This document shows, one piece after another, positions 1-64,000 of a DNA stretch of 64,000 bases. The stretch is from contig CAMWLS010000005.1 in assembly GCA_947175205.1 (NCBI GenBank), forward strand, positions 5,209 through 69,208, given 5' to 3'. Source of the stretch: an uncultured Porphyromonadaceae bacterium (lineage in GTDB: Bacteria > Bacteroidota > Bacteroidia > Bacteroidales > Muribaculaceae). Made by a program: the position numbers and the translations under genes. The notes below the pieces were generated by a model. The model was not told where the DNA came from. It searched no databases and was given only the letters and a program-made list of their open reading frames with translations. Numbering within the stretch: position 1 is the stretch's first letter; every line of letters begins with the position of its first letter.

Positions 1-1631
1 ATGGAGTAAAGAATAATAAAGGTGGTTATAATTACCAGTGCCGGCCCCATATCGCTCAGGACCTTAAGATAGAGGACCATCAGTACCAGCATACAGCCCA
101 GCACACCTCCCACGGTAGCAAGGTGCCGCTTCCATGACCACGAAGTAAGTCTCTCAGAGAACTGCTGCATCTTAGGCGCATTGGCCGCAAAGAAGGTTGC
201 CATAAAGATGACTATCAGATACTTGGACACCTCACTGGGCTGAAAGCCCCACAGATTCACCTTGGCATCGCTACCTTCGGGACCATAGCCGAATATGGCA
301 AGGAGCGCTATCAGAGCAAGAGCCAGGCACAGGAAACCTATACCCGCGGGAGTTTTCACACCCAACCGCTGGAACAGACGCGTCACGGGAGCAAAAAGCC
401 CCATTACGGGACGGGTTACCGCCCTGGCACCCTGACGCACAAAATCAAATTCCAGCACGCCGCCCTGCAGGCGGGAAGTACCGTTGGACATCTTTACAAA
501 ATTCACCATTGATACCCCCGTCATGGCCACAAGGCCCAGACCCAGGCCATATGCCATGGTAAGACCGTTTAAACTGTCATTAAGCGCATCAGGAATGGAG
601 AACATGGCCAGCAGCATAATTGCTGTAAGTGCCATGATAACCAGCATTATAACCTTATCAGCCTTACGCCCCAGATTGCGGTCTGTACGGAACACTGCAT
701 AGAAAGCAAGTACCCAACCGGCCAGAAAAATTATGATGGCAATATTCACGGAACGTAAAAAGTCAGCGGGCGTACGCACCAGCAGGGCATCATCCTCTTT
801 AATCCTTCTGTATGTGGGTGTGTCAAAGGCTGTAATTGTCAGAGGTCTTTCCCGGAAAGTGTACTCTGCATCACCCTCTAAGACTCCACCTACGGTTCCA
901 CGAGAACTTCCATATTCTTTATTGGGCCGCACGGGTAGGACGCTGTAACTTAATCCGGGCTGCACCTTAAAACAGACTTCACCATTGGCATCCGTCATAG
1001 CCAGGGCCACAAGGCTGTCCACAGTTGCCGGTGCATTTACAAGCTGGGCGGTCCGTCCGCTATGAACGGTATCATATGCATGCATCATAAGGCGCACAAC
1101 AGTCCCGGATACAGGTTTCCCGGAATTCTTATTTCTTCCCTCGCTGTCATTAGCCTCTTTAATATTTACTTTTATTGTTGCGGAACCTGTTCCGGCTTCA
1201 GAGGGCAGGACCTGTCCACTTTTATATATTTCTTCTATTTCCGGAGTAAGGCCCAGTGCGCTGTTTGTCACCTGGACACGATATTTTAGACCCTCGCCGG
1301 CCAGGGCCATAACTGAATCTGCATTAAGCTTGAACGCTTTCATATTCAGCGCGCCCAGATGCGTAAGCTCCCCCTGTTTCTTCATCACACTAATAAAGTG
1401 TTCCGCAATATAGCGGCTGTCACGGGGATTGCTTACATAGTCTCCCATAAGGAGCAGCGCACTCAGTGAATCCACATTCATATCCGGACTCAAAACCAGA
1501 GAATAGCCCGCATTCATGCTTTCTCTGGCTCTGTCCAGACGCTCCGCAACATTATGTTTAAGCGCAAGCATGCCTGCCACAAACATGGCGCATACCAGCA
1601 GAAAGCCTATTATGTCTTTAATCTTTCTCAT
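1..1631 (-). CDS. FtsW/RodA/SpoVE (SEDS) family protein with long N-terminal extension; 3' end runs off the window
   Basis: Translated by hand: ATG at 1631, open for 543 codons to the window edge. SEDS motifs GFQPSEVSKY (~220-245) and SDMGPALV near the edge, with multiple TM helices. Not in the ORF track because there is no stop codon in the window. Confidence 0.85.
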   Translation of the reverse strand, partial: MRKIKDIIGFLLVCAMFVAGMLALKHNVAERLDRARESMNAGYSLVLSPDMNVDSLSALLLMGDYVSNPRDSRYIAEHFISVMKKQGELTHLGALNMKAFKLNADSVMALAGEGLKYRVQVTNSALGLTPEIEEIYKSGQVLPSEAGTGSATIKVNIKEANDSEGRNKNSGKPVSGTVVRLMMHAYDTVHSGRTAQLVNAPATVDSLVALAMTDANGEVCFKVQPGLSYSVLPVRPNKEYGSSRGTVGGVLEGDAEYTFRERPLTITAFDTPTYRRIKEDDALLVRTPADFLRSVNIAIIIFLAGWVLAFYAVFRTDRNLGRKADKVIMLVIMALTAIMLLAMFSIPDALNDSLNGLTMAYGLGLGLVAMTGVSMVNFVKMSNGTSRLQGGVLEFDFVRQGARAVTRPVMGLFAPVTRLFQRLGVKTPAGIGFLCLALALIALLAIFGYGPEGSDAKVNLWGFQPSEVSKYLIVIFMATFFAANAPKMQQFSERLTSWSWKRHLATVGGVLGCMLVLMVLYLKVLSDMGPALVIITTFIILYS

Positions 1632-1638
1632 GGCTTTT

Positions 1639-2892
1639 TCAGTTTCCTGTGGAACCCTGCTGCTCCTCTACAGGAGAAGTTACTGACTGATCCGCCGCTT
1701 TATCGCTATGGGCAGGCAGCCCTTCATCCATGCGCAAAACTCTGTCCTCAAGCTCATGGACCGCCGCAGATGCTTTTTCAAGCTGTACGCGCAGGGTGTC
1801 ACGTTCTTTCACCAGTCTCTGCATTACTTCCTTATTAGCTGAGGCTTCATCTGCTGCATCCGTATTTCTGAGGACACCTGACCCCAGGATATACCCTATC
1901 CCGGCACCGGCTATGAGTGCTATGGATACAGCTGTTACCAGCCTTCCCGTAGTATGTCCTCCGGAATTATGCCGGCTCATCAGCGCCGGGTCATCAGTCA
2001 TTGCAGCCGGATCTTCATCAGATACATCTTCCTCAGGAAAGCCTCCTCTGATAACTGCAACACTGCGTTTCTCAGCCTTTACGGGGCGCACCACACCTCC
2101 GGTCTTAACGGGTTCTTGTGAAAGCAGAGAGCTCTCTGATGCGGTTTCCACGTTCAGAATCACCACGGTCACATTATCCTTTGCGCCGTGCTCCAAGGTA
2201 GCGGCTATGAGTGCATCCGCACAGTCCGCGGCGCTCCGGCCCTCTTTAAGCTCTGCACTTATCAGTTTACTGTTTAGCACATCACTTAACCCGTCTGAGC
2301 AGAAAACAAACTTACAGCTGCCGGTGATGGGGAAAATGGCACTTTCAATGAAATGAGCGTCATCAGGATAATGATACTCCTCTCCCAGTGAGCGACTGAT
2401 CATATTCCTCTGCGGGTGGGCCATGGCCTCCGCCTCAGTTATGGTGCCCTGATCCTCCATATAGCCCACCACTGAGTGGTCATGGGAAAGTTTTGTCAGC
2501 ACACCGTTCTGATAACGGTACAGCCTGCTGTCACCCACATGGGCCATTGTCAGAGTACCTGACTTAAGGTCCAACAGTCCGGCAGTGAGTACGCAACCCA
2601 TGGAAGACAGGCGCGGTTCAGCCTGACGGCGGTCTACAATTGCATTATTTGCCGCCGCCACAGCACTACGCAGGCGCAGTGCGTGATTACCTTCCTGGAC
2701 TTCTGCAAGGAAATCCATTATGGTATTCCTGGCAATCTCCGCGGCCACCTCACCGCCTTCATATCCTCCTATGCCGTCTATCGCCACACAGAGCACTGCG
2801 CTCTCATCATCCACATAGGTTGCAAGAAAAGCGTCTTCGTTATTGCTGCGCACGCTACCTACATCCGTAGCGCCGTAAAAGTCTATTTTCAT
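1639..2892 (-). CDS. PP2C/PPM-family Ser/Thr protein phosphatase with C-terminal TM helix and extracytoplasmic coiled coil (PstP-like)
   Basis: Motifs NEDA, DGIGG, HVGDSRLY, SDGL, DNVT; TM segment LVTAVSIALIAGAGIGYILG. Confidence 0.92.
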   Translation of the reverse strand: MKIDFYGATDVGSVRSNNEDAFLATYVDDESAVLCVAIDGIGGYEGGEVAAEIARNTIMDFLAEVQEGNHALRLRSAVAAANNAIVDRRQAEPRLSSMGCVLTAGLLDLKSGTLTMAHVGDSRLYRYQNGVLTKLSHDHSVVGYMEDQGTITEAEAMAHPQRNMISRSLGEEYHYPDDAHFIESAIFPITGSCKFVFCSDGLSDVLNSKLISAELKEGRSAADCADALIAATLEHGAKDNVTVVILNVETASESSLLSQEPVKTGGVVRPVKAEKRSVAVIRGGFPEEDVSDEDPAAMTDDPALMSRHNSGGHTTGRLVTAVSIALIAGAGIGYILGSGVLRNTDAADEASANKEVMQRLVKERDTLRVQLEKASAAVHELEDRVLRMDEGLPAHSDKAADQSVTSPVEEQQGSTGN

Positions 2893-2970
2893 TTAGGCAA
2901 AGAAGTAAAATGATGAATTAAAAGGTATATAACCAGCACACATAACGCGCATAGAAAAATAAAATTCATG

Positions 2971-3984
2971 TTACTTTACAGTAAAAATCAGCTGAACGCT
3001 GTCACCCAGCATAATGGTGGAGTTATTATACAGTTCATATCTCTTAGACGGGTCAGGTTCATAAAGCCGTTCATTAAGCCTGATAGGGCCATAGGCCGTT
3101 ATGGAGTAGCGGCCGTTATTCTCAAGTTTGATAACAGCATGAGGGCTCAGCAGGTCAGGAACATTAACCCTCACTGCACGCCCTTCTGCTGTAGCACGCG
3201 GGGGTGCTGACTGACCGTGAATCTCCACACCTGACGGCTGCATGCGGAATGACCTGATTTCCGTACCGTCAGCTGCCAGCATATGCCCCAGTACTGCCTT
3301 CAGCCGAGGGCCTATGGGAGCCGTGGTAGGATTCGCATTAATCTGGTGTGTGTTAGCTGATACATCTGAACCCGTGCGTCCCACACTGCTGAAATTCACA
3401 ATGGGAATTCTGAACTGGTCTTTATTTATTGTCACCACCCCTGGGAAAGCGGCCATATTAAGACCGTTAGGGAGGGTGATCTGAGAGTTTTTGGTACGCA
3501 CGGTGGTAACCTGACGTCCCGCTCCCTCTGCTGATGCCGGTACTGACGGGTCCTGAGAGTAAAGTTTCATAAGGACCACTGGGTCAGCCCGTCCCGGAAC
3601 AGCAACACCCATGTCCTCAGGCAGCTCTACGTCATCACCTATACAGATGAAATGCAGGAACCAGTTATAAGCATGTGGTTTATAGGCGGGATAGCGGGGC
3701 AGAAACTCTGACACCACCTCATTAAATCCCTGTATGATTTCCTGAACGGACATGGGGAAAGCCTCTGACTGCTCAGCATAATCCTCCTGGTTCATCAGGA
3801 CTGTGAATGAGGTTGGAAACAGTAAGCCACGCTTGGTGGTCTGGCGCTTGAGTTCATTCCTGAAGTTATCCACTATCAGTTCTATAAACTCACCGCGGGT
3901 CATGGAAATGACCGGTCCTGCCGGAGGCACGGCGGAAGGAGTGTTGTCTTCACCCAAAAATATCTTTTTCAGTTTAGCTAACAT
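2971..3984 (-). CDS. FhaA-like protein: DUF3662-like N-terminal domain plus degenerate C-terminal FHA-like domain
   Basis: N-terminal LFPTSFTVLMNQEDY resembles the FhaA N-domain; C-terminal LLSPHAVI...TIMLGDSVQLIF resembles the FHA fold; adjacent to the PP2C gene. Confidence 0.6.
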   Translation of the reverse strand: MLAKLKKIFLGEDNTPSAVPPAGPVISMTRGEFIELIVDNFRNELKRQTTKRGLLFPTSFTVLMNQEDYAEQSEAFPMSVQEIIQGFNEVVSEFLPRYPAYKPHAYNWFLHFICIGDDVELPEDMGVAVPGRADPVVLMKLYSQDPSVPASAEGAGRQVTTVRTKNSQITLPNGLNMAAFPGVVTINKDQFRIPIVNFSSVGRTGSDVSANTHQINANPTTAPIGPRLKAVLGHMLAADGTEIRSFRMQPSGVEIHGQSAPPRATAEGRAVRVNVPDLLSPHAVIKLENNGRYSITAYGPIRLNERLYEPDPSKRYELYNNSTIMLGDSVQLIFTVK

Positions 3985-4002
3985 AGCGCTTACTTTCTTA
4001 CT

Positions 4003-4473
4003 CTAAAACTGTTTCTTTAACTCATATCTCCACACTCTGCCATCCGGTGAGGTATAACTCCACGTCATGACTTTATCAGACATGGACAGTTTCTGGAGAT
4101 GAAGTATGGTGTTTTGCTCCCAGCCCAGCCACTCTGGTGCGGCATAGATGGCGGTACCTGGGGCATATTTATCATCGCTGTGCGTGAAATTCAGCAGGAA
4201 CTGTTCTTCTGTTTCTTCCCACGTACCTATACCTGAATCCATACTGAAGGGCTGGTCAGGAGCCTGGAGCCGGCTAACCTTGATGATATTATTCTGAAAC
4301 TGAATAACGGTGGGATGCGTCTCCACATCCATCTTTTCACCGTCACAGCTCATACTTACAAGATTCCATGTGCCAAAAAGCGCACCTATATCGCCGTCAT
4401 TATGATTACTCACACAGGCGCTCAGAAGCATCATCAGCGCAGTGCCAAGCATCAGTGTTATATTCTTTCTCAT
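4003..4473 (-). CDS. Lipocalin-like domain lipoprotein
   Basis: Lipobox LLSAC; LFGTWNLVSM resembles the lipocalin GxW motif; start moved to the ATG at 4473. Confidence 0.7.
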   Translation of the reverse strand: MRKNITLMLGTALMMLLSACVSNHNDGDIGALFGTWNLVSMSCDGEKMDVETHPTVIQFQNNIIKVSRLQAPDQPFSMDSGIGTWEETEEQFLLNFTHSDDKYAPGTAIYAAPEWLGWEQNTILHLQKLSMSDKVMTWSYTSPDGRVWRYELKKQF

Positions 4474-4480
4474 TTTCAGT

Positions 4481-6010
4481 TTACTTGCGTTTAGGTGAGA
4501 ATACACCGTTATAACTTACTGTCAGAAGTGCACCTGCATGACTCTTCTCCCTGAGTTTACCCCAGTCCTGAGCCAGTGTGATGCTTGCTCCCAGACCCTT
4601 AAGGTAACGCCCTGCATCATATTTAACTTTCAGCATGGCGGCATTCCCCTCCACAGACCGGTAAATGGGATGGCGTCCGTCACCATATGCTTTTTCATAT
4701 TCATACTTTACCACATACTCCAGTTCAGGAAGTATATGTCCCTTGACTGCTATATGACAGCCTCTGGCGCGCGTATGCATGAACGCAGGCTGACCGTTAA
4801 GGTTATAGTACGGAGCTACAAGGAAAGGCGTACCAAGTGCCAGGCCATAATTACTGAAAGGACCGTATACGTCATTATTATAATAATTGTCCGCGCCTGA
4901 AGCATGAGAGGTGATGGTGGTGCCGGGGTTATCAGCCGGAGCCCAGTGCAGAGGACCGCTCTGATTGGTAAAGTCAAGATACTCAGCAACCACGGCGGTA
5001 ACTGGTCCGCGCTCCGCCGCTCTCCATTCCAGACCGTATAGACCGTCCCAGCCGTTCAGACGTCCTATCCCTGAGCCGTCTTCCCACGGCCCCTCAAAAT
5101 AAGCCGCAAGGTGTCCAAAGTTGTGAGGAAGCTCATAATCAGCCCTGAAATTCCAACTTCCAAGAGTACTTCCGGTATAATAACTCCCGTCATTACCCTC
5201 GTGAGGGAAAAACATCTTCCACACATCAGCAAACTTAAATCCGCGCACCTGTGTCTGTATCACCTCCCCGTTCCTGAACCAAATGCTCTGACCGCCGAAC
5301 AGTCCGGCAGTCTGCATGCCTATGGTGGCATAAAAACGCTTATGCGGATTACTCCTGAAGTAGCAATACTTATATGTATAATACCTGTCAGTGGCAAGTA
5401 CCCAGTCATAATGATTAGCCTGCTGCCGCTGATACTCGCTGTCCATCATCTTACCATAAAATATGTCGCCGGCTATCTGCACCCAGCCATTGGTAAAAGG
5501 GATATTCTGGAAGGTGTTAAAACCAAGACTTACTCCCGGTATAGGTGCAGCGTTATTGCTGTATATCAAGTCTCCGGAGGATAGCTCAGGGTTTACTATC
5601 ATGCCGCATCGCTGACGCATACCCAGCTCTAACTGTACGGCTCTGTAGCGTACCTGACCATATAGCTGCTGCATGTGTACAGCCTTGGGAGTGGCGCTGA
5701 CCGCGTCAGTCAGCGTCTGTGTCTGAGGGCTATAATGCATGTACGTAACGCCGTGACGGTAACCCGTGAAAAAATCCGCACCGGCGCCCCAGCTCCACAG
5801 TCCGGAAGAGTCTATTTTCTTCTCTGCGCTCAGGTCCAGCAACGCTGTTGCAGAGGATGCCGTGCGTCCGTACTGGCCGGACCCCATGAGCGAAGGCGCA
5901 AACGACCCTCCGCTGCCCCCGGCAAAAATCTCGGCCTTATAGTCTATCTCTATGGCTGCAGCGCCGGTAACAGCAGCTGTCAACAAACACAGTGAAATAA
6001 GTTTTCTCAT
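4481..6010 (-). CDS. Capsule assembly Wzi-family outer-membrane beta-barrel protein
   Basis: Signal peptide MRKLISLCLLTAAV; SSGDLIYSNNAAPIPG, DNYYNN and GTPF motifs; start refined to 6010. Confidence 0.75.
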   Translation of the reverse strand: MRKLISLCLLTAAVTGAAAIEIDYKAEIFAGGSGGSFAPSLMGSGQYGRTASSATALLDLSAEKKIDSSGLWSWGAGADFFTGYRHGVTYMHYSPQTQTLTDAVSATPKAVHMQQLYGQVRYRAVQLELGMRQRCGMIVNPELSSGDLIYSNNAAPIPGVSLGFNTFQNIPFTNGWVQIAGDIFYGKMMDSEYQRQQANHYDWVLATDRYYTYKYCYFRSNPHKRFYATIGMQTAGLFGGQSIWFRNGEVIQTQVRGFKFADVWKMFFPHEGNDGSYYTGSTLGSWNFRADYELPHNFGHLAAYFEGPWEDGSGIGRLNGWDGLYGLEWRAAERGPVTAVVAEYLDFTNQSGPLHWAPADNPGTTITSHASGADNYYNNDVYGPFSNYGLALGTPFLVAPYYNLNGQPAFMHTRARGCHIAVKGHILPELEYVVKYEYEKAYGDGRHPIYRSVEGNAAMLKVKYDAGRYLKGLGASITLAQDWGKLREKSHAGALLTVSYNGVFSPKRK

Positions 6011-7251
6011 ATCATGGATGTTTCTCGTGGGCCCAAAGTCAGCAGAGAACACTCACAGAGCGTCTGCGCACACTGACGCAGTTCTTCAGGTCCCACATCT
6101 TTAATTCTTCTCTCTATCTCTGAGGGGGTGAGAGAACGCCCGCTCATCAGTGTGGCGCGTGCTATACCTAATATACGGCTCTCACGATTCTCATAGGCCA
6201 CTTTCAGCTGACCCAGATACTGCTTCTTATACATTTCAAGGGTGCGTGATGACAGTGAGCTATCTGCCATATGCTCCAGCTGTTGCTTTACCAGCGAGGC
6301 ACACACGGCATTATCAGCAGGGTCACAGCCGTAGTATACCGTAAAAAGGCCGGTATCAGAAAGCAGCGCGGTGGAAGCTTCCACAGTGTACACCAGTCCA
6401 CGGCGCTCACGCAATGCCACATTGAGCAGGGAATTCATACCCGGACCGCCCAGAATATTGGTCAGAAGAGCCTGAGCATAACGCGTTTCAGAGTGCATGC
6501 CGCCGGTGAGTACACCCATCACAGTGTGTGCCTGATGGGAGTCTATCTCCTTAAGCTTTGAAAAAGGCGCAGCGGACACGGGAGCACACTCCTCCTGCAC
6601 CGGAGCTGAGCCCTCAAGTGGGCTGAAAGTCTTTTCCACGGCGGCAAACACACGGGAGGCACTCATACTGCCGGCGTAGAACACCACCATATTGGAGGGC
6701 CTGTACCAGTGCTGAAGGTACTCACAGCAGACCTCAGGGGTAAAGCCACGTAGCAGGTGCGCCTCACCTAAAATATTATGGCTCAAGGGTGTACCGGCGT
6801 AAATAAGCTCCTCAAAATCATCATACACGGCCTCTGACGGGCTGTCAAGGTAAGAGTTTATCTCATCAGCCACAACCTCACGCTCCTTGCGCAGCTCGCT
6901 CTCCGGAAAGCGCGAATGCATTATAAGGTCAGCCACAAGGTCAAGTGCACGCGCGGGAGAGCTGCCGGGGAACACAGTGTAGACCACCGTCTCTTCCTTT
7001 GTGGTATAGGCATTTAGCTCACCGCCCACACGCTCCATGCGGTTTATGATATGCCAGGCGCTTCGTGAGGTGGTACCCTTGAAGAGGGTGTGCTCCACAA
7101 AGTGCGCAAGACCGTAGTAATCAGGCGTTTCATTGCGGCTACCTACCCTTGTGGCCACACCGAAGAAGCCTGCTGCCGCTCCGGGAAGGAGCAGGTGAAC
7201 CATACGTAAACCGTTGGCACTCAGAGCATATTCTACTTTTGGGGCTTTCAT
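6007..7251 (-). CDS. M16 family zinc peptidase (pitrilysin-like)
   Basis: GLAHFVEH (HxxEH), LNAYT, LRERRGLVY. Confidence 0.93.
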   Translation of the reverse strand: MKAPKVEYALSANGLRMVHLLLPGAAAGFFGVATRVGSRNETPDYYGLAHFVEHTLFKGTTSRSAWHIINRMERVGGELNAYTTKEETVVYTVFPGSSPARALDLVADLIMHSRFPESELRKEREVVADEINSYLDSPSEAVYDDFEELIYAGTPLSHNILGEAHLLRGFTPEVCCEYLQHWYRPSNMVVFYAGSMSASRVFAAVEKTFSPLEGSAPVQEECAPVSAAPFSKLKEIDSHQAHTVMGVLTGGMHSETRYAQALLTNILGGPGMNSLLNVALRERRGLVYTVEASTALLSDTGLFTVYYGCDPADNAVCASLVKQQLEHMADSSLSSRTLEMYKKQYLGQLKVAYENRESRILGIARATLMSGRSLTPSEIERRIKDVGPEELRQCAQTLCECSLLTLGPRETSMI

Positions 7252-8768
7252 ACTTCAGGGTCAACCCATCGGCCATCGGCCTTAATAAGGTCCATCAGGT
7301 GCGCAAGTGCCTCATTTTCAGGCACATTCTTCTGGACACACTCTTTTCCTCTATACAGGCTTACGCATCCCGCCGCGGCTCCTACGTAGCCGTAATCTGC
7401 ATCAGCCATCTCTCCGGGACCGTTCACAATACAACCCATTACGCCGATTTTCAGGCCTTTAAGATGTGATGTGGCGGCTTTAATTTTGCGGAGGACATCT
7501 GAGAGGGCAAAGAGGGTACGCCCGCAGCCGGGGCAGGCTATGTATTCAGTCTTGCTAAAACGGCGCCTTGTGGCTTGTAATATACTGAGTTCCAGATTAT
7601 TAATGGTTTCCTGAGACATTGAGGGTGCCTTTATCTCAATGGCATCTCCATAACCGTCCAGCAGAAGTGAGCCTAAATCTACGGATGCAGCCACAGCCAC
7701 CTGCTCCGGTGTATAATACGCAGGATATGAAGCCCTTAGGAGTATTTTACCGCTCTTTGGCAGAGGTTGTGTAAGGGGTACGGAAATTGTTTGATACCCC
7801 CCCCCTAAACCGTCAACACCCACGGCGAGAATAGGAGAATTAGGGCTGTCCGTGTGAGAGTGCCCGTTCTCATTTCCGGGCTCGCAAGGTGACACCCTCG
7901 GAGGCAGATTTTCCACATGTTTTATAATCTCTCGAGCAACCGGAATCTCTTCCACGGGATCTTCACTGAGTGAAACGCGGATGGTGTCTCCTATACCTTC
8001 AGCCAGAAGGGTGCCAATACCTACGGCAGACTTGACGCGGCCGTCTTCTCCGTCACCGGCTTCTGTCACACCAAGGTGCAGCGGGAAGTGCATGTCTTCA
8101 GCATCCATGGCCTTGACAAGGAGGCGCACGGTGTCCACCATTACTTTTACATTGCTGGCCTTTATGCTGATGACCACCTGATCAAAATTCTGCTCACGGA
8201 AGACGCGCAGGAACTCCAGGGCGCTTTCCACCATGCCGGCCGGGGTATCACCATAGCGGCTCATGATGCGGTCACTGAGGGAGCCGTGGTTAACGCCCAG
8301 TCTTATGGCTGTGCCCTTCTCTCGGCACAGGTCTATGAAGGGAATGAGGCGTTCTCTGATACGGGCGAGTTCAGCGGCGTATTCTTCATCCGTGTACTCC
8401 AGTTTCTTGAAGGTACGCGCGGGGTCAACAAAGTTACCGGGATTGATACGGACTTTCTCTACCTCTTCAGCAGCAGCGAAAGCAGCCGCAGGGTTGAAAT
8501 GGATATCAGCCACAAGGGGTGTAGTTATTCCGGCGTTGCGGAGGGCTGTACGGATATTTCCCAGATTTTTGGCATGAGGTACTCCCTGGGCTGTAAGACG
8601 CACAAGTTCAGCTCCGGCATGGCTGAGGGCTATAGCCTGGGCCACGCTGCGTTCTGTGTCAAGCGTGGGGGTATTGGTCATGGACTGGACACGCACGGGA
8701 TTCTCACCTCCAATGCCTACGTTACCAACCCTAACCTCCACGGTGGGACGTCGTTTAATATTGCTCAT
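7248..8768 (-). CDS. ispG: 4-hydroxy-3-methylbut-2-en-1-yl diphosphate synthase
   Basis: VRVQSMTNT, ADIHF, RINPGN, GVNHGSLS, CPGCGR, MGCIVNGPGE. Confidence 0.97.
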   Translation of the reverse strand: MSNIKRRPTVEVRVGNVGIGGENPVRVQSMTNTPTLDTERSVAQAIALSHAGAELVRLTAQGVPHAKNLGNIRTALRNAGITTPLVADIHFNPAAAFAAAEEVEKVRINPGNFVDPARTFKKLEYTDEEYAAELARIRERLIPFIDLCREKGTAIRLGVNHGSLSDRIMSRYGDTPAGMVESALEFLRVFREQNFDQVVISIKASNVKVMVDTVRLLVKAMDAEDMHFPLHLGVTEAGDGEDGRVKSAVGIGTLLAEGIGDTIRVSLSEDPVEEIPVAREIIKHVENLPPRVSPCEPGNENGHSHTDSPNSPILAVGVDGLGGGYQTISVPLTQPLPKSGKILLRASYPAYYTPEQVAVAASVDLGSLLLDGYGDAIEIKAPSMSQETINNLELSILQATRRRFSKTEYIACPGCGRTLFALSDVLRKIKAATSHLKGLKIGVMGCIVNGPGEMADADYGYVGAAAGCVSLYRGKECVQKNVPENEALAHLMDLIKADGRWVDPEV

Positions 8769-9276
8769 GCGTTACCTTGTATTTGTAACCTTCCAGAGCA
8801 GCCAGTTCAGCATTAGCTTTCACAATCTTGGCGCTGAGTGTGCTGCAGTAATCGCTGTATCGCTGAGCCAGGGCGCTGTCAGAGAGCGCCAGAATTCTTA
8901 CGGCCAGCACGGCGGCGTTAAGCGCACCGTTAATGCCTACTGTGGCCACAGGAATACCCGGAGGCATCTGAACTATGGAGAGCAGTGCGTCCTGTCCCTG
9001 AAGTGTGGAGTCAATGGGAACGCCTATTACCGGCACCTCTGTGAGGGCAGCTACCACGCCGGGGAGTGCGGCAGCCATACCGGCAGCGGCAATTATCACT
9101 TTTAGCCCGCGAGCAGCGGCTCCGGTGGCAAAGCTCTCCACTTCATGCGGAGTACGATGGGCACTGAGCGCGTTCATCTCAAAGGGGACTTGCATCTGTT
9201 CCAGGAAATCAGCCGCCTTGCGGAGTACGGGCAGGTCAGAGGTACTGCCCATGATTATGCTTACAATTGGTTTCAT
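8755..9276 (-). CDS. purE: N5-carboxyaminoimidazole ribonucleotide mutase
   Basis: IIMGSTSD, SAHRTP, IVQMPPGIPVATV; start refined to the ATG at 9276. Confidence 0.97.
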   Translation of the reverse strand: MKPIVSIIMGSTSDLPVLRKAADFLEQMQVPFEMNALSAHRTPHEVESFATGAAARGLKVIIAAAGMAAALPGVVAALTEVPVIGVPIDSTLQGQDALLSIVQMPPGIPVATVGINGALNAAVLAVRILALSDSALAQRYSDYCSTLSAKIVKANAELAALEGYKYKVTHEQY

Positions 9277-9313
9277 ATCTAAATCAAAATAAATACTGCA
9301 CACGCAGAATATG

Positions 9314-9345
9314 CAAAAATAAAAATTAATTTTCTGCTTTGCAAA
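9314..9345 (-). promoter_or_regulatory. Bacteroidetes housekeeping promoter for the purE-ispG operon
   Basis: -7 TATTTTTG (9314-9321) and -33 TTTG (9342-9345), 20-nt spacer. Confidence 0.6.
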
Positions 9346-9463
9346 CGTGATTTTATATGGAGTATACAATCAATAAGTGAGTATGGTTAAAAAGTAATTA
9401 TATCAAGGGTAAATTAGGAGGAAATAAACTAAACCACTAACTTTGCCGAAAAGTACTACTGTT

Positions 9464-10174
9464 ATGACGCAGCAAGAACAGAATTTTTATTACACTCCTG
9501 AATGTAATGAGGAAATAAGGAAACCATCCAATGCTATTTCATGGCTTGGGTTCAGTTTTTCATTGTTTGTATTAATCCTGTTGTGGTTAATTATGCTGTG
9601 GATTCCGGCAAAAGGCGGGAGTGGTTTTCTTCTGGCGACGGGGACCGGCATGGTGATGATATTCTTAGTTATAGGAATTCCGGTTGGGTTTATAGGATTG
9701 GTGCTATCTATTGTTGGAGTGATTAAAGCTGCGAATAATGGGGGCAAGGTTTGGATTAGCACAATGGGATTGATTTTCACAGGTCTTACCATACTAAGCC
9801 TTTTTGTGATTCCCCTTCTCCGCTCTGTCAGCATCCGGGAACCGGCAAAAGTTGAATCTCCGGCCATAAGCGTTGAGAAACAACAGGATAAGGGTTTGAT
9901 TTTTCTTGTAGACGGATACCAATTAAGCTGCTTTGATAATAGGGAGCAGACTGATACAGCACCGTATACCACCCGCATTTCGTATTCTCTTCAGCTTGAA
10001 AAAGAGCTTGAGGTATGGTTTAAAATGCACGAAACAACTGAAGATGACCCTATTTCCCTTTATGTTACTGATGACACGGACTATACGCAGGTGTCAGAAC
10101 TTATGGAGGCACTTGAACTTTTAAACAGAAATAAATTCACTCTCAGGACGGTACAAAAGGATAAGGCAGAATAA
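9464..10174 (+). CDS. Membrane protein: DUF4190-like TM region plus C-terminal ExbD/TolR-like periplasmic domain
   Basis: Three hydrophobic segments; C-terminal ISLYVTDDTDYTQVSELMEAL resembles ExbD; likely ATG at 9464. Confidence 0.5.
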   Translation: MTQQEQNFYYTPECNEEIRKPSNAISWLGFSFSLFVLILLWLIMLWIPAKGGSGFLLATGTGMVMIFLVIGIPVGFIGLVLSIVGVIKAANNGGKVWISTMGLIFTGLTILSLFVIPLLRSVSIREPAKVESPAISVEKQQDKGLIFLVDGYQLSCFDNREQTDTAPYTTRISYSLQLEKELEVWFKMHETTEDDPISLYVTDDTDYTQVSELMEALELLNRNKFTLRTVQKDKAE

Positions 10175-10474
10175 GACAGCGAGTCCTCATCAGCAAGAGT
10201 ATTCACAGCACATTTACAGGGGAAGTCAAGACGCAGGTTAAAAGGCTTTTATGACATATGCCACTTATAAGGCTTTTGAGACTTATATTTGTAGCTTATT
10301 ATTGGGGTGGAGCTGAGAGCAGTTAAACCGGAGGTGGGTATATGCATGCCTCGGTAAGTGAGATAAGAGGGTATTGGATATGGTAAAGCAGGGCTTTTGA
10401 CATAAGAAAAAATGGGCTTTAACGCACTGCAAAAGTACGGAATAAGTGGCCGATAATTATGGAGTAGGATAGTT

Positions 10475-10768
10475 TCAGAACTCAAAACTGATTTTGAGAC
10501 GTCCGCCCAATCCGCGCTCCACAATATCAAAGAGGGTGCGGAGGGTGATGTTCTCGCCATCGTTCTCTATCTTGGAAATGAAAGGTCGTTTTTTGTCTAC
10601 ACGTTCAGCCAACTGCTCTTGGGTGAGATTAAGGCTTTCACGGGCGGTTCTGATTTTGTAGCCGATACGTAGTGCTTCAAGTTCGTTCTCCAAACGGTCG
10701 CGTTCGGGAGTGCCGATTTCTCCATAGTATTTGTTTTTCAGTTGGTCGAGTGTCTGTATATTATCCAT
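10475..10768 (-). CDS. XRE-family HTH antitoxin (HigA-like)
   Basis: IRTARESLNLTQEQLAERVDKKRPFISKIEN helix-turn-helix; start overlaps the toxin stop. Confidence 0.88.
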   Translation of the reverse strand: MDNIQTLDQLKNKYYGEIGTPERDRLENELEALRIGYKIRTARESLNLTQEQLAERVDKKRPFISKIENDGENITLRTLFDIVERGLGGRLKISFEF

Positions 10769-11110
10769 TGTTCTTATTTTTATCGTTATAATATTCTGTC
10801 ATAATTCTCTCTGCTCGTGCAATTTCGCTCGGTGGAGTTTTCTGTGTTTTCTTTTGAAATCCACTGAAAAGAACCACCATTTTGTTGCCGTCGAAGCAAC
10901 AGAAAATCCGGAATATGTTGTTGCCTAATTGAACACGAACTTCAAACAAACCGTTGGTGCCCTCAATATATTTCAAGTAGGTTGATGGCACCCGCTCAAC
11001 TTGCTCAATAATATCAAGTACTTTGATAATCTTGTCTTGAACCTTTTGAGTTTGTTCCTTGAAAAATTCCTCAAAAAATGTTTGTAGATTATAACCTCTC
11101 TAACTTTCAC
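10761..11110 (-). pseudogene. RelE/ParE-type (Gp49/DUF891-like) toxin with a 1-nt frameshift
   Basis: GTG at 11110; 350 nt to the stop, one short of 351. Adding one T to the T6 run at 11073-11078 gives an intact 116-aa VKVREVIIYKHFFEEFF...LFEVRV...FRIF...FQKKTQKTP protein. Confidence 0.8.
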
Positions 11111-11114
11111 GTCG

Positions 11115-11122
11115 CAAAGGTA
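11115..11122 (-). promoter_or_regulatory. -7 element of the toxin-antitoxin promoter; transcript probably leaderless
   Basis: TACCTTTG ends 4 nt before the GTG start. Confidence 0.55.
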
Positions 11123-11261
11123 ATTAATAAATTACATCTACACAAATATAACGCGTAGCTTCTTCAAAAGGTTTTAAAAAAAATAGCCGTTTATGAGAAT
11201 TTTTTATGCGGCTTTTGCACCTTATGCGTCTTATACGTTTTAAGAGAATTATTTATGTTAT

Positions 11262-11370
11262 GGGAACGGGCGGAGTGAACGGAACGGAGTGAACGGGACG
11301 GGAAACGGGGCCGGATGACAGGGCCGGGTTACGGGCAGAAGGGACCGGGGCCGCGATTAGATGGCGGGGG
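11262..11370 (+). repeat. G-rich low-complexity tract with a 14-nt tandem repeat and multiple G3+ runs
   Basis: GGAGTGAACGGAAC/GGAGTGAACGGGAC; GGG runs at 11262, 11268, 11295, 11300, 11307, 11321, 11326, 11333, 11341, 11347 and 11366. Confidence 0.75.
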
Positions 11371-12013
11371 TGGAGAGGAAGAGGGTGAGGAGGGTGACGG
11401 TGAGGCCTAAGAGGACGCCGGCAAAGACTTGACCGAGGGTGTGGCGGTGAAGGAGAAGTCTGGCGGTACATACCCAGCCTGTGAGAAGTGTGAAGATGGA
11501 AACGAGGAGGAGTGGAGCAACGGGGAGGAGGTGCTGATAGCCTAGCCAGTAGATAAGTGCAAGGAGCTGAGCCATGGCTGTGGTGTGCCCGCTGATTTTC
11601 CAACGGAAGGTTATAATGAACCCTATCAGGGTGGTGGCTATTCCGCTTATGAAAAAGAGCCACATCCATATGGGTGCATGAGCATGACGCAGGTACAGGA
11701 TGGCTCCTGTAAGTCCCACAATTATGGCGGCTGCAGGCACAAAACGTTCTTTGCGTTTGTGGAGGCTGAAATCTTTTACTTTTCCCAGTGATATGAGACC
11801 AAATATCACTGCCGTGGGAAAGAGCGCCGTCATGGCAGCGATTACTATGGTGATATTAACTCTCAGTGGCTCAGGAAGAAACTGAAGGGGAGTAAGCCAT
11901 AGCATGGCAGCCATGCCATATGTGGGAATGAGCAGAGGTGAAAAGACGTCACTGCTTATCTGGGCCATGCGCTGTATTATATGGCTGAGGTCTCTGTGTG
12001 AATGTGTAATCAT
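11357..12013 (-). CDS. PAP2-like integral membrane protein
   Basis: About 6 TM helices; KISGH and ARLLLHRHTLGQVFAG resemble the PAP2 C2/C3 motifs. Confidence 0.65.
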   Translation of the reverse strand: MITHSHRDLSHIIQRMAQISSDVFSPLLIPTYGMAAMLWLTPLQFLPEPLRVNITIVIAAMTALFPTAVIFGLISLGKVKDFSLHKRKERFVPAAAIIVGLTGAILYLRHAHAPIWMWLFFISGIATTLIGFIITFRWKISGHTTAMAQLLALIYWLGYQHLLPVAPLLLVSIFTLLTGWVCTARLLLHRHTLGQVFAGVLLGLTVTLLTLFLSTPAI

Positions 12014-12024
12014 GGATACGGGTG

Positions 12025-13476
12025 TTATTGTTGTTTTCTTAAACGGGCCACCGGGATGCCCATTTCTTCGCGGTATTTTGCCACTGTACGGCGAGCGGTG
12101 GGAAATCCCTGCTGTTCAAGCATGGTGGCCAGTGAGCGGTCAGAGAGGGGATGGTGTTTGTCTTCTCCTTCTATAATTTTTTTCAGTGCCTGCATGATTT
12201 TAACGGAGGTAAGGGTCTGGGTATCTTTACGCGGAACATTGAAGAATGTTTTCAGGGGGAGGAGTGACTGTCCCGTGAGTACGTATTTGCCTGAGGTGGC
12301 GCGCGATATGACAGAGGGATCAAGTCCGGTGAGCTTATGAATGTCTGCCAGACGCATGGGACGGAGATCCGCAGGGTCTTCCGTGATGAAAAAACGGTGC
12401 TGCCATGCTGCAATGGCCTTCATTACGGTCATGAGGGTGTCAGCTCTCATGCGCAGTGTACGGATGAAGGCTGCGGCATCATCATGACGACTTTTGAGGA
12501 AGGTATATGCCTGGCGTGAACGCGGAGTGTCAGAATCAGCGGGCTCCGGGATGCGTGAGATGTCAAAGGTCTCATCAATGGCCAGGTCCGGATGATTATT
12601 AAGGAGGGAAATATGGAGCTTGTCTCCAGAGTCTACAGAAACGCTGAAATCCGGAGTTATGGCATGTGAGCGGTCAAAGGCCCCCGATCCCTCAAGGAGA
12701 GAGCCAGGCTTCGGGTTAAGGCTTTTAATAAGGTCAAGGGCACTATGGAAAAGAGTGTCATCCACACCCAGCCTGCTCTGCAGGCGTGTGAAGTGCATTT
12801 TGGAAAACAGGTCAAAGTTATCCGCCACTATGTCCACGGCCACTTGCTGCACAGGCGAAGGATTCATGCGGCGCAGTTGCAACAGAAGGCAGTCACGCAG
12901 GTCAATGGCTCCGATACCGGGCGGGTCAAGCTCACGCACCACGGCGGCAACGCGACGTACTTCAGCTACCGAGATGTCCAGTCCCATGCTGATGGATATG
13001 TCATCTGCCAGTTCGCGGTAACCACGTGTAAGATAACCGTTGGAGTCCAGACTTCCTATAATATAGTCAGCAATGAGGCGGTCTGTCTCTGACAGACTGC
13101 GCATGCCCAGCTGACGCTCAAGTCTGGATATCATGTTTTCATCTGAGGTCACTACAGGCTCAAAGGCAGCGGCATCAGAGAAAGTCCTGCCGCTGTCAGG
13201 ACGGTAAAATGGTGTTTCTTCCTCATTAGTGAAGTCAGCGGCCTGGAGCTGTTCAGCGGTTTCATCAAAAGAGTCATCAGTGCCTGCTGAGGCCGGGTCT
13301 TGTTCCGGTGAAGATTCCACCAGAGCCGGATTCTCCTCCAGGGCATTACGTATATTTTCCTCCAGTTCCGCACCTGACATTTCCAGATAGCGACCCAGTA
13401 AAACCTGCTGAGGGTTCAGACGCTGCTGGAGCGTCTGATTCTGCTGCAGTGATGTGCTCTGTGAATTTCCGGTCAT
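12025..13476 (-). CDS. rpoN: RNA polymerase sigma-54 factor
   Basis: Gln-rich N-terminus; RpoN box ARRTVAKYREEMGIP. Confidence 0.97.
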   Translation of the reverse strand: MTGNSQSTSLQQNQTLQQRLNPQQVLLGRYLEMSGAELEENIRNALEENPALVESSPEQDPASAGTDDSFDETAEQLQAADFTNEEETPFYRPDSGRTFSDAAAFEPVVTSDENMISRLERQLGMRSLSETDRLIADYIIGSLDSNGYLTRGYRELADDISISMGLDISVAEVRRVAAVVRELDPPGIGAIDLRDCLLLQLRRMNPSPVQQVAVDIVADNFDLFSKMHFTRLQSRLGVDDTLFHSALDLIKSLNPKPGSLLEGSGAFDRSHAITPDFSVSVDSGDKLHISLLNNHPDLAIDETFDISRIPEPADSDTPRSRQAYTFLKSRHDDAAAFIRTLRMRADTLMTVMKAIAAWQHRFFITEDPADLRPMRLADIHKLTGLDPSVISRATSGKYVLTGQSLLPLKTFFNVPRKDTQTLTSVKIMQALKKIIEGEDKHHPLSDRSLATMLEQQGFPTARRTVAKYREEMGIPVARLRKQQ

Positions 13477-13482
13477 AATCCA

Positions 13483-14244
13483 TTAATCACCATCATATAT
13501 ACAGTGAACCTTTCCCACGGGCAGGCTGCCTTCCAGTCTGATGGGTATGCGACGGGTATCAGCTGATATCCAAGCGTCCATATCATCAGAGGTTTTGGTG
13601 CGGTTTTCACCGGTAAAGATGAAGGTTATATGATAACACTTGTACTGTCTTTTTGAGGACTTAACGGTTTCTATACCGTGATATTTAATGGTGAGAAGTT
13701 CCTTACGCTTCCCTGAGAAGATGTTTACAGTCACGGTGTGGCCGGGCTTCCATTTCTCATAAGGCAGCGTGCGCATGTAGTAAAAGGATGACAGCATGTC
13801 CAGAGTGGTACCGTAAGCTTCCAGCTCTGTCTTGTGGTTATTCACCGTCACTTTACCTTTCTTCTCCACATAACGGTTACATGAGCCCTTGACACGCGAG
13901 CCCAGATAAGAAAAATTCACCACATCATGCTTAAACTCACTACTTTCATGCGCTCTTTTTTCATAGCGCAGGGGTTTGAGCCCATCACGCTGCATGGTGC
14001 CAAGAAGAGTATCCCTGACGCTGTAAATCTTATCAGCCCATGGCTGAGAGCGGGCCACCAGTGAAGTCTGATAGCGAGTACCGTCATTACGGAGGGTGAG
14101 CGTGGCGGTTCCGGCCTGTTTATTAACCAAGCCCCACTTAAACATCACCTTATACTGTAAGGATTCATTACTGAACCCTGTGGCGGCTGCCCGCAGAGAG
14201 CAAGTCAGGATTAGAAACAGAGATATAATGAGATGCTTTTTCAT
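13483..14244 (-). CDS. DUF3108 family secreted protein
   Basis: Signal peptide; ESLQYKVMFKWG, DMLSSFYYMR, RIPIRLEGSLPVG; start refined to 14244. Confidence 0.7.
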   Translation of the reverse strand: MKKHLIISLFLILTCSLRAAATGFSNESLQYKVMFKWGLVNKQAGTATLTLRNDGTRYQTSLVARSQPWADKIYSVRDTLLGTMQRDGLKPLRYEKRAHESSEFKHDVVNFSYLGSRVKGSCNRYVEKKGKVTVNNHKTELEAYGTTLDMLSSFYYMRTLPYEKWKPGHTVTVNIFSGKRKELLTIKYHGIETVKSSKRQYKCYHITFIFTGENRTKTSDDMDAWISADTRRIPIRLEGSLPVGKVHCIYDGD

Positions 14245-14263
14245 GTGAGCGTATAAGAAAAGT

Positions 14264-14704
14264 TTAAACAGGGATTTTAATAACCAGCTTTTTATGGTTG
14301 CCAATACCTATATTGGGGGCATGAGCATCTTCCGGGAAAAAGACAGCGGCCTGACCGGGTATGACATGGAGCAGGCTGACGGCCGTATCCCCAAAGAACT
14401 CGCAGTCAGTTTCAGTGTCATAAGCGCCTCTGGGATAGCGCAAAGAGGCCGTTGGTGCCCACCCCATGAGTTCATCACCTTTAAGGGGCACATGAATATC
14501 AATAAAGCGCCTGTGAGCCTCCAGAGTGGCTTTCTCCCTGGGCTTCATGGCCACTGTCTCACATGATGCAGACACACCCTCAGGGAGATTCTGCAGGAGG
14601 GAATCATCTCCGTTCAGGTAAGCGTCAAGCCATGAGAAAACAGCGGGCATGGCTTCAGATGTGCCGCTGTATCTGCTCAAGTCTTTTATTTCACAAAGTA
14701 TCAT
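14264..14704 (-). CDS. YhcH/YjgK/YiaL (NanQ, DUF386) family protein
   Basis: EAHRRFIDIH, FFPEDAHAP. Confidence 0.88.
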   Translation of the reverse strand: MILCEIKDLSRYSGTSEAMPAVFSWLDAYLNGDDSLLQNLPEGVSASCETVAMKPREKATLEAHRRFIDIHVPLKGDELMGWAPTASLRYPRGAYDTETDCEFFGDTAVSLLHVIPGQAAVFFPEDAHAPNIGIGNHKKLVIKIPV

Positions 14705-14719
14705 AATCAGAAAAGAAGT

Positions 14720-15394
14720 TTAAAGTACAGACTCCGGCTGAGCATCATCTGCCGGGTCAATAGAAATTTCATCAAAGAGCGGAAGCGCAGCGCGTGACAT
14801 CTGCTCAATGCGGCGGTTGCGCCAGCACTTGCGGCACACGGCCACATAACGCTCATCACCGCCAATCATCACCTGAGCACCTTCATCCACAATTCCGCCA
14901 TTAGCATCCAAACGGGCATTGATTATGGTCTTATGTCCGCAGTTACATGTACTCTTTATTTCATCAATGGTGTCAGCAATCTCAAATAAGCGCCGTGAGC
15001 CCTCAAAGAGGTGGCTCTTGAAGTCAGTGCGCAGACCGTAACAGACAACATTGCTGCCGTAATCATCCACCACACGTGAGAGCTGATCCACCTGGCGGGC
15101 TGTAAGGAACTGAGCCTCATCCACCAGAAACCAGTCAATGAGTTCTCCGCGGCTGCGGAAAATGTTACGTATGGTGTGGTAAAGGTCAGTATCAGGATAA
15201 ATCCAAGTACATTCACGCTCAATGCCAATGCGGGAACGTATGACGTTAGAGCCCTCTCGAGTATCTACGGCGGGTTTCATGCACACGTAGTTAATGTGGC
15301 GTTCCTCAAAGTTATATGCAGTGGTGAGCAGCAGGGCTGTCTTAGCAGAGCCCATGGTGCCGTAGCGGAAGTAAAGCTTACCTTTACGATACAT
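14720..15394 (-). CDS. tdk: Thymidine kinase
   Basis: GTMGSAKT P-loop, VDEAQF, YGLRTDF, zinc ligands CNC...CRKC. Confidence 0.95.
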   Translation of the reverse strand: MYRKGKLYFRYGTMGSAKTALLLTTAYNFEERHINYVCMKPAVDTREGSNVIRSRIGIERECTWIYPDTDLYHTIRNIFRSRGELIDWFLVDEAQFLTARQVDQLSRVVDDYGSNVVCYGLRTDFKSHLFEGSRRLFEIADTIDEIKSTCNCGHKTIINARLDANGGIVDEGAQVMIGGDERYVAVCRKCWRNRRIEQMSRAALPLFDEISIDPADDAQPESVL

Positions 15395-15647
15395 GACAGA
15401 GAGTTATGATGTGTGGTTTATCTTCAGAGAAAAACGGGATGCGGCCTAATCAAGCATAAAGAGAACGCCGCCGTCAATGTTTTAGGGCGTAAAGTTACAA
15501 AAAAATATTTCCTTATGCATGTTCTGAGCCTGAGATTTATTATATCTTTGTGGCAGCAAAGGGATAAACAGCTGAGTGGCCCGCACATAGGACAGAACCC
15601 TCAGAGTGCCCCATGCGTTAAAGAGAGAAAAAATAAGAGAATTACCA

Positions 15648-16511
15648 ATGAAACTTGACGGACGCAGACTTAGCAATAACGTAGTGGACAAGCGCGGCTC
15701 TCACACGGGACGCAACATAGGTATAGGCGGAGGAATAGTAGGAGTGGTTGTTGCAGCCGTAATCACTCTTCTTTCCGGCGGAAACATGGGCGATGTGGTA
15801 AACCAGGTCATACAGTCAAACTTTACCTACGCAGATAATTATCAGCCCACGGCCGAGGACGAGCGCCTGGCTGAGCTGAGTTCCAAAGTCCTTGCCGGAA
15901 CCGAGGACGTATGGACAGAAGAATTCCGCAAGCAAGGCTGGGGAGAATATCAGCCACCTAAACTGGTGCTTTTTAACGGGAGCGTGAACTCCGGTTGCGG
16001 TCATGCCACATCGCAGACCGGTCCTTTTTACTGCTCGGCAGACCAGACAGTTTATCTGGACCTGGCGTTCTTCCGCGAGATGCAGAGCCAGATAGGGGCT
16101 TCTGGAGATTTTGCGTACGCCTACGTGATAGCTCATGAGGTGGGGCACCATGTGCAGTATCTTTTAGGGACCTTACAGGAGGCTCACAACCGGATGGGAC
16201 GCATGAGCGCTGCTGACGCCAACAAGATGAGCGTGCGCCTGGAGCTGCAGGCTGACTACTATGCCGGCGTGTGGGCTCACCGAGACAATGAGATGTTCAA
16301 CTCCCTGGAACCGGGTGACGTGGAGAACGCCATAAACGCCGCCTCAAAGATTGGTGATGACTATCTGCAGCGTAAAGCAACGGGGCGCGTCAACCCTGAG
16401 ACTTTCAACCACGGCACATCAGCACAGCGCACCCGTTGGCTCCAGAAAGGTGTCAACACCGGCGATCCCCTGCAGGGTGATACATTCAGCCCATCATACA
16501 CCAGCCTGTAA
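15648..16511 (+). CDS. Neutral zinc metallopeptidase (YpfJ-like)
   Basis: GPFYC, AHEVGHHVQ, ELQADYYAG, HGTSAQR; start refined to 15648. Confidence 0.9.
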   Translation: MKLDGRRLSNNVVDKRGSHTGRNIGIGGGIVGVVVAAVITLLSGGNMGDVVNQVIQSNFTYADNYQPTAEDERLAELSSKVLAGTEDVWTEEFRKQGWGEYQPPKLVLFNGSVNSGCGHATSQTGPFYCSADQTVYLDLAFFREMQSQIGASGDFAYAYVIAHEVGHHVQYLLGTLQEAHNRMGRMSAADANKMSVRLELQADYYAGVWAHRDNEMFNSLEPGDVENAINAASKIGDDYLQRKATGRVNPETFNHGTSAQRTRWLQKGVNTGDPLQGDTFSPSYTSL

Positions 16512-17549
16512 ATGAGAGATAGCGCAAGAGATCTGCTTTATATGCGGCGTGCTCTGGAGTTAGCCGCCCACGGACGTGCCGGAGCCTCGCCCAACCCCAT
16601 GGTGGGGGCTGTGATAGTATCAGAGGACCGTATAATAGGCCAGGGATGGCACAGACGCTGCGGCGGATCCCATGCAGAGGTAAACGCCATGCGCTCAGTC
16701 AGAGAGTGTGACCGCCATCTGCTGAGCCGCTCAACCATGTATGTAACCCTTGAGCCCTGCGCCCATTACGGGAAGACCCCACCCTGCGCCACCATGCTGG
16801 CAACCAGCGAGATAAAGCGTGTGGTGATAGGCATAAGAGATATATTTTCCAAGGTCAACGGCAAGGGTATCAGTATATTGCAAGAGGCCGGAAAGGAAGT
16901 GTGCATACTTGGCGAAAAGTACCCCGAGATACGCCGTGAGTGCGAGAGCCTGAACGCACATTTCATAACAGCACACCGGCTGCACAGGCCATTCATCACT
17001 CTGAAATGGGCTCAGAGCCGCGACGGATTTATGGATGTAAGACGCACGGCTGTTCACCCCGGCGCCTTGAAGCTGTCTACTCCACTGAGCCTGACAGCCA
17101 TGCACCGTTACAGGGCCACCCATGACGCCGTTGTGGCCGGAGCGGTCACAGTCATGTCAGACCGGCCGTCACTGACACTGAGATACTTTGGCGGCTACAC
17201 TCCGCAGCCCGTGATTCTGCAAGGCCACACTCACAAAGCCGATGTCCATGAAGGCTGGCTCAGTATCAGCCCCGAGGTGAGTCACGACCTTCCGAAACTA
17301 CTTAAAGCGCTGTATGACAGAAATATAATCTCAGTATTGGTGGAAGGCGGAGGAGAAGTCCTGAACAGTTTCATCAATGCCGGGCTATGGGATATGGCCA
17401 GGGTGGAGGTGGCACAGGTGCATACCGGTGAAGACGGGCGCTGCAAAGCGCCGGAGGTGACGGGTGTTCCTGCCAAAGAAGTATCATACGGGGGAAACAA
17501 AGTGTGGATTTATGTAAATAATCCGCTGGTGGACGTTAAAAACATATAA
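16512..17549 (+). CDS. ribD: Riboflavin biosynthesis deaminase/reductase
   Basis: PNPMVGAV, HAE, EPCAHYGKTPPC, VEGGG. Confidence 0.96.
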   Translation: MRDSARDLLYMRRALELAAHGRAGASPNPMVGAVIVSEDRIIGQGWHRRCGGSHAEVNAMRSVRECDRHLLSRSTMYVTLEPCAHYGKTPPCATMLATSEIKRVVIGIRDIFSKVNGKGISILQEAGKEVCILGEKYPEIRRECESLNAHFITAHRLHRPFITLKWAQSRDGFMDVRRTAVHPGALKLSTPLSLTAMHRYRATHDAVVAGAVTVMSDRPSLTLRYFGGYTPQPVILQGHTHKADVHEGWLSISPEVSHDLPKLLKALYDRNIISVLVEGGGEVLNSFINAGLWDMARVEVAQVHTGEDGRCKAPEVTGVPAKEVSYGGNKVWIYVNNPLVDVKNI

Positions 17550-17680
17550 AAGTGGTGGAGCGGGGAGCTTTTGGCTTACTTTTCCGCAGCAAGGGTTGTG
17601 CCATTTGAGGCAAAATTTTAATTTTGCACGTTGAAACTGTATTTTCAAGGCCTTGAGGCCCACTTTTAACGACAACATTT

Positions 17681-19156
17681 ATGCTTAAACAATTCATACC
17701 GGGACTTGCGGGAGTGATGTTACTGGGCGCTCTGGCCGGATGTAACTCAGAAGAAGAGCCGTCAGAGCTGACTTCCACCAATGTGGAGGTGACATCTTTC
17801 TATTTCAAGAATTCAGAACGCAATCCCTACGCTGACTCCGTGTTTTTCAGCATAGACCTGGCAAATGCGCAGATATTCAATGCGGACTCCCTGCCTTACG
17901 GCTATGATGTCACACGTATGGTGCCCTATATAGCCACCGGCGGAGCCAAGAACGTGGAATTAGAGGTGAGCCGGAGCGGCAAGGCAGATACTGTGTACAA
18001 TTACACCACAAACTCAACAGACTCCATTGACTTTACCCATCCCGTGAAGCTGCGCCTGCTGTCACTCTCAGGGACAGTGGAACGCACATATACCATTACG
18101 GTGAACGTGCACAAGGTGAAGGCTGACTCCCTGGTGTGGGACCGCCAGGAGATGACCGCGCTTCCCACCCCATATGCCGCCCCGGTGGCACAGCGCACGG
18201 TGCAGATGAATGAGACTCTTTACTGTATGAGTACTGACGGCAGCACTTATGCCGTGGCCCGCAACAGTAACCCCGCAGAATGGCAGTGGGAAACTGCAAG
18301 CGCAAATATCCCGCAGGCCGCAGACATTAACACACTTGCAGCCACAGACAGAGAGCTGTTTATGCTCACAGAGAGTGGCGAGCTGATTAAATCAGAGGAC
18401 GGCCGGGAGTGGACCTCAACGGGTTCAGTAAACTGGGCCGGTCTTTACGGCGGTTTTGAAAGCGTTATTTACGGTGCGGTGAAGCTGCCTGACGGCACTG
18501 TGATGCTGGAAAGCTATCCGTCACGCAACTGTGACAATACCCTTCCGGAAGGGATGCCTGTGAGCGGTACCAGCGTTCCGGTGACATATCACTTTGAGTA
18601 CTCCATGCGCCCCATGATGATTATCTGCGGCGGCCGTCAGGCTAACGGTGAGTTAAGTGACAGAGTATGGGGCTTTGACGGCTATTCATTCATAGAGCTG
18701 AGTGTTACCCCCATGCTTAAAGCCATGACGGACATGACAGTCATTCCCTACTTTGCATACAGAGAAAGCACTTACTGGAAGTCATATGAGTATCCGGCTC
18801 TTGTGGCCATGGGAGGCGTGACTGCTGACGGCAAGCAGAATGACACTGTGTATATATCCTATGATTATGGCATGAACTGGCGTAAGGCGGGAGCTCTGAT
18901 GCAGCTGCCTGACTACCTGAAACCCTTCAGCCACGCTCAGGCGTATGTGTACAAGAGTACGCTCACAGATGCGCAGCAGAAAAGCGTATGGCGCAAGGCA
19001 GGACGTAATATGCCCCAGTGGCGCGTGATTAAACCGGTTACTGAATGGGAATGCCCGTACATATATCTGTTTGGCGGAATACAGGCAGACGGACAGCTGA
19101 GCAACACTGTATGGCGCGCCGTTATCAACCGTCTGACATTCAAGCCCATAATTTGA
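17681..19156 (+). CDS. DUF6242-like surface lipoprotein
   Basis: Lipobox LAGC followed by acidic residues; IFNADSLPYG; conserved position upstream of porG-uppS-bamA. Confidence 0.65.
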   Translation: MLKQFIPGLAGVMLLGALAGCNSEEEPSELTSTNVEVTSFYFKNSERNPYADSVFFSIDLANAQIFNADSLPYGYDVTRMVPYIATGGAKNVELEVSRSGKADTVYNYTTNSTDSIDFTHPVKLRLLSLSGTVERTYTITVNVHKVKADSLVWDRQEMTALPTPYAAPVAQRTVQMNETLYCMSTDGSTYAVARNSNPAEWQWETASANIPQAADINTLAATDRELFMLTESGELIKSEDGREWTSTGSVNWAGLYGGFESVIYGAVKLPDGTVMLESYPSRNCDNTLPEGMPVSGTSVPVTYHFEYSMRPMMIICGGRQANGELSDRVWGFDGYSFIELSVTPMLKAMTDMTVIPYFAYRESTYWKSYEYPALVAMGGVTADGKQNDTVYISYDYGMNWRKAGALMQLPDYLKPFSHAQAYVYKSTLTDAQQKSVWRKAGRNMPQWRVIKPVTEWECPYIYLFGGIQADGQLSNTVWRAVINRLTFKPII

Positions 19157-19166
19157 TAAGTATAAC

Positions 19167-19847
19167 ATGAAGCTTCTGAAAGGTTTAATACTCATGGCTG
19201 TCCTGACATGCCTGTATGGCGTGGCCGGGGCGCAGACTGCTCCGTACAAGTTTGATTTCGGAGCGGGAGTGGGTATGAGCGGCTATCTTGGGGAGGCTAA
19301 CAATAATCTTATGAAGCATGCCGGCTTTGAGGGAGAGCTGAGTTTCCGCTACCTTCCCGATACCCGCTGGGCGGTGCGCGGCGTGCTTTCAACACTGTCA
19401 CTGAGCGGTAATACGGAGGACCTGAAGAATGTGCTTCCTGACGGAGCTCAGTACAGTTTCAAGAGTCAGGTTTATGACCTGGGGGCGCGTGTGGAGTTTA
19501 ACTTTTTTGCATACGGCATAGGAGAAACTTACAAGAGGCTCCGCCGCTGGACACCGTATATAACTGTGGGCGTGGGCGTGTGCATGGCCAGCTGTGACGG
19601 CAAACTCAATGCTGCCCCCACTCTACCCCTTGGCGCCGGAGTCAAGTTCAAGCTGCGTGAGCGTCTGAACTTAGGAGCGGAGTTTACCATGACCAAGGCT
19701 TTTGGGGACCACGTGGACGGAGTTCTGGCAGACCTGAATCAGATAAAGACAGCATTTTACAAGAATACCGACTGGTTTTCACGACTTACGATATCCATTA
19801 CATATGAATTCGGGAAGCGTTGTGAGACCTGCCATTATGTAGACTAA
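19167..19847 (+). CDS. porG: PorG/DUF6089 family outer-membrane beta-barrel
   Basis: Signal peptide, SGYLGE, NTDWFS; synteny with uppS-bamA-ompH-ompH as in Porphyromonas. Confidence 0.7.
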   Translation: MKLLKGLILMAVLTCLYGVAGAQTAPYKFDFGAGVGMSGYLGEANNNLMKHAGFEGELSFRYLPDTRWAVRGVLSTLSLSGNTEDLKNVLPDGAQYSFKSQVYDLGARVEFNFFAYGIGETYKRLRRWTPYITVGVGVCMASCDGKLNAAPTLPLGAGVKFKLRERLNLGAEFTMTKAFGDHVDGVLADLNQIKTAFYKNTDWFSRLTISITYEFGKRCETCHYVD

Positions 19848-19855
19848 CCACTATC

Positions 19856-20617
19856 ATGGAGAGTAGAGCGTCACACAAAACAGAAGCGTCACTGTCAGTG
19901 CCACGGCATGTAGCCATCATTATGGACGGGAACGGGCGTTGGGCTCAGGCCCGTGGACTGGAACGCTCAGCGGGCCATGTCCGGGGAGTTGATACGGTGC
20001 GTCTGATAACGGAGTGCGCCTCTGAGGCCGGGGTTGAGTATCTTACTCTGTATGCGTTCAGTACGGAGAACTGGAACCGTCCGCAGGCGGAGGTGGACAC
20101 GCTGATGCACCTGATAGTGATGGCTATTGAGCGCGAAACTCCGGACCTGATAAAGAATAACGTGCGCCTGAAGGTGATAGGTGACACGGAGCGTATGCCG
20201 GCTGAGGCCCGTGAGCGTCTGATGCGCTGCGTGGATGAGACTTCACATGACACCGGACTTACACTGGTGCTGGCGCTGAGCTACTCAGCCCGCTGGGAGC
20301 TTACCCGTGCCATGCGTCTTATGGGCTCAGATGTAGAGTCCGGGAAGCTGGACCCTGAGGGGATAACAGATGCCACGGTGGAGAAATATCTGGCAACTAC
20401 CGGCATGCCTGACCCTGACCTGCTGATACGCACCGGAGGGGATATGCGCGTGAGCAATTTCCTGCTGTGGCAGATAGCTTATTCAGAAATTTATGTAACT
20501 CAGAAATACTGGCCTGACTTCAGCAAGGATGACTTTATGGATGCCTTGGCAGACTTCAAGCGGCGGCAAAGACGTTTTGGCCTAACGGGTGAACAGGTAA
20601 GTTCATCAGATAAATAA
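19856..20617 (+). CDS. uppS: Undecaprenyl diphosphate synthase
   Basis: IIMDGNGRWA, AFSTENW, DLLIRTGG, SNFLLWQ. Confidence 0.97.
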   Translation: MESRASHKTEASLSVPRHVAIIMDGNGRWAQARGLERSAGHVRGVDTVRLITECASEAGVEYLTLYAFSTENWNRPQAEVDTLMHLIVMAIERETPDLIKNNVRLKVIGDTERMPAEARERLMRCVDETSHDTGLTLVLALSYSARWELTRAMRLMGSDVESGKLDPEGITDATVEKYLATTGMPDPDLLIRTGGDMRVSNFLLWQIAYSEIYVTQKYWPDFSKDDFMDALADFKRRQRRFGLTGEQVSSSDK

Positions 20618-20651
20618 AACATTTTCACTCAGAACCATTCATTATACATTC

Positions 20652-23318
20652 ATGATATTTACTCACCGATTTCACAGATATCTAACACTGCTGGGCATGG
20701 CCGTGGCTGCCTGGATGCCGGGAGCGGCACAGAATAACGCTCAGGGCACATATACCGTGGGTGACACCATATATAACCCGCCGGTGCTTTACACAGCCAT
20801 GCCGCAGACTTACGAGATTGCCGGAATAAAGGTTACCGGAGCCGGGAATTATGATGAGAATCAGCTGCTGGAGTACACCACATGGCGTGTGGGTGACAAG
20901 GTGGCTATCCCCGGCGCTGACATAACCAACGGTGTAAAGAGTCTGATGCGCCATAATCTCTTTTCTCAGGCGCAGGTGAAGGTGGAGAAGATGACTAAGG
21001 ACAAGGTGTGGCTGGAACTGGTGGTGCGTAACCATCCACGCATCAGTGAGGTTAACTACAATGGCATGAAGAAGGGGGAACGTGATGAGCTTCAGAAGCG
21101 TCTTCAGCTGATGAAGGGTAATCAGATTACAAGAAACATCATAAACAGGATAGAGCTTATAACCCGTAAATACTTCAAGGACAAGGGTTTTGGCAATGTC
21201 ACCGTGAAGGTGGACTTGCGTGAGGACCTTGCAAACCCCAATGAGGTATTTGTGGACATTAATGTGGACAAGCACTCAAAGGTAAAGGTTCACAAGATTT
21301 ATATTGACGGCAACGAGGTTCTGTCAGACAGCAAAATCAAACGAGCCATAAAGAAGACTAATGAGAGCGGGGACCTGCTGAAGCTGTTCAGCCAGAAGAA
21401 ATTTGTGCAGACGGACTATGAGGATGACCTTCGCCGCATCATAGACAAGTATAATGAGCTGGGTTACCGCGATGCCAAAATTGTGTCTGACAGCGTGGCA
21501 CCGTATGATGAGAAGAAGGTGGATGTGTTCATTACCGTGGATGAAGGCAAAAAGTACTATATCAAGGACATAAGCTGGGTGGGCAACTCTGTTTATCCCA
21601 CAGACGTGCTGAATGCGTACCTGGAAATGAAGCCCGGTGATGTGTATAACCAGAAATTACTGAACAAACGCCTTACTGAGGATGAGGATGCCGTATCAAG
21701 CGTTTACATGGATAACGGTTATCTTTTCTATCAACTGGTACCCATAGAGAAGGAGATAGTGGGTGATTCCATAAGCCTGGAAATGCGCATGTATGAGGGC
21801 AAGCAGGCCCGCATAAACAATGTTGTTATCAATGGTAATGATCGTCTGTATGAGAAAGTTATACGCCGTGAGCTCCGCGTGAAGCCCGGTGAGCTGTTCT
21901 CCAAAAGTGACCTGATGCGTTCATATCGTGAAATTGCTGCCATGGGTCATTTCAATCCTGAGACCATTGATATTCAGCCGGAGCCTAATGAAGAAAACGG
22001 CACTGTTGACATTATATTCAACCTTGAGAGCAAGGTTAATGACCAGATTGAATTCTCAATGGGCTGGGGCCAGACCGGTGTCATAGGTAAGCTGGCGCTG
22101 AAATTTACCAATTTCAGTATAAAGAACTTGTTCAAGCCCAGCACTTACAAGGGTATCATACCTCAGGGTGAGGGTCAGAGTTTCACAGTTTCCGCCCAGA
22201 CCAACGCGCGTTACTATCAGGCATATTCACTCTCATTCCTGGACCCGTGGTTTGGCGGCAAGCGTCCTAACTCACTGTCAGTATCGGCTTACTATAGCCG
22301 TCAGACTGGTGTGAATGACAGCTATTACAATCAGTCGTACATGAATAACTACGGTTATTATAACGGTCTCTACGGTGGTTATGGCAATTATGGCTACGGT
22401 TATGGCAGCGATATATACCAGAACACCATAGAAAGCGCATATGACCCCAATAAGGTAATGCAGATGGTGGGTGTTAACGTGGCCTTTGGAAAGCGTCTGA
22501 GCTGGCCTGACGACTGGTTTACCCTGACTGCTGACCTGGGTTATAACTGGTACTATCTGAAGAACTGGAACTATATCTACTTCATGCAAAACGGTACGGC
22601 CAACTCACTGACACTGGGCGTGACCCTTGCAAGAACGTCAATAGATAATCCCATCTACACACGAAGCGGCTCCATGTTCCAGCTTTCATTACAGATGACA
22701 CCTCCCGCGTCACTTTTCAGCGGACACAAGGACTGGCAGAAGCTGAGTGAGGAGAACACTACAGAAAGCAAGAAGGAGCTTTACCGATGGATAGAATACT
22801 GGAAGCTGCGCTTTAAATCACGTACCTACACTCCTCTGGCCAATGTTGCCAGCAAGTGGACTCCGGTGCTGATGACGCGTGCTGACATTGGTCTTCTGGG
22901 AAGTTATAATAAATATCTGAAGACTCCTTTTGAGACATTCTATGTGGGCGGTGACGGTATGTCAGGCGGCAGTATTTATGCCAATGAGGTGATAGCACTG
23001 CGTGGTTATGACAATGGCCAGTTCACACCCTACTCTGACGGCCGCGCCTACACCCGTTTTGGACTGGAACTTCACTTCCCTCTGATGCTGCAGAGCACTA
23101 CCACCATTTATGCGCTCACCTTCCTGGAGGCCGGTAACGCCTGGAGCAGCGTGAAAGAGTTTAATCCCTTTGACCTCAAACGAAGCGCCGGTGTGGGTCT
23201 GCGTATCCAGCTCCCCATGGTGGGTCTGATGGGTATTGACTGGGCGTATGGCTTTGATACGGTTAGAGGAATGAAAGGCGGCAGTCACTTCCACTTTATT
23301 CTGGGACAGGAATTCTAA
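20652..23318 (+). CDS. bamA: Outer-membrane protein assembly factor
   Basis: POTRA repeats, LRGY motif, C-terminal HFILGQEF. Confidence 0.96.
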   Translation: MIFTHRFHRYLTLLGMAVAAWMPGAAQNNAQGTYTVGDTIYNPPVLYTAMPQTYEIAGIKVTGAGNYDENQLLEYTTWRVGDKVAIPGADITNGVKSLMRHNLFSQAQVKVEKMTKDKVWLELVVRNHPRISEVNYNGMKKGERDELQKRLQLMKGNQITRNIINRIELITRKYFKDKGFGNVTVKVDLREDLANPNEVFVDINVDKHSKVKVHKIYIDGNEVLSDSKIKRAIKKTNESGDLLKLFSQKKFVQTDYEDDLRRIIDKYNELGYRDAKIVSDSVAPYDEKKVDVFITVDEGKKYYIKDISWVGNSVYPTDVLNAYLEMKPGDVYNQKLLNKRLTEDEDAVSSVYMDNGYLFYQLVPIEKEIVGDSISLEMRMYEGKQARINNVVINGNDRLYEKVIRRELRVKPGELFSKSDLMRSYREIAAMGHFNPETIDIQPEPNEENGTVDIIFNLESKVNDQIEFSMGWGQTGVIGKLALKFTNFSIKNLFKPSTYKGIIPQGEGQSFTVSAQTNARYYQAYSLSFLDPWFGGKRPNSLSVSAYYSRQTGVNDSYYNQSYMNNYGYYNGLYGGYGNYGYGYGSDIYQNTIESAYDPNKVMQMVGVNVAFGKRLSWPDDWFTLTADLGYNWYYLKNWNYIYFMQNGTANSLTLGVTLARTSIDNPIYTRSGSMFQLSLQMTPPASLFSGHKDWQKLSEENTTESKKELYRWIEYWKLRFKSRTYTPLANVASKWTPVLMTRADIGLLGSYNKYLKTPFETFYVGGDGMSGGSIYANEVIALRGYDNGQFTPYSDGRAYTRFGLELHFPLMLQSTTTIYALTFLEAGNAWSSVKEFNPFDLKRSAGVGLRIQLPMVGLMGIDWAYGFDTVRGMKGGSHFHFILGQEF

Positions 23319-23380
23319 GGCTAAACTTTTTTCAAACATAAGCGTCTAAGAATTATGTACAACCATTAAACTGTAAGATC

Positions 23381-23896
23381 ATGAAAAAGATATTATTAAG
23401 TCTGATATTACTTCTGGCCGGAGTTGCAGGCGCATCCGCACAGAAATTTGCCATGGTGGATATGGAGTATATTCTTAAGAATGTCCCCACTTATGAAATG
23501 GCAAATGAACAGCTGAACCAGCTGTCACAGCGCTGGCAGAAAGAGGTTGAGGCTGTGGGTAAGGAAGCAGAGAACATGTATCAGAGCTACCTTGCTGACA
23601 AGGTTTTCCTGACAGAGGAGATGACCAAGAAACGCGAGGAAGAAATTGTTGCTAAAGAAAAAGAGGCCACAGAGCTGCGCTTTAAATATTTTGGACCTGA
23701 GGGCGAACTTTACAAGAAGCGTCAGACGCTGCTTAAGCCGGTTCAGGATGACGTTTATAACGCTATAAAGAAGGTGGCTGATGAGCGTGGATACCAAGCT
23801 GTCTTTGACCGCGCGTCTTCCTCAGAAATCATTTATGCATCACCCAGAATAGACATCTCTAATGAGGTGCTTGCCAAGATGGGTTATTCCAAGTAA
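23381..23896 (+). CDS. skp: OmpH/Skp periplasmic chaperone
   Basis: Signal peptide, KFAMVDMEYIL, DISNEVL. Confidence 0.92.
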   Translation: MKKILLSLILLLAGVAGASAQKFAMVDMEYILKNVPTYEMANEQLNQLSQRWQKEVEAVGKEAENMYQSYLADKVFLTEEMTKKREEEIVAKEKEATELRFKYFGPEGELYKKRQTLLKPVQDDVYNAIKKVADERGYQAVFDRASSSEIIYASPRIDISNEVLAKMGYSK

Positions 23897-23939
23897 TAAT
23901 AAAATAAATTAATAACCATAAACTTAAACCATTACAGAA

Positions 23940-24446
23940 ATGTTAAAGAAAATCATTCTGTTTATTGCACTGGTTCTTCCCATGTCAGCATTTGCTCAGA
24001 AGTTTGGTGTAGTAAACACAGACGAAGTTTTCCAGTCACTCCCTGAATTTACGCAGATTAAGACTCAGGCAGAAGATGCAGCCAAGAAATATGAAGGTGA
24101 GTTCCAGAAACTGCGTGAAGAGCTTGAGAAGCTGTATGCTGACTTCCAGTCAATAGCTGAGGATCCCAATACTCCCCAGGCCATCAAGGAGCGCCGCATG
24201 CAGGAAATTCAGGAGCGCGAAGCCAAGGTAAATCAGTTCCGTCAGACAGCTCAGGAAGATCTGGCACGTCTTCAGCAGCAGCTGGTGGAGCCCGTGCAGA
24301 AGAAAATCATGGAAGCCATTCAGACTGTGGGACAGGAAGGTGGTTATACCTTTATTTTCCCCGCTGAACAGGGTCTTCTGCTGTACCAGAGCTCAGCTGT
24401 TGTGGACCTGACTTCAACTGTCAAGGCTAAATTAGGCGTGAAGTAA
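23940..24446 (+). CDS. skp: OmpH/Skp periplasmic chaperone (second paralogue)
   Basis: KFGVVN, GGYTFIF, VDLTSTVKAKLG. Confidence 0.92.
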   Translation: MLKKIILFIALVLPMSAFAQKFGVVNTDEVFQSLPEFTQIKTQAEDAAKKYEGEFQKLREELEKLYADFQSIAEDPNTPQAIKERRMQEIQEREAKVNQFRQTAQEDLARLQQQLVEPVQKKIMEAIQTVGQEGGYTFIFPAEQGLLLYQSSAVVDLTSTVKAKLGVK

Positions 24447-24470
24447 TAATAAGCATAGTTCAAAATTAAT

Positions 24471-24512
24471 AACTGCGTGGCTATCTTCGGATGGGCACGC
24501 AGTTTTCTTTTG
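24471..24512 (+). terminator. Intrinsic terminator of the bam operon
   Basis: AACTGCGTG-GCTATC-TTCG-GATGGG-CACGCAGTT hairpin followed by TTCTTTT. Confidence 0.85.
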
Positions 24513-24613
24513 TATGGATTATTTTCATGATTATTTCATGGATTGGCATTAGGCAAGGGGTGCGGGGATGACATGAAGGAACGTGCGTAAGTGAGAACAT
24601 AATTTAAATTTTA

Positions 24614-24644
24614 TTTGCTGATTTTTGTATTTTGTATACCTTTG
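24614..24644 (+). promoter_or_regulatory. Bacteroidetes promoter for the gene at 24790
   Basis: TTTG (24614-24617), 19-nt spacer, TACCTTTG (24637-24644). Confidence 0.7.
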
Positions 24645-24789
24645 CACGGATATAAATACAGGGCAAATATTTATAATCAAAAAGTAATCAATCAACAAAA
24701 GAATCGGTTCTTAACCATAATAAACAGGCTCTCAATTTATTCTAAAAAAGATTCTAAATCCAGCTAATTTTAACGTTCAATCTTATACA

Positions 24790-26742
24790 ATGAAAGAATT
24801 TTTAATCGCGGCCGTCGCTGCTCTCATGAGTACCGCCACAGTTACAGCCCAGTACGAGGACCCTTACAATCCTGATTATCCCGGAGGGTATGACCCAAAC
24901 AATCCCGGCGGATATGATCCTTATGACCCTAACAATCCCATTGACCCTAACATGCCATATATGGTGCGTGATATGGATGAGATGCGATTCCTCTTAACTC
25001 TTGACCAGGAGAATTACAATAACATCATGTGGGCTTATCCAAACGGGGCAAGATGTGATTTATCCGGTTGTTTCTATCCCCTCTATTTTGGCACTCGTTA
25101 CAACGGCATTAACTATGCAGCCCTGTGTGACGGCAATACAAATATGGTACTGATTGTAGAGGGAACAGAGTCTGTCACATCCAAAGATTACCTTTATACC
25201 AAATTCACTAATTTATACGGTGAACTGGATTATAACGATGGCTACCTAAAGATTATCAACCCCAATCTTACATCAGACGGTTCCATAAACAATCCCACCG
25301 GACTTTATCCATGGGACCGTTCATTAAATGAGGACGTAAGTTACATGCAGAGCAATCCCGGTGAATATATCAAGTTGACTCACGTATGTGTTCACGGAGG
25401 CGGCTATAACACTGATTATGTAGACGGAGGTACACTTTTTGACTTTGTAAGCGGTGATAATATTGAATACAACGACATTCTGAACATATACCTTACTATG
25501 GACTCAGAGAAGGAAGAAACAGCCTACTTTGATATTGAAGGATTCACCGGATATTACGATGGCAATGTCTGCTTTATACCGGTTTCATATAAACCGTCAA
25601 TGGAAAAATGGGAAATGCCTTTGACTGTTAGCAGTCAGGAGTGTCATCTTGAGTTTAACCCTGATTCAATGCTTGACCCCTCTGAAGCTGGATACAGTTT
25701 CCCCTCATTTTTCACTCCAGACATGGCCTGTTACCCCGGCTCAGTTTACATGGAGCCTAACTCTTTCAATGTGGGGTATTCAAGTTCAAATCCGGAAGTT
25801 GTGGACTATGACGGACATACATGGACTGTCAATGGACCCGGACAGTGCACAATATACGCCTGGTGCACCGGAAACAAATATTATAATGACGGTAATGCAT
25901 CAGTGGAAATGTACGTTGACAAAGCCACACCCCAATACTGGCTTGAAAGCGAGCTTGGCATTCACTATGGCGCAGAGGCTATTGGCACAACAGTCCCCGG
26001 AATAAAGCTTGTGAGCAACTACCCCCTGACATTCCGGTATTCAACCAATGACCCTAATATAGCGGAGGTGGATGAAACTACCGGTGATCTTTTCATCATA
26101 AGCGGCGGTGTGGCTACCATTACCGGTTACAGCGTAGAAGATGAAATCTTCAAGGGTGGTGAGACCATTCAGTACTGTGTTCTGATAGATGAACCGGCAG
26201 AAGGCATATCAGTGTTCAGCTTTGCACAGGCTTTCTCACATGGGCTGAATACCTCTGATTATGAGGGAGCCTATGTAAAAGAGCCCATAAACCATGATAG
26301 CGAGCCTCTGACCATCACATTCAGTGGTGACGGTGAGGGATACTGTCACACAGGTACAGGTTCAGACTGCTGTCTCCATGTGGCTCCCAACACCATCATG
26401 ACTTTCTCACATGCTGAGCGCGGTATTACAAGCATAGAATTTGACGGTGACGTAAATCACACACTTATAGAACAGCCTATGCGTGTTTCAGCCGGTGATT
26501 ACAGCGCTCCGGAAGGTCAGGCACCCGGAACAGTTTCCTTCCTGGTTAACGAGCCCAGTACCATTACACGTATCTCTGTGCAAACTTCAGAAGATCAGGT
26601 TACTTCTATCAGTGAGTTAAGCGCAGACACTGATGAAGAAGCTGTGTATTATAACCTTCAGGGGGTGCGTGTGATGAACCCCACAAGCGGAATGTATATC
26701 CGTGTTTCCAAGGGCAACGCCACAAAGGTAAATATCCGCTAA
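24790..26742 (+). CDS. Secreted protein with N-terminal P/D/N/Y repeats, Big_2-like Ig domains and a T9SS C-terminal sorting domain
   Basis: Signal peptide; YSSSNPEVV and YSTNDPNIAEVD Ig-like motifs; C-terminus ISEL...AVYYNLQGVRV...GMYIR...TKV. Confidence 0.7.
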   Translation: MKEFLIAAVAALMSTATVTAQYEDPYNPDYPGGYDPNNPGGYDPYDPNNPIDPNMPYMVRDMDEMRFLLTLDQENYNNIMWAYPNGARCDLSGCFYPLYFGTRYNGINYAALCDGNTNMVLIVEGTESVTSKDYLYTKFTNLYGELDYNDGYLKIINPNLTSDGSINNPTGLYPWDRSLNEDVSYMQSNPGEYIKLTHVCVHGGGYNTDYVDGGTLFDFVSGDNIEYNDILNIYLTMDSEKEETAYFDIEGFTGYYDGNVCFIPVSYKPSMEKWEMPLTVSSQECHLEFNPDSMLDPSEAGYSFPSFFTPDMACYPGSVYMEPNSFNVGYSSSNPEVVDYDGHTWTVNGPGQCTIYAWCTGNKYYNDGNASVEMYVDKATPQYWLESELGIHYGAEAIGTTVPGIKLVSNYPLTFRYSTNDPNIAEVDETTGDLFIISGGVATITGYSVEDEIFKGGETIQYCVLIDEPAEGISVFSFAQAFSHGLNTSDYEGAYVKEPINHDSEPLTITFSGDGEGYCHTGTGSDCCLHVAPNTIMTFSHAERGITSIEFDGDVNHTLIEQPMRVSAGDYSAPEGQAPGTVSFLVNEPSTITRISVQTSEDQVTSISELSADTDEEAVYYNLQGVRVMNPTSGMYIRVSKGNATKVNIR

Positions 26743-26795
26743 ATACGTCATTTCCGTTCCCTGAATTTGTTAAGGTCAGGGAGCTAACTTCTTAG

Positions 26796-26839
26796 AATAA
26801 AATAAGGCCGCAGATGATGTTCTGCAGCCTTATTTTATT
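26796..26839. terminator. Bidirectional intrinsic terminator between convergent genes
   Basis: AATAAAATAAGGC-CGCAGA-loop-TCTGCA-GCCTTATTTTATT. Confidence 0.85.
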
Positions 26840-26981
26840 AAGACCCCATTCCACAACAGTGTTTACGCCGGGGAACGGGTCTAAGCCTGTATAATAATGA
26901 ATGTATTAACCCGTGGCTTAAACGGTGAGAGTACATTCCACCTTCATAGGATGCCTACGGAATCAGGGGGGGGCGGGATGG

Positions 26982-27740
26982 TTAAGGGACAAGTGCATTT
27001 GTGGTAATGTAATCCACACCCATCCGGGTAAGTTCAGCAGCGCGCTCAGGGCTGTCCACAGTCCAGCAGTTCACTTTCAGCCCCGCACTGTGGCAACTAT
27101 CAATCTGATCTTGTGTCAGACAATCATGTGCAATATCCACATCAAGCCCGAGAGTAATGCACCATGGGAGATGTTGTTGCCAGTTCCCGGCACCCAGAAA
27201 CTGCAGCTTTATATCCGGCCAGGTGTTACGTATATATTCAAGGCAGGGACGCATGGAAGTAAGGATTATGCAGTTACCGCGCATACCGGCGTCCTCTATG
27301 GCAGAAATGAGCAATGGGATATTGGAAAAGTCATCAGAGTTAATACCCGTGCTCCATTTGAGTTCTATCACCGGTGTCACGCTTCCCTCCTTACATATTT
27401 CAAGGAAATCTGACAGCGTGGCAATGGTGCCAGTGTATTCTCCCGTCTTACGTAACTGAGACAGTTGCGCCTGTGAGAGTTGTTCAAGGGTAGAGGTCGC
27501 TATATCCAGTTCAGCACCCAATCTCTTGAAGTCAGCATCATGCGAAATAACCAGCTGGGTATCAGCCGTGACTCTTACGTCACATTCCATAAAGGTGTAA
27601 CCCCTGGCAACCCCATTTTTAAAAGCATCAGCGGTATTTTCCACTCCTGTATCACAACCCCTGTGACCAACAAAGACAGGATGTGCTCCGGCACACATGA
27701 GTCCGGCAGCAGCACAAACAGATAAAAGCGTACGTTTCAT
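26982..27740 (-). CDS. Glycerophosphodiester phosphodiesterase
   Basis: GHRG, ENT, ECDV, SHD, IELK, WTVD, ITTN. Confidence 0.93.
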   Translation of the reverse strand: MKRTLLSVCAAAGLMCAGAHPVFVGHRGCDTGVENTADAFKNGVARGYTFMECDVRVTADTQLVISHDADFKRLGAELDIATSTLEQLSQAQLSQLRKTGEYTGTIATLSDFLEICKEGSVTPVIELKWSTGINSDDFSNIPLLISAIEDAGMRGNCIILTSMRPCLEYIRNTWPDIKLQFLGAGNWQQHLPWCITLGLDVDIAHDCLTQDQIDSCHSAGLKVNCWTVDSPERAAELTRMGVDYITTNALVP

Positions 27741-27780
27741 ATGGATTATAATGGTTTAAGATGCTCAAAAATAGCATTTT

Positions 27781-27812
27781 TTTGTGAAAACAGAGCGTTT
27801 TTCTTACCTTTG
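27781..27812 (+). promoter_or_regulatory. Bacteroidetes promoter for the dehydratase-YfhO pair
   Basis: TTTG (27781-27784), 20-nt spacer, TACCTTTG (27805-27812). Confidence 0.7.
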
Positions 27813-27849
27813 CATCTAACAAACCAAGGAGTTTTAAACATAGCAGAAG

Positions 27850-28839
27850 ATGATAAACAGAGAAAAGCCGGTGCTTGTGACCGGTGCTGACGGATTCATA
27901 GGCTCACACCTGACACAACTGTTGCTGGACCGGGGGTACACCGTACGTGCCCTGGCGCAGTATAATTCATTCAACAACTGGGGATGGCTTGAAGACATTA
28001 AACATCCGGCACTGGAGGTGGTTTGCGGAGACGTGCGTGACCCCAACTTCTGCCGTGAGATCACACGCGGCTGCGGCACGGTATTCCATCTGGCAGCCCT
28101 GATAGCCATTCCTTTCAGCTATGTTGCTCCTGACAGTTATGTGGACACCAACATCAAAGGGACGCTCAACATGGTTCAGGCAGCCCGGGACCTGGGTGTT
28201 GACCGCATAATAGTTACCTCAACAAGTGAAGTTTACGGTACTGCTCAGTATGTACCTATACCGGAAACTCACCCGCGGCAGCCACAGAGTCCTTATTCTG
28301 CAACAAAAATTGGTGCGGACGCCATAGCCCTAAGCTTCTATAATGCTTTTGAGACTCCCGTGGTTGTGGCTCGTCCGTTTAACACTTACGGACCCCGTCA
28401 GAGCGCTCGCGCCATTATCCCCACCATAATATCACAGATAGCCTCTGGTGTAACAGAGATTGCCGTGGGAGACCTTACCCCCACCCGTGACTTCAACTAT
28501 GTGACGGACACTGCGCGGGGATTCCTGGCCCTGGCTCAGACACCGGGCATAGAAGGGCGTGAAATAAACATTGCCACCGGGACAGAGATAAGTATGGAGG
28601 AAACCCTTCATACCATAGCCCGCCTGATGGGCCGTGATGTACGCTACGTAACAGACCCGGAACGCCTCAGACCGTCAAAGAGCGAGGTACGCCGCCTATG
28701 CGGTGATAACAGTGTTATTACCTCTCTGACTGACTGGCGCCCGCAGGTAAGCCTTGAAGATGGTCTGAAAATGACCATTGACTGGTTCTGTAATCCGGAG
28801 AACCTGGCCAAGTACAAGGCCGGAATCTACAACCGCTAA
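27850..28839 (+). CDS. NAD-dependent nucleotide-sugar 4,6-dehydratase/epimerase (LegB-like extended SDR)
   Basis: GADGFIGSH, AALIAIPFSY, YSATK, RPFNTYGPRQ. Confidence 0.9.
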   Translation: MINREKPVLVTGADGFIGSHLTQLLLDRGYTVRALAQYNSFNNWGWLEDIKHPALEVVCGDVRDPNFCREITRGCGTVFHLAALIAIPFSYVAPDSYVDTNIKGTLNMVQAARDLGVDRIIVTSTSEVYGTAQYVPIPETHPRQPQSPYSATKIGADAIALSFYNAFETPVVVARPFNTYGPRQSARAIIPTIISQIASGVTEIAVGDLTPTRDFNYVTDTARGFLALAQTPGIEGREINIATGTEISMEETLHTIARLMGRDVRYVTDPERLRPSKSEVRRLCGDNSVITSLTDWRPQVSLEDGLKMTIDWFCNPENLAKYKAGIYNR

Positions 28840-28850
28840 TAACTTACGGG

Positions 28851-31103
28851 GTGTCTTTAAAGAAACCTGATTTCTTCAGCGCAGTCAGCATGTGCGTGCT
28901 GACCATAATACTACTTACTTTCATTACCATACCGGCCGTTCAGGGTTATCTGAGCGGGTACTCATACGGTGATGTGGTGATGCAGGTCATTCCCTTCCTG
29001 ATGGACATGAAACGTACCATCTCAGAAGGTGTGCCATTATGGACCTGGAATCAGTTCACGGGTGACAGCTTTCCGGGAATTTACGGTTATTACGGGCTTG
29101 GTTCTCCCATAACATGGCCCGTTCTTCTGCTCCCTTATACACTTATACCTGCAGGTGTTGTCTTTATAGTTTACGTAAAGGCCATACTGTCCGCCCTGAC
29201 CATGCGCTGGTATCTGCGCCTGATGGGTGTAAAGCGCCGTGAAGCCGCCATAGGAGGCCTGATGTATGTTTTCAGCAGCACTTGGCTGATGACCTTATTC
29301 TATCTCATCTTTACTGATGCTTATATTCTTTTTCCCCTGCTTCTTGGGACAATAGAGCTGATTTTCAGAAAACATAAGAATGGCTGGATATGGGCCACGC
29401 TTACTGTTTGCGTGTACTGCACAAGTAATTTCTATATGGCATTCCACGCCGGAATTGGAGTTGTAATATATACACTGGTACGTCTGTTCAGTAAGGAGTA
29501 CAGAGCGCATTATCTTCAACTTTTGTTTAGAGTTGCCGGGGCCGGTATTCTGGGAATAATGCTTTCAGCGTTTTTTGCGCTGCCGGTGTTGCTGCATGCG
29601 CTTCAGAGTCCCAGAACACTGCTGTCAGGAGGTAGTCTGTCATTGTGGGAGGCAATAATATTGTTTGGTGTACGCACTTTCTACACCTTTGTCCCGCGAC
29701 TTAACGAGGGTCTTCCCATAACACTCCCCACTGCAAACGTCACCTCCATGGGCTTCTGGATTCCCGTTACAGGTGTGTTAACGGCCCTTCTGTATATGAT
29801 ACGTAACCGGAAAGATACGCTGAGTATTTTCACCGCCCTCATGTACATAAGCATGTACACACCTCTGAGTGCCATATATAACGGCGTAAGCAGCTACGGA
29901 TATCTCAGAGGCGGATTTCTCTTTGCCGTACCCACCATTCTTCTGAGTCTGCTATATTTACAGAAGTACGGAAACCCGGGAAAGAAGGCTTTGCTATGGT
30001 ACACAGCAGCGGCAATAACGGTGGTAGTGGGAATGAGATTCTCCGGCCAGTACTCCCGTGCAACGGAAGAGTGCTGGATTTGGGCCGAGTACCTACTGGC
30101 TGCATGCTCCATTGCATCCATGTGGGTGATGTTTTCCGGGAAATACAGCGTCCGCCGCCTGTTGTATGTGTGCATAGGGATGATTGCCGTCTATACCCTA
30201 ATTGCCGGCAAGGCCATGAGCACGGGTAGTAAGCAGGACTTCTATCATTGGGATTCAAATCTTCACAGACCGGTTATTCCGGATCAGGCACCGGAATATG
30301 TCCGTTCCCGGGAAGTAGGCTTCCATAACTCAGCTTTCACTTACAATTCCGGCAGAGCGCTCCGTGTCCCTACTCCTTACTTCTTTAACAGCGTTTCCAG
30401 TGAAGCGACTGTCAAACTTCTGGACGGAGCGTGTGTGAGGAGCTCGTGGCCGCTGGAAGCAGAACCTGAATATGTGGATGCTTTCCTCTCAGTCAAGAAT
30501 CATATCACTATAGATGACAAAGACCGGATAATATGCACTGACGCACCCAATTACGTACCCATGGGTATGGCTTATGACCGTTATTACTATGCTGACGAAC
30601 TGCCGGGCAGGAGGGATATATACTGTGACAGAGGTGTGCGGTTTATGCTGGCGGCTCTTGAGCTGGAGGATTCCATACCAGAAGATTTAAAACCATATCT
30701 GGAGAAATGGACTCCGGAACTCCCGCTTATTCCCCAGATGGATTCCATAATAAACCAGAGGCGCATACATACTTTCAACCGGTTTATCATGGATACCCGG
30801 GGTTTCACAGCAACAGTAGCGGCTCCTGACACCGCAGTATATATGATTTCCGTACCGCCTGACCCGGGTTTCTCAGCTACTATAGACAGCAAGCCCCTGC
30901 CGTTCTATAAGGTAAGCCGCGGAATGACGGCTGTCCTTATACCGGCAGGAGCACATACCTTACGTTTCACTTACATGCCACCCGGACTGAAAGCCGGATG
31001 CCTTGTAAGCGGGTTCGGTGTCTTAATTCTTATTATTTGTCTGAGCGTAAGAAGGGTCAAAAATAGAGTTAAGCAGGTGGGCCAGACGGAGCCCCCCGCG
31101 TAA
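28851..31103 (+). CDS. YfhO-family polytopic membrane glycosyltransferase (GT-C)
   Basis: Many TM helices; LWTWNQFTG; C-terminal PPDPGFSATID...IPAGAHTLRFTYMPPGL signature. Confidence 0.8.
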   Translation: MSLKKPDFFSAVSMCVLTIILLTFITIPAVQGYLSGYSYGDVVMQVIPFLMDMKRTISEGVPLWTWNQFTGDSFPGIYGYYGLGSPITWPVLLLPYTLIPAGVVFIVYVKAILSALTMRWYLRLMGVKRREAAIGGLMYVFSSTWLMTLFYLIFTDAYILFPLLLGTIELIFRKHKNGWIWATLTVCVYCTSNFYMAFHAGIGVVIYTLVRLFSKEYRAHYLQLLFRVAGAGILGIMLSAFFALPVLLHALQSPRTLLSGGSLSLWEAIILFGVRTFYTFVPRLNEGLPITLPTANVTSMGFWIPVTGVLTALLYMIRNRKDTLSIFTALMYISMYTPLSAIYNGVSSYGYLRGGFLFAVPTILLSLLYLQKYGNPGKKALLWYTAAAITVVVGMRFSGQYSRATEECWIWAEYLLAACSIASMWVMFSGKYSVRRLLYVCIGMIAVYTLIAGKAMSTGSKQDFYHWDSNLHRPVIPDQAPEYVRSREVGFHNSAFTYNSGRALRVPTPYFFNSVSSEATVKLLDGACVRSSWPLEAEPEYVDAFLSVKNHITIDDKDRIICTDAPNYVPMGMAYDRYYYADELPGRRDIYCDRGVRFMLAALELEDSIPEDLKPYLEKWTPELPLIPQMDSIINQRRIHTFNRFIMDTRGFTATVAAPDTAVYMISVPPDPGFSATIDSKPLPFYKVSRGMTAVLIPAGAHTLRFTYMPPGLKAGCLVSGFGVLILIICLSVRRVKNRVKQVGQTEPPA

Positions 31104-31826
31104 GAGCTGCTGTTCAATAATGGGTGTCCAGCGGGCAATCTGGTCATATGAGACGTTGGTTCCCGGCTGGAAATAAACATAAATTTCCGATGCAATATCA
31201 GCTGACTGACGCGCCCAGTCATCCACCGTACCGTTTATCTCCACTGCTTCTTTATCCGGGGAAAGACGGTCCAGCTGCTGCTGCCATTCAGTGAAGCTCC
31301 ATTTATGGGCGCTTTCCACAAGGTTTGTGTCCCATATGCCATGAAGATTTGCATCCCGGCCAAAGAACTTTACTTTAATCCTATTACCTCCCAGATCAGT
31401 GGCATGTCCCATGTGCATGGGCTGGTGAAGGTCACCCATTACATGAACAAGAATCCTGAGGGCCAACACGCGATCAGCCAGAGCCGTCTCAGGAGACTCC
31501 AGCATCTCAACCCGTGATTTTATGGCCGTAACGGCATCTCCGGCTGGATTAGCGGGCATGTCATAGTAAGTACGGTCAGCATCAATATTCTTGTAATGCC
31601 AGGTCTTGGTATAGGCAAACTCACGGTTATGGCTTGCGTTGTCAAGCCAGTTTGCCCAATATACCATGGAACGGCCGTCAAGAAGAGAGTCAACGGCACG
31701 GCGAGTGGCCGGAGTGAGGTGCTGTTCAGCTATATAGGTCACCACATCATGGCCTTTCTGTCCCCAGCCAAAGGCTGAAAGGGAAATCAGAGCCACGCAT
31801 AAAGATAAAAGGAATCTTTTTTTCAT
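31023..31826 (-). CDS. S1/P1 nuclease
   Basis: WGQKGH, WHY, HVMGDLHQPMH, LHGIWD. Confidence 0.95.
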   Translation of the reverse strand: MKKRFLLSLCVALISLSAFGWGQKGHDVVTYIAEQHLTPATRRAVDSLLDGRSMVYWANWLDNASHNREFAYTKTWHYKNIDADRTYYDMPANPAGDAVTAIKSRVEMLESPETALADRVLALRILVHVMGDLHQPMHMGHATDLGGNRIKVKFFGRDANLHGIWDTNLVESAHKWSFTEWQQQLDRLSPDKEAVEINGTVDDWARQSADIASEIYVYFQPGTNVSYDQIARWTPIIEQQLLRGGLRLAHLLNSIFDPSYAQTNNKN

Positions 31827-31910
31827 GATTTATGTTTTCATTTTACATGCAAATATAAACAAAATCATCAAGAGCCGATTCAACAATATATGTTAAACCG
31901 GCACTAAGAC

Positions 31911-32480
31911 TCACTTAATTGAGCTTCCGTAAGTGTTATAATGGACTTTACCGGGCTGCCATTTATCCATGGGGGCGTGGTCAGCAAGGGGATATCCCAC
32001 GGGAATGAGGTTAAAGGGGATAATGTCATCCGGAATATCAAGAATATTCTTCACTACCTTAATGCGGTCAGAGTGCGGATAAAGACAGGTCCAGACACCG
32101 CCGAGGCCCAGAGCGTGGGAGGCAAGCAGAATATTTTCAGACGCGGCGGACAAATCCTGAATCCATAAGGTGGAATCCTCATCTTCAAGAAAGCGCTTAC
32201 TGTTTCCACAAACCACAATGGCAACGGGTGCACGGGCGGTCATCTTGGCATATGGAAGTCCCTCTGCCAGAGCCACAAGCAGTGATTTATCTCTCACAAT
32301 TATAAATTCCCAGGGCTGTCTGTTCACGCCGGTGGGAGCGCTCATGGCTGCGTGCAGAATGGCATCAATCTGCCACGGTTGTAGAGCCTGTTCTGTGAAA
32401 CGACGTACGCTGGTACGGGTTATAATATTGGAGTATGCGGCGTTTTGTGCCGCCAGATTTTTTAATATTTCATTATCCAT
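31911..32480 (-). CDS. Nitroreductase family protein
   Basis: RTSVRRF, APTGVNRQPW, GLGGVW. Confidence 0.92.
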   Translation of the reverse strand: MDNEILKNLAAQNAAYSNIITRTSVRRFTEQALQPWQIDAILHAAMSAPTGVNRQPWEFIIVRDKSLLVALAEGLPYAKMTARAPVAIVVCGNSKRFLEDEDSTLWIQDLSAASENILLASHALGLGGVWTCLYPHSDRIKVVKNILDIPDDIIPFNLIPVGYPLADHAPMDKWQPGKVHYNTYGSSIK

Positions 32481-32512
32481 ATCTCAGCAAATTATGAAGG
32501 GATTAAAATCAG

Positions 32513-32554
32513 TGAACCGGTGTCACCCGCGCTATGCTCTGTGACACCGGTTCA
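32513..32554. repeat. Perfect 14-bp inverted repeat (hairpin or weak terminator)
   Basis: TGAACCGGTGTCAC-N14-GTGACACCGGTTCA. Confidence 0.8.
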
Positions 32555-32575
32555 TAGATATTTTCAGAAATTAAA

Positions 32576-33157
32576 TCAGTAATTGGATGCCTTGCGTTCA
32601 AACCAGCCCTGATCAGCGCCACATACGGGACAGCGCATGGGTGCATTCTTGGCTTCTACAGTGTAACCGCAACGACGACACATCCACTCAACGGGCTCAG
32701 GATTACTGAATTCCATACCGTTTTCCAGCCGCTCCAGCAGCTTGAGGTATCTCTGCTCATGCATAACCTCAACTTTAGCCACCAGCTTGAAAACATTGGC
32801 AATATGGGGGAAACCTTCCTCCTGAGCCACCTGAGCAAAGTTTTCATAAAGGTTACTCCACTCCTCGCGCTCACCGGCAGCGGCCTCAGCAAGATTAGTC
32901 TTGGTGTCACCCACGACGCCGGCAGGATATGCGGCCTTGATTTCCACCGAGCCTCCCTCAAGGAGTGAGAAGAACTGGCGTGCATGGCTGAGTTCCTGTT
33001 CTGCTGTCTGATAAAAAATAGCGGCAATCTGCTCATATCCCTCCTCACGGGCTTTGTCCCCAAAGAGGGTGTAACGTGAACGAGCCTGGCTTTCGCCTGC
33101 AAATGACGCTAAAAGATTATGTTCAGTGCGGGTTCCTTTAATGCTTTTCTTTTCCAT
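32576..33157 (-). CDS. rbr: Rubrerythrin
   Basis: GESQARSRY, EQELSH, EVMH, C-terminal CRRC...CPVC. Confidence 0.95.
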   Translation of the reverse strand: MEKKSIKGTRTEHNLLASFAGESQARSRYTLFGDKAREEGYEQIAAIFYQTAEQELSHARQFFSLLEGGSVEIKAAYPAGVVGDTKTNLAEAAAGEREEWSNLYENFAQVAQEEGFPHIANVFKLVAKVEVMHEQRYLKLLERLENGMEFSNPEPVEWMCRRCGYTVEAKNAPMRCPVCGADQGWFERKASNY

Positions 33158-33221
33158 ATCCGTATATTTATTTGTTATTTCGCAATTAGTTTAAGTCTGT
33201 GATGTCCTTCCAGTCATCACC

Positions 33222-33267
33222 TAAAAGAACAACCGCAGCGCAAGGAAAGTTCACCCTGCGCTGCGGT
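33222..33267 (-). terminator. Intrinsic terminator of the PFOR gene
   Basis: ACCGCAGCGCA...TGCGCTGCGGT hairpin followed by TGTTCTTTT on the minus strand. Confidence 0.8.
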
Positions 33268-33300
33268 ATATGAGCGTTAAAAATTATTTATCTGATGTTA

Positions 33301-36888
<3,588 letters not shown>

Positions 36889-37236
36889 AGATAGTAATGG
36901 TAAATATATTAAAGTTTGTGTTTGTTTTCAAACAACAGTGCGGACACACCGCACACCGCGTGCAAAATTACTGAAAAAATACATTAAAACCTACAAGCCC
37001 GCAATAATTTAATGGCAAAAATTCACCGCGGCCCATAAAGACGCTTCCCCGGCAAAAGACGCCAACCTCCAACTGACCCCAAGCAAACGATTATTAAATA
37101 TCCAGAGGACATTTTTAAAACTATTTTAGCAAATCTAAAATAATACGCTAAATTTGCAGCCTTATCAGGCCAAGTGCTTAAATACCGGAATATAACCGTA
37201 TCAACACCAAGAAATACTCCCATTTAACCATACATT

Positions 37237-38991
37237 ATGAAATGTCTACGCAACTTTACAATTCTTCTGCTTCTTCTGTCACTCTGCGGAATGACCTCCT
37301 GCAATAATAGTCATCACAAAATACTTGACCGCGCTGCGTCTCTGATGGAAACTCATCCGGATTCAGCTTTAATGATGCTTAGACTAATTGATAAATCTGA
37401 ACTCAATTCAAAAAAGGAACAGGCGAGATATGCATTGCTTATGTCTATGGCGCTTGATAAAAATTATATTGACACAACTAGCTTTGATATACTTCAGCCG
37501 GCCATAGATTATTACATTGAAAATGGCACCCCGGATGAAAAATTACGCACCTACTATTACCAAGGAGTAATTTACCATAATCGTGGAGACCGAGAGAACG
37601 CGCTAAATTCATATTATAAAGGTCTGGATATGTCTCATAAATGTAGTGATTCCCTTACAATAGCCCGTGCCCTTGTAGCTCAGAGTTTAATCTACAATAG
37701 TTTCTATGATTTTGACAGCTATATTAGTTGCAATTTAACCGCTGCTAATATATTTAAAAAGTTAGGCAGAAGGAGGTATGAAATTGAATGTCTTCTTAAT
37801 ACACTTACCGGAGCTATTCTTACAGAAAATAAAAGTCTTGGAGACGATATCTTAACATATTTACAAACGTTTCAATCCATGGACAATGATCAAAAAAGAG
37901 CATTAACAAGACGTAAAATCTCAATGGCTATAAAATTTGGTTCAAAGGATGAAATCAAAAACCTCATTTCTTTACAAGAGTTGAATCTGAGCTCTCAGAA
38001 TGACGTACTTAATCTTGCTCTTGCGTATACAAAAATAGGGGAACATGAAAAATGTCTGCAACTATTAGATTCTCTTAAATCTGAAAGAGCACCTTACGAT
38101 ACGCTCAGATTACTTTCCATTTCAGAACCTGCCTATGAAGGGTTAGGTAAGTATGACGCGGCATTATCTCACTATAAGTTATTCAGCCAAATACAGGATT
38201 CAATCAATCTGATTAAATTTAAGCAAAAATCACAAACCATTGAAGAAAAACATCAACTTGAACTCAAAGGCCAACGTGATGCCCAGCTTAAATCACGAAT
38301 AATATGGGGCTGTGCAGGAGGAATTGCAGTCCTTGCTATGGGTATAGGAATTTTGTTTTTATTAGTAGGTAGTAATAAAGCTAAAAAGGAACTTGCACTT
38401 GAAAAAGTTAGGACACGAGAGTCCGAGAATGCAAGACTTAAGTCAGAGAAAGATAACTTAGCCATGGAAAATAAGAATCTCCAACTGGAACGAGATATGA
38501 AAGCTCTTGAAGCAGAGAATTTATCTCATAGAGTGACTGCGCTTGAAAATGAAAGTGAATGTCTCAAAGCACTTATAGGAGACAAGAGGGAACTACCTCT
38601 TGAGGTTCAGAATGAAATAAAAGTTCGGATTGAGATGCTAAACTCCTTACTGGCAAGTTACATCACCAATAATAACCAATTTGAAAAATCTTATGACATT
38701 TGGATTAAAGAAATTACTGATAATAAGGTAAAATTCATGAATTCCAACAGACTCGCATTTCAGGTTTCCCATCCGCGTTTTATACAATATTTTGAAGATC
38801 ACGGCTTGACTATAAATGAAATAAATTACGTTTGCCTTTACGCTATTGGCTTACGAGGAAAGGATGTGGGTAATTACATAAATAAACCTGGCCATGTTAA
38901 CACCAGTAGTGCAATCAGAAAGAAATTAGGCATAGATAAGCATGAGACTAACATAGGTATCTATGTACGGAAGCTTTTAAAGAGTTTATAA
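37237..38991 (+). CDS. Membrane-spanning TPR sensor / LuxR-like HTH transcriptional regulator
   Basis: Lipobox GMTSC, TPR helices, TM IIWGCAGGIAVLAMGIGILFLLVG, coiled coil, C-terminal HTH LTINEINYVCLYAIGL...IRKKLGI. Confidence 0.8.
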   Translation: MKCLRNFTILLLLLSLCGMTSCNNSHHKILDRAASLMETHPDSALMMLRLIDKSELNSKKEQARYALLMSMALDKNYIDTTSFDILQPAIDYYIENGTPDEKLRTYYYQGVIYHNRGDRENALNSYYKGLDMSHKCSDSLTIARALVAQSLIYNSFYDFDSYISCNLTAANIFKKLGRRRYEIECLLNTLTGAILTENKSLGDDILTYLQTFQSMDNDQKRALTRRKISMAIKFGSKDEIKNLISLQELNLSSQNDVLNLALAYTKIGEHEKCLQLLDSLKSERAPYDTLRLLSISEPAYEGLGKYDAALSHYKLFSQIQDSINLIKFKQKSQTIEEKHQLELKGQRDAQLKSRIIWGCAGGIAVLAMGIGILFLLVGSNKAKKELALEKVRTRESENARLKSEKDNLAMENKNLQLERDMKALEAENLSHRVTALENESECLKALIGDKRELPLEVQNEIKVRIEMLNSLLASYITNNNQFEKSYDIWIKEITDNKVKFMNSNRLAFQVSHPRFIQYFEDHGLTINEINYVCLYAIGLRGKDVGNYINKPGHVNTSSAIRKKLGIDKHETNIGIYVRKLLKSL

Positions 38992-39228
38992 GCCCTCTCT
39001 TTCGTTACTATAAAAGTGGAAACTACTTCCAAAACAGCATTTAAGCCTCTTAATATGAAAGTACATAATAAGAGTTTCAAGAATAATAATCATAAATAAG
39101 TTAACCCGCTGATTCAGTGCAACTTGCATTTATTAAAGTTTTTTAATTATGAAACTTTTTATTGTATACGTGAAAGTATTGTTCTGTAATATTGCATCAT
39201 CCAAACCAAAAAAGAAACCTATTTTAAT

Positions 39229-39603
39229 ATGAGAAAATTCTTTGCCCCAATTATTGCAATGATTGTAGCCGCATCCAATGCACTGGCTGAAACTCCTGAC
39301 ACTTCCTCTCAGAGTATTTTACTTGAATGCACCTCACATAATGAGAATTCCGGTCGCCTACGTTCTCCTTTGTACCAAAACATTGTAGCATGTTACAATT
39401 CAGAAAGTAGTACAGTTGACATTTCGTACCAGGGTGAAGCAGAGGGAGAGGTATATATATTCAAAAACGAAATCTTGATAGGTTATGATTCCAACATCAA
39501 CACCTCTATTCCAATCCCGCCTAATCCTGGTACATACTCAATAATAATTATTGGGAGTAACTGGGAAGCGCATGGACAATTTCAATTGAAATTCTATCAT
39601 TGA
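39229..39603 (+). CDS. DUF3244-like small secreted Ig-fold protein
   Basis: Signal peptide; RLRSP; PGTYSIIIIGSNWEAHGQF; typical position behind this regulator class. Confidence 0.6.
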   Translation: MRKFFAPIIAMIVAASNALAETPDTSSQSILLECTSHNENSGRLRSPLYQNIVACYNSESSTVDISYQGEAEGEVYIFKNEILIGYDSNINTSIPIPPNPGTYSIIIIGSNWEAHGQFQLKFYH

Positions 39604-39706
39604 TGGACAATATTATTAAGTAATGATTAGGATAATCAATTATATCCTGAATTATCCAATGAAATTTGATGCTACCAACTGATTAATAACAAAAAAGAAT
39701 ATCACA

Positions 39707-39901
39707 ATGAAAAGATTCTCTATTGAAGCCCGAGAGTTACTTTCTGCCGAGGAACTATATAATATAAAAGCTGGTGATGGTGATAATAAACCTATAAATC
39801 CAGATATAGAAACATGTGGACTCTTTTGTACGAACTGCGTTCTTTGTATAACATGCACTTCTTGCAATACCAAGGCTATGGACGTAATAATTCTGCCTTG
39901 A
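39707..39901 (+). CDS. RiPP precursor peptide: double-Gly-type leader, six-Cys core
   Basis: LSAEELYNIKAG leader; Cys at 37, 41, 44, 47, 50 and 53; immediately upstream of the rSAM gene. Confidence 0.85.
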   Translation: MKRFSIEARELLSAEELYNIKAGDGDNKPINPDIETCGLFCTNCVLCITCTSCNTKAMDVIILP

Positions 39902-39959
39902 CAAGATTCAAATTAAAATTCATCAACGATAAATGTTTGCAATCGTGTAAAAGAACAAC

Positions 39960-41438
39960 ATGGATCAATTTATAACATTCAATCCGGATTATGTATTAAA
40001 ACCCGATGAAGGCAGAACCTTGGTCATGGCAACTTTAGTGGGTAGAAATAGGTTGAATGGAATATCTGATTCCTTTACCAACACTATCCATCCTATATAT
40101 GCAATGATATTAAGTTTTATTGATGGGAGAGAGTATTATGAATGTATTAACGAGGCTTCACAAATACTTGAAACGCCAAAAGAATTAATTGATGGATTCA
40201 TAAAAAAATTAGTAAATAACCCGCAACAAGTCTTTTTAAAGAGCGGAAATAAAATATCTGCTTTCCCGCCCAATACCATCATAACGATTCCATCAAAACA
40301 AGAAAATCATCGTTACAGTCCTGAGCTGTTTTCCTATTCAGAGGTAGACTTAAGTATGAGAAGACATCGCACTCCGTCACGTATAACCTTGATGGTTAAT
40401 AATGTTTGCCATACGAATTGCGTTTATTGCTATCAAGACAAAAGAAAGGTGGTCAAATGTACCATTCCTCTGAATCGTATCTTTAAACTAATTCAAGAAG
40501 CCCACGAACTGGATGTAAAATCTTTTGATGTTATTGGTGGCGAATTTTTTCTTTATGAACACTGGCGAGAAGTACTATGTAAATTAAGGGAATATGGATA
40601 TAATCCTTATCTTTCAACAAAAATTCCCTTATCGGAAGATGACATCAAATTCCTTTCAAAAACAAGAATTTGTGACTTGCAGATATCTCTTGATTCTTTA
40701 ATTGAAGAACATCTAATTCCGTCGCTTAAAGTAGCTCCCGGGTACGCGGATAAGATGATACACTCTCTTTATCTATTGGAACAATACAATATTCCCGTGA
40801 TGGTTCATTCTGTGCTATCAAAATATAATGATAGTATAAACGACATGAAATCGGTATATGAGATTATTAAGAACCTATCTAATCTGATAGATTGGCATGT
40901 TGTAAAAGGAGATGAATCTCTTTATTCTAAAGAAAATTATCAGAATATTAAAATAGACAGTTCCAGTCAGAATAGCATCATTGATTACCTGGAAGAACTT
41001 AAAAAAGAGGGAAAAGTTAAGATTCGTATACCTGAGAGAGTAATAGAAAACAGAGTTGCCCAAACTCATTTTTCCCCTAATCAACAACAATTAGTCAATT
41101 TTCTTCAGAGGCCATTCTGCAGCGGATTATATTCCTCTCTGTACATACTACCGGATGGCAATGTTACGATATGCGAGCAACTATATTGGAATAACAAATT
41201 TATAGTGGGGAATATTTTAGAACAGAACCTGAACGAGGTTTGGAATTCTGATAAAGCAAAAGACCTCTTTTATATTAAACAAGAGGATATTCCTACCGAT
41301 TCGCTTTGCCATTCTTGTAATTACTTTACAGTTTGTCGTAATACAAAACAAGTATGTTATAGAGAAATTATAAGGAAATATGGTTCAGACAAATGGTATT
41401 ATCCTGATACAAACTGTCCTTTTTCTAAATTAACTTAA
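39960..41438 (+). CDS. Radical SAM/SPASM peptide maturase with probable N-terminal RRE
   Basis: CHTNCVYC (CxxxCxxC), GGE, QISLD; SPASM Cx12Gx4C...Cx2Cx5Cx6Cx19C. Confidence 0.92.
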   Translation: MDQFITFNPDYVLKPDEGRTLVMATLVGRNRLNGISDSFTNTIHPIYAMILSFIDGREYYECINEASQILETPKELIDGFIKKLVNNPQQVFLKSGNKISAFPPNTIITIPSKQENHRYSPELFSYSEVDLSMRRHRTPSRITLMVNNVCHTNCVYCYQDKRKVVKCTIPLNRIFKLIQEAHELDVKSFDVIGGEFFLYEHWREVLCKLREYGYNPYLSTKIPLSEDDIKFLSKTRICDLQISLDSLIEEHLIPSLKVAPGYADKMIHSLYLLEQYNIPVMVHSVLSKYNDSINDMKSVYEIIKNLSNLIDWHVVKGDESLYSKENYQNIKIDSSSQNSIIDYLEELKKEGKVKIRIPERVIENRVAQTHFSPNQQQLVNFLQRPFCSGLYSSLYILPDGNVTICEQLYWNNKFIVGNILEQNLNEVWNSDKAKDLFYIKQEDIPTDSLCHSCNYFTVCRNTKQVCYREIIRKYGSDKWYYPDTNCPFSKLT

Positions 41439-41440
41439 TC

Positions 41441-43531
41441 ATGAAACATATTCTTTTAATCTTATCTGTTATTCTTTCTTCAATTTGTGTGTTTGGTCAG
41501 AATGATTCACTTTCCCATGATTATGAACTGGATGAAGTGGTGGTTTCTGCCACAAGGTCACTTTCAAAATTTGACAGCGACGGTATCATCACAACAGTTA
41601 AAGGGACACCACTTCAGACGTTAACTAACATCAATGAACTATTGGGTTATATTCCAGGAGTAAGCAACCTGAATGGAGCAATAGAAGTGGTGGGAAAAGG
41701 CAGACCTCTAATATACATAAACGGCAGAAAACTACGTGATTTTTCTGAGTTACAACAAATTCCCGCCTCAAAAGTCAAGGATGTAAAAGTCATAAATAAT
41801 CCCGGTGCCAGATACGGTGGAGACGTAAATGCCGTAATCAGAATAACCACAGAAAGGCAAGTTGGCGATGGGTTTTCGTTAGATAGTCGTGCCACAGCCG
41901 GTATAAGGCACTATTTCTATATCAAGGAGTTTTTGAACCTGAATTATCGCTCAGGAGGGCTTGATATATTTGCGAACGGGGAATATAACATGAGTAAAAG
42001 CACGGGGTCAGGCTGTGGAATTCAGAACTTCTGGGGAAATAATAAGCGACAGGTTCTAAGTCATACTACTTCCAAAAGACGCAAACAACTTATGGACGGC
42101 AAAATTGGGCTAAACTATTCAACTAAATCCGGACATCTTTTAGGCGCTTATTATCAATATAACCATGCTCCTTCGAAGACCAATTCCGATGCCCTTACTT
42201 CATTTATATTCAGCGACCTGAAGCCAAGCGTTTCTGCAACGTCACGTATTGAAAATGAGAATTATTACGGAAATCTTGTGGATGCTTATTATTCAGGCGC
42301 ATGGGGGAAATGGGCCGTGGATGCGAGTTTTGATTTCCTCTGGAGGAGAGATAATGCAGACCAGCAAATCCAAGAAACTTTTACGGATTCACAAACCACA
42401 CTCATGGGGTTAGGTGACAGGAGTCACGGCCGCATGTTAGCCGGAGAACTTCATCTTTCAAAACCAATATCAAAAGGTAATTTTATGATTGGAGCTGAAT
42501 ATACTAACTCCATCCGTTCAGAGGATTTTCTGAGTAATACTTCTTCCATTGCCAGCGTAGATAATAAAATACATGAAAGTAATATATCCGTTTATGCACA
42601 AATCTCCCGAACCATAGGCCGCGTTATGCTGCAAGGCGGCCTGCGTTATGAGCACATTAATAGCACTTACTATGAGGATAACATAAGGAAAGCTGAACAA
42701 TCAGCCTCCTATAATGAAATACTACCTTCTTTTTCTCTGGCACTTCCAGTGAGAAAGACAATGTTTCAGTTGAGTTATTCACGTAAATATAATCGTCCCT
42801 CCTATGCACAAATGAGCAGTGCGGTACACTATGTTGACCAGTATACTTATGAAACAGGCAACCCTGATTTAAAAAACAGTTTTACTGACAATTTAACAGT
42901 GAATTTCAAGTATAACTGGCTGATGACAATGGTTACTTACAAACATATCCACAACAAAATCATAACCACATGCTATGAATATCCCACTAGTCCCGACATA
43001 ACACTGTTAATGAAGGAAAATTCCAGAAACGATGCAAACAATCTGGAACTTCTTGTGTCCATACAACCGGGTTTTATTGGTAAATTTTACTATCCCGTGG
43101 CTATGACAGGCATAGTGACTCAGTTCTATGATATTGATTTCAGAGGAAGCATGAAGCATATGAATAGTCCCATGTTCCTTGTGAGACTGAACAATATTTT
43201 CAGACTGCCTAAGGATTTCTTGGTTTATGTCAATTTAAATTACAGAAGCAGTTTTGATGGCGAAAATATACATATGGGACGCAGCTGGCAGATAGATTTA
43301 AGCCTCACCAAGACGTTTAACCGGCACTGGGATGCCTCGCTTTCGTTTAATGACGTATTCAATAGCGCCCGCAAGACCTCTATGACCATTTATAGCGGAC
43401 AGTTTGAGTACATCAGTCAGAAGTACAATACTTTACGCGGTGTTGAATTTTCTATAGGTTACAAGTTTAATGTAACCAAATCAAAATACCGCGGTAAAGG
43501 TGCAGGAAATAAAGAGAAAGAGAGATTATAA
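41441..43531 (+). CDS. TonB-dependent-receptor-like outer-membrane beta-barrel (OMP_b-brl_3 type)
   Basis: Signal peptide, LDEVVVSA, plug NPGARY, YETGNPDLK, C-terminal KYRGKGAGNKEKERL. Confidence 0.8.
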   Translation: MKHILLILSVILSSICVFGQNDSLSHDYELDEVVVSATRSLSKFDSDGIITTVKGTPLQTLTNINELLGYIPGVSNLNGAIEVVGKGRPLIYINGRKLRDFSELQQIPASKVKDVKVINNPGARYGGDVNAVIRITTERQVGDGFSLDSRATAGIRHYFYIKEFLNLNYRSGGLDIFANGEYNMSKSTGSGCGIQNFWGNNKRQVLSHTTSKRRKQLMDGKIGLNYSTKSGHLLGAYYQYNHAPSKTNSDALTSFIFSDLKPSVSATSRIENENYYGNLVDAYYSGAWGKWAVDASFDFLWRRDNADQQIQETFTDSQTTLMGLGDRSHGRMLAGELHLSKPISKGNFMIGAEYTNSIRSEDFLSNTSSIASVDNKIHESNISVYAQISRTIGRVMLQGGLRYEHINSTYYEDNIRKAEQSASYNEILPSFSLALPVRKTMFQLSYSRKYNRPSYAQMSSAVHYVDQYTYETGNPDLKNSFTDNLTVNFKYNWLMTMVTYKHIHNKIITTCYEYPTSPDITLLMKENSRNDANNLELLVSIQPGFIGKFYYPVAMTGIVTQFYDIDFRGSMKHMNSPMFLVRLNNIFRLPKDFLVYVNLNYRSSFDGENIHMGRSWQIDLSLTKTFNRHWDASLSFNDVFNSARKTSMTIYSGQFEYISQKYNTLRGVEFSIGYKFNVTKSKYRGKGAGNKEKERL

Positions 43532-43637
43532 CATTTAACCACATAGGCAAAGTTACCTTTATTAGTGAAGATATAAACCTTTGAAAGGATTACATCTTCA
43601 TGCTCAACAAACAAGATTTTATTATTCTTATCTTTCG

Positions 43638-45842
43638 ATGGCAAGATTTAGATGCTTTATACAACATGATTCAATGGAATGTGGCATAGCGAGTCTTGCT
43701 ATGGTTTGCAATCATCATGGTCTACACTGTTCAATTGAAAAACTAGCCGAGATGTGCCCGCCTACTCGTGAGGGGGTATCCCTAAAGGGTCTAAATGACA
43801 CAGCTCATTCACTTGGACTAGAAACAATATGCGTAAAAACCCCTATGGAGTCCTTAGAGGAAGGACCCCTCCCGGCAATTCTTTATTGGGAGCAAAAGCA
43901 TTTTGTTGTTCTGCACAAAATAAAAAACGGTAAGATCTTCTATATAGCAGACCCGGCAAAAGGGAACTACAAGCGTTCTATATCTGAGATGGATAAATAT
44001 TGGGCAAATTTTACATCTGTAAATAGGGGCTTGAAAAAAGGGATTGTAATGTTTCTAAAACCAGGAAAAACATTTAATGAGGTTAGGATGCAATATAATC
44101 AGCAGAACACAAATTCATATAAAGCCATTGGATTCATACTTACTTACATAAAACCATATCGCAAACATTTACTCCATATTATTATTGGCCTAATAGTTAG
44201 CTGCTTACTACAGTTAATATTGCCTTTCATGACCCAATCAATTGTTGATATAGGTATTAGGCATAAAGACATCAGCATAATTTGGTTAATTCTTCTTGGT
44301 GAACTCATGATAATCTGTGGGCGTACTGCCACTGACTTTATAAGACGTTGGCTATTACTCCATATTTCAATGAGAGTTAACTTATCACTCGTTCGAGATT
44401 TCTTTATAAAGTTGTTAAAACTACCAATGTCTTTTTTTGACAATAAATTAATAGGGGATTTACTACAACGAGTTGAAGACCATAACAGGGTCCAGACTTT
44501 TTTGACAAATCAAATGTTGAACTTTGCCTTTTCCTCTCTGAGTTTCATCATCTTCGGAATTGTATTACTTATTTATAATCAAATCATATTTTATATATTT
44601 TTAACCGGAAGCATTATTTATGCCGCTTGGCTTGCTTTATTTTTACGAAAGCGTAAAGTGCTGGATTATGAATTATTCGGAAAAAGATCTGTTACCAACA
44701 ACAAAACATACCAGTTCATCACATCAATGCAAGAAATTAAACTTCAGGGATGCGAAGAGCGCAGATGTTGGGAATGGGAAGATGTTCAAGTAGAATTATT
44801 CAAGATTCAACTAAAAGTTCTGAAATTACAGCAGACTCAGGAAGCTGGGTCAATATTCATCAATGAACTCAAGAACATAATTATAACAGTTCTTGCTGCC
44901 ACAGCGGTTATCAGTGGAGAGATGACACTGGGTGCCATGCTTGCCGTTCAATATATAATTGGCCAATTAAATGTACCAGTAGATGTACTGATGTCTTTTA
45001 TTTATACCTTGCAGGATGTAAAAATTTCGCTTGAGCGTATAAGTGAGATTCATAAAAGGCAAAACGAAGACATGAGGGCAATGGATGCTCATGGTTTAAA
45101 ATCCGGCAAGTCAATAGAAATTACAAATTTATGTTTCAAATATGATCCACATGCATTAAAGAATACGCTTGAAAACATTTCTTTTCAGATTCCTGAGGGA
45201 AAGATTACCGCTATTGTGGGAGCATCAGGAAGTGGGAAAACCACTATCATTAAGCTATTACTTGGCTATTATCAATTTTCATCAGGTATTATAAGCATTT
45301 CTAATAGAAATATAAACGATTATAATTTGAAATGGTGGAGAAGCCGTTGTGGAGTTGTGATGCAGGACGGTGTTATTTTTTCTGATACTATAGCCCGGAA
45401 TATAGCCGTTGATGGAGAGATTGATTTTGTGCGCATTGAAAAGGCTGCCAAATTAGCAAAAATACATGATTATGTCATGGGACTTCCTCTTAAATATGAA
45501 ACAGTAATTGGTATTGAAGGTATAGGACTCAGTAGAGGACAGAAACAACGCATCCTCATAGCGCGTGCTGTCTATAAGAACCCAGACTTCCTATTTTTAG
45601 ATGAAGCTACTAATGCTCTTGACGCTGAAAATGAGCGCACAATCGTGGAGAATCTTAATGATTATTTTAAAGGTAAAACGGTAGTAATTGTGGCACACCG
45701 CTTGTCAACAGTTAAAAACGCGGATAATATCATAGTAATGGATAATGGTAAGATTATTGAAACGGGGACACATCACTCTCTCATCAGGGAAAAAGGAACA
45801 TACTTTAATTTAGTTAAAAATCAGCTGGAACTGGGTGATTAA
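43638..45842 (+). CDS. Peptidase-containing ABC transporter (C39 PCAT)
   Basis: QHDSMECG (catalytic Cys), KHFVV, ADPAKG; Walker A GASGSGKT, signature LSRGQ, Walker B LFLDE; start refined to 43638. Confidence 0.95.
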   Translation: MARFRCFIQHDSMECGIASLAMVCNHHGLHCSIEKLAEMCPPTREGVSLKGLNDTAHSLGLETICVKTPMESLEEGPLPAILYWEQKHFVVLHKIKNGKIFYIADPAKGNYKRSISEMDKYWANFTSVNRGLKKGIVMFLKPGKTFNEVRMQYNQQNTNSYKAIGFILTYIKPYRKHLLHIIIGLIVSCLLQLILPFMTQSIVDIGIRHKDISIIWLILLGELMIICGRTATDFIRRWLLLHISMRVNLSLVRDFFIKLLKLPMSFFDNKLIGDLLQRVEDHNRVQTFLTNQMLNFAFSSLSFIIFGIVLLIYNQIIFYIFLTGSIIYAAWLALFLRKRKVLDYELFGKRSVTNNKTYQFITSMQEIKLQGCEERRCWEWEDVQVELFKIQLKVLKLQQTQEAGSIFINELKNIIITVLAATAVISGEMTLGAMLAVQYIIGQLNVPVDVLMSFIYTLQDVKISLERISEIHKRQNEDMRAMDAHGLKSGKSIEITNLCFKYDPHALKNTLENISFQIPEGKITAIVGASGSGKTTIIKLLLGYYQFSSGIISISNRNINDYNLKWWRSRCGVVMQDGVIFSDTIARNIAVDGEIDFVRIEKAAKLAKIHDYVMGLPLKYETVIGIEGIGLSRGQKQRILIARAVYKNPDFLFLDEATNALDAENERTIVENLNDYFKGKTVVIVAHRLSTVKNADNIIVMDNGKIIETGTHHSLIREKGTYFNLVKNQLELGD

Positions 45843-45844
45843 AA

Positions 45845-46063
45845 ATGAATACTTCTAAAAACTCACGTAAAAATAAGGGTGGGAACGGTCCGGTAAGCAG
45901 ACAGACTATAGGTAGAATTCCTCCGGTATTAGTACGTCTGGGGGTGTTAACTTCTATACTAATCCTCCTTTCTCTATTTGTCACAGCATATTTTCTCCCT
46001 TTTCCATACTCAAACGGGGAAACAATATTGCAGCATATTCTGGAAAGTTTATTTAGCAGATAG
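45845..46063 (+). CDS. 72-aa protein resembling only the N-terminal anchor of a HlyD-family adaptor
   Basis: IGRIPPVLVRLG followed by one TM helix; directly after the PCAT; no hairpin or beta domain follows. Confidence 0.55.
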   Translation: MNTSKNSRKNKGGNGPVSRQTIGRIPPVLVRLGVLTSILILLSLFVTAYFLPFPYSNGETILQHILESLFSR

Positions 46064-46160
46064 ATTATAGAAATATGGGCTGGGGATAAGTGGCTGTCCC
46101 AAAAATGCGTAATTTTGTGGGGTGAATACGCGCAGGAGCGTTGAATTCATGTAGTACAAA

Positions 46161-48854
46161 ATGAAAATTAATCATATGACACAACAGCAGCATTTCAAGG
46201 GTCTTACTGATGCGGAAGTGGCGGAAAGCCGCAGAATCAATGGTGAAAACATACTCACGCCTCCAGCAAAGGACCCGCTATGGAAACGCTTCCTCAAAAA
46301 GTTTTCTGACCCGCTGATAGTGATTCTCATGATAGCCGGTGTGCTGTCAGTGTGCATATCATGTTATGAATACTGGGGACTGAATGAGGGCGCAGGGGTG
46401 TTCTTTGAGCCAATAGGTATCATTCTTGCCATAATTCTTGCCACGGGACTGGCGTTTATCTTTGAACTGAAGGCTGACAAGGAGTTTGCCCTGCTGAATA
46501 AGGTGAATGATGATGAGCCGGTGCAGGTGATACGCAACGGTATGGTCAGACAGACAGCAAGGAAGGATGTGGTAGTGGGTGACATAGTCCTTCTTAACAC
46601 GGGAGAGGAGGTGCCGGCTGACGGAGAATTGCTGGAGGCAGTGATGCTGAATGTTGATGAGTCAACTCTCACCGGTGAGCCAATGTGCCATAAGACTACG
46701 GATGAGTCAGTGTTTGACCCGGAGGCCACTTTCCCGAGCAATCATGCCATGCGTGGCACCAAAATCATGGAGGGTCACGGAGTCATGCGTGTCCTGGCAG
46801 TGGGTGACCGCACTGAGAACGGCAAGGTGTTTGAGGCAGCACAGATTGACGACAGCGTCAAGACTCCTCTGAGCGAGCAGTTGGACCGGCTGGGGAAACT
46901 AATTTCCGGCGCCTCCTATGCCATTGCTGCCATAATAGTCATAGGACGCATGATTACTTACTGGGTCAATATTCCGGAGTTTGCGTGGGTATCCTTTCTG
47001 ACATATTTTCTTCAGACGCTTATGGTGGCTGTGACGCTTGTGGTCGTGGCTGTGCCGGAAGGCTTACCCATGGCTGTAACGCTGTCACTGGCATACTCCA
47101 TGCGGCGTATGCTTAAGACTAATAATCTGGTGCGCAAGCTACATGCCTGTGAAACCATGGGTGCCACAACTGTAATATGTACGGACAAGACCGGTACGCT
47201 GACGCAGAACCAGATGCAGGTGGCGCAGGTGCGTTTTTATGGAAATCCCTCAGAGAACGTGATTAATGAGGGAATTGCTGTAAATTCTACAGCACAGATA
47301 GACTTCACTCCACAAAAGCCACAGGTACTGGGTAACCCCACGGAGGGGGCTTTACTGCTGTGGTTGCGGTCAAAGGGCGTGGACTATCAGGCAATCAAGG
47401 ATAAGGCTGTTAAGCTTCAGGAGCTGCCTTTCACCACTGAACGGAAATATATGGCCACAGTGGTAAAATCACCTGACGGGGAAAATGTGCTGTGCGTAAA
47501 GGGGGCTCCGGAAATCATCTATGGCATGTGCAGGAACACGGCCGGAGTTACGATTCAGGAGCTTGACGCCCAGCTTCTGGAATATCAGAATCAGGCCATG
47601 CGTACTCTGGGATTTGCCTATCAGGTACTCAGTCCCGGAGACAAAGCCATTGCAGACAACAAGGTTGTTGCCCAGAGGCTGACATTCCTTGGTATAGCGG
47701 CTATATCAGACCCGGTACGCCCGGATGTGCCTGATGCCGTAAAGGAGGTAATAAACGCGGGTATTAAGGTAAAAATTGTTACCGGAGATACTCCGGGGAC
47801 GGCAAAAGAGATAGGTCGTCAGATAGGTCTCTGGAATGACAATCAAGACGGTGAAGAAAACATTATCACCGGACCGGAGTTTGATCACCTCACAGACAGT
47901 CAGCTCAGAGAGCGTGCTGAAGGATTAAAAATCATAGCCCGCGCACGGCCTCTGGATAAAAAGAGGCTGGTGGAAGCTCTGCAGTCCCGTAATGAGGTTG
48001 TGGCGGTTACCGGCGACGGGACCAATGATGCTCCGGCCCTTAAAACGGCTCATGTGGGTCTTTCCATGGGTGACGGCACTTCTGTGGCTAAAGAGGCATC
48101 TGACATCACTATTATTGATAACTCTTTCTCATCCATAGGCCGGGCTGTCATGTGGGGACGATCACTGTACAGGAACATCCAGCGCTTTATCCTGTTCCAG
48201 ATGACCGTTAACGTAGCGGCCTGCCTGATAGTTCTCTGTGGAGCGTTCATGGGTCTGCAGTCTCCACTGACGGTGACACAAATGCTGTGGGTGAACCTTA
48301 TAATGGACACCTTTGCCGCCATGGCTCTGGCGTCACTGCCACCGTCCGGAAACGTGATGAGGGACAAGCCAAGACCTCGGCACGCGTTTATCATCAACAG
48401 AGCCATGTGGAAAGCCATCATAGGCACCGGAGGCATATTTTTCATTCTGTTACTGGGGCTGCTGTACTACCTTGAGCATACAGATATAACAGACCTTACC
48501 CAGATTGGGACAGCAGTAATGGGCGCAAATACAGGTCTGAGTCCCTATGAGCTTTCAGTGTTCTTCTCCATTTTTGTATTTCTACAGTTCTGGAACATGT
48601 TCAATGCCAGAGCCTTTGAGACAGGACGGTCAGCGCTTAATCTTAAGGGCTGTGGAGGATTTGAGCTTATAGCATTGATAATCCTGACCGGACAGATATT
48701 CATAGTTAGCTTTGGGGGCGAATTCTTCACCGTTGTACCCCTTAAACTAACTGACTGGCTAATTATTATCAGTTCCACATCTGTGGTTCTTTGGATAGGC
48801 GAGGCATGGCGTTTCTTTTATGACGCTTCCGGGGTGCGTTCGTATTTGAAATAG
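46161..48854 (+). CDS. Calcium-translocating P-type ATPase (PMCA-like)
   Basis: LTGE, VPEGLP, DKTGTLT, KGAPE, GDGTNDAP, LWVNLIMD. Confidence 0.95.
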   Translation: MKINHMTQQQHFKGLTDAEVAESRRINGENILTPPAKDPLWKRFLKKFSDPLIVILMIAGVLSVCISCYEYWGLNEGAGVFFEPIGIILAIILATGLAFIFELKADKEFALLNKVNDDEPVQVIRNGMVRQTARKDVVVGDIVLLNTGEEVPADGELLEAVMLNVDESTLTGEPMCHKTTDESVFDPEATFPSNHAMRGTKIMEGHGVMRVLAVGDRTENGKVFEAAQIDDSVKTPLSEQLDRLGKLISGASYAIAAIIVIGRMITYWVNIPEFAWVSFLTYFLQTLMVAVTLVVVAVPEGLPMAVTLSLAYSMRRMLKTNNLVRKLHACETMGATTVICTDKTGTLTQNQMQVAQVRFYGNPSENVINEGIAVNSTAQIDFTPQKPQVLGNPTEGALLLWLRSKGVDYQAIKDKAVKLQELPFTTERKYMATVVKSPDGENVLCVKGAPEIIYGMCRNTAGVTIQELDAQLLEYQNQAMRTLGFAYQVLSPGDKAIADNKVVAQRLTFLGIAAISDPVRPDVPDAVKEVINAGIKVKIVTGDTPGTAKEIGRQIGLWNDNQDGEENIITGPEFDHLTDSQLRERAEGLKIIARARPLDKKRLVEALQSRNEVVAVTGDGTNDAPALKTAHVGLSMGDGTSVAKEASDITIIDNSFSSIGRAVMWGRSLYRNIQRFILFQMTVNVAACLIVLCGAFMGLQSPLTVTQMLWVNLIMDTFAAMALASLPPSGNVMRDKPRPRHAFIINRAMWKAIIGTGGIFFILLLGLLYYLEHTDITDLTQIGTAVMGANTGLSPYELSVFFSIFVFLQFWNMFNARAFETGRSALNLKGCGGFELIALIILTGQIFIVSFGGEFFTVVPLKLTDWLIIISSTSVVLWIGEAWRFFYDASGVRSYLK

Positions 48855-49975
48855 AGGATGAGCAGGAGGACACAGCCAATAACTATTAGCGGCTGTCCCA
48901 GCAGAGCCGTGGTGGAGTATGACATTCCGGCACTGATGGCAGCTGCGCCCATGGCGGCGGCAATGGCGTTGCCGGCGTTGTAAGCAATCTGGATACATGC
49001 TGCTCCCAGCATCTCTCCCCCGGCGGCATAACATACAATGGATGACTGCAGCGGGCTTCCTGACCCGAAAAGGGCTGCCGTACCGAGCATCATCAGTACC
49101 ACCACCGCCAGTTTATAATGTCCCAAGAAGTAAAACGCCAACAGTACGGGAATGGCTGAGGCCTGCACGGAGGCAGCAACGGCAGAAGGCTTGAAACGGT
49201 CACTCAGCTGTCCGGCAATGAGGTTGCCGGCAAACATTCCGGCACCGGCCAGTACCATCAGCCATGAAAGGTCGTGAGCGCTAAATCCGGCCACCACCGT
49301 GAGCTGTGGGTCAATGTAGCTGTACCAGCAATACATGCCTATCTGTCCGAAAATCACGCCGCCGAAAATGAGCCACGGCGGCAATGTGCGCAGGAAATGG
49401 AACTGCCCCTTGAAGCCATGGTCCGGGAGACGGCCCACATCACGCACCCACTTGCGTATGGCAATCAGTGTCAGAGTGCCTGTAAGCGCTACAAGTGCAA
49501 AGGCGAGACGCCATGAGAGCATATTTGTCATCAACGTACCCAAGGGTACGCCTCCAAGGGTGGCAACTGTCATACCGGCAATAACAATAGAAACCGCGCT
49601 CGTTTCTTTACCGGGAGCGGCCAGCTTACGGGCCACTATGGCCCCCACCCCGAAGTATGCGCCGTGAGGGAGTCCTGAGATGAAACGTGATGCAAACAGA
49701 GTCCAGTAAGTGGGTGACAGTGCCGCGCACAGGTTTCCCACAGCTATAAGGGCGGCAAGACTCATCATAATGGTTTTGAGCTTGAATCTTCTCGCCAAAA
49801 GCAGTACCGGCGCTCCCACACATACGCCACCGGCATATGCGGAAATCAGATTTCCGGCCTGGGCTACAGACACTGACAGGTCTGAGGCAAGATTCACCAG
49901 GATGCCCATCATGAGGAACTCTGTGATGCCAAGTGAAAATGTTCCTAAGGCAAGTGCCGCCAATCCCTTATTCAT
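48818..49975 (-). CDS. MFS transporter (AraJ-like)
   Basis: About 12 TM helices; LALGTFSLGITEF, RFISGLPHGAYFG. Confidence 0.88.
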   Translation of the reverse strand: MNKGLAALALGTFSLGITEFLMMGILVNLASDLSVSVAQAGNLISAYAGGVCVGAPVLLLARRFKLKTIMMSLAALIAVGNLCAALSPTYWTLFASRFISGLPHGAYFGVGAIVARKLAAPGKETSAVSIVIAGMTVATLGGVPLGTLMTNMLSWRLAFALVALTGTLTLIAIRKWVRDVGRLPDHGFKGQFHFLRTLPPWLIFGGVIFGQIGMYCWYSYIDPQLTVVAGFSAHDLSWLMVLAGAGMFAGNLIAGQLSDRFKPSAVAASVQASAIPVLLAFYFLGHYKLAVVVLMMLGTAALFGSGSPLQSSIVCYAAGGEMLGAACIQIAYNAGNAIAAAMGAAAISAGMSYSTTALLGQPLIVIGCVLLLILYFKYERTPEAS

Positions 49976-50058
49976 AACTTAATAGGATATACTGTTTCAC
50001 TGCAAAAATAATAAATATAATGGTCCCTGCATTAGAAGTAAGAAATCTCAGACAATCT

Positions 50059-50967
50059 TTATTTCTTATGTGACGGAACTTTAGATACCGGCTCCATATG
50101 GATATTTATTATGGAGTTTGAGCCAAATACACTTCTTATGGCATTTTCAGCTGCCGAAGCCTTCTCATGAGCTTCAGAAAGGGTGATATTACCGTCCATC
50201 TTGGCATGCAGGTCCACAGCTATACCGTTGCCTATGCGCCGCGTGCGCAGATTATGTACCGCCACTATTCCCGGTACGGTCTTTACCAGCCGGACAATTT
50301 CCTTCTCCTTGTCTTCCGGTAACGAAGCCTCAAGAAGTTCCTCTATACAAGGCTTTACAATATCATATCCGCTCTTGATAATAAGAACGCTGACCACTAC
50401 TGCCGCCAGCGGGTCAAGAATCCTCCATCTGTCACCTAAGAACATGGCGCCGGCAATACCTATAAGCGTGCCTAATGATGACACAGCATCACTGCGGTGA
50501 TGCCAGGCGTTAGCTGTCACAGCCGGGGAGTCAAGCCTTTTTCCGGCTTTGAGAGTGTAGCGGAAAAGCCACTCCTTGGAAAGAATGGACACCACCGCCA
50601 CCACCAGCGCCAGCATGGTGGGTCTGGGGAGTACCGTACCCTGAAGGCTGTCAATCACTGACTCTATGCCATTTATCATCAGACCTACACCTGCCCCTAC
50701 CAGCAAGAGTCCTATAATGAGCGTGGCCAGTGTCTCAAACTTTCCGTGTCCATAGTCATGGCTCTTGTCACGAGGCTTCCCGGCAATTTTCACAAAAATC
50801 AGAACGATGACGTCTGAGACAAAATCACTCAAAGAGTGGACCGCATCAGCCACCATGGCAGAGCTGCGGCCTACAAAGCCTGCCACAAACTTGAGCACTA
50901 TCAGGACAGCATTAACAGCTGACCCCAATAAAGTTACGCTATATATTTTCTTCTCGCGTTCCTGCAT
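50059..50967 (-). CDS. Cation diffusion facilitator transporter
   Basis: ADAVHSLSD, YGHGKFE, HHRSD, IHMEP. Confidence 0.93.
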   Translation of the reverse strand: MQEREKKIYSVTLLGSAVNAVLIVLKFVAGFVGRSSAMVADAVHSLSDFVSDVIVLIFVKIAGKPRDKSHDYGHGKFETLATLIIGLLLVGAGVGLMINGIESVIDSLQGTVLPRPTMLALVVAVVSILSKEWLFRYTLKAGKRLDSPAVTANAWHHRSDAVSSLGTLIGIAGAMFLGDRWRILDPLAAVVVSVLIIKSGYDIVKPCIEELLEASLPEDKEKEIVRLVKTVPGIVAVHNLRTRRIGNGIAVDLHAKMDGNITLSEAHEKASAAENAIRSVFGSNSIINIHMEPVSKVPSHKK

Positions 50968-51049
50968 ATATATTTATTAACGTTTCTGAAATGGTATATG
51001 GTTCACTCCCGTTATCTCTTGCTGAGTGCGGTCTTCTCTGCATTAGGAA

Positions 51050-52549
51050 TCAGCTTTTCCAGAACTTGGGAGTCATCAGTACTATCAGGGCAAAGACTTC
51101 CAGACGCCCGGAGAGCATGAGGAATGACATCACCCACTTACCAGTCTCAGGCAAGAAATCGTATGAGCCTGTTACCCCGGTAACACCTGCGCCAAGACCG
51201 TTGTTTGAGGCACATGAAATGGCAGAGAAGAATGCATCCACAATGGGGACATCAAAAGAACACAGCCACAATCCGCCCACAATTATAAGGGATGTATAGA
51301 GGAGCAAGAAGGCAACAATTTCATGCGTTTTTTCAGATGTAACAACCTGATTATTAATTCTTACCGCTTTCATAGTGCGAGGCGATATAAATCTGATTAT
51401 CTCTATCCTGCAGCTCTTTATCAGATAGAGAAGGCGGTCAATCTTTGCTCCACCGGTTGTTGAGCCTGCACATGCGCCAAAGTACATCATGATGATGGTG
51501 CAAACCAGGGCAGTCTCACCCCATAATTCAAAATTCCCGGCACCATATCCTGTGGAAGTCATAGCTGAAATTATATGAAAAATGGGATTTATGGTCAGAT
51601 TCTGCCAGTCACCAGGTTTCCCGGAAAGGAGGATTGAACCCAAAACAATGAGGTAATAAATGAAGATAAATGCCAGATATGCCCTTAACACATCATTCTT
51701 CCATACGTCACGGAACTGTCCTTTCATGGCTGTGTATACCAGTGAGAAATTAACACCACCTATAAACATAAATATGCTCAGAACTACTTTTATATACACA
51801 GAGTCAAAGGCTGCAATGCTTTCATTACGTGTAGAGAATCCACCCGTGGAGATAGCACCAAAAGCCTGACAGACACTTTCAATAAGATTCATGGGGCCAG
51901 CCCACAGCAGAAATATCAGCACAACAGTAAGAATGGAGTATATGCCCCACAACGTTTTAGCTGTATTTGAGATACGCGCACCTATCTTGTCATGTGTAAT
52001 ACCCGTTACCTCAGCATGAAACATGAAAAGTCCCTTGGTATTATTCAGTGACGGTATGATGGATAATGTGAACAGTACTATACCCAGGCCACCGACCCAC
52101 TGCGTCAGTGCTCGCCATATCATTATTCCGTATCCACAAGATTCTATATCTCTTATCACAGTGGCTCCTGTGGTGGTGAAGCCTGACATTGCTTCAAAGA
52201 ATCCTTCACTCACATTCAGATGCGATGAGCCTAGGATAAAAGGCATCATGCCAAAGAAAGAAAACACTATCCACACTACAGAGGTCAGCATACATCCGTC
52301 CTTTCTTCCCATATTCCGGCTCTTAGGATGAATAAGGCTTTTCAGAAGAATGCCGGTCAGGCCTGTTGAGAATGTAGAAATGGTGAATGGCAGCCAGTCA
52401 GCCTCATGCATATAAATGCATACACCCAGGGGTATAAGCATGAAGCAGGCTTCTATAATCAGCATCAGCCCCAACATCTTAAGCTGCATGCTAATATTTA
52501 GGGTCTTGTTGAAAGATGAGGCTTCCGGAGTATACAAAAATTTCTTCAT
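51050..52549 (-). CDS. trkH: Trk potassium uptake membrane subunit
   Basis: Four pore loops: SGFTTTG, STGGF, TSTGY, SNNG; QWVGGLG. Confidence 0.93.
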   Translation of the reverse strand: MKKFLYTPEASSFNKTLNISMQLKMLGLMLIIEACFMLIPLGVCIYMHEADWLPFTISTFSTGLTGILLKSLIHPKSRNMGRKDGCMLTSVVWIVFSFFGMMPFILGSSHLNVSEGFFEAMSGFTTTGATVIRDIESCGYGIMIWRALTQWVGGLGIVLFTLSIIPSLNNTKGLFMFHAEVTGITHDKIGARISNTAKTLWGIYSILTVVLIFLLWAGPMNLIESVCQAFGAISTGGFSTRNESIAAFDSVYIKVVLSIFMFIGGVNFSLVYTAMKGQFRDVWKNDVLRAYLAFIFIYYLIVLGSILLSGKPGDWQNLTINPIFHIISAMTSTGYGAGNFELWGETALVCTIIMMYFGACAGSTTGGAKIDRLLYLIKSCRIEIIRFISPRTMKAVRINNQVVTSEKTHEIVAFLLLYTSLIIVGGLWLCSFDVPIVDAFFSAISCASNNGLGAGVTGVTGSYDFLPETGKWVMSFLMLSGRLEVFALIVLMTPKFWKS

Positions 52550-53883
52550 TTCCTGAAAAATTTTTCAACCTTGCTGAGAGAACCCTTCAGACTGAATATT
52601 ATCACTTCATCACCCGCTCTCAGATGTGTGGCACCACTGACAATCTCGCCCTTTTTATCCCTGATCAGTCCCGCAAAAGTGAGTTCATGCGGCACCTTCA
52701 GTTCCTTTATAGGTGCAGAGGCAAGATAGGAATTATCAGTAATCCTCATTCTCGCAACCTCAGCATGGGTCATGGCAAAACAGCGGGAGGAGTCAGCGTC
52801 TGTCTCAAGAATAAGCTGATAAATGGCATTAGCGGTTATAATGGGCTGATTTATAATAGCCCCGATGCGGAATGACTCGGCCTTGTTTATGAACTGTTTC
52901 TTCTCTATCTCCGCTATTGTTTTCCTGACACCGGCCTCCTTAGCAGTCAGACAAGCAATAATGTTACTCTCAGAGTTCTTAGATAATGCCACAAAAGCAT
53001 CCGCTTTATTGAGGTAAGACTCCTCCATGACGTCCTGTTCACTGGCATCTCCATAAATTATGGTGCATTCAGGACATGCCTCTGCCAGCTCACGGCACTT
53101 GTCAATATCTTTCTCAACAATGGTTACTGCAAATTTATCCCGTGCCATACCTGCCACTAATATTGCAGCCTTGCTACCTCCCATGATGACCACGCGCCTG
53201 ATGCCATAGTCAGCCTTGCCGGTTAGGAAAAGTACTCTGTCTAAGCCGTCTTTTACCAGTGTGATGTACAGTATGTCATTAGGCTGTATGTGGTCATTAC
53301 CACGCGGGATAATGGTGGAGTTATGTCTTCTGAGCGCGGAGATATGAAAAATCTCACTGTCTCCGGCAAGTTTCTTCAGCTGATGGCCCACAATGGGCGC
53401 GTCTTCATCAACACGCACTGCCGCCAAGAGAATGGCACCGTTATTGAACTCATTCCAGCTCCGGCACCAGGGATGTTCCAGGGAGTTCATTATGGTACTG
53501 GCGGCCAGAAAATCAGGATAAACCATATTATCCACCCCCATGCGGCGTACGACTTCAGAATTTGAAGAATCTATGAATTCATAGCGGTCAACCCTGGCTA
53601 TGGTCTTACGGGCTCCCATTGATTTTGCCAGCGCGCATGCCACCAGATTATCAGAGGTGGAAGAGGTTACTGCCACAAATATATCCGCCTTGTCAGCTTT
53701 TGCCTCCCTGAGAATATTAAAATCAGTGGGTGAACCCACAAATGTCCTCATGTTGAAATCTGACTCCAGAACTGACAGCTTCTCAGAATCAGTATCAATG
53801 AGATACACATCCTGGCTTTCACTGGAAAAATACTTAGCAAGATATTTTCCTACTCTTCCGGCACCTACAATAGTAATCTTCAT
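52546..53883 (-). CDS. trkA: Trk potassium uptake regulatory subunit
   Basis: GAGRVG Rossmann motif; two RCK N/C repeats. Confidence 0.93.
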   Translation of the reverse strand: MKITIVGAGRVGKYLAKYFSSESQDVYLIDTDSEKLSVLESDFNMRTFVGSPTDFNILREAKADKADIFVAVTSSTSDNLVACALAKSMGARKTIARVDRYEFIDSSNSEVVRRMGVDNMVYPDFLAASTIMNSLEHPWCRSWNEFNNGAILLAAVRVDEDAPIVGHQLKKLAGDSEIFHISALRRHNSTIIPRGNDHIQPNDILYITLVKDGLDRVLFLTGKADYGIRRVVIMGGSKAAILVAGMARDKFAVTIVEKDIDKCRELAEACPECTIIYGDASEQDVMEESYLNKADAFVALSKNSESNIIACLTAKEAGVRKTIAEIEKKQFINKAESFRIGAIINQPIITANAIYQLILETDADSSRCFAMTHAEVARMRITDNSYLASAPIKELKVPHELTFAGLIRDKKGEIVSGATHLRAGDEVIIFSLKGSLSKVEKFFRK

Positions 53884-54109
53884 CTCCCTTTATAATTTAA
53901 TGTATCACGGCTCTTAACCGTTTTAAACCCAATCTTTTCATAAGCTGTATTGGTATTCAGTGCAAATTTACGTAATTTATATTGTTAAAGCGGGTAGCGG
54001 GATTAAAAATCCATAATCCATTATGTTTTTGATTTAAAATGAAGAATTGTAGAAGCATTTCACTCCAACAAATAATCTGCACAAATGTTATACTAAGAAA
54101 AAAGGAGTT

Positions 54110-54886
54110 ATGGATAACAGTTCATTATTTGATCTTACAGGCAAAGTGGCGGTGGTCACCGGTGCCGGTGATGGGATTGGAAAAGCTTCGGCTCAGATTC
54201 TTGCAGCCGCCGGAGCGTCAGTTGCAGTAAGTGATCTCAATCCGGAAAAGGCTCAGGCAGTAACAGATGAAATATTAGCAGCAGGTGGTAAAAGTGCTGC
54301 CGTAGCATGCAATGTTTTAAATAAGGATGACCTTACAAATTTAATAAGCTTCACCGTCTCCACATTTGGAACCGTCAATATCCTTGTCAACAATGCCGGA
54401 CTTGGCGGAGGGGGACGGGAGAATCCTTATAATATTGACCTTGAATATGTTGAGCGGATTTATGCCATTAATGTATTTGCGCCATGGCAGCTGTGTAAGC
54501 TGGCAGCCCCATATATGGAGAAATCAGGATACGGCAGCATAATTAATATTACATCAATGAGCAGTATCAATAATAGTCCATCCATGGCAATATACGGTTC
54601 ATCTAAAGCGGCACTGAACCATATGGCCTCCAATCTTGCCTTTGATTACGGGCCCATGGGTATCAGAATCAATAATGTAGGCCCCGGTGCCACACGCACG
54701 CGTGCGCTGGCCTCAGTCCTTACGCCTGAGATAGAGGCAAAAATGCTTGCCCATACGCCCATCCACCGGCTTGGGGAAGTATCTGACATAGCCGGAGCCG
54801 TACTGTATTTTGCGGCTCCTGTTTCCGCATGGGTCAGCGGACAGACTCTTATGGTTAATGGTGGCGGAGTTCAAACCTTGGACTAA
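54110..54886 (+). CDS. hdhA: SDR oxidoreductase, probable 7-alpha-hydroxysteroid dehydrogenase
   Basis: TGAGDGIG, NNAG, YGSSK; C-terminus ALASVLTPEIEAKMLAHTPIHRLG...WVSGQTLMVNGGGVQ closely mirrors E. coli HdhA as recalled. Confidence 0.78.
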   Translation: MDNSSLFDLTGKVAVVTGAGDGIGKASAQILAAAGASVAVSDLNPEKAQAVTDEILAAGGKSAAVACNVLNKDDLTNLISFTVSTFGTVNILVNNAGLGGGGRENPYNIDLEYVERIYAINVFAPWQLCKLAAPYMEKSGYGSIINITSMSSINNSPSMAIYGSSKAALNHMASNLAFDYGPMGIRINNVGPGATRTRALASVLTPEIEAKMLAHTPIHRLGEVSDIAGAVLYFAAPVSAWVSGQTLMVNGGGVQTLD

Positions 54887-55015
54887 AAAATACATGGTCA
54901 ACCCAACCTAATAAAGGAGTGAGTGTCAGAAGTTTTCAAGATTCTGCCACTCACTCACTGTTCAGATTGAGGATAATTAAAACTCAGTCTCTGCTGAGAG
55001 GAGTTTATTATATTA

Positions 55016-55894
55016 TCAAGCTGTCAGTTCAGGTGGGAGGATGGGCATGGCGCCTTTCTTGGTACAAACATAAGCTGATGTCTGTACTGCAAGAGCATGA
55101 GCTTCCGGAACTGTCTTACCTTTAAGAATTGAGGCTATGAAGGCAGCGGTGAAGCTGTCACCGGCCCCAACTGTATCTGCCACCTCAACTGATGGCGTGG
55201 GCTGGAAGGATACGTGCCCGGGGGTGAACACGTAACTTCCATTTATGCCACAAGTAAGTATGAGCATCTTAAGATTATATTTACCCAGAAGTATCCAGCA
55301 TTTATCCTGGAGGTCAATTCCGGGATAGCCAAACATACGGCTAATGATTACCAGCTCCTCATCATTCAATTTCATGATGTTACACCGCTCCATGGAGTTG
55401 CACAGGATTTCCTTATTGTAGAATCCCTGACGGAGGTTTATGTCAAAGACCACCAGATTATCTTCACTCTGGGGCATGGCGTCCAGGAAACGGTTGATGG
55501 TGCTACGTGATACTACATTACGCTGGGCGAGAGAACCGAAACACACGGCTTTTGTTCTTCCGGCAAGAGATTCAAGAGGTGCTGTGTAAGGGATATTGTC
55601 CCAGGCCACATTTTCCTTGATTTCGTATTGCGGAACTCCGGCCTGGTCTATTTCCACCTGCACTGTACCTGTGGGATAAGGGACCTCTGCTATAAGCTGG
55701 TTAAGACCTTTTGATGTAAAATTCTCAACTATCTCCTTGCCCAAAGCGTCATCACCCACTGCACTGACCACGCAGCTGGGTAGTCCGAACTGTGAAACGT
55801 GATAGGCAAAATTGGCCGGTGCGCCTCCAATTTTCTTACCTTCAGGAAGTACATCCCATAAGGCTTCACCCATTCCTACAACTAAGTTATTCAT
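55016..55894 (-). CDS. Fructokinase (PfkB family)
   Basis: GGAPANFA, DTVGAGDSF; start refined to 55894; fructan PUL context. Confidence 0.9.
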   Translation of the reverse strand: MNNLVVGMGEALWDVLPEGKKIGGAPANFAYHVSQFGLPSCVVSAVGDDALGKEIVENFTSKGLNQLIAEVPYPTGTVQVEIDQAGVPQYEIKENVAWDNIPYTAPLESLAGRTKAVCFGSLAQRNVVSRSTINRFLDAMPQSEDNLVVFDINLRQGFYNKEILCNSMERCNIMKLNDEELVIISRMFGYPGIDLQDKCWILLGKYNLKMLILTCGINGSYVFTPGHVSFQPTPSVEVADTVGAGDSFTAAFIASILKGKTVPEAHALAVQTSAYVCTKKGAMPILPPELTA

Positions 55895-55925
55895 GTTGAT
55901 TTTGGTTAGATTATAATTAGTTAAT

Positions 55926-57104
55926 TTATATTTTCTTGATTTTAAACGTGTAATACAGCAGATAAGCCACACCGGCGGTCATCACGGCCACAGCTCCAAC
56001 CTGGCCCACAGCATCAGCGGCATAACCCATGGCGAGTGGGAATACTGTACCTCCAAAGAGGCCCATAATCATAAGACCTGACACCTCATTCTTTTCATTA
56101 GGCGTATGTACCAGCGCTTGTGAGAATACTACTGAGAAGATATTGGAGTTACCAAATCCTATAAGACCTATACCGGCATACAGCGGTGTAAGAGTGTCAC
56201 TTACAAAGAGGATACACATTCCGGCCAGCATCATCACCACGCTAATGGCAAAGAATATCTTGGCAGACATGGACCTGAGGATGAAAGCGCCAAGGAAGCA
56301 GCCTATGGTACGGAATATGAAATAAATACCAGTGGCAAAGCCGGCTTCCTCAAGCGGAAGGCCCAGGCGTTCCATGATGATTTTTGGGGCGGTAGTATTA
56401 GTACCTACATCTATGCCCACATGACACATGATGCCAATGAAGCACAGAAGTATGAACGGGCGTCCCAGCAGTATGAGACATTCCCTGATGCCTGAAGATT
56501 TGTCAGGCTTCTCCTCCTCAATGGGAGTGGCCGCCAGAAGAGAGATGGACAGCAGGCTGACAACGGCGTAGATGATGAACAGCACTCTCCAGCCGAGATT
56601 GAAAGTGGGGAACAGTGTGGTGGCACCCCAGGCAGCGATTATGGGCGCAAGGAATGAGGCTATGGCCTTTACAAACTGACCAAATGTAAGAGTGGACGCA
56701 AGCTTGTCACTGCTAATGAGATTGGTTACCAAGGGGTTAAGTGAAGTCTGCATGATGGCGTTACCTATACCCAGAAGAGAGAATGACAGGAGCATCACCG
56801 CATAACTCTTACCAAATGCAGGTATAAACAGTGATATTGCAGTAATGATGATACTAATCAGGACCGTATTCTTTCTGCCAATCTTATTCATCAGCATACC
56901 CGTGGGTACTGAGAAAATGAGAAACCAGAAGAAAACGAGAGAAGGGAACAGATTTGCCTGAGAGTCTGTCAGACCCAGGTCTTTCTGCACGTAATTTGAT
57001 GCTGTGCCCACAAGATCCACAAATCCCATTACAAAGAAGCATAGCATCACCGGGATTATCTGAAGCAGGAAGGACTTCCTGTTTGTGACAAGTGATTGTG
57101 CCAT
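55926..57104 (-). CDS. MFS sugar transporter (FucP-like, probable fructose permease)
   Basis: About 12 TM helices; lies between the GH32 and fructokinase genes. Confidence 0.85.
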   Translation of the reverse strand: MAQSLVTNRKSFLLQIIPVMLCFFVMGFVDLVGTASNYVQKDLGLTDSQANLFPSLVFFWFLIFSVPTGMLMNKIGRKNTVLISIIITAISLFIPAFGKSYAVMLLSFSLLGIGNAIMQTSLNPLVTNLISSDKLASTLTFGQFVKAIASFLAPIIAAWGATTLFPTFNLGWRVLFIIYAVVSLLSISLLAATPIEEEKPDKSSGIRECLILLGRPFILLCFIGIMCHVGIDVGTNTTAPKIIMERLGLPLEEAGFATGIYFIFRTIGCFLGAFILRSMSAKIFFAISVVMMLAGMCILFVSDTLTPLYAGIGLIGFGNSNIFSVVFSQALVHTPNEKNEVSGLMIMGLFGGTVFPLAMGYAADAVGQVGAVAVMTAGVAYLLYYTFKIKKI

Positions 57105-57136
57105 ATAAGTTTTATTATGAAGTTAAATTTTCCTGG

Positions 57137-58972
57137 TTACTTAATTGAATATATTTTCAGATTCTCAACAGTGGTATTTCCGCCCTGTGATGATATTGAC
57201 AGTTTGTTATAAGGCTCGTTGGGGAATACAAGATTAGTCATAACAAAACGTCCTTCATCACCGAAAACCTCAACACTTGACTTGTCCACATATATTCTGA
57301 GGCTAATCTTTCTGTCATTTTCAAAAGTGGGAGCAACTGTGACTGCGGGGAAATCCTGACTGAAGTCCACTATACCGCTATTGCGGCGGTCCAAGGACAG
57401 CGTATGAGCGTTGACATCATACTGCATCACTACTTTTTCGCCGGAGGGATTAATCAATTCAATATCAACGGTCTTGGATTTACGGGCGTCAATATCAAAT
57501 GTTATTTCACATACACCGCCATTATCTGCGGGAAGATTGAATATACGCGCTTTGCTCCCGATATTTGCCTTTTTTACATTCAGAGTGGTTTTTCCGCGCA
57601 GAGCCACAAGCTCAGGCGAGGGTGTGGAAGAAAGATAAATCCTTCCATCCGGACCTTTAAAGAGTCCAACTTCTCTGGGAAGAGTGTTTGCACTGCGGAA
57701 CTGCATGGTGGGAACTTCTGCGGCATACTGCCAGTTACTCATCCACCCAATGACAGTGCGACGGTTGTCAGGAGCATTGCTCCAGCTGACTGTTGCGTAA
57801 TGGTCTTTACCAAAGTCCATCCACTTGGTGGGAATATTACCGTCAGCATCAGTGTCGGCCACAAATGTCTTGCCGTCAAAGTCACCCACAAAATACTGTG
57901 TGGCGCTGCCTCCAAAAGGACCACCGGGATTAAGGTTACATATGAGCACCCATTTTTCTTCACCGGTACCATCCACGGGAAGACGGAAAAGGTCAGGACA
58001 TTCCCATACACCATCCTGAGCACCGATGCCTTTGCCGAATGCGCTCTCCAGAGTCCATTCCTTCATATCCGGTGAGGTGAAGATAAGCATCTCGTGATCA
58101 AGGGCGTGGGCCAGAAGAAGCACCCAGCGGTTATTTTCAGCGTCCCAGAACATATTTGGGTCACGGGCTTCAGACTCCAGTGTTATTACAGGATTAGCGG
58201 GATAGAACTCAAAAGTCTCTCCATTGTCATTACTCCATACCAGGCTCTGAGTCTGGCTTGCGTCTGCTGACGTATAAAGGCCCAGAACGGCATTGTTTCC
58301 GTAGCCCGCAGTATTGCCGGGATCAAGAGCGCTGCTTCCGCTGAACACCATACCGAGCCCGTTGGGTTCAAGAGCCACGGGGTGAACATCCCAGTTAACA
58401 AGGTCTTTTGAGGTAGAGTGGCCCCACGAAAGGTTCTGCCATTTTGATCCGTAGGGGTTGAGCTGATAATAAAGATGCCATACGCCATCCTTATAGAACA
58501 TACCGTTAGGGTCATTCATCCAGCCGTAAAGTGGTGTATGGTGATATGCCGGACGATACTTCTCTCTGTTTGAGGTATCAAAAGTATCAGACAGCGACAT
58601 ATTTTTCCAGCAAACATCGTTTTTGGCCTCACGTACTGTTGATCGGCTCTGAGTTGTTATAATATTCAGTACCACTTCCTGCCCGTTATACGGTGACAAA
58701 TCCAGCGGAACAAAGTAATCAACCTTGCTTTTTGCCAGACGCACATTGATGGTCTTTTCTATCTTGCCGTCCACCAGAATATTTATCTTTTCATCATCGC
58801 TTGACTCCTGTACGGGGAGGAGGAGATATTTCCCGTCACCGGTAATACGCACCAGAGTGTTGGACACACCCAGATGATTAACCTCCACCCCTTCGGAGGC
58901 AAATACTTTCGGTACGGGTGTTGCCATGCCCAGCATCATAATTACCGCAATTCCTTTTATTATCCTTTTCAT
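57137..58972 (-). CDS. GH32 beta-fructofuranosidase/levanase with N-terminal DUF4980-like domain
   Basis: WMNDPNG, RDP, WECPD; signal peptide. Confidence 0.95.
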   Translation of the reverse strand: MKRIIKGIAVIMMLGMATPVPKVFASEGVEVNHLGVSNTLVRITGDGKYLLLPVQESSDDEKINILVDGKIEKTINVRLAKSKVDYFVPLDLSPYNGQEVVLNIITTQSRSTVREAKNDVCWKNMSLSDTFDTSNREKYRPAYHHTPLYGWMNDPNGMFYKDGVWHLYYQLNPYGSKWQNLSWGHSTSKDLVNWDVHPVALEPNGLGMVFSGSSALDPGNTAGYGNNAVLGLYTSADASQTQSLVWSNDNGETFEFYPANPVITLESEARDPNMFWDAENNRWVLLLAHALDHEMLIFTSPDMKEWTLESAFGKGIGAQDGVWECPDLFRLPVDGTGEEKWVLICNLNPGGPFGGSATQYFVGDFDGKTFVADTDADGNIPTKWMDFGKDHYATVSWSNAPDNRRTVIGWMSNWQYAAEVPTMQFRSANTLPREVGLFKGPDGRIYLSSTPSPELVALRGKTTLNVKKANIGSKARIFNLPADNGGVCEITFDIDARKSKTVDIELINPSGEKVVMQYDVNAHTLSLDRRNSGIVDFSQDFPAVTVAPTFENDRKISLRIYVDKSSVEVFGDEGRFVMTNLVFPNEPYNKLSISSQGGNTTVENLKIYSIK

Positions 58973-59122
58973 AATCTGTTATTATTTAATTTAAAGTCAA
59001 ACCAGTAAACAATCTTTTTTACCTTAGAGCACCTTCTTTCTTACCTTAAATCTTTAACCTTTAATCAAATTAACCAAACCTTGTATACTTTTAATAGCGC
59101 AACCTTATTCGTGTTTGTATCG

Positions 59123-59220
59123 CAAAGCTACTATATAACACATTTATAAACTATAAAAAATCGTGCATATGGTATCAATTATGTTGTGATGCCCGATTTT
59201 TAATAACTTATACACAATTT
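59123..59220 (-). promoter_or_regulatory. GH32 operon promoter with paired candidate HTCS operator
   Basis: TAGCTTTG at 59123-59130; AAAAATCGGGCAT (59189-59201) and AAATTGTGTAT (59210-59220), 21 nt apart. Confidence 0.6.
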
Positions 59221-59269
59221 TCATGGGATAATGGTTAACTTTGTGAAAACACTCTGACCATACACTACC

Positions 59270-61999
59270 ATGAAAAGGTTTTTTACATACGGCATTGTTC
59301 TGTTAATAATTATGACCCTATGCGGTTGCGCGGAAAGAAAAGTTTACAAAATAGGCGTTTCTCAATGTAGTCAGGATGACTGGCGTGCCAAGATGAATGA
59401 TGAAATCAACCGTGAGATAATGTTTCACGAAGACGCCGTGGTTGAAATACGCTCAGCTGATGACAGCAATGCAAAACAGATTGAGGACATACAGTATTTT
59501 GTTGAGAATGGCTTTGATATAATCATTGTGTCACCTAATGAGGCTGAGGCACTGACGCCGGTAATAAAGAAGGTACATGACTCAGGCATCCCGGTGGTTA
59601 TTTTTGACAGAAACATAAACAGTGAAGACTATACAGTCCGCATAGGCGTAGATGATAAAGGAATAGGAAAATCTGCCGCCCGCTATGCTTACCACCTGTT
59701 AGGAGACAGTGCCCGCGCCATAGAAATATACGGCCGTAAAGGCTCTACACCGGCGGAAGACCGTCACAGCGGCTTTGCCAAGGAATTTGAATCACTCGGC
59801 GGCACATTGCTGGCAAGTGTCCCGGCTAACTGGAATAAGGAGGAGGCGAGTCCCGTGGTTGATTCATTGTTAAGGATTTATGATGACGTAGATCTTATCT
59901 ATGCACATAATGACCGTATGGCCATAGGTGCTTCTGAGGTGGCACACAGATTAGGCCGCGATGACATTAAAATAATAGGTATTGACGCTGCGCCAAATAT
60001 AGGAATACAGGCTGTGGCTGACAGCGTCATAGATGCAACGTTCCTCTATCCCACAGAGGGCCACAGAATAATCCAGACAGCTCTTGCCATTTTGAAGAAT
60101 GAGCCATACAACAAGCAGACCGTGATTCCGGCGTCATCTGCGGTGGACTTGTCAAATGCTGACATCCTGCTTCTTCAGAATGAAGCCTTGCAGAACGAAA
60201 CCAGCAAGATGAGGCTGCTCAAAACAAGAATTGATGACTACTGGGCCCAGCACTCTTCACAGACATCACTCTTTTACGCCAGCATTGCTATCATAATACT
60301 CCTTTTCGGAATCGGTTTCCTCTTGCTCCGGGCTTATTGGCAGCGTAGCAGACATCAGAAAGAACTTATGGCGCAAAACAGGCTTCTGGAAGAAGAACGC
60401 GACAAACAAAAGCTTCTTAATGAGCAACTCCAGGAAGCCACACAGTCAAAGCTCATGTTCTTCACCAATGTCTCCCATGACTTGCGCACGCCTCTTACAC
60501 TCATATCTGAGCCCGTGGCTCAACTTGCTGAAGCTGACAATCTCACAACCCAGCAAAAGACCTTGATGAAGATTGCAGATAAGAATGTCAAGATTCTGCA
60601 ACGACTTATAAATCAGATTCTTGATTTCCGCAAATATGAGAACGGGAAACTAAACATAAACCTGTCAGAGACAGATTTCAACAAGTCAGTACGTGACTGG
60701 ATGGAGTCTTTTTACGCCATAGCCAAGAAACGCGACATTAAACTGACGCTGGAAGGGCCGGACCGGCCCATACCCATGGCTATTGACCCGGAAAAAGTGG
60801 AACGTGTATTTTTTAACCTCCTCTCAAATGCAATCAAGTACACACCTGATAACGGCTCCATAACCGTTTCATACACCTTCAATGAATCCAATCTGACTTT
60901 CAGCGTAAAAGACAGTGGAGAAGGAATAAGTGAATCAGAGCTGGATAAAATCTTTGACAGGTTTTATCAGGTGGACCGTATTCATCCCAAAGGCTCTGGA
61001 ATAGGGCTCTCGCTTGCAAAGGCATTTGTGGAACTCCACGGGGGCACAATTAGCGTGGAAAGCACTCTTAACAAGGGCTCAGTCTTTACCGTCACTCTGC
61101 CTGTAAGGCATATTTCAGCTGAGCCGGTTAATGCTGTCAAGCGCATTGAGGGGGCTGATGTTGTGGCTGAACTTGAAAACATAGAATGTGATATTTCATT
61201 TGACACAGGTAAGCCCATAGTCCTGGTTATTGATGACAATAAAGACATCCAGAAACTGGTGGGAGAATTATTAAGCGCTGATTATAATATAATTACAGCT
61301 TCAAACGGAAAAGAAGGAGTCCGCATGGCCGCAAGATATGTGCCGGACCTCATCATCTGTGACGTCATGATGCCCGTAATGGACGGTCTGGAGTGTTGCC
61401 GCCGCATTAAAAATGAGATATCCACCTCTCACATCCCCGTGCTGATGCTCACTGCATGCTCAATGGATGAGCAGAGGGCACAAGGCTATGACAGTGGTGC
61501 AGACGGCTACCTCTCAAAACCGTTCAACAGCAAAGTCCTTAAGTCCAGATGTTCAAGTCTTATTGAAAATAGAAAACGCATTAAGGAGCTATGGACGTCA
61601 GCGGTAGTTGTTAAAGAGAGCCATAATGAGGAAAAGAGTCAGCCCGCAGCGCAAGTGACCGGCCGGGATATAGACAATGAATTTTATAACCGCTTCCTGA
61701 GCATATTCCGGGAGGAAATGGGTAATGCGGCCCTGAGTGTTGATCTGCTGGCTTCAAAAATGGGACTTGAGCGCTCACAGTTTTACCGCAAGATTAAGGC
61801 GCTTACAAATTATGCCCCTGTTGAGCTCATGCGCCGCCTTAGACTGCAGCGCGGCAGGACCCTTATAACCACCACTGACAAGACCATAAGTGAGATTGCA
61901 TATGAAATAGGATTCTCTACACCGGCGTATTTCACTAAGTGTTATCGCGATGCTTATGGTGAGACGCCCACTGAGGTCCGCAGCAAGCTTACTGAGTAA
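59270..61999 (+). CDS. Hybrid two-component sensor-regulator with periplasmic sugar-binding domain (BT1754-type fructose sensor)
   Basis: PBP1 domain (YAHNDRMA), TM, SHDLRTPL, GSGIGL, REC DVMMP, AraC GFSTPAYFTKCY. Confidence 0.92.
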   Translation: MKRFFTYGIVLLIIMTLCGCAERKVYKIGVSQCSQDDWRAKMNDEINREIMFHEDAVVEIRSADDSNAKQIEDIQYFVENGFDIIIVSPNEAEALTPVIKKVHDSGIPVVIFDRNINSEDYTVRIGVDDKGIGKSAARYAYHLLGDSARAIEIYGRKGSTPAEDRHSGFAKEFESLGGTLLASVPANWNKEEASPVVDSLLRIYDDVDLIYAHNDRMAIGASEVAHRLGRDDIKIIGIDAAPNIGIQAVADSVIDATFLYPTEGHRIIQTALAILKNEPYNKQTVIPASSAVDLSNADILLLQNEALQNETSKMRLLKTRIDDYWAQHSSQTSLFYASIAIIILLFGIGFLLLRAYWQRSRHQKELMAQNRLLEEERDKQKLLNEQLQEATQSKLMFFTNVSHDLRTPLTLISEPVAQLAEADNLTTQQKTLMKIADKNVKILQRLINQILDFRKYENGKLNINLSETDFNKSVRDWMESFYAIAKKRDIKLTLEGPDRPIPMAIDPEKVERVFFNLLSNAIKYTPDNGSITVSYTFNESNLTFSVKDSGEGISESELDKIFDRFYQVDRIHPKGSGIGLSLAKAFVELHGGTISVESTLNKGSVFTVTLPVRHISAEPVNAVKRIEGADVVAELENIECDISFDTGKPIVLVIDDNKDIQKLVGELLSADYNIITASNGKEGVRMAARYVPDLIICDVMMPVMDGLECCRRIKNEISTSHIPVLMLTACSMDEQRAQGYDSGADGYLSKPFNSKVLKSRCSSLIENRKRIKELWTSAVVVKESHNEEKSQPAAQVTGRDIDNEFYNRFLSIFREEMGNAALSVDLLASKMGLERSQFYRKIKALTNYAPVELMRRLRLQRGRTLITTTDKTISEIAYEIGFSTPAYFTKCYRDAYGETPTEVRSKLTE

Positions 62000-62026
62000 G
62001 ACCACGTCCCAACACCAATAGTCCAC

Positions 62027-62068
62027 AGACCCTGTTCCCGTAATTTGTTAATCACGAGAACGGGGTCT
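62027..62068 (+). terminator. Imperfect hairpin after the HTCS gene
   Basis: AGACCCTGTTCCCGT...ACGAGAACGGGGTCT; no clear U-tract. Confidence 0.4.
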
Positions 62069-62084
62069 TAGCGTATATTATTAT

Positions 62085-62185
62085 AAAATTCAGTGCATTT
62101 CATATCAAAAATCGTGTATTGAATGAATTTTGATAGTGGTTACAACATTCTTTATATGCTGCCAGATAGTGAGGATTTAATTTTG
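62085..62185 (+). promoter_or_regulatory. susC promoter with paired candidate HTCS operator
   Basis: AAAATTCAGTGCAT (ends 62098) and AAAAATCGTGTAT (62107-62119), 21 nt apart; TAATTTTG at 62178-62185. Confidence 0.6.
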
Positions 62186-62238
62186 TGACAAAATTTTTCT
62201 AAAAAGATAATAATAATTCTCACTTAATCAATAATAAC

Positions 62239-64000
62239 ATGAAAAGAGCCATTCTCAGTGCAGTGTTGCTATTCTTTGTAGCAATCCTATCACAGGCACA
62301 GAACATAACTGTGCACGGGACGGTGCTATCAAATTCTGACGAGGAACCACTAATTGGAGCGTCAGTTATCTGCCCGTCCACCAACGCAGCTGTCTCCACA
62401 GACTTTGATGGGAACTTCACCATTTCAGTTCCTGAAGGAGCTACCCTGCGTTTTTCCTATGTTGGATACAATCCCAAAGAGTTACCCGCAACAGCTGACA
62501 TGACAGTGCGTCTTGAGGAAAACTCAGAGCTTCTGGATGAAGTTGTTGTTGTAGGCTATCAGGTAGTCCGTAAGGCAGACCTTACCGGTGCCGTTTCCGT
62601 AATGGACATGAAAGAGCCTCTGAGTGAAAACTCAGGCAACATCATGAACTCAATGGCCGGCAAACTTCCGGGCGTAAATGTGGTTCCTGATGCTGCTCCC
62701 GGCGGTACCGGTTCCATCCGTATACGCGGTATGTCAACAGCCAACTCAAGCAATGACCCGCTGTATATCATTGATGGTGTTCCCACTGACAATATAAACT
62801 GCATCAACCCCAGCGACATTGAAACCATGCAGGTGCTGAAGGATGCCGCCTCAGCCTCTATTTACGGTTCCCGTGCAGCCAACGGTGTTGTTGTCATCAC
62901 CACCAAGCACGGTAAGGGTGACCGCATGACCATCAATGTAAACTATGCTGCAAGTGCCCAGACAGTGGCCAAAAGATATAAAATGCTTGATGCTAACCAG
63001 TGGGGCGTTGCTTACTGGGCAGCTTCCAAGAATTCAAACATAGCTCCCTCTCATATTCTCTACGGTAACGGAGAAACTCCCGTGCTGCAGCCCTATGTGG
63101 ATGATAATACAAACTTCCCCACCACTAATACTGACTGGCAGGACCAGGTGTACCGCACCGCATGGACCAACAACCTCACCACTTCAATCTCCAACAACAC
63201 TGAGAAGGGCTCAGTACTGTTCTCACTCAACTATATAAACCAGAACGGTAACATCCAGGAAACTTTCTATGAGCGTTACTCAGCACGTGTGAACTCACGC
63301 TATGATTTTAACAAATATATCACAGTGGGTGAAAACCTCCTTGTGGCACGCTGGAAGAACCGTGGTGTTGATGTAGCCGGTGACCGCGGTATTCCCTTCA
63401 CTGCCATGAGCCAGCATCCCGCGCTGCCCGTAAGAGGCCTTGACGGCGCATGGACACGACCCCTTGAGCTTATTGCTTCTGACCTTGCAAACCCCGTGCA
63501 GCTTATTCACAATGCTAAAGATAATGACCTTGCCTCATGGCGTATTCTAAGTAATGCCTTTCTGGAAGTAAAGCCCATTGAAGGTCTGTCTCTGAAAACC
63601 AACATCGGTATTGAGCACAGCCAGTATTTCAACAACACTCTTGGCAGAGCAGTAAATCCCGGTGATGTAAACAGCGTATCCAGCGTATACGGCCAGGGAG
63701 ATACCTGGACATGGACAAACACAGCCAATTACTACAAGACATTTGCAGAGAAGCACCATCTTACAGTGTTACTTGGTACAGAAGCCATTGGCTACACATT
63801 CCGTGATGTTTCCGCATCTCGTGAAGGTTATGCCTTTGAGGATGCTGATTATATGCAGATTGGTGCCGGAACCGGAACCCGTAACAATGGGGGTGGCAAG
63901 ACCCAGTGGGCCGTTTTCTCACTCTTTGGTAAGGCTGACTATAATTATGCGGACCGCTACCTGGCGTCATTCACCATACGCCGTGATGAAAACTCACGCT
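62239..64000 (+). CDS. susC: SusC-family TonB-dependent transporter (truncated by window edge)
   Basis: Partly hand-translated from the ATG at 62239, and the frame is still open at the edge: LDEVVVVGY, DLTGAVS, PLYIIDGVP, LKDAASASIYGSRAANGVVVITTK. Confidence 0.95.
   Translation, partial: MKRAILSAVLLFFVAILSQAQNITVHGTVLSNSDEEPLIGASVICPSTNAAVSTDFDGNFTISVPEGATLRFSYVGYNPKELPATADMTVRLEENSELLDEVVVVGYQVVRKADLTGAVSVMDMKEPLSENSGNIMNSMAGKLPGVNVVPDAAPGGTGSIRIRGMSTANSSNDPLYIIDGVPTDNINCINPSDIETMQVLKDAASASIYGSRAANGVVVITTKHGKGDRMTINVNYAASAQTVAKRYKMLDANQWGVAYWAASKNSNIAPSHILYGNGETPVLQPYVDDNTNFPTTNTDWQDQVYRTAWTNNLTTSISNNTEKGSVLFSLNYINQNGNIQETFYERYSARVNSRYDFNKYITVGENLLVARWKNRGVDVAGDRGIPFTAMSQHPALPVRGLDGAWTRPLELIASDLANPVQLIHNAKDNDLASWRILSNAFLEVKPIEGLSLKTNIGIEHSQYFNNTLGRAVNPGDVNSVSSVYGQGDTWTWTNTANYYKTFAEKHHLTVLLGTEAIGYTFRDVSASREGYAFEDADYMQIGAGTGTRNNGGGKTQWAVFSLFGKADYNYADRYLASFTIRRDENSR

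Follow-up and report, generated by a model that had tools for sequence, protein, structure and literature searches.

The window analysed here is a 64,000-nt stretch of DNA, and its positions 1–3984 carry, on the minus strand, the 5´ portion of an operon continuing past the left window edge. Three co-oriented ORFs lie exactly where a preliminary description of the window had placed them, the third (3–1631) being open at the window edge. The contig extends 5.2 kb further to the left and holds the rest of this third gene (gene C), then gene D and then gene E. With a micro-ORF between the first two genes, the operon comprises six genes in the following order:

2971–3984, minus strand: gene A, a cytoplasmic FhaA-like adaptor (337 aa), assigned by an FHA fold and an FhaA_N-like fold
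2889–2969, minus strand: micro-ORF (26 aa) with a hydrophobic helix, assigned by its conserved position and its HFxx[LY]P[KR] motif
1639–2892, minus strand: gene B, a PstP-like membrane PP2C Ser/Thr phosphatase (417 aa), assigned by PF13672/PF00481 and NCBIfam Stp1/IreP
1–1631, minus strand (full gene at contig C5:2538-6839): gene C, a SEDS and class B PBP (bPBP) fusion (1433 aa, the first 543 residues in the window), assigned by PF01098 and PF00905
Contig C5:1378-2535, left of the window, same strand as the operon: gene D, a Hanks Ser/Thr kinase (385 aa), assigned by PF00069
Contig C5:458-1378, left of the window, same strand as the operon: gene E, an FHA protein (306 aa), assigned by PF00498

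The operon is tightly packed. The stop of gene B and the start of gene C are 7 nt apart (bases 1632–1638), as described before, and the other junctions include a 2-nt gap, a 1-nt overlap of the gene E start with the kinase stop, and an ATGA in which the TGA stop of the micro-ORF overlaps the ATG of the PP2C gene. The sister species has the same locus. Relative to it, dN/dS is 0.035–0.10 across the five genes (0.055 for gene A, 0.08 for gene B, 0.053 for gene C, 0.035 for gene D and 0.10 for gene E), and all genes of the module are under purifying selection.

The 78-nt gap between genes A and B is not a plain spacer, since it holds a conserved 26-codon micro-ORF that had been overlooked. The peptide, MNFIFLCALCVLVIYLLIHHFTSLPK, consists of one hydrophobic helix followed by a conserved C-terminal HFxx[LY]P[KR]; it has a TM segment but no FHA domain. 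An equivalent ORF is found between gene A and the PP2C gene in ~24 related loci, wherever the gap between the two genes is at least 79 nt. The strict pattern HFxx[LYFIM]P[KR] after a hydrophobic stretch is present in 20 of these loci and in the sister species, once per locus and at a constant position. Between the two species 10 of 81 nt differ, nine of them at third codon positions, with a single amino-acid change. The membrane peptide, which is 26–32 residues long and present in one common gene arrangement of the module, probably serves the synthase as a small subunit or regulator in the membrane.

Gene A contains an N-terminal α/β domain (residues ~30–140), a disordered linker (residues 150–222) with a conserved [TS]161...[ST]167 motif, and a C-terminal FHA fold (residues 225–337). 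Profile searches with gene A alone gave no Pfam or NCBIfam match, and the FHA sequence HMM scores it at 12.8 bits. In the AlphaFold (AF2) model (pLDDT 83), the C-terminal fold matches more than 50 FHA structures in a Foldseek search against the PDB, with a probability of 1.00 and a TM-score of up to 0.76 on the target. For the N-terminal domain (pLDDT 87), the match of best probability among those listed is the N-terminal domain of M. tuberculosis FhaA (2LC0), a weak match with a probability of 0.84, TM-scores of 0.40/0.44 and a Foldseek E-value of 0.1. PF12401 (FhaA_N/DUF3662) gives weak matches in 16 of 87 gene A family members (best E-value 0.0019), none above the cut-off. Gene A is itself the only PF12401 match in the genome, at 12.4 bits and under the cut-off, and the only FHA-like and FhaA_N-like matches of the genome lie inside the operon. 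The DUF3662 and FHA assignment proposed earlier for 2971–3984 is supported by fold, clearly for the FHA part and tentatively for the DUF3662 part, and by weak sequence signals. Within the FHA fold, Gly257, Ser280, His282 and Asn304 are present and the canonical phosphate-binding Arg is replaced by Gln258 (GQ, not GR), which leaves the canonical phosphothreonine-binding set (G-R ... S-x-x-H ... N) incomplete in gene A. In the family, R or K occupies the Arg position in 27 of 38 members, and the phosphate-binding Ser position is mostly N or D. Judging from these residues, the FHA domain of gene A may not bind phosphothreonine.

Gene B is a PP2C phosphatase with one TM helix, in agreement with the preliminary description. 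It scores 49.6 bits with PF13672, 36 bits with PF00481 and 189 bits with NCBIfam Stp1/IreP, and its PDB matches include cyanobacterial tPphA (129 bits) and M. tuberculosis PstP (111 bits). The cytoplasmic catalytic domain (residues 1–250) is followed by a linker, the only hydrophobic helix of the protein (TM, residues 318–336) and a periplasmic tail of ~80 residues that is probably helical, which fits the PstP layout of a PP2C domain, a single TM and an extracytoplasmic tail. The metal-binding Asp residues are invariant in 40 orthologues, and in all 40 a TM segment is predicted downstream of the catalytic domain.

Gene C, described before as a SEDS protein, does contain a SEDS domain, but the part in the window is merely the beginning of a much longer SEDS-PBP chain. 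The single ORF scores 111.7 bits with PF01098 and 87.9 bits with PF00905, whereas the part within the window reaches 20.6 bits with PF01098, under the cut-off. With TM segments placed by hydropathy, the chain starts with TM0 (residues 6–24), a periplasmic region (residues 25–294) and a return TM (residues 295–313), and continues with the SEDS domain (residues ~328–780), the bPBP anchor TM (residues 806–824), a pedestal-like region and the transpeptidase (residues 1060–1400). The periplasmic region includes a β-sandwich (residues ~165–260) that is Ig-like or CarboxypepD_reg-like, with weak Ig-like matches. The two Pfam SEDS stretches are halves of one domain (profile positions 16–166 and 204–353), and the closest PDB matches are FtsW/RodA. 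The pedestal has no match to the Pfam models PBP_dimer (PF03717) and PBPA_dimer (PF21922); the ~230 conserved residues between the TM and the transpeptidase contain AGDIMDRNG (GxIxDRNG-like) and RRYYPFG (RxYPxG-like), which we take to be class B PBP signatures. T682-D683, S1123-T-A-K1126 (SxxK), S1177-S-N1179 (SxN) and K1349-T-G are invariant in 49 of 49 orthologues. D683, in the large extracellular loop, is presumably the SEDS catalytic Asp, as in RodA/FtsW. SEDS and PBP are also joined in one chain in the 49 orthologues and in the best 120 of 606 matching protein clusters. Gene C is thus predicted to be an inner-membrane SEDS glycan polymerase and class B PBP cross-linker with every catalytic residue intact, preceded by an extra TM hairpin that exposes the Ig-like domain to the periplasm. 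Because the genome also encodes ordinary FtsW/FtsI, RodA/PBP2 and class A PBP elsewhere, it would be a third, accessory synthase.

The kinase and PBP that the preliminary description had expected beyond the left edge are both found there, the PBP being fused to SEDS and not a separate pbpA. Gene D scores 129 bits with PF00069 and carries K36, H169-N-D171...N176, D190-F-G and A215-P-E. Its catalytic loop (HNDLHSNN) is non-RD, with His where Lys is usual, and HND[LI]HSxN, DFG and APE are conserved in 49 orthologues. No hydrophobic helix or TM was found in gene D by hydropathy, and no PASTA match by profile search. Most orthologues have TM segments. In five orthologues that were scanned, the ectodomain is Big_2, TPM or FGE-sulfatase, or none was detected, and PASTA is absent from all five. 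The kinase of the sister species is as short as gene D. Gene D in this genome has lost the membrane anchor and ectodomain carried by most orthologues; its input signal must therefore be cytoplasmic or relayed by a partner. Gene E lacks a TM, scores 18.5 bits with PF00498 and has the canonical GR...SRxH. PF00498 matches 25 of 30 gene E orthologues (best E-value 2.2e-13), which points to a bona fide FHA family.

The kinase also matches PADLOC models (PD-T4-6, 145 bits; mad6, 124–140 bits). Together with a patchy, accessory distribution, these matches could point to an anti-phage or conflict system, in which a defence kinase senses infection and the wall enzymes serve as effector or barrier. We consider such a role very improbable. 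The scores equal those with generic Pkinase/PknB (129–130 bits) and so reflect a fold common to these kinases. PADLOC models match neither the synthase nor the two FHA proteins, the PP2C has one weak match to a candidate model (32.6 bits), and the cassette encodes no nuclease, no toxin and no abortive effector. A non-systematic look at the flanks showed no integrase or mobile-element genes beside the module, and the chromosomal context is the same in the sister species.

Absence of a conserved gene order in relatives had been named beforehand as a refuting result, and the proposal withstands this test. In 50 loci of Bacteroidales the genes of the module are linked and co-oriented, and so they are in three genomes from other orders of Bacteroidia, which have five-gene modules and fusions of 1355–1383 aa; identity between members across Bacteroidia orders is 30–40%. 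At least two gene orders exist, A-B-C-D/E and C-D-E-A-B. In every case the gene of the fused synthase is accompanied by those of a Hanks kinase, a membrane PP2C and two proteins of FHA type, of which one is FhaA-like. The module is patchy, being present in 5 of 101 genomes of the family and in 0 of 400 sampled elsewhere in the order, and this rarity indicates that it is dispensable for most Bacteroidales.

The signalling proteins could instead form a general Ser/Thr system with many targets that is merely co-located with an unregulated synthase. Gene D is the only strong Hanks-kinase match in the genome (others are weak and secondary) and gene B the best PP2C match; because of this, the pair could have cell-wide targets, as mycobacterial PknB and PstP have many substrates (PMC6554272). 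One relative (G035) has the kinase-FHA-FhaA-like-PP2C set but, over the 14 kb inspected, lacks a fused synthase. We nevertheless judge this explanation unlikely, since linkage to the fused synthase outlasts the permutation of gene order in 50+ loci, and the sampled genomes without a synthase fusion also lack the FhaA-like gene (0 of 400). Moreover, at least five protein clusters, metagenomic variants, are natural fusions of the PP2C directly to the synthase, such as P0208 (1684 aa, on 10 contigs), in which PP2C residues 1–267 are joined to the synthase TM0.

The operon content supports the earlier proposal of a kinase/phosphatase circuit that controls an accessory peptidoglycan polymerase. The module is likely a self-contained, phosphorylation-controlled accessory peptidoglycan synthase, for which we infer the following regulation. 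The kinase would phosphorylate Thr on cytoplasmic parts of the system, with the T161/S167 motif in the gene A linker, the synthase cytoplasmic loops and the phosphatase juxtamembrane linker as candidate sites. By reading these marks, the FHA proteins would either recruit the synthase or release it, and the membrane PP2C, which adjoins the synthase and is covalently fused to it in some relatives, would erase them. As its output, the module would provide additional or repair synthesis of the wall, turned on under particular envelope conditions.

A further reading that joins these elements is conceivable, though we hold it only tentatively: the cassette may be a portable, single-chain "plug-in" wall synthase for diderms with its own phosphothreonine switch. 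The non-RD kinase would mark T161/S167 of the FhaA-like adaptor and the canonical FHA protein would read the mark, while the 26-aa HFxxLPK peptide, like the membrane PP2C, would be a stoichiometric synthase subunit and the periplasmic Ig-like domain would position the enzyme relative to the wall or outer membrane. If so, gut Bacteroidales would tune the robustness of their envelope (β-lactams, bile, osmotic stress) by gaining and losing the cassette.

The actinobacterial operon fhaA-fhaB-pstP-rodA-pbpA-pknA-pknB (M. tuberculosis Rv0020c-Rv0014c) is a precedent that connects proteins of these types with wall growth (PMC11898655, PMC6554272). The resemblance claimed in the preliminary description holds. 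In both operons an FhaA-type adaptor with an α/β N-domain, a disordered linker and a C-terminal FHA leads, a single-TM PP2C, a SEDS polymerase, a class B PBP and a Hanks kinase follow, a second FHA protein is present, and all genes are co-oriented and tightly packed. Several features differ. RodA and PbpA counterparts form one 1433-aa chain here, with an added TM hairpin and periplasmic Ig-like domain. The operon has a single kinase, which is non-RD, lacks PASTA and in this genome also lacks a TM. In place of FhaB/FipA (TM and FHA), which has no equivalent here, stands the 26-aa TM peptide, and the other FHA protein, a soluble one, is encoded at the 3´ end. The host, a diderm, retains separate RodA/PBP2 and FtsW/FtsI, and the module is accessory and patchy rather than universal.

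The identical set of protein types, their partly similar order and an FhaA_N-like fold otherwise typical of Actinobacteria (a PF12401 control search exceeded the cut-off only in Corynebacterium) could point to recent horizontal acquisition of an actinobacterial fhaA-pknB locus with true FhaA, PstP, RodA, PbpA and PknB orthologues. This origin is highly unlikely. The similarity of gene A to FhaA is below family thresholds, and an exhaustive search recovered ~155 representative gene A homologues, nearly all similar in length, and in none of them did sequence similarity reach the FhaA level. The PP2C matches tPphA as closely as PstP, the kinase is non-RD without PASTA, and SEDS and PBP are fused with an extra periplasmic domain. 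Several Bacteroidia orders carry the module at the low identity given above, which argues for long residence in the phylum. What is shared with Actinobacteria is a deep likeness of architecture rather than the outcome of a recent transfer.

A kinase- and phosphatase-flanked SEDS-bPBP fusion is already known from Pedobacter. The earlier statement that Bacteroidales offer no characterised example stands experimentally, but such a chimera (1341 aa, Pedobacter ginsengisoli) had been flagged with adjacent Ser/Thr kinase and phosphatase genes in a 2025 survey (Microlife; PMC12516126), whose account of "bifunctional class B" chimeras appears to cover one Bacteroidota species and describes "two tandem GTase domains". 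Both proteins are giant single-chain GTase and TPase enzymes of Bacteroidota with kinase and phosphatase neighbours, lack a detectable Pfam pedestal and coexist with canonical FtsW/FtsI and RodA/PBP2. The survey appears to note only the kinase and phosphatase as neighbours, in contrast to the six-gene module here, and, compared with its description of tandem GTase domains, the SEDS stretches of gene C are two halves of one domain.

The module also resembles PrkC/PrpC, StkP/PhpP and IreK/IreP of Firmicutes, which pair a Hanks kinase with a PP2C for cell-wall homeostasis, and the family model that its phosphatase matches best is Stp1/IreP (189 bits). In Caulobacter, SidA and DidA are small membrane regulators of SEDS/bPBP complexes; like them, the micro-ORF product is a ~30-residue single-TM peptide beside a wall synthase, a likeness of size, topology and position. 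Unlike the Firmicutes PASTA systems, the module has no PASTA sensor, and its operon includes the FHA readers as well as the synthase, the latter in some cases fused to the phosphatase.

The module lies at the left edge of the window (contig C5:5209-69208) in a genome of 2.15 Mb (completeness 98.7%), and the contig continues for a further 5.2 kb to the left. Inspection of the minus-strand ORFs revealed that the preliminary description, which reported an FhaA-like gene followed by PP2C and SEDS genes 7 nt apart, was right in its coordinates and its gap. The cluster it observed is confirmed and runs from gene A to gene E in the following list, which opens with the pair upstream of it:

Window 4003-6052, minus strand: Wzi-like outer-membrane protein (PF14052, 62 bits) and an overlapping lipocalin-like lipoprotein
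Window 2971-3984, minus strand: gene A, FhaA-like protein, 337 aa
Window 2889-2969, minus strand: micro-ORF, 26 codons
Window 1639-2892, minus strand: gene B, PP2C phosphatase, 417 aa
Contig 2538-6839, minus strand: gene C, fused SEDS-class B PBP (bPBP) synthase, 1433 aa, with its first 543 residues at window 3-1631
Contig 1378-2535, minus strand: gene D, Hanks kinase, 385 aa
Contig 458-1378, minus strand: gene E, FHA protein, 306 aa

From the micro-ORF onwards, successive genes overlap in ATGA, lie 7 nt and then 2 nt apart, and overlap again by 1 nt; this tight packing fits a single operon. A convergent DMT_6 transporter gene closes the unit. The Wzi-like/lipocalin-like pair is located directly upstream of gene A, 18 nt away. 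It is kept in 4/4 same-genus genomes with 43-47% identity, and synteny stops after it.

To find related loci, species-representative genomes were scanned with an alignment of the synthase. The 50 loci returned are all from Bacteroidales; most belong to MAGs from gut or rumen that carry the labels Muribaculaceae, Prevotellaceae, Bacteroidaceae, Dysgonamonadaceae, Barnesiella or Sodaliphilus. With few exceptions these loci encode the five proteins in one orientation, in the order A-B-C-(D,E) or C-D-E-A-B. The lipocalin-like, Wzi-like and M16 peptidase genes upstream adjoin the module in none of the 50 and were therefore left out of it. Compared with a sister species, all five genes have dN/dS values of 0.035-0.10, with dS near saturation but the ratio still far below 1, which indicates purifying selection at the sequence level. 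The module occurs in 5/101 sampled genomes of the window's family and, in a profile search, in 0/400 sampled genomes elsewhere in the order; the same profile recovered three of four known positives, the fourth having its contig cut at the synthase gene. Two other families of the class are represented as well, by three genomes with the complete module. By this distribution the module is patchy and accessory. One genome of the family, G035, carries a kinase-FHA-FhaA-like-PP2C set (locus L021, G035:C1:24000-38000) with no fused synthase in the 14 kb covered, and elsewhere (L023, G035:C30) another, orthologous kinase to which an FGE-sulfatase domain is fused.

The gene C protein joins a SEDS domain (PF01098, 111.7 bits) to a class B transpeptidase domain (PF00905, 87.9 bits). 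Its hydropathy profile displays an N-terminal TM helix (residues 6-24), a periplasmic region of ~270 residues and a return TM helix (295-313), which are followed by the SEDS helices, an anchor TM helix (806-824) and the periplasmic PBP part. Residues ~165-260 of the first periplasmic region have weak Ig-like, CarboxypepD_reg and pilin-like matches. All 49 orthologues compared keep D683 of the SEDS loop together with the motifs SxxK, SxN and KTG, and the protein stands at about the same distance from FtsW as from RodA. The SEDS-PBP part matches 606 protein clusters, and the best 120 of these are all giant fusions. Between SEDS helices, a predicted cytoplasmic loop of ~50 residues (377-428; window ~348-503, minus strand) is partly present in one relative and missing from two others (alignment A3); possibly it serves as a lineage-specific regulatory or phospho-acceptor loop. 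The same genome also contains:

Contig 18: PBP2-RodA pair
Contig 27: FtsI and FtsW in the same stretch, consistent with a division cluster
Contig 37: class A PBP

Given these enzymes, the fused protein is predicted to be a third, accessory synthase of the genome.

Gene B is assigned to the PP2C phosphatases by PF13672, PF00481 and the NCBIfam model Stp1/IreP (189 bits). A single hydrophobic helix (residues 318-336) is followed by a tail of ~80 residues. Among solved structures it is closest to tPphA of cyanobacteria (129 bits) and to PstP of M. tuberculosis (111 bits). Among the best 120 of the 606 synthase clusters, five have a PP2C joined to the synthase N-terminus. These metagenomic proteins (P0195, P0196, P0206, P0208 and P0257; 1684-1796 aa) run from the PP2C catalytic domain through a TM helix and the periplasmic domain to SEDS and bPBP in a single chain, and the triple fusion P0208 is present on 10 contigs.

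Gene A alone has no family match in Pfam or NCBIfam. An exhaustive search yielded 155 representative homologues, whose lengths are similar with few exceptions. An AlphaFold model based on these (pLDDT 83) consists of an N-terminal alpha/beta domain, a disordered linker and, at the C-terminus, an FHA fold (Foldseek probability 1.0). For the N-terminal domain modelled separately (pLDDT 87), the highest-probability match among those listed is 2LC0, the N-terminal domain of M. tuberculosis FhaA (0.84, TM 0.40/0.44). PF12401 is weakly matched by 16/87 family members, and genome-wide its one match is within gene A. The earlier label of a DUF3662+FHA-like protein thus holds for the FHA part and is probable for the N-terminal part. 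The FHA domain has Gln258 where the phosphate-binding Arg is expected, and in the family as a whole this site is degenerate. In the linker, position 161 is T/S in 86/87 members and position 167 is S/T in 83/87; we propose this conserved hydroxyl pair as a candidate phospho-acceptor. That genes A and E are simple paralogues was considered and rejected, because their profile-profile match is confined to the FHA part (E 0.0013). The resemblance to FhaA and PstP could also be explained by a recent transfer of the module from Actinobacteria. This origin is disfavoured, since gene A shows no similarity to FhaA in sequence, a cyanobacterial enzyme is at least as close to the PP2C as PstP is, and within Bacteroidia the module is both old and diverse.

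Gene D encodes a Hanks kinase (PF00069, 129 bits), in which hydropathy analysis and a Pfam scan detected neither a TM helix nor a PASTA domain. The catalytic loop of its family is a conserved and unusual non-RD H-N-D-[LI]-H-S-x-N, with His for the usual Lys. The module kinases, gene D and its orthologues in loci L024-L073, form a distinct non-RD family; Arg occupies the aligned beta3 Lys position in 17/49. No PDB entry matches gene D at E<=1e-20. The majority of the orthologous kinases are membrane-anchored, and five scanned against Pfam differ in their C-terminal domains. Across the module kinases the C-terminal part varies strongly (a single TM helix, several TM helices, Big_2, TPM, FGE-sulfatase or none). 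The short soluble form is also present in the sister species, whose locus is identical. Seven loci (L030, L038, L040, L042, L043, L067 and L068) have two or three kinase paralogues beside the module, in tandem in L030 and with a second PP2C in L040. Gene D has PADLOC matches, as an anti-phage system might, but these do not rise above generic kinase-domain scores and the module has no effector, which makes a defence role very improbable.

Gene E scores 18.5 bits, just under the FHA cut-off. It retains the GR...SRxH signature, and 25/30 of its orthologues match PF00498, down to E 2e-13. For its N-terminal part, sequence searches gave only weak matches. Genes A and E give the only FHA-like matches in the genome. 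In L032, L036 and L065, a longer gene E homologue (462-465 aa) is separated from the kinase upstream by ~3 kb of other genes.

The 78-nt 'spacer' between genes A and B encodes MNFIFLCALCVLVIYLLIHHFTSLPK, whose stop codon overlaps the PP2C start. An equivalent ORF is located between A and B in ~24 related loci, those with an A-B gap of at least 79 nt, and loci of the C-D-E-A-B order are without it. A strict HFxx[LYFIM]P[KR] ending after a hydrophobic stretch is found in 20 loci and the sister species, once per locus and never at a different position. Relative to the sister species there are 10 nucleotide differences, nine at third codon positions, and one amino-acid change. This conservation and third-position bias argue that the micro-ORF is a genuine sixth gene of the operon.

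At the level of sequence, the module is documented by its parts list, intact catalytic residues, linkage, purifying selection and natural fusions. We infer a regulatory circuit in which the kinase would write phosphorylation marks, the FHA proteins would read them and the PP2C would erase them, with the fused synthase as the output. The actinobacterial precedent (PMC11898655, PMC6554272), the linkage that survives rearrangements and the PP2C-synthase fusions point to this model. The interpretation in the preliminary description, of a kinase/phosphatase circuit controlling an accessory synthase, is supported. It is possible instead that the kinase, phosphatase and FHA proteins are general-purpose signalling components merely adjoining the synthase, although the fusions and the strict co-occurrence weigh against it.

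SEDS-bPBP pairs form the core machinery with which bacteria build their walls and are targeted in antibiotic development, and the way in which they are activated is under active study. A SEDS-bPBP that is naturally a single chain would be convenient for biochemistry and structures of enzyme activation, and its putative regulators (a kinase, a phosphatase that is occasionally fused, two FHA readers and a micro-peptide) are encoded beside it. Here an accessory module of Gram-negative gut commensals has the FHA/PP2C/kinase logic of Actinobacteria, and it could influence how cells of the microbiome tolerate envelope stress and what shape they take. The system is experimentally attractive, yet already anticipated. 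The relevant passages of a 2025 survey (PMC12516126) describe 117 SEDS-bPBP chimeras and GTases bearing outward-facing beta-rich regions, and call a 1341-aa Pedobacter ginsengisoli protein, whose gene is flanked by genes for a Ser/Thr kinase and a phosphatase, worth investigating; those two genes are the only neighbours noted for it there. Full-text literature searches found no paper on the FHA components, or on the module as it occurs in Bacteroidales.

The module resembles the known FHA/PP2C/SEDS/bPBP/kinase wall-signalling locus and is a variant of that system. In contrast to that locus, the synthase here is fused and has an extra periplasmic domain, the kinase is non-RD and without PASTA domains, a conserved micro-peptide is present, and the whole is an accessory, patchily distributed module of diderm bacteria.
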